A stretch of 20,000 bases of DNA from Parvularia atlantis (Eukaryota), in assembly GCA_943704415.1 (NCBI GenBank), contig CALSCO010001118.1:54228-74227 (forward strand), written 5' to 3'. The translations under genes were made by a program, and so were the position numbers. Below the pieces are notes generated by a model. That model did not search any database, was not told the origin of the DNA, and saw only the letters and a list, made by a program, of their open reading frames with translations. Of this stretch, positions 1 to 20,000 are shown one piece after another; position 1 is the stretch's first letter; the number at the start of each line of letters is the position of its first letter.

Positions 1-1770
1 AGCAGCGTGCGGCCGGCATCAAGCACACGCTCGGCGCGGCCGAGAACGACATTGACCAGATCGAGCTGCGAAAGTACCAGCTCGAGCGCCTGCGGTACTA
101 CTACGCCGTGGTCGAGTGCGACAGCGTCGCGACGGCCGTGTCGCTCTACCGCGCGTGCGACGGACTGGAGTACGAGAACAGCGCCAACATGATCGACATG
201 CGCTTCATCCCGGACGACGAGTCGTTCGCGGAGCTGGCACCGCGGTGCGCTTGGACGTGGCGCTGCCAGCCCGCGGCGGCCTGCTGACGGCGTGCCCGCA
301 GCGATGTCGCGACGCATGCGCTCCAGACGTACGAGCCGATCCCGTTCCAGACCAAAGCGCTTCAGCACACCAATGCACGTGCACCTCCGCCGCCCCTCGC
401 CGCTTGCTCGCTGACCGTGCCGCGCCGCGCAGGCCGACCTGACGTGGGACGACGACGACCCGGAGCGCGTGCGCGCGACGCGGCGCAAGTTCACCAAGGA
501 GGATCTGAAGACGATGGACTTCAACGTGCGGGCCGTGCGGGTCGGGCGGTCGTGCGGGGCTGTGCGGCTGAGTGCGCGTGCAGGCCTACGTCGCGACGTC
601 GGACAGCGACGACTACGAGGACGACGAGGGCGCGGCACCGGTCGTCGAGACGGTCGCGCCGGTCGCGCCCAAACCGTCAATGGGCGAGCGGCGTGCCAAA
701 TACCGCGCACTGCTGGAGGAGCTCACGCCCAAGGTTATGTCACGATATGCGGTCCTGCCGCGCGCAGCTGATGCGCGGGCCGCCCGCAGGCGCAGCCCGA
801 GCAGGAGATGGAGATCACGTTTACGACGGGCCTGTCGAACGTGGCCGCGAGCCTGCTAAAGAAGAAGAAGGCCAAGAACGTGCGTGCGCCCGCGCGTGGC
901 CGCACCTGCGCGGCTGAGAAGAGGGCGCACGCGCAGGCCGCAGCCGACAAGACCGTGTGGGAGACGTACCTTGAGAAGCGCAAGGAGAAGCGCAAGGAGC
1001 GGCGGCGGCAGGTCGCCAAGCCGTCCGAGGGCGACAGCGCGAGTGAGGCGTCTGCGGACGACGAGAACGGCGACGACGACGCCGCGGACGACGCCGCCGA
1101 GTCGCGCACGGCCGCCCTCGCCCACGGCAGCAAGGCCAAGCCCGACCGGCGCCAGCGTGACGTCGAAGCCGAGCGGCGCCGCGCCGCCGAGCTCGAGCTG
1201 CTGCTGCTGGACGAGCAGGCGCGGTCGGGCAAGGTGCGAACGCGCGCGGGGGCCTCGTGCGACTGTGCTGACACGCGCACACACTCGTCGCGCCAGCACT
1301 TCCACCTGCGCGAGCTCGTCAAGGCCGAGAAGCTGCGCGACAAGCAGGACAAGAAGCAGGCCAAAGGCAGCCGGCAGTCGGCGGCGGCCGACGCGCAGCG
1401 CGACTTTGCCGTCGACGTGGCCGACCCGCGCTTCGCGGCCGTGTACAACTCGCACCTGTTTGCGATCGACCCGAGCGCCCCGCAGTGCGTCTCGTCGTGC
1501 CGCGGCACCACCGCGCCCACGCTGACCGCGCCCCACGCCGCGGCGTTGCGCAGGTTCAAGAAGACCAAGGGCATGAAGGCCATCATCGACGAGCGCCAGC
1601 GGCGCATCCAGGCCGCGCCGGTGTCGTCCGCCGCGCCTGAGCCGTCGCCGTTCTCGCGCCCAGCCGCCGCCGCCGCCGACGGGCGCAGCCTGTCGCAGCT
1701 CGTCGCCGCCGTGAAGCGCAAGAGCGGGACCACTCGCGCGAAGGGCAAGCGTTCGAAAGTCGATGTGTGA
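1..1770 (+). CDS. ESF1: Pre-rRNA processing protein ESF1, 5'-partial, 7 introns in window
   Basis: Spliced translation gives [20 protein letters not shown]...CDGLEYE...DMRFIPD, ALQHTN|ADLTWD, MEITFT and C-terminal [17 protein letters not shown] (NUC153-like). Introns 245-301, 375-432 (GC-AG), 526-583, 734-789, 880-936, 1234-1296, 1485-1553; TGA ends at 1770. Confidence 0.93.
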
Positions 1771-1795
1771 CCCGATCACACTGCCGTTTTCTGTC

Positions 1796-4108
1796 ATGGC
1801 CGCGACTGCATCGCCGCCTCTCGCCACACCGTTGGCGCGCGCCCTGTCGCCCGCCTCACCCGACGTCACCCACCGGCTCACGGTGGAGCTCAACGTGCGT
1901 ATGGTCGCGCTGCCGTGGTGTGCGAGCGCGCGCTCACAAGCGGCCGCGGCAAATGACGGCGCAGATGCTTGCTGACGGCTCAGGCTCGGCGTCGGTCGCG
2001 GGCGGCGCGTTCCTAGCCACGGTGCACGAGGACGACCTGGCTGGGCTGATGGCGTCGTTCCAGGTGCGTGTGTCTGTGTCCGTGTGCGCGTGCGTGTGCG
2101 GTGCTCACGGGCGCGCGGCGGCGGCGTCAGCGCGCGACCGCCAACCGCGACGAGGTCGAGGAGGTGCTCTACAGGCGGCGGCGCGAGGCCGGCGGCTTGG
2201 GCTGGTTCGTCGGCAAGATATTCGTGTCGTCGCCGTGGCCCGCGGTGGGCGGGACGGCTGAGGCGCGTGGTGCCGGCCCCGCTGCGTCGCACAGGGTCGG
2301 TGACCGCGTGCGTTGCAGATAACGGTCATCGAGCGCGACGTGACGAGCGAGTTTGAGCGCGTGCGCCACATCGAGGCTGAATACGAAAAGTTCAAGTGCG
2401 TCTGGCATACGCGTCTCTCTTGTGCGCAGCAACGGCTGACCGCCCATCGGCCGCGCCAAAGGGACCTATTTGACCAGCAAAGCGACATCTTCTACCGGCT
2501 CGACCTCCAGGGCCGCTTCGAGATGGTCTCGTACGCGAGCCTGGCGCATTGGGGCTTCACGCCGCACGAGCTCGTGGGCAAGCCGTGCTGGGACATGGTC
2601 GTGCCGAGCGACTACCAGAACGCCGTCATCCAGGTGCGCAGGCCCGGCCGCGCGGAGCGGCGCAGGCCGACGCAGCGATACGGCCGCGCAGTTCCAGGGC
2701 TGCATCATCAACAACGCCGTGCCGCGCCCGTTCCTCGTCCGGAGGAGATGCAAGAGCTCGTCGCTCGTCACCGAGCAGATCCAGCTCACGCCCGTGGGCG
2801 ACGCACGCGGCGGCCGCGTCACCCACGTCAACGCTGTCTCGCGCAAAGTCAGCCTCGGCCCGGGCAACGCCAACGCCGCCAGCAGCCTCTTCGCGGCCAA
2901 CCTGAGCGGCCTCCTCGGCGCCCCGCCCGTCCTCGCCGCGCCCGCGATGGCCAGCGCGCCACTATCGCAGCCGGCCCAGCCGCCTCAGCAGCAGCCAGCA
3001 CAACAACAGCAGCAGGTGGGGCACTATGTCTCTTTGCCGCACCCGCCGGCATTTTTGTCGGTGCGTGCGTGTGTGCACCGCGCGATCGCGCGCTCACTGG
3101 CTCGCAGCAGCAGCCGTACGGCGTCGGGTCACCGGGGCTCGTGCTGCCCTTTGCCGACCCAGCGCACATGCTCCCGTCGCCACTGCACTGGCTGTCCAAC
3201 ACGGCCGCGGCGGCAGCGCCTGCGTCGGCACCCGTGGAGAGTGCGTGCGGGCGGCGCGTGCATCTGTGCTGGGCTGAGCGCCCCGCCGCAGACGGGCAGT
3301 ACCACGGCCTCTACGGAGGCGCGGCGCTGATGCAGGCCATCTACACCAACGTCAACACGGGCGCCGTGCACACGCAGCCCGCGGCGGCGGTGGCCGGCAC
3401 GAAGCGCCCCGAGAGCGAGAGCGCAGAACGTCTGCAACAGCTGGACGGCGCAGGCGGGCCCGGCAGCGCCAACGGCAACGGCAACGGCAACGGCACGGGC
3501 GCGGGCGCGGGCGCGGGTGGCGACAGCAACTGGTCGCCGCTGTGGACCGACGACGGCCAGGGCGCACGCAAGCACATCCGGTACAGCCTGGGCGAGGCGA
3601 CGGTGCAGTTGCGACCGGGCGCCGCCCGTGCAACGCTCACGCGCGCACAGGTGTCGCCGATGTCGAACGAGTTTACGATCAACAACGTGGCGATGACGGC
3701 CGTGTTCAACAACGTGCGCGCCGAGGCCGCACGCCACACCGGTGTACGGGTGGCTGAGCCCTGCCGTGCGCGCAGAACCAGACGAAGCGCAAGCCCAAGG
3801 AGTCGCCCGACAAGGTGCCGTGCATCATGTGCAGCACCGTGCGGTCGCTCGAGTGGCGCAAGGGGCCCGACGGCAAGAAGGTGCGGGCGCGGTGCGACGC
3901 GCGGGCGCACGGAGCTCACAGGCGCGTTTCGGCCCAGTCACTGTGCAATGCGTGCGGTCTGCGCTACGCACGCACGCAGAAGGGCAAGGACGGCAAGGGC
4001 GCCAAGGACGCGACGGCCGCGCCTGCACCCGCCGTTGCACCCGTTGAGGCCGCCGCGCCACCGCCAGCCCTGGCACCACCAGACGCCCCCGCAGCCGCAC
4101 AGCCGTGA
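1796..4108 (+). CDS. PAS-PAS-GATA zinc-finger transcription factor (White Collar-2-like architecture)
   Basis: PAS-like VHEDDL...YRRRREAGGLGWF...IERDVT; second PAS DIFYRLDLQGRFEMVS...GFTPHELVGKPCWDMVVPSD; Q/G-rich linker; GATA finger CIMCSTVRSLEWRKGPDGKK|SLCNACGLRY. About 10 introns: 1895-1964, 2064-2130, ~2245-2318, 2396-2461, 2634-2691, ~3061-3107, 3241-3291, ~3603-3650, 3714-3775, 3881-3937. Donors marked ~ are ambiguous. Confidence 0.85.
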
Positions 4109-4158
4109 CCATTCTGATACTTTCTTTACATTGCAAGTGCCCAGTGCGCCTCACGAGC

Positions 4159-5381
4159 TCAGCACCGCGGTGCCGCACTGCGTGACCGGTTGAGCGCGGC
4201 CAGCGCGTGGACGTGCCCTGTGAACTCGACCACATCCGGCGGCTCGTCTGGCGGCGGGCCCGGCACGCACAGCTGCTTGACGTGCCGGCGCAGCCACGGC
4301 ACGAGCACAGCCATGCACAGCTGTGGCGTCTCCTCCTGAGGCATGTGCGCGTTCTGGTCAAACAGGCGCAGCGTCGCGTGGGGCAGCGCGCGCAGCAGGC
4401 GCAGGTAGTGCCGCGGCGGGACGACGTTGTCCTTTGCGCGCGCGACTGCAGTGAGGGCAACGCAGTTTTTTGGCAACTCGGAGGCGCACACCTGGTTGCC
4501 GCCGACAATCAGCACCGACGCGTGCACGCGGGCGAGCTCCTCGCGCGTGAGCGAGACGGGCGCGTTGATGACGGCCTTGCACGCGGCCCAGTACAGCTGC
4601 TGCCAGTTGGGCACAAGGCGGTCGGCGTAGCCGTCGACGACGTCGGGAGTGACAACCGACTTGTTGTAGAACGTCGTGTTGACCATGGCGTCTGCGAGCG
4701 GCGCGCGTGAGGCGTACATGGCGGGCCGTGCGCGCCCGGGCCGCACCCGTGAAGCGCTCCATCATGAACTTGGCCGTCACGGGCATGATCGTGTTCATAA
4801 GCGGCGTGTTGAGCACGCGGCGCAGGCCAAACGGCGCGCCTGCCGCCGCGTGTCAGCTCGCGATGGGGCCCGCACTCCGGCTGGCGCGCACCGCCGATGA
4901 ACACGGCCGGCGCAAACAGGACCAGCCCCGCGACGCGCTCGGGGTGGCCCAGCGCGACCATCATCGCCGTCAGGCACCCGATCGAGTGTCCCACGAGCAG
5001 GACGCGCGCGAGGCCCAGGCGGTCCATGAACTTGAGCACGGCGTCGGCAGCGTACTGGTGCGAGTACGGCATGACCCTTCGCTGGTTGCGGAACGCGTCC
5101 TTTGTGCCGACGGCCGCCCCGCGCGACAGGCCAAAGCCGAGCCGGTCGAGGCAGTAGACGTGCGCGCCGAGGTCGCAGAAGCGCGGCACGAGGTTGCGCC
5201 AGGTGTAGGTCGACCCGCCAAACCCGTGCAGGCACAGGAACGGGGCGAGGTGCACGCCGCCGCCGGCCGGCGCGGTCGGCCGGTGGTGCTCAAAGTGCAC
5301 CTGGAAGCCGTCGATGCTGATGAAGCGCGCGTCGGGCCCCGGGCTGAAGCTACCAAGGCGGCGGCGGAGGCGCTGCGGCAT
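4159..5381 (-). CDS. Alpha/beta-fold hydrolase (Abhydrolase_1/6-type)
   Basis: LHGFGG, DRLGFGLS, nucleophile elbow GHSIG, GGNQ|DNVVP (acid residue) and NAHMPQEETP (His). Introns 4840-4891, 4692-4746, 4432-4491. Confidence 0.9.
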
Positions 5382-5421
5382 AACTGGGAGTGTCGGAAAG
5401 CGGGTCCCGGCGACTAGGGCC

Positions 5422-5429
5422 TGACGTCA
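5422..5429. promoter_or_regulatory. CRE-like palindrome TGACGTCA in the 64-nt divergent spacer
   Basis: Perfect ATF/CREB-type palindrome between the hydrolase ATG (5381) and the subtilase ATG (5446). Function is inferred only. Confidence 0.4.
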
Positions 5430-5445
5430 CGACTCGAAGTTCGCC

Positions 5446-6974
5446 ATGATGGCTCGCGCCGCTCTGGGGATCGCGCTCGTCGCCGCGCTCGCCCTCGCCG
5501 CCGCCGCGCGCCGCCCGCAGGCCGCGGCGCACAACCAGGTGCGCGCGCAGCCCGCAGCGAGGTCGACTGATGCGGGTGGGCGGGCGTGCAGTACGTCGTG
5601 CAACTCGTGCCGGGCGTCGACGTCGACGAACACCTCGCTGCACTCGGCCTATCGCACGAGAACGGCCCGCACCAGCAGCACCTCCACGCGGGCGCGCCCG
5701 GCGGCGACCAGCCGCGCGTGCGCGCCGTGTACCGCCGCGCGATCAACGGCTACGCCCTCCAATGCAGCGACTCGTTCCTGCTCGCGGTGCGCGCGCGCGG
5801 CGAGCGCGAGGTCCTGCGCGTCGAGCCGGACGTCTTTGTCGGCTTTGACGGTGACGCCCCCGCGCGGCCCGACGCCGCGCCCACGCCCGACGCCGCGGAC
5901 GTCGACCGCACCGAGCAGCGCAACCCGCCCAGCTGGGGCCTTGACCGCATTGACCAGGCCCTGCAGCCCCTGGACCAGCTCTTCCGCGTGCGTTTGCAGT
6001 CGGACCCCGCGCGGCCCTCACGCGGCTGCGCGCAGTACCCGGACGTCGCCGGCGCGGACGTTGACGTGTACTCGCTCGACACCGGCGTTGACGTGGAGCA
6101 CCCGGTGCGCGCCGTGCGCAAGCAGGTGTCGCGCGCACGTGCTGACGTGTACGCTCCCGGCCTGCAAAGGACTTTGGCGGGCGCGCCGTCTGGGGCAAGA
6201 CGATCGTCGCGGGCAGCGCCGACGCCGACGGCAACGGCCACGGCACGAGTACTGCGGCCATCGCGGTCGGCACGTCGTTTGGCGTGGCCAAGCGGTGCGT
6301 GTGCAGCCACTGCGCTTCGTCATCTCTGAACCGCGCCGCAGCGCCAACGTGATCGCCGTCAAGGTCTTCAACGACGGTGGCTTTGGCTCGACGGCGGACC
6401 TGATCGCCGGCCTCGACTACGTCATCGCCTCGGCAGAGGCGCACAAGCCCAACCGCGCCGTGGCCATGATGGCCCTCGGCGGCAGCAAGTCACCCGCGCT
6501 CGAGAGCGCCGTCCAGACCGCCGTCGAGGCCGACATTGTCGTCGCCGCCGCGGCCGGCAGCTCGGCCACGGACGCATGCAACTTCTCGCCCGGCGGCTCG
6601 CCGCTCGTGCTCACCGTCGCGGCCACCGACGCCAGCGACAGCTACGCCGGCACCTCCAACGGCGGCCCGTGCGTCAAGCTCGCCGCGCCGGGCGTGCTCG
6701 TGACGACGGCGCGGCCGGGCGGCGGCAACACGACCATCACCGGTGCGCACGGCGCGCGCGCAGCGGCGCATCCGCTGACAAGCGCGCACTGCACACAGGC
6801 AGCTCGTTTGGCTGCGCGCACGCGGCCGGCGCGGCGGCGATCGCGCTGTCGCTCCACCGCGACTACTCGCCCGCGCAGATCGAGCAGCTGCTGATCGACC
6901 AGTCGACCAAAGACGTCCTGCGCAACGTGCCCGCCAACACCGCCAACCGCCTCCTCTTGGTGCACCCGGCGTGA
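5446..6974 (+). CDS. Secreted subtilisin-like protease (S8, proteinase K subfamily) with I9-type propeptide
   Basis: Hydrophobic signal peptide; NQ|YVVQL prodomain; [17 protein letters not shown] (Asp); DGNGHGT (His); [12 protein letters not shown] (Ser); C-terminal NTANRLL. Introns 5539-5591, 5988-6035, 6105-6169, 6295-6341, 6743-6798. Confidence 0.92.
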
Positions 6975-7116
6975 CCGCCGCGCATCGGCAGTGATGTTGT
7001 CCGACTTGCTTTTCTGCTCAGGCTAGCTCTCGCGTATTGAAACTTGAAGTCAGGTTGGCAGTTTAGAGTGACCGTGCGGCCACCTGGTTGACACACAGAC
7101 ACAGCCTGAGTGGCGT

Positions 7117-9066
7117 TCATTTGGCCGCAGCTGCGACTGCAGCGGGCTGGTCGCTCTTCATACGAAGACACTCGAGCATTTTCTTGACGGCTGCAGCGTG
7201 ATCCAGGATACTGGCGCTAGTCCTCTTGCTCGGCTTGCGGGCGCCGCCCGGCCCGGGAGAGGCATCTGGGATCTTCGACACCTTGCCGAAATCGATGAGC
7301 ACTGCCTTTTGGCGGCCTTGAGCATCCTTGTATAGGCCGACATGCCGCCACGTGAGGTCGTCGTGACAGAAGCCGCTTGCCGCAAACTTCAACACAGCTT
7401 CCTTGGCGGCCTGTTGAACATCGACACCCTCGTCAGGCTGGCTGTTGCCGCACATCTTCATGAACGGCATCAAAAGCACCCTCTTGCCCATCAGCTGCAC
7501 AATGCGCACGCCACGGACACCCCACACGTTACTCCAGATGTCCGCTTCTTTTTGGAAGCTCGCGGTGCGATCGTTGCCGTCGTTGCGGGGAAATTTGAGC
7601 ACACATATGTGTCCATTGGTGGCCGCCGCAAGCCAGACGCGTCCACTGACGCCGTCCCCAAGGTGGTGGAGCAGGTAGAATGTCGTGCAGTGCCGCGAGG
7701 GCAAAGGCCACATGGTCGCTTGCCCACTGACCTTGGGTTGCTTCCACGTCCACGAGTTCTTGCTCACCAGAATGACGCTGCGCTGGTCACCGAGAAGATC
7801 GTCTACGCCTTTGGCCACTGAAGAAGACATCATACGCAGGGCAGATGCAATCACCAGCACCGTGTCCGGGTCGCTGGACTCGTAGACAGACGAACCATTC
7901 ATTGCCCGACGGCTGTTTGACTTGGGTGTCACGTTCCCGTCCACTTCGTCCCCGTCCCCGTCCTCGTCCTCGTCCCCGTCCTCGTCCTCGTCCCCGTCCT
8001 CGTCCTCGTCCTCGTTTTCGTCCTCGTTAGTTTCCTCATGACCATCATGCTTGTCGTCAGTCTCCGACACCTCGTCAGGCTCCTCATTGTCAGCCCAAGA
8101 CGGAACCTCGTCGAGGATGCTGCGCGAGAGTTTCGAGTCAGTCGTCGCGGTGGTGCTGAAACGGTCGTCCAGTGGCAGAAGTTGGAAGATGCGCCACTGT
8201 GTGTACGTGGTTGCAATGCCGATGACGTTGTCGAGACCATAGAAATTGCGAAGGCGGTGCATGTAGTCATACAGTTGACCTGCCACATTAGTGTCGCTCA
8301 AGATCTTGTCCTTTGGACGCTTGATCTCAAGGACGCCCACAGGGATGCCGATGCCGTTCTTCAGCACCCAAATGTCCGCTCGGTCGCCGAACACAGACAG
8401 CTCGTTCTGAAAATCGAGTCTAATGCCCTGCGGTAGGATGGAGTTGGCCGCGAGCACGGCCTCAATGTCTTGAAGAGCATTCTTCACGTAGTTGGCCACG
8501 TCGCTTTCACTGCCGTACGGAAGAGCAATATCTCCCTCCGAGTCAACACCTGGTCGCTGAAGATTCTCGTATGTGACCCACAGGGCACTGCGTCGAAGCG
8601 TCTGAATGTCAGCTTTCTTGACAGTGGAGACGAAGCTCCACTCCCTGAGCTTGGCTGGTTTATGCTTCTTGCGCTCCGTGTTCGTCGTGGCAACTTGGCC
8701 AACTGGGTAAGGCGACATTGGCGGCAGACCCTTGTCGATAAGCTTGCGCATGCTGTCGTCAATAGGCGCGGCGGCGGGCTGAGGCGCCAGCGCTCGAATG
8801 GCCTTGAAGAGCTTATTCCGCTCTCCAAACGATACTCGCAGATCACGCAGCACTTCCATGAGAACCTCGCTCGTCAAGTCAAACAAATCACTGCCCTTGA
8901 TGTCCTGCTCGCGGAATCTGTGCACGACGTCTTCGCCGTACCCATTGGACGTCAGCCATCTGGCGACGTCGTCCTTGTTCCAGTCGATGACTTTATCGAT
9001 AGCGAGCACTTTCAGCTGCGAGCTGAGTGCGTCGGCGGAAGGCGCAGTAACCGCCTTATCGCCCAT
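7117..9066 (-). CDS. Intronless SAM-domain + PD-(D/E)xK nuclease-fold + kinase-like protein (Crinkler/RHS-type effector architecture), 649 aa
   Basis: SAM: WNKDDVARWL...FREQDIKGSDLFDLT...L..L.VSFGER.KL. REase-like: SESDV...E...ADIWVL...GVLEIKRP...GQLYDYM...GIATTYTQWR. Kinase: LGDGVSGRVW, VLK, E in FQKEADIW, HDDLTWRH, VLIDFG. Single exon, visibly lower GC than its neighbours. Confidence 0.8.
   Translation of the reverse strand: MGDKAVTAPSADALSSQLKVLAIDKVIDWNKDDVARWLTSNGYGEDVVHRFREQDIKGSDLFDLTSEVLMEVLRDLRVSFGERNKLFKAIRALAPQPAAAPIDDSMRKLIDKGLPPMSPYPVGQVATTNTERKKHKPAKLREWSFVSTVKKADIQTLRRSALWVTYENLQRPGVDSEGDIALPYGSESDVANYVKNALQDIEAVLAANSILPQGIRLDFQNELSVFGDRADIWVLKNGIGIPVGVLEIKRPKDKILSDTNVAGQLYDYMHRLRNFYGLDNVIGIATTYTQWRIFQLLPLDDRFSTTATTDSKLSRSILDEVPSWADNEEPDEVSETDDKHDGHEETNEDENEDEDEDGDEDEDGDEDEDGDGDEVDGNVTPKSNSRRAMNGSSVYESSDPDTVLVIASALRMMSSSVAKGVDDLLGDQRSVILVSKNSWTWKQPKVSGQATMWPLPSRHCTTFYLLHHLGDGVSGRVWLAAATNGHICVLKFPRNDGNDRTASFQKEADIWSNVWGVRGVRIVQLMGKRVLLMPFMKMCGNSQPDEGVDVQQAAKEAVLKFAASGFCHDDLTWRHVGLYKDAQGRQKAVLIDFGKVSKIPDASPGPGGARKPSKRTSASILDHAAAVKKMLECLRMKSDQPAAVAAAAK
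7945..8025 (-). repeat. Acidic coding tandem repeat (DEDE/DGDE)n
   Basis: Plus strand reads tccccgtcctcgtcctcg repeated; encodes EDEDEDGDEDEDGDEDEDGDGDE between the nuclease and kinase domains. Confidence 0.85.
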
Positions 9067-9395
9067 ACTTGAGCTGCTACCCGGGGCTGTTGGCCAGCTG
9101 ACGGCCGTGTGAAGCCGCCGGCGGCGGAGATGAGTCGCTCAGATGACGACCGCGACGGCTGCTGTTTCCATTTCAGCAACAGATGTCTCACGCGCAGCTC
9201 AGCGCACCTTCCCTCCCCTGCACACGTGTAGGTGTGCACTGTCTGTTCGAGACTACGGTGCGGCGGTGGTGCTCAGACGGGTCTGGAGCCGCGGCGCGCC
9301 GGGTCAAGCAAATGACCGTTACACTCTGGATGATTCCCGAAAACTCTCGATCATCCTGCATGAGGAGCGTTCGCGCTCAAGGCGCACCCGCGCAG

Positions 9396-9900
9396 CGTGC
9401 GTGCTGGCCCAGCTCGCCAACGGCCTGGTCGTGCCCAGCAATTGGACCGCGGACGTGTGGACGCGTATGCTCGTGATCTCGGTCGCCGCACGCGCCAGCA
9501 ACAGCATCGCGGTCGTGTTCCGCGTCGACACGTCGGGCGCGGTGCACGCGACTGCCGTAAACGGCTCGTCGAGCCGCATTATTAAGAGCAGCGCGCACGC
9601 CGACATGAGCGTGGACATGCACGCGGCCGGCACCGGCTGCGCCGCCGCGTCGCCCGCCCTGCACCTGCTCGCGACGCGGACCGTCGTCGGCACGTTTGTG
9701 TTTGCGTCGGACGATCTCGGCGTGCTCCGAGTCCACGACGCCTGGGCCGACCGCGCGCTCACGACGCTCGACTGGCGCGCCGACTACAGCTTCGCGTCGG
9801 GCAACGTCACCTCGCCCCGCAGGCCGCTCTTCGCGTGCCAGCCGCGGCCGCCCGCCAACGTCACGATCCTCCCGAGCATAGATGCTGTGAGAACGTTCGC
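9396..9900 (+). CDS. Hypothetical coding segment, gene model unresolved (possible fragment or pseudogene)
   Basis: High-GC3, host-like codons (CVLAQLANGLVVPSNWT...ANVTILPS) follow a branch/acceptor-like gctcaa...cgcag at 9395. Several N-x-S/T sequons. No clear start, and no in-frame stop before the convergent ankyrin gene. Confidence 0.35.
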
Positions 9901-9928
9901 GAACAGTCGCGCCGCTCACCGATTGAGG

Positions 9929-10640
9929 TTAGTCGTGTCCCTCGGGCGCCGGCTCACCCGCGTCCTCCTCGGTCACGACGACGCTGCCGCCAGCCGGCGG
10001 TGGCCCGTCCGCGGCGCCGTCGTCGTCCTCCTCGGCGCGGTACCGCGGCGATTGCACGATAGCCACGCAGACCTCGTCGTGCTGGCGCTGCATGCCCTCG
10101 TCGAGCGGCGTGCGCCCGCTGACGTTCTTGATCTGCTCACGTGCGCGCGCACGCGCATCAGCCCTCCGCTGCGATCTGCGCGGGGCGCGGCAGGCCTGCG
10201 GGTGTGCGCCAAACTCGAGCAGCAACTTGACGACGGCCAGGTGCCCGTTGAGCGCGGCCCAGTGCAGCGCCGTGTTGCCGCCGCTGTTGCGCGCGTCAAC
10301 GAGGTCGCGGCGGCACCGTGTGAGCAGGAACGCGACGACAGCTGCACCACGGCCACCGTCAGCCTGCACGCGTGCACAGCGCGCGCGCGCACGGCCGCAC
10401 CCTCGTGCCCGTTGGCAGCCGCGAGGTGCAGCGCAGTGCTGCCGTTGGCGTCGGTCGCGTTCGGGTTCTGCCCGTGCGCATGCGGTTGCGTGCGCCGTGA
10501 GCCCTCGCCGCACCACGAGGCGCCGCGCGGCACGCCACCAGCTGCAGCCCTGGTGCGTCGAGCAGCTGCCGCAGGTCGTCGAGGTCGCCGTAGCGCGCCG
10601 CCAGCAGCACATCCTCGCCCGTCACGTTGTCACCTTCCAT
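9929..10640 (-). CDS. YAR1: Ankyrin-repeat protein, YAR1-like (Rps3 chaperone)
   Basis: LLAARYGDLDDL, STALHLAAANGHE, NSGGNTALHWAALNGHLAVVKLL, GAHPQ|IKNVSGRTPL and an acidic tail. Introns 10468-10538, 10342-10400, 10133-10195 (GC-AG). The ankyrin call is firm; YAR1 orthology is from recalled similarity. Confidence 0.75.
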
Positions 10641-10641
10641 C

Positions 10642-10651
10642 GCCACGTGGC
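10642..10651. promoter_or_regulatory. G-box palindrome GCCACGTGGC in the 24-nt divergent spacer
   Basis: 10-bp palindrome between the ankyrin-gene ATG (10640) and the OLA1 ATG (10665). Confidence 0.4.
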
Positions 10652-10664
10652 ATATTCTAACGCC

Positions 10665-12543
10665 ATGGCATCGAGTGCGAGCGCAGGCGCCAAGAAGGGC
10701 GCGCCGGCCGAGCGCGTGTTCCTCGGGCGGCCGTCCAACAACCTGCGCATCGGCCTCGTCGGTGCGTGTGCGTGGGCGGCGGTCGCCTGCTGGCTGACGG
10801 CGGCGCGCACATACGCGCTCGCACAGGCCTGCCGAACGTCGGGTGCGTCTTGCCTTGTGGTTGCGCCAGCGGAGAGCGCTGACACGGCCGTCCGCGCCCC
10901 CGCGCACGCTCGCAGCAAGTCGTCGCTGTTCAACACGCTCACCAACAGCGCCACCGCGGCCGAGAATTACCCGTTCTGCACGATCGGTGCGCGCGGCCGT
11001 CGTGCCGTCGCGAGCGCGCGCTGATCACCCGCTTGATAGACCCGTCCGAGGCGCGCTGCGCCGTGCCGGACGAGCGCTTCGACTGGCTGTGCGAGACGTA
11101 CAAGCCCGCATCCAAGGTGCCGGCGTACCTGACCGTGGTCGACATCGCCGGCCTCGTCAAGGGCGCGGCCGAGGGCGCGGGCCTGGGCAACGCGTTCTTG
11201 TCGCACATCCGCGCCGGTGCGCGAAGACGTGAAGCGAGTGCGCACTGTGGCGCACTGAGCGGCGCGCGCGGCAGTCGACGGCATCTTCCAGGTCGTGCGC
11301 GCGTTCGACTCGGAGGAGGTCGCGCACGTCGAGGGCGACGTCAACCCCGTGCGTGACATGCAGATCATCCACGAGGAGCTTAGGTGCGCGCGCGCACACA
11401 CGAGCGCGACCAGGCGTGGCTCACACGCGGCCGCACGCACCCGCAGGATCAAGGACGAGGAGTTCCTCGCCAAGAAGAAGAACGAGCTCGAGCGGAAAGG
11501 CGCCAACCGCGGCGTGAAGGAGGTCAAGGCCGAATACGTACGTAGAGGAGGCCGGCGGCTGTCGTGCTTTGTGCGTGCGTGTGCGGCTGAGGCGTGCCCG
11601 TCGCAGGACGTCGTGTGCAAGGCGCATCAGCTCGTGTCGGAGCAGAAGGTCGACGTCCGCTACGGCGACTGGAACGCGAAGGAGGCCGAGGAGCTCATGT
11701 CGATGCAGCTGCTCACGGCCAAGCCGGTCATCTACCTCGTCAACGTTTCGCAGGACGACTACATCCGGAAAAAAAACAAGTGGTGCGACCCGGGGGCCGC
11801 TGCGAGACGCGTGCTCACGCGCGCGCGCGCTCTTCGGCAGGCTCGCCAAGATCAAGGCCTGGGTTGACGAGCACGACGTGTACGACGAGAAGCCGCCGAT
11901 CATCCCCGTCAGCGTCGAGCTCGAGTTGAAAGTGCGATGCGCGTGCGCGCACCCTGTGGCTGACACGCGTGCGCTACGCAGCTGTCGACGATGTCGCCCG
12001 AGGACCGCGTCACGTTCCTGAAGGAGCTCAACACCGTCTCGATCCTGCCCAAGATCATCGTCACGGGCTACAAGGCGCTGAGCCTGATCTACTTCTTCAC
12101 GGCGGGCGAGGACGAAGTGCGCGCGTGGACGATCCGGGTGCGTGCTCACTGCAGACCCGCGCCGACGCTGCGATCGCTGATGAGACGCGCGCGCGTGTGC
12201 GGGCACAGACCGGCACCAAGGCGCCGCAGGCAGCCGGTACGGCGGGCGCGACGGCAAGCACACGGGGCTGACGGGCGCGCGCGCGCGCGCAGGCGTGATC
12301 CACACCGACTTTGAGCGCGGGTTCATCATGGCCGAGACGATGGCCTTCGCTGACCTGAAGGAGGCCGGCTCGGAGGCGCAGGTCAAGGCCGCCGGCAAAT
12401 ACAAGCAGAAGGGCAAGGAGTACGTGGTCGTCGACGGCGGTGCGGCTGCAGCGGGTGCTCTAGTGCGGTGCGCTGTGCGTCTGACTCCGCTGCCAGACAT
12501 CATCTACTTCAAGTTCAACGTGACGGCGCAAAAGAAGAAGTGA
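10665..12543 (+). CDS. OLA1: Obg-like ATPase 1 (OLA1/YchF), 11 introns
   Basis: GLVG|LPNVG|KSS P-loop, [81 protein letters not shown]. Introns start at 10762, 10843, 10987, 11217, 11384, 11538, 11783, 11932, 12138, 12237, 12440. Confidence 0.97.
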
Positions 12544-12594
12544 GGCCCTCTGCGCGTATTGGCATTTGCGGTTGCGCGTCGGCGCGGCGGAGCA

Positions 12595-13286
12595 TCACGC
12601 GGACACTTTGGGTGCAGGCTCGGGAGGGTCTGGTGGCGGCTGCGGCTGCGGCGGGACGGCTGTGGCGGATGCGGCGCCCTCGAAGACGTGCACGGGCAGC
12701 CCGTCGTACGCGAGCACGTGGTCCGGCCGCGTGAGCAGGCGGCGACAATGCCCGCAGCTGAGGCAGGTCAGGTTGACGTGCTGCTCGCGCCGTGCTGGCG
12801 GGAACCTGTCAGCGCCACGCACGAGGCACAGCGCAGCGCGGCCACGCACGTCGCACGCGCACGCGGCACGTCTCACCCGGGATGAGCGGCGTGCGGCAGT
12901 GCTCGCACAGCGCGCGCTTCACGTCCGGGTGCCTGCATGATGAGCGCGCGCGCGTGCGTGTCAGCAGTGTCCTCACCGCGGGCGGCACCGCGCGCACATC
13001 CGCAGCACGAAGCGCTCGGCCACGCCCGCGGCGATCGTGCCGTAGAAGCCGCTGAGCTGCGCGTGCCCGTTGAGCCAGCCCATTGTGCACGCGCATACAG
13101 ATCGCACACCGATGCCGCGTTGCGCTCGGTCAGCCGCCGCCGCCTGCGCCCGTGCTTGTGGCCGTTCGCATCGTGCCGATGCGTGCCGTCGCCGTCACCG
13201 CGCAGCGCCGTCGCGAGCACGGCCGCCTGCGCCGCAAAGTTGATCCGCAGCAGCGCGTCGGTCGAGGCCGGCGGGTTGACGGCCAT
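12595..13286 (-). CDS. RPP21: RNase P subunit Rpp21/Rpr2 family zinc-binding protein
   Basis: LRINFAAQAA...LSGFY...FVLRM|HPDVKRALCEHCRTPLIPG...LTCLSCGHCRR (two CxxC). Introns 13057-13109, 12933-12997, 12795-12849. Confidence 0.85.
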
Positions 13287-13329
13287 GCGCGACCACGGCC
13301 GTGCTGGCGCACACAAGTAGCCTGACAGC

Positions 13330-16300
13330 ATGGCTTCGGCAAGGCGGCGCGCGGCGCCGGTCGAGGACGAGGACGAGGAGGGCGTGCCGGCGGACGAGCG
13401 GCCGCAGGTCGTGCTGGACGAGGGCGACGGTGAGGTCGAGATGGGCGGCGCGGACGACGACGACGACGACGACGAGCAGCAGCAGCAGCAGCGCGAGAAG
13501 GAGAAGGAGAAGGAGCAGCGCCGCGCCGGCAAGAAGCGCGCGCGGGTGGACGAGGACGGCGAGGACAGCGCGGCGGCGACGCCGGCGGCACCGGCCGCGA
13601 CCAAGGGGTGCGTCGCCGGCGGAGCGGGGGCGAGCGGCGCGCGTCTGAGCAACTCGCGCCGCGCAGGACGCGTGGGGGCCAGCCGCAGGCCGTCGTGTCG
13701 GACGCCGAGATCGCCGCGAGCAACTCGAAGGAGGTGCGGCACGAGGTCGCCGTGCCGGCCAACTACCCCTTCACGCCGCTCAACGAGTACACGGTGCGCG
13801 CGCTTCTGGCTTGCGGCGCGCGGCTGAGCGACCGAACGGGGCGCAGGCACCGGCCAAGCCCGCGCGCGAATACCCGTTCGTGCTCGACCCGTTCCAGAAG
13901 TGGTCGATCGCGTGCATCGAGCGCGGCGAGTCGGTCCTCGTCTCGGCGCACACGTCTGCCGGCAAGACCGTCATCGCCGAGTTTGTGTCGCGCGCGCCGC
14001 CGCCGTGTCCGCACTGTTGTTGATCGGCGCAACGCAGGTACGCCATCGCGCTCTCGCTGCGCAACAAGCAGCGCGTCATCTACACGTCGCCCATCAAGGT
14101 GCATGCGTGCCTGCGCGCGTGCGCCCGCGTCGTGAGCCGCGACCGTCCACCAGGCGCTCAGCAACCAAAAGTATCGCGAGCTGTACGAGGACTTCCAGGA
14201 CGTGGGCCTGATGACGGGCGATGTGACGATCAACCCGACGGCGAGCTGCCTCGTGATGACGACCGAGGTGAGTCCGCCTGCGTGCGCGTGCGCAGCTTAT
14301 GCGCGCGCCCAGATTCTGCGCAACATGCTCTACCGCGGCTCGGAGGTGATGCGCGAGGTCGCGTGGGTCGTCTTTGACGAGATACACTACATGCGCGACA
14401 AGGGTGCGCTACATACCGTGACGATGCTGCGCAATGAGCCTGAGACGGTGGCGCACGCAGAGCGCGGCGTTGTGTGGGAGGAGAGCATCATTATGCTGCC
14501 CAAGAGCGTGCACCACGTGTTTCTGTCAGCCACGATCCCGAACGCGCGTGAGTTTGCCGAGTGGATTTGCAAAGTGCACGAACAGGTGCGCTGCGCCGTG
14601 CGGCGTCTGCGTCTGCGCGGCCGACACGACGGTTGCGTGCAGCCGTGCCACGTCGTCTATACCGACTACCGTCCGACGCCGCTGCAGCACTACCTCTTCC
14701 CGGCTGGCGGCGACGGCATCTTTCTCGTGCTCGACGAGCAGGGCAAGCTGCGAGAGGACAACTTCACCAAGGCGCTGGTGTGTGCGCGTGCAGGAGTGCG
14801 CGCGCAACGTCGCTCACCGCCGACGTCGCGCAGTCCATGGTGGCCGACACGCCCGCACGTGGCAGCGGCGGCGGCGGCGGGCGCGGCGACCGCAAGGGCG
14901 CGGGGGCGCGCGGGCCGTCAGACATTAGCAAGGTGCGCGTCCCGCCTGCACGCGCCGGACGATCGCTGATGCCGTCTTCGCCCACTGCAGATCATCAAGA
15001 TGATCATGGAGCGCAGTTACCAGCCGGTGATCGTCTTCGCCTTCTCCAAGCGCGAGTGCGAGAACCTGGGCAAACAGATGTCCAAGCTCGACTTCAACAC
15101 GGAGGTACGCGTGGGCGCGGGGTAGCGGCCGAGCGTGACACTGCCGCGCACGCGCAGGATGAGAAGGCGATGGTCGAGGCCGTGTTTACGAACGCGATCG
15201 ACTCGTTGTCGGAGGACGACAAGGCGCTGCCGCAGATTGAGGCGATCCTGCCGGTGTGTGCGGCCGTGCGGCGCCGACGTGGCGGGCTGCTGACACGCTT
15301 CTCGCAGCTGCTTAGGCAAGGCATCGGCATCCACCACGGTGGCCTGCTGCCGATCTTGAAGGAGGTAATCGAGATCATGTTCCAGGAGGGTTTGCTCAAG
15401 GCGCTGTTTGCGACCGAGACGTTTGCGATGGGCCTCAACATGCCCGCGCGCACGGTCGTGTTCACGTCCGTGCGCAAGTTTGACGGCAAGGACTTTCGCT
15501 GGGTGCGCGGTGCCTGCGACGTCACCCGGGGAAGGCTGCGCAGCTCACGCGAGCGCCGCGCGCCAGGTGAGCTCGGGAGAGTACACGCAGATGGCCGGGC
15601 GCGCCGGCCGTCGCGGCCTGGACGACCGCGGCATCGTGATTCAGATGGTCGACGAGCGCATGGACCCGGCCGCGGCGCGCAAGATGCTCATGGTGCACGG
15701 CGCCTGCCGTGAGCTGGGCGCTGTGCTGACGGCGAGCAGGGCGGCGCTGACAACCTCACGAGCGCGTTCCATCTGTCGTACAACATGATCCTGAACCTGA
15801 TGCGCATCGAGGACATCAGCCCCGAGTACCTGCTTGAACGCTCTTTCTTCCAATTCCAAAACAACGCGTCGGTGCCGGCACTCGAGCAGCGTACGCGCGC
15901 CAGGCACCTTGTGAGCAGCTCACGCTGGCACCGTGCCCGCAGAGGTCAAGGAGCTCGAGGCAAAGCGCGACGGCATCGTGATCGACAACGAGGAGGGCAT
16001 AGCCGAGATGCACTTGATCAAGCAGCAGCTCACGCGCTACGCAGAGGACGTGCGCACGGTCGTCAACCACCCGTCGTTCTGCCTGAGCTTCCTGACGGTG
16101 CGGCGGTGCGGCTTGCGGGTCGACCAGCAGCTGATGACGCGCCGGCCGCAGCCCGGGCGGCTTGTGCGCGTGCGCGACGGCGAGGTCGACTACGGCTGGG
16201 GCGCGGTGATCAACTACCAGAAGCGCTCGACGCAGACGAAGCTGGTGTGTGCGCCTGCGCGTGCGTCAGTGTGCACGCCTGCTGACCGCGGCGCAGAGCG

Positions 16301-17163
16301 GCGCCGTGCCCGTCGACGGCTCCGTGGCCAAGTACATCGTCGACGTGCTGCTGTACTGCGAGCCCGGGTCGAGCGCCAACGGGCGCATCCCCACGCCGGC
16401 CAAGCCCGGTCAGAAGGGCGAGATGTTGGTGCGTGCAGTGCAGTGCAGAGCGGGACGACGGCGGGGCGGGCGCCAAGCAGACGCGCGGCGCCAGGCCGTG
16501 CCGGTCATGCTCAGCACGCTCGACGGCGTGAGCTCGATCCGCGTATACATGAGCAAGGACGTGCGGCCGCTCGACAGCCGCCAGGCCGTCTACAAGGCGG
16601 TGCAGGTGCGTCGCGGTCGCTGCGTCGCGGTGTGCGCTTCTCATGCCGCGTGCCGGGCGCAGGAGGTCAAGAAGCGCTTCAACGAGGTCGTGCCGCTGCT
16701 GGACCCGATCGAGGACATGAAGATCGAGGACGCGGGCTTTAAGAAGCTGCTGGCGGTGCGTGGCGCGCGCCTTTGTGACATAGCGGCGGCGCCTGACGGT
16801 TGTGCGCGCGCCAGAAAATGGAGACGCTCGAGAAGCGCCTGAAGGAGCACACGCTGGCCAAGGACCCGCAGCTCGCCGCGCTGTACGACGCGTACGAGGG
16901 CAAGGTGCGGCCCATTCTCCGCGGTGGGTGGCAGGTGGCGGGCGCGGCTGGTGGGTTCCGGGGCGCGCCGCAGCCCGATGCGTGCCCGGCTCATAGGCGG
17001 CGCCGTGCCGAGCTGGGCTGGGGCGTGGTGCGCAGAACAGACGCGCGCTGCTTATTACGAGCGCGGGGCGGGGTCTGCTCTTTTTGCGCCCTGGTCTCCG
17101 GCTGTGCTCTTGCAACGGCAGCCACACGCTTTCTCTCCCCCGCGCTCGCGCATGCGCGCACTC

Positions 17164-17243
<80 letters not shown>

Positions 17244-18363
17244 GAGCGTGTGCGCGAGCGTGCACTCGCGTGCGTTGACCGGGCGGCGCATTGTGCGTGC
17301 CGTCCCGGTCCGCACGGCGCCGGCTCAGCCGGTCGCGCAAAAACGGGTGCAACACCAAGTCCCGGCCTCGCGCCGGGGCGGGTCTCTTTGGCGAGCCCTG
17401 TGCGCCTCCGCCATACACAGAAGCTCTTGCGATGACGCCCACAGCACCCAAACCCGCGCTGACACGCACCCCCCGTCCCAGGTCCGCCTCAACGCCGAGA
17501 TCAAGGCGCTCAAGAAGGCCATCCGGCAGGCCACGTCGATCATGCAGATGGACGAGCTCAAGTGCCGCAAGCGCGTGCTGAGGCGGTGCGTGTGTGGCGC
17601 GCCGGCGTGGGGAGCACCGCGCTGACAGCTACCCAGACTCGGGTACACAGCGGCGTCGGACGTGATCGAGATGAAGGGGCGTGTCGCCTGCGAGGTGCGC
17701 CTGCGCTCGGCCCGCGCGCGACGGGCTCGGCACTGAGCGGCTGGCGTGGCGCAGATCTCCACGGGCGATGAGCTGCTGCTGACCGAGATGATTTTCAACG
17801 GCGCTTTCAACGACCTGGTGCGCCGCCGTGCCGGCCGTCGTGTATCGGCTGAAGCGTTGTGCGCACAGGCCGTCGAGCAGGCTGTTGCGCTGCTCTCGTG
17901 CTTTGTGTTTGACGAGCGCAGCGACGAGCAGCCGCGGCTGCGCGACGAGCTGGCCGGCCCGCTGCGCATGATGCAGGAGTCGGCGCGCCGCATCGCGCGC
18001 GTGTCGCAAGAGTCCAAGCTCGTCGTCGACGAGGAGCAGTACGTCGCGTCGTTCCGGTCCGAGATGATGGACGTGGTCTACCAGTGGTGCAAGGGCGCCA
18101 AGTTTGCGCACATCATCGGCATGACCGACATCTTCGAGGGCAGCATCATCCGGTGCATCAAGCGCCTGGAGGAGCTCCTGCGGCAGATGTGCGCTGCGGC
18201 CAAGGCGATTGGCAACACCGAGCTCGAGAACAAGTTTGCCGAGGGTGCGCTAACGCGGCGTCGTCGTGCGCTCGCCCTGCGCTGACACGCGTGCGCGCGC
18301 GCACGCCCAGGCATCACGCTCATCAAGCGCGACATCATCTTTGCCGCCAGCCTTTACCTGTGA
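13330..18363 (+). CDS. MTR4: Exosome RNA helicase MTR4 (SKIV2L2/Dob1), 24 introns
   Basis: [73 protein letters not shown]/arch region and C-terminal [13 protein letters not shown]. 23 introns are 45-66 nt; one is 577 nt (16905-17481). Confidence 0.97.
16961..17129 (+). ncRNA. Intronic box H/ACA snoRNA (MTR4 intron 20); 3' pocket predicted to target LSU rRNA just 5' of the sarcin-ricin loop
   Basis: Hairpin 16963-17033, H box AGAACA 17034-17039, second hairpin 17047-17122 with pocket UAUUAC/UUGCAAC, and ACA at 17124-17126, exactly 14 nt from the upper stem. Confidence 0.8.
17165..17242. repeat. (AC)39 microsatellite
   Basis: Perfect dinucleotide repeat of 78 nt inside MTR4 intron 20. Confidence 0.99.
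17261..17446 (+). ncRNA. Second candidate intronic box H/ACA RNA
   Basis: Stem TGCACTC/GGGTGCA (17261-17267/17345-17351) followed directly by ACACCA (ANANNA, 17352-17357). 3' hairpin has a GGGCG/CGCCC base and GAGC-CTGTG/CACAG-GCTC upper stem; ACA at 17441-17443 is 14 nt from the upper stem. Confidence 0.55.
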
Positions 18364-18416
18364 ACGCGCGAGCGTGAGGCGCCTGTACATACGGTAGCCG
18401 TTATGATTTGAATGAC

Positions 18417-18742
18417 ATGTCAGAGGCCCAAAGGCTCGCCGCATTGCGCGCGCGAATCGGTGCGGTTGTCGGCGCACTGCACGGGCGTCGCGCTCACCGC
18501 CGCCGTCTCGCGCAGACGCCGCCAACGCGCGCATCGACGCGAGCGGCGCCAAGCTGGCTCAGCTGCTGGCGGTGCAGAAGGCCGTGAACGAGGTGCGCAC
18601 ACTGCCAACCGCAACTCGCCGATGCACCTGACGCGGCGCGCGCACAAAGACAATCGAGCCGTTCCGCATCGCGTTCAGCATGGGCGAGCGCGTGGCGTTC
18701 GACGTCGCGCAGGGCGACAGCGGGCGCGGCGGGGCATTGTGA
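18417..18742 (+). CDS. Small 70-aa coiled-coil protein, possibly DASH/Dam1 complex subunit Hsk3-like
   Basis: Exons 18417-18459, 18516-18592 and 18650-18742, with typical introns, give MSEAQRLAALRARIDAANARIDASGAKLAQLLAVQKAVNETIEPFRIAFSMGERVAFDVAQGDSGRGGAL*. The gene model is good; the family call is tentative. Confidence 0.65.
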
Positions 18743-18787
18743 AGCGGCACGGTACACAAGCATATGGATATCACTAGCTCCGTTGCG

Positions 18788-19737
18788 CTGCGGGGCGGGG
18801 ACACGCTCAGCCCTGCGGGTGCTGCCACGCGCGCGTGCACGGAGGAGAGGGAAGGGAAGGAGGGGCAGATCTCGCGCGCGTTTGACTCATCGATCTCGGA
18901 TGCACGGCCTTGTGAGCAGTGGGCCGCGCGGGCGGCGCCTCCGCGGCACCCCCGTGCGACACAACCGAGCCGCACCACCGCGCGGCGCCCGCCGCTTCAT
19001 CCGGCCCCGGCACGGCCCGCCACCGCGAGCCGCTCGACCGCGCACCGCTCGCATCCGTCGGGGCACCGCCGCGCGACGCGCCTCGCACCGCCCCGCCCCC
19101 ACCGGCGCAGCATCCGCAGGCGGCGACGGCCGGGGCAGCCCCCGCCACGGCGCCGGCATCTGGCAGACGGCCCCCGTCGCAGCCGCGCCCTCCCGTCCAC
19201 GCCGCTGCCGTCCGCGCCGCACGCCCGCCGCCGACGCCGCGCGCCGAGGCGGCAGGCGGCGCACCCGGCACGGCAAGCACTGCCGCACCGAGCACACCGG
19301 CCGCGCCCGCGACGCGCGACGACGGACAGCAGGGACGCGCAGCGGGGCGCGGCGACGTCGTGGGGGGACGGCGCGCTTGCAGGAGCCCGCTCGAATTGCA
19401 CAGCGCGCGCGAGCGGGAGGGAACAACCGCCGGCCCTCGTCGCCCGCACCGCGCCGGGCGGGGGGAGCGGCCGGCCGACGACGCCGCGCAGACGGGCCCC
19501 CGGCACGGCTGAACGGCGCCACGGGACCGATCGACAGTCGCGGCGAGCAAGACACGCGCCGGCGCAGCGGCGACTGAGCGGGACGGCTCGCGCGGCAGGG
19601 GCGGCACGGGTGCGCACGTGTGCATGGGCCGCCGCGGCGCGCCGCCCGTCGTGCGCGGCCTCCGAGGCGGACTTAAGGTATTTGCGCGCTTGGAGGGAAG
19701 GGGGCGAGCGCGAGCGGCAGGGCAAGGAGAGGCGCAC
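18788..19737 (-). other. 950-nt intron of an apparently non-coding host transcript (or 3' UTR)
   Basis: Minus-strand donor GAG|GTGCGC at 19737, branch-like GCTGAG at 18811-18806 and acceptor CCGCAG at 18788, all matching the local splice consensus. The flanking exons have no convincing ATG-initiated ORF. Confidence 0.55.
18867..19690 (-). ncRNA. Giant (~820 nt) H/ACA-class pseudouridylation guide candidate for LSU rRNA (yeast U2266 / snR84 site)
   Basis: Terminal stem GCGCGC/GCGCGC; guides UACCUUAA (19680-19673) and GAGUCA (18888-18883); upper stem GUC-CUCGGA/UCCGAG-GAU; AGA at 18872-18870, 16 nt from the pocket; A-poor, G/U-rich interior. Confidence 0.65.
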
Positions 19738-19853
19738 CTCGTGGCGGTCGAGGGTCGAGTGTGTCACGGTAAATTAATCATGCCGGGTGCCACAACTGCA
19801 GGCTCACGCCTCTTGCAAAAGTGCCTTTTTAAACCTGAACTGAACTCCTTGTG

Positions 19854-20000
19854 TCACTGTGGAGCCGAGTCGTCCTTGGTGGCACCTTTCTCCGGGCCCG
19901 AGGCAGCCTCAGGGGGTTCCCCCCGCATCACGAGCAGTGCTCGTGGTTCTTGAGATAAGCCAGGCCTGTTCCTGTTCAAACCAGACGCGATGTCCTTGAT
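19854..20000 (-). CDS. Probable 3' end of an unknown protein entering from the right edge
   Basis: Open minus-strand frame IKDIASGLNRNRPGLSQEPRALLVMRGEPPEAASGPEKGATKDDSAPQ* in lower-GC sequence; too short to identify. Confidence 0.35.
   Translation of the reverse strand: MKDIASGLNRNRPGLSQEPRALLVMRGEPPEAASGPEKGATKDDSAPQ

Follow-up and report, generated by a model that had tools for sequence, protein, structure and literature searches.

Why is one intron of an MTR4 helicase gene about ten times longer than the others, and does it encode a small nucleolar RNA? The first-pass annotation of this window, the whole 20-kb stretch of DNA that was analyzed, had proposed a textbook box H/ACA snoRNA (here, unit 1) in what it took to be the only long MTR4 intron, and had attributed the length of the intron to it. 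Pfam places MTR4 stalk, beta-barrel and DSHCT domains in translations of the host exons, the named homologues of the gene are MTR4 helicases, and a EukProt protein whose source label is the genus Nuclearia is 100% identical to the host protein. Nuclearia is a freshwater amoeba related to fungi. A spliced mRNA contig from RNA run X2 joins 16904 to 17482, and the identical EukProt protein is uninterrupted across the same joint, which together define a host intron of 577 nt at 16905-17481. The exons, the intron and two sequence landmarks within it are as follows:

16815 to 16904, + strand: upstream MTR4 exon, from the X2 contig and the EukProt protein.
16905 to 17481, + strand: host MTR4 intron, 577 nt, GT..AG, from the spliced X2 contig and the identical EukProt protein.
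17165 to 17242, no strand assigned: perfect (AC)39 microsatellite between unit 1 and a second structured unit (unit 2).
17459 to 17463, + strand: CTGAC branch-like motif in the host intron.
17482 to 17586, + strand: downstream MTR4 exon, from the X2 contig and the EukProt protein.

Short introns in the same gene were verified at 17 positions, 13 from the X2 contig (14582-16814) and four downstream from the EukProt protein (51-66 nt); overall they measure 47-66 nt, and the host intron is about ten times longer. The description of this intron as the sole long one therefore holds among the 18 verified introns, all of them downstream of 14500. Unit 1 is wholly intronic, has the same orientation as the spliced MTR4 transcript (sense strand) and starts 56 nt past the 5' splice site. 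Ascribing the length of the intron to a snoRNA turned out to be right in kind, but unit 1 itself occupies only 169 of the 577 nt; the remainder includes the (AC)39 repeat and the second structured, H/ACA-like unit. All 17 verified short introns (14582-18312, + strand) have GT..AG ends, and a CTGAC-like motif stands 15-20 nt before the AG in the introns within 16755-16813 and 17587-17637 and in the long intron.

The order of elements that had been reported, hairpin, AGAACA, hairpin, ACA, is present at 16961-17129 on the + strand, and recomputation returned the same pocket-to-box distances, 15 nt to the H box and 14 nt to the ACA box. The elements of unit 1 are:

16961 to 17129, + strand: unit 1, candidate box H/ACA snoRNA, delimited by its anatomy and a strict rule scan, with putative ends.
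16963 to 17033, + strand: 5' hairpin, 71 nt; folded alone, -47.8 kcal/mol, z -2.62.
16963-16971 with 17025-17033, + strand: lower stem of the 5' hairpin, 9 bp, GCGCGCCGC/GUGGUGCGC.
16972-16983 and 17019-17024, + strand: 5' pocket, AGCCCGAUGCGU / UGGGGC.
16984-16992 with 17010-17018, + strand: upper stem of the 5' hairpin, 9 bp, 15 nt to the H box.
17034 to 17039, + strand: H box AGAACA, which fits ANANNA, directly after the 5' hairpin.
17047 to 17122, + strand: 3' hairpin, 76 nt; folded alone, -31.3 kcal/mol, z -1.37.
17047-17052 with 17117-17122, + strand: lower stem of the 3' hairpin, only 5-6 bp long, GCUGC(U)/(G)GCAGC.
17052-17058 and 17110-17117, + strand: guide strands of the 3' pocket, (U)UAUUAC and UUGCAAC(G) (UUGCAACG).
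17059-17066 with 17102-17109, + strand: upper stem of the 3' hairpin, 8 bp, GAGCGCGG/CUGUGCUC, 14 nt to the ACA box.
17124 to 17126, + strand: ACA box, one C after the 3' hairpin and 3 nt before the putative end at 17129.

Unit 1 thus has the two hairpins and the ANANNA hinge by which box H/ACA RNAs are recognized, and in both hairpins the top of the pocket lies within the characteristic 14-16 nt of the box. A 7-nt linker separates the H box from the 3' hairpin. The two pockets behave differently on folding: the 3' pocket stays open in the minimum free energy (MFE) structure of its hairpin folded alone, whereas the 5' pocket is mostly closed by GCCC/GGGC pairing in the MFE structure. Both hairpins are weaker when the reverse strand is folded, the 5' hairpin falling from -47.8 to -33.8 kcal/mol (z -0.15) and the 3' hairpin from -31.3 to -22.7 kcal/mol, which assigns the structure to the sense strand.

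If the 3' pocket guides pseudouridylation, its strands predict the target 5'-GUUGCAA-U-N-GUAAU-3', and the target that had been claimed does follow from them. The large subunit (LSU) rRNA sequence that the first-pass annotation had given in support is also real: the exact target adjoins the sarcin-ricin loop, on its 5' side, in 7 of 7 loci from other eukaryotes. These loci came from a scan of prokaryote assemblies for the motif followed by the sarcin-ricin loop motif, so they were selected by the pattern itself; all seven match Rfam LSU_rRNA_eukarya and are eukaryotic contaminant fragments. The same pattern scan in viral contigs gave no matches. The helix 95 stems beside the target differ among the seven fragments, indicating that the motif is a widespread variant. 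In the helix that comes before the sarcin-ricin helix, the target U takes the first position of the inner segment, according to the Rfam consensus structure. In human LSU rRNA, two sites (4576/4579) presumably lie a few bases 5' of the predicted target position; a literature search for them brought up only papers whose titles looked unrelated.

Against 5'-(C/U)GUUGCAA-UA-GUAAU-3', as found in these seven fragments from other eukaryotes, the 3' pocket forms 8+5 bp, of which no more than one is a G-U pair. Only 0.01-0.04% of random guides paired as well (20,000 pairs per base composition, 954 nt of LSU), a rate that becomes about 10^-3 over the full rRNA set and is meaningful only if the LSU of the organism itself has this variant. 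The 5' pocket, whose strands predict 5'-GCCCCA-U-N-ACGCAUC-3', reached a best pairing of only 4.5-6 on the LSU fragments and has no target there. On balance, we favor the view that the 3' pocket of unit 1 aims at the helix 94 U adjoining the sarcin-ricin loop.

The predicted helix 94 pseudouridine of unit 1 is missing from the Arabidopsis and yeast lists of PMC8351944; for domain VI of Arabidopsis the mapped pseudouridines number only two there (H97 and H98), and Supplementary Table 2 lists none in 25S rRNA between U2965 and U3100. The Arabidopsis guide snoR97-2 acts, according to the same table, on 25S U2964/U2965, equivalent to yeast U2975 and human U4522 (PMC8351944). Like unit 1, snoR97-2 is built of two hairpins with H and ACA boxes, its pocket lies 14-16 nt from the box, and its target is in the same 3' region of LSU rRNA. 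The predicted site of unit 1, however, is further 3', in helix 94 beside the sarcin-ricin stem, and guides of the snoR97-2 type share no sequence or Rfam similarity with unit 1. Human SNORA81 guides 28S U4636 in H96 of the H94-H97 junction, according to a preprint (bioRxiv 10.64898/2026.10.06.757013). It resembles unit 1 in being an H/ACA guide for one U of the four-way junction bearing the sarcin-ricin helix, but the helix and the position are different, the organism is an animal and no homology is apparent.

The site of the long intron was then compared across relatives. A metagenome scan for MTR4 yielded 582 pattern matches, reduced to 142 relatives and 80 retained loci. The coding sequence is continuous at the intron site in 54 of these 80 loci, five have an intron exactly there, and 21 are without paired flanking matches. 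The five introns are about 550 nt long in L001-L003 and 74-76 nt in L058/L059. L001-L003 represent one organism, the nearest relative found, with 73-79% amino acid identity and its long intron at the same codon; the other four gaps in the alignment are about 23-64 nt. The L003 long intron spans 3646-4196, and L001 and L002 are near-identical to it.

The long intron of this relative contains an H/ACA-like unit at 3705-3902, which begins 59 nt past the 5' splice site and consists of a long, non-canonical 5' domain (z -3.74), the sequence AUACCA and then a 63-nt hairpin (z -2.77). The top of its 3' loop is 14 nt from the ACA, and the pocket closes in the MFE structure. A box C/D reading of this unit (UGAUGA ... 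CUGA) was rejected, since the UGAUGA is part of a near-perfect local stem; both motifs were judged to be parts of stems, not C/D boxes. The unit in the relative resembles unit 1 in occupying the same MTR4 intron site at a similar distance from the 5' splice site (59 versus 58 nt) and in having an ANANNA box, a 3' hairpin and an ACA 14 nt from the upper stem. It differs from unit 1 in its closed pocket, in its long, non-canonical 5' domain and in its guide strands, which achieve no more than 4+2 pairing at the helix 94 site. By sequence it is closer to unit 2 than to unit 1, in a 37/64 match, in the AUACCA/ACACCA box and in a UUGGC strand. Unit 2 comprises:

about 17261 to 17446, + strand: unit 2, a less canonical H/ACA-like unit.
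17261 to 17351, + strand: 5' domain, an 8-bp outer stem (17261-17268/17344-17351) around two hairpins, with no canonical pocket.
17352 to 17357, + strand: H-box-like ACACCA, aligned with AUACCA in L003.
17380 to 17440, + strand: 3' hairpin, 14 nt to the ACA.
17380-17383 with 17437-17440 (or 17376-17380 with 17436-17440), + strand: lower stem of the 3' hairpin.
17384-17392 and 17427-17436, + strand: strands of the 3' pocket.
17393-17396 with 17423-17426, + strand: upper stem of the 3' hairpin, only 4 bp.
17441 to 17443, + strand: ACA, 16 nt before the CTGAC branch-like motif.

This part of the host intron is strongly structured: the segment 17255-17351 folds at -60.1 kcal/mol (z -3.87; none of 200 shuffles was as stable), and 17243-17430 has a z of -3.60. 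Among ungapped 64-nt matches of one intron to the other, the 37/64 match (17382 in the window against 3841 in L003) is the best and was reached by one of 200 shuffles. Blocks at ACACCA/AUACCA, UUGGCGAG and CUCUUGC.AUG with CACA five bases on are collinear in the two introns. Local alignment of unit 2 to the intron of the relative under +1/-1 scoring was not significant (32 of 500 shuffles). Three of the seven alignable base pairs are changed on both sides, which is weak evidence, as the comparison has only two distinct sequences and shuffles did equally well in 53 of 500 cases. The fold z-scores and the resemblance to the relative together indicate that the intron likely holds a second, less canonical H/ACA-like unit at about 17261-17446. 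Given this counterpart in the homologous long intron of the relative, the length of the host intron is likely explained by its role as a snoRNA host.

Unit 1 also shares features with both of these units. The best ungapped 40-nt match pairs its upper-stem, guide and ACA end with the L003 unit (26/40; three of 200 shuffles reached this), and all three units have A.A.CA in the H box and a 3' CUCUUGC.A.G followed by CACA five bases later. This shared junction and ACA spacing would fit tandem paralogues, although they are no proof of such an origin. Several snoRNAs per intron, in intronic clusters, occur in plants and Chlamydomonas. The host intron is like these clusters in placing two H/ACA-like units in one intron of a ribosome-biogenesis gene and unlike them in that its bearer is a Holomycota-like amoeba and unit 2 is structurally weak.

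The same similarities bear on whether unit 1, if a genuine H/ACA RNA, has its target in helix 94 at all. It could instead have arisen by a recent tandem duplication of unit 2 and be an orphan, be decaying or target another RNA, in which case the LSU match would be a coincidence with a variant that the organism may not have. Such an account would explain why unit 1, unit 2 and the L003 unit have the upper-stem/guide junction and ACA spacing in common, and it agrees with the poor fit of the L003 unit to the site and with the unmodified state of the site in the Arabidopsis and yeast lists of PMC8351944. We nevertheless consider it unlikely: pairing of 8+5 bp with at most one G-U is rare among random guides, the motif recurs in LSU fragments whose helix 95 stems differ, and the pocket is both open and at the canonical distance from the ACA box. 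Guidance to helix 94 remains the reading that we prefer for the 3' pocket.

To set the architecture of unit 1 against chance, we used a purpose-written rule scanner that requires, twice, a box, a lower stem, a loop, an upper stem and a distance of 13-15 nt, with ANANNA and ACA as the two boxes. Its thresholds were chosen after the candidate had been seen, and dinucleotide shuffles served as control. With lower and upper stems of at least 5 and at least 8 bp, unit 1 was the sole match on both strands of the 20-kb window and none of 200 shuffles gave a match. At stems of at least 5 and at least 6 bp there were two real matches against a mean of 0.14, with 24 of 200 shuffles containing at least one; at stems of at least 4 and at least 5 bp, four real matches against a mean of 2.3, with 52 of 60 shuffles containing at least one, amounted to no enrichment. 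The second match at the intermediate threshold (H 6728 / ACA 6793; 6728-6795, + strand) was rejected as a snoRNA and taken as chance, because it overlaps a subtilase-like exon and an intron of about 56 nt.

Covariance models, proposed at the outset as a check on the candidate, did not bear it out: no curated Rfam H/ACA family matches unit 1. At the gathering score Rfam gave no matches in the whole window, and at E<=10 no H/ACA family appeared at 16800-17500 or in the long intron of the relative, only microRNA- or lncRNA-like chance matches. The word textbook overstates the case for a candidate RNA whose 5' pocket closes in the MFE structure and has no target on the LSU fragments and which matches no Rfam family. 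Searches for relatives of unit 1 gave a similar picture. Blastn found no DNA similarity to it among the 80 MTR4 loci, a guide-pattern regular expression matched the window itself and otherwise chance coding sequence, and a single-sequence covariance model of unit 1 (R1) had a best match outside the window at E=2. Local alignment to the intron of the relative was equaled by shuffles in 88, 222 and 109 of 300 cases. Blastn, regular expression, covariance model and local alignment thus found no orthologue in which pair-preserving change in unit 1 could be followed.

These results can be read as the signature of a look-alike, in which fortuitous hairpins with ANANNA and ACA motifs arose in sequence of 70% G+C and yield no stable RNA, while the intron is long by virtue of (AC)39, the structured unit 2 or insertion remnants. 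Besides the missing Rfam match and orthologue, the excess of only four matches over 2.3 under relaxed rules and the intermediate-threshold match within coding sequence, such a reading can point to the whole 169-nt molecule, whose MFE structure is not the two-hairpin form and is no more stable than shuffles (z -0.55; 55 of 200 equally stable), and to the ends of the X2 contig described below, which do not mark snoRNA ends. It does not account well for the placement and composition of unit 1. The host intron makes up about 1.4% of the searched sequence, and unit 1 falls within it and on the sense strand. Seven-mers with at most one G or C are 0.4% of those in the window, and only three occur in the host intron; two of them fall within the 5' guide strand of the 3' pocket and the third in the apical loop, so that A/U-rich sequence coincides with a guide strand. 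Together with the absence of any match in 200 shuffles at the stem strengths of the candidate, a guide match to real LSU sequence that at most 0.04% of random guides attain per 954 nt, strand-asymmetric folding and a long intron retained at the same codon in a relative, these observations make a chance origin quite improbable. Unit 1, at 16961-17129, is probably a genuine box H/ACA snoRNA encoded within an intron.

RNA data cover the unit. A second X2 contig, of 283 nt, extends from 16895 to about 17177 and spans the whole of unit 1 at a depth of 14.9, compared with 42.2 for the mRNA. The unit 1 stretch is therefore present in an RNA-derived assembly. Because this contig begins in the exon and stops in the repeat, its ends reflect unspliced RNA or the limits of assembly and are not snoRNA ends; it is the (AC)39 repeat at 17165-17242 that terminates it. 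The short introns are uncovered in X2, perhaps as an effect of assembly, and we dropped their coverage as a control since the assembler may remove such short side paths. A lake-water metatranscriptome (run X3) contains unspliced pieces of the gene that are 100% identical, at 16348-16948, and that could be DNA or nascent RNA. They leave unit 1 uncovered and count neither for nor against it, but their identity indicates that the organism occurs in such samples. Runs X4 and X5, from organism B, provided just short exon pieces less than 90% alike and were of no comparative use.

If unit 1 behaves as established H/ACA biology would lead one to expect, it would be trimmed out of the spliced MTR4 intron, with the debranched lariat processed by exonucleolytic trimming, and would be bound by Cbf5, Nop10, Nhp2 and Gar1. 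Its 3' pocket would act as the guide, pairing through 7-8 bp 5' of the U and 5 bp 3' of it, and would pseudouridylate the U in 5'-GUUGCAA-U-A-GUAAU-3' of LSU helix 94, on the 5' side of the sarcin-ricin loop. We infer the mature ends of the RNA, the presence of the target in the organism's own LSU and the modification of the U. The 5' hairpin would likely be structural or an orphan.

Nucleariids are the sister lineage of fungi. No paper combining the terms Nuclearia and snoRNA was found in the literature searched, and unit 1, if real, would be the first H/ACA guide RNA described for nucleariids. What is known of the H/ACA mechanism would be unchanged, as unit 1 would be an ordinary kind of gene that is new to this lineage. 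The locus also suggests a rule for annotation: in a genome with introns of about 50-65 nt, a ten-fold longer intron can flag hidden non-coding RNA genes. If the two units are indeed related and paired in one intron, they would offer a small and testable case of guide duplication and retargeting. A more ambitious proposal, which we put forward only tentatively and regard as doubtful, is that the long MTR4 intron has been conserved as a snoRNA host in nucleariid-like amoebae, with unit 2 common to a second species and unit 1 a lineage-specific tandem duplicate retargeted to the U at the base of the sarcin-ricin stem, a site unmodified in Arabidopsis and yeast; a new rRNA pseudouridine guide would then have arisen within one intron.

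Elsewhere in the window, an intronless open reading frame of 673 amino acids at 7117-9138 on the - strand encodes SAM domains and a DUF5898 domain (E 3e-27) and is unusual among its intron-rich neighbors. The G+C content of this block is 0.55-0.59, compared with about 0.70.

Follow-up and report, generated by a model that had tools for sequence, protein, structure and literature searches.

A predicted giant single-hairpin H/ACA-type guide RNA for LSU rRNA helix 69 in the nucleariid Parvularia atlantis

The minus strand of a 20,000-nucleotide stretch of Parvularia atlantis DNA (the window), GC-rich and with short GT-AG introns, carries what is probably a single-domain H/ACA-type pseudouridylation guide in which a rod of ~300 bp replaces the short upper stem, and whose predicted target is the uridine of LSU rRNA helix 69 equivalent to yeast U2266. 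The modification is old and well known; the surprise lies in the architecture. If real, the element would show that an H/ACA pocket works with its two halves nearly 800 nt apart, and that an opisthokont, too, can have a guide with a single hairpin ending in AGA, which has been described chiefly in trypanosomes, Euglena, and archaea. It would further explain why Rfam and length-capped snoRNA finders would miss protist guides for conserved sites, and would offer a design from nature in which one small protein-bound clamp stabilises a long RNA.

The element was first noticed in a preliminary description made from the letters of the DNA. All the motifs listed there, including the lower stem, the guides, and the AGA, are in place on the minus strand, and the parts of the predicted RNA are as follows.

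18867..19690, minus strand: predicted guide RNA of about 824 nt, with putative ends
19684..19689, minus strand: lower stem, 5' strand, 6 bp, with an A directly before it; pair probability >0.99
19672..19680, minus strand: 5' guide, predicted to form 8 bp (19680-19673) with rRNA 3' of the target U-N
19672 (G), minus strand: possible ninth pair of the 5' guide, or else closes the upper stem
18922..19660, minus strand: predicted apical rod of ~300 bp built from short helices, with a median of 4 bp and the longest (19 bp) at the apex
19276-19280, minus strand: loop of the apical rod in the predicted fold
18903..18921, minus strand: small predicted side hairpin, giving a three-way junction above the CUCGGA/UCCGAG helix
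18883..18888, minus strand: 3' guide, predicted to form 6 bp with rRNA 5' of the target U
18874..18879, minus strand: lower stem, 3' strand, in the predicted fold
18867..18872, minus strand: AGA box (18872-18870) and three further nucleotides (UCU), at the offset of ACA-UUU in the counterpart L103 (below)

The guide halves lie 784 nt apart on the minus strand, in line with the ~785 nt first estimated. Co-folding of the two ends, which had been proposed from their complementarity, is recovered in the predicted minus-strand fold, where the lower stem has a pair probability above 0.99 and the CUCGGA/UCCGAG helix one of 0.87-1.0. Between the lower and upper stems this fold leaves an internal pocket, and holding the pocket open is predicted to cost 2.5 kcal/mol. 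Set against the rRNA of other eukaryotes, the 8(9) and 6 bp of the two guides flank an unpaired U-C of LSU helix 69, as the proposed geometry of 6+8 bp and two unpaired nucleotides had implied. The AGA box stands 16 nt from the target and the top of the 3' guide, within the 14-16 nt at which an ANA box is expected. The two hairpins and box H (ANANNA) of H/ACA snoRNAs are lacking: upstream there is neither an H box nor a 5' hairpin, only a C/U-rich run, and downstream there is no closing hairpin with an ACA, the ANA triplets at 18771, 18765, and 18740 following no suitable hairpin. Unpaired C/U-rich tracts at 18845-18866 and 19690-19705 (minus strand) border the hairpin and may serve to insulate the fold, or else show where trimming stops.

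Comparison with Rfam had been suggested as a check. No snR84 or other H/ACA model matched the element, nor did any family at E<=1; snR84 is presumably represented in Rfam, and an insert of 784 nt may defeat a model of its type. The sole match over the 20-kb window was a spurious miRNA on a CA repeat.

The 16-nt target motif, the complement of both guides, was found at no fewer than 83 loci in genome contigs, most with the same flanks. Twelve of 16 such loci scanned with Rfam were LSU rRNA (5 eukaryotic, 7 archaeal) and four had no LSU match; with one eukaryotic LSU copy the duplexes are of 9 bp and 6 bp. The conservation of this site in the LSU of other organisms suggests helix 69 as the target, and the unpaired uridine, in the numbering that we take to apply, is yeast U2266, as first proposed. 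This assignment agrees with Neurospora ACA20, which is listed as the snR84 counterpart and has closely similar guide halves (PMC2780460). Pseudouridine 2266 is guided in yeast by snR84, the guide that the preliminary description had named, and is conserved in human (PMC2794176). The yeast pseudouridines of helix 69 are at 2258, 2260, 2264, and 2266 (PMC2794176; bioRxiv 10.1101/2024.02.02.578723). A register aimed at the U2264 equivalent was rejected by eye, as the 3' guide would then form 4 bp only, with a U-U mismatch. Nine matches to the target motif in viral contigs are not rRNA. Five of the target-motif loci (L014, L016, L036, L067, and L086) are eukaryotic LSU rRNA in assemblies filed as bacterial, probably through contamination.

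Pockets of this kind arise readily when the guide halves may lie anywhere. In a scan that left the insert free up to 1000 nt and drew on 1,756 rRNA U contexts, the window gave three pockets of 14 bp, against ~2.2 of at least 14 bp per shuffled window (12 shuffles); with an expectation of about 2 per window, the pocket alone proves nothing. The base of the rod is set by the rod independently of the pocket. When the two basal strands were shuffled 300,000 times, 433 trials (0.14%) reached at least 14 bp there. Of the uridines in rRNA, only a few percent carry a modification, which lowers the base-restricted chance to about 1e-4.

The structured insertion that the preliminary description had mentioned is in fact one rod along its whole length. 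From 19690 to 18867 the minus strand is predicted to fold into a single rod of −583 kcal/mol, with about 323-326 bp (323 nested pairs) and 2 hairpin loops. Forty dinucleotide shuffles had a mean of −538 kcal/mol (sd 7.7) and never exceeded 180 nested pairs, 40 arm-wise shuffles reached 246 at the deepest, and the deepest of 48 other strand-windows of the 20 kb held 176. The element is 83% GC and, as already remarked, poor in A (61 in 829 nt). Alignment of one arm to the other scored 277, compared with a mean of 186 and a maximum of 220 in 200 shuffles; the arms have diverged, the alignment holding 85 mismatches and 56 gap columns beside 254 Watson-Crick pairs. The apex is paired as well as the base, which is more than simple closure of a pocket demands. 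Its most probable origin is an inverted duplication that arose long ago in the apical loop, from which the rod then grew.

The two strands of the rod are not equivalent. The plus strand is predicted to fold into a structure of −471 kcal/mol with 9 loops, 112 kcal/mol worse than the minus strand. In arm-to-arm alignments scored with no G·U bonus, G·U pairs outnumber A·C 39:5 along the rod (basal 9:1, middle 12:1, apical 18:3); over the whole the ratio is 42:12 (p=5e-5), and the weakest of four scorings gave 35:13 (p=0.002). Were a DNA inverted repeat to decay neutrally and symmetrically on both strands, G·U and A·C would arise equally. We infer that the minus strand is the RNA strand, because an excess of G·U is expected from selection on an RNA fold or from transcription-linked, strand-biased mutation; the excess could reflect such mutation in a transcribed region and not selection. 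Run X3 holds two 151-nt pieces over the 3' part of the element, in one of which 19025 has U for C, a change under which the predicted pair is retained. As evidence of expression this run was discounted, since it also holds an unspliced piece and may be DNA. A search of metagenome contigs with a 21-nt match to the 3' end returned no long form in relatives, and hence no covariation.

A search with a gapped pattern of the two guides found in metagenome contigs what appears to be a relative of ordinary size. The pattern matched at least 117 loci, nearly all by chance, of which 115 had enough flank for folding; among the 115 scored matches listed, L103 had the best fold (−23.1 kcal/mol versus −15.3 for the next). 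Its insert is 47 nt, compared with 784 nt in the window element, yet the spacing is the same (6-nt 3' guide, 3 nt, 6-bp stem, 1 nt), and both have GUC after the 5' guide; outside the guides themselves, none of these features was fixed by the pattern. The 6-bp stem of L103 has another sequence and is still paired, and is followed by ACA-UUU where the element has AGA-UCU. The locus lies in AT-rich, apparently non-coding DNA, and a possible 5' hairpin and AGA-type H box can be made out by eye ahead of it. Positions 310-478 (plus strand) of L103 look like an apparently unannotated two-hairpin H/ACA RNA, a predicted guide for the same helix 69 site; an Rfam scan of 20 of the pattern loci, L103 among them, gave no match. 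L103, although metagenomic and picked after the fact, is the likely normal-size counterpart of the element, and the comparison suggests that the hairpin in the window is the terminal domain, its AGA-UCU being ACA-NNN in variant form. The single hairpin ending in AGA that the preliminary description had proposed fits both the sequence and the L103 offset, while AGAUCU could instead be a degenerate H box. L157, a second pattern match, was rejected for its weaker fold and bacterial-looking coding context; it too has GUC after the 5' guide, apparently by chance.

On one side the minus-strand element is bordered by a high-copy repeat and on the other by a small plus-strand gene that converges on it, in a setting with the following features.

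18417..18742, plus strand: convergent three-exon gene of ~70 codons, two introns spliced in run X2
19333..19703, unstranded: stand-alone contig of run X2, covering the 5' arm, with one end 14 nt beyond the lower stem on its upstream side
19730..19740, minus strand: possible splice donor (intron start 19737), its 11 letters identical to the RNA-verified donor at 17695
18788..18810, minus strand: candidate branch point and acceptor closing a putative host intron of 950 nt
19770..19781, minus strand: AT-rich patch upstream, candidate promoter element seen in the sequence

The repeat begins at about 19806, ending 116 nt upstream of the element, and in run X1 has a summed depth of ~110,000 against 184 for the rod, which is covered at roughly single-copy depth by a spanning contig. 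In runs X1-X3 this repeat end (19806-20000) joins many different flanks. A 48-codon minus-strand ORF without a Pfam match ends in the repeat near 19853. The convergent gene starts ~55 nt past the MTR4 stop, and neither of two exons scanned matched Pfam. Run X2 is guessed to be RNA; it comes from one study and is unstranded, and all eight introns that it crosses here are spliced out. Its contig for the convergent gene extends to 18903, into the last 37 nt of the guide, and may be plus-strand mRNA. Cover in X2 is absent at 18904-19332 and 19704-19805, holes that prove nothing; no X2 contig spans the element, and the 3' end is not visible in contigs. Runs X4 and X5 proved to be of other organisms.

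The signals at the flanks raise the possibility that the guide is intronic. The putative donor lies 48 nt upstream of the element, and the branch point and acceptor ~60-80 nt downstream. Such donor and branch-acceptor signals occur 3 and 6 times, respectively, in 6,962 nt of antisense background, giving a joint chance of ~0.002 when calculated by hand and after the fact; contigs of the runs examined contain no spliced joint across the proposed intron. The predicted fold would shorten the 950-nt intron to ~134 nt; most introns of this genome measure 51-66 nt. We consider it slightly likelier that the RNA is cut from a 950-nt intron of a non-coding host than that it is transcribed on its own.

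Several other readings of this stretch were weighed. The element might be a relic, a once-normal guide inflated by fold-back duplication and now inactive, with some other RNA making the modification. The want of an H box and second hairpin and the replacement of ACA by AGA would suit such a history, and a 5' domain or promoter could have been lost to the nearby repeat; the arms, however, are much diverged while guides, stem, and spacing are intact, and part of the element is present in the RNA assembly of run X2. We give this reading a small probability. It is improbable, too, that the RNA has two domains, the rod being the 5' hairpin, AGAUCU a degenerate H box, and a second hairpin following, as in yeast snR84. 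In support, the pocket of snR84 is in the 5' domain only (PMC2551606), H boxes in fungi vary at their sixth A and have G at position 2 in nearly 80% (PMC5824354), and the presumed H box of L103 also ends in U. Yet ~25 unpaired C/U bases follow the element, the three ANA triplets named above are the only ones within 300 nt downstream and come without a hairpin starting near the box, the ACA at 18740 is antisense to the stop codon of the neighbouring gene, and in L103 it is the terminal ACA that takes the offset of the AGA.

There is a slim chance that the rod is another long hairpin RNA, a small-RNA precursor or a decayed fold-back element, whose base matches rRNA by accident. The frequency of 14-bp pockets in shuffled windows with a free insert allows this, and the reality of the rod does not depend on what its ends do. 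This reading is opposed by the 0.14% obtained at the rod base, lower still for a known pseudouridine site, the matching geometry of L103, the near single-copy depth in X1, and helices that are mostly short. Telomerase RNA, SRP RNA, RNase P/MRP, and snR30 were rejected as identities: there was no Rfam match to the element, and neither a TTAGGG-type template nor a GGAA loop, which we take to be diagnostic motifs. A protein-coding region, or a structure in a plus-strand UTR, is very improbable. ORFs of 198-344 codons run over the element on both strands, and the neighbouring gene's contig enters its end, but at 83% GC long ORFs are trivial. None of six ORFs over the rod matched Pfam, and the 261-codon minus-strand ORF had no homologue among 7,985 scored candidates. 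A+T by codon position is 0.21/0.18/0.18 in the rod versus 0.36/0.62/0.07 in an MTR4 exon, and the three-base periodicity of rod composition is weak (p=0.023). A coding region, one of the findings that would have overturned the preliminary description, left no sign, and the deficit of the plus-strand fold speaks against a UTR structure.

We return to the single-domain guide for helix 69. In the predicted structure the rod would fold back, bring the guide halves together, and close the pocket; pairing along the rod would be expected to persist, since without this folding back of the insert the pocket does not close. Cbf5, Nop10, Nhp2, and Gar1 would then bind the lower stem and AGA, as with an ACA box, and would protect the 3' end three bases beyond the AGA. 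Helix 69 would thread into the pocket, where the target U would be converted to pseudouridine. A bolder and rather doubtful extension is a dual-function, single-domain giant, in which one H/ACA base clamps a ~780-nt cargo kept along its length for a second job, as a double-stranded scaffold, a source of small RNAs, or a device making the 950-nt intron spliceable. This design was absent from our searches, and such guides may be missed in many genomes since finders cap the distance between guide halves.

Yeast snR84 is about 550 nt in length. Together with Neurospora Nc ACA20 it shares with the element the helix 69 target (LSU pseudouridine 2266 and 2228, respectively) and the guide register (PMC2794176; PMC2780460). 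Both are described with H and ACA domains, unlike the element, which is without an H box. ACA20 is 160 nt and guides from its ACA hairpin (PMC2780460), whereas the element is ~824 nt; snR84 guides from its 5' pocket (PMC2551606), and the element has no Rfam match to it. The single-hairpin H/ACA-like (AGA) guides of trypanosomatids have a perfect stem I of 5-8 bp after an A, 1-3 nt to the AGA, and a target 13-16 nt from it (PMC2613932), and the element falls within these rules with a stem of 6 bp, 1 nt before the AGA, and a target at 16 nt. These guides are, however, 57-91 nt with a short apical stem, and the ~824-nt element is in an opisthokont. The euglenozoan likeness remarked on earlier holds only as an analogy, the host being a nucleariid amoeba, of the sister group of fungi, and not a euglenozoan. 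In the window, a 125-residue exon of the neighbouring MTR4 helicase is 100% identical to the EukProt record labelled 'Nuclearia_a', and the second-best match reaches 80%.

Inflation of a guide in one lineage is also seen in yeast snR86, an H/ACA RNA of ~1 kb whose Neurospora counterpart is ~180 nt (PMC5824354), but there the added sequence is found 5' of a guiding 3' hairpin of normal size and not between the guide halves (PMC2551606). In fungi, 90% of H/ACA RNAs fall between 148 and 266 nt, and the element is about four times as long as is usual; their ACA rarely varies, with AGA for ACA rare, and their H boxes often begin AGA (PMC5824354). RNAs with one hairpin and one box are reviewed for human, archaea, and trypanosomes in PMC6984369, where human AluACA RNAs are mentioned, and include the predicted single-hairpin H-box RNAs of Ascomycota (intergenic structures 1, 3, and 4 of Gao et al.; PMC8216456). 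The Ascomycota RNAs differ in their length of 92-139 nt and in their predicted targets, and no activity is shown for them. Searches of the literature on Parvularia and snoRNAs gave no description, and those on long insertions in H/ACA RNAs nothing that describes the element, nucleariids being absent among the matches listed. PMC13183374, PMC7038934, PMC2603021, PMC5033589, PMC3239182, and PMC9122591 have no bearing on the structure of the guide. Neither guide halves this far apart nor this RNA seems to have been described in the literature found; a precedent could lie in the primary papers on the structure of snR84 or in the external supplement of PMC5824354.

Two other features of the window deserve mention. 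Among introns of 51-66 nt, MTR4 has one of 577 nt (16905-17481, plus strand), in which two predicted hairpins lie on either side of AGAACA (17034), a canonical H box, and an ACA comes after them at 17165, where a CA repeat also starts; a run X2 contig covers 16895-17132. The intron is a possible host of an ordinary intronic H/ACA RNA, for which the partial rRNA set offered no convincing target. On the minus strand, 7117-9138 is an intron-free ORF of 673 codons and lower GC with SAM and DUF5898 domains, which we take to resemble the polymorphic Crinkler-like families of early fungi.
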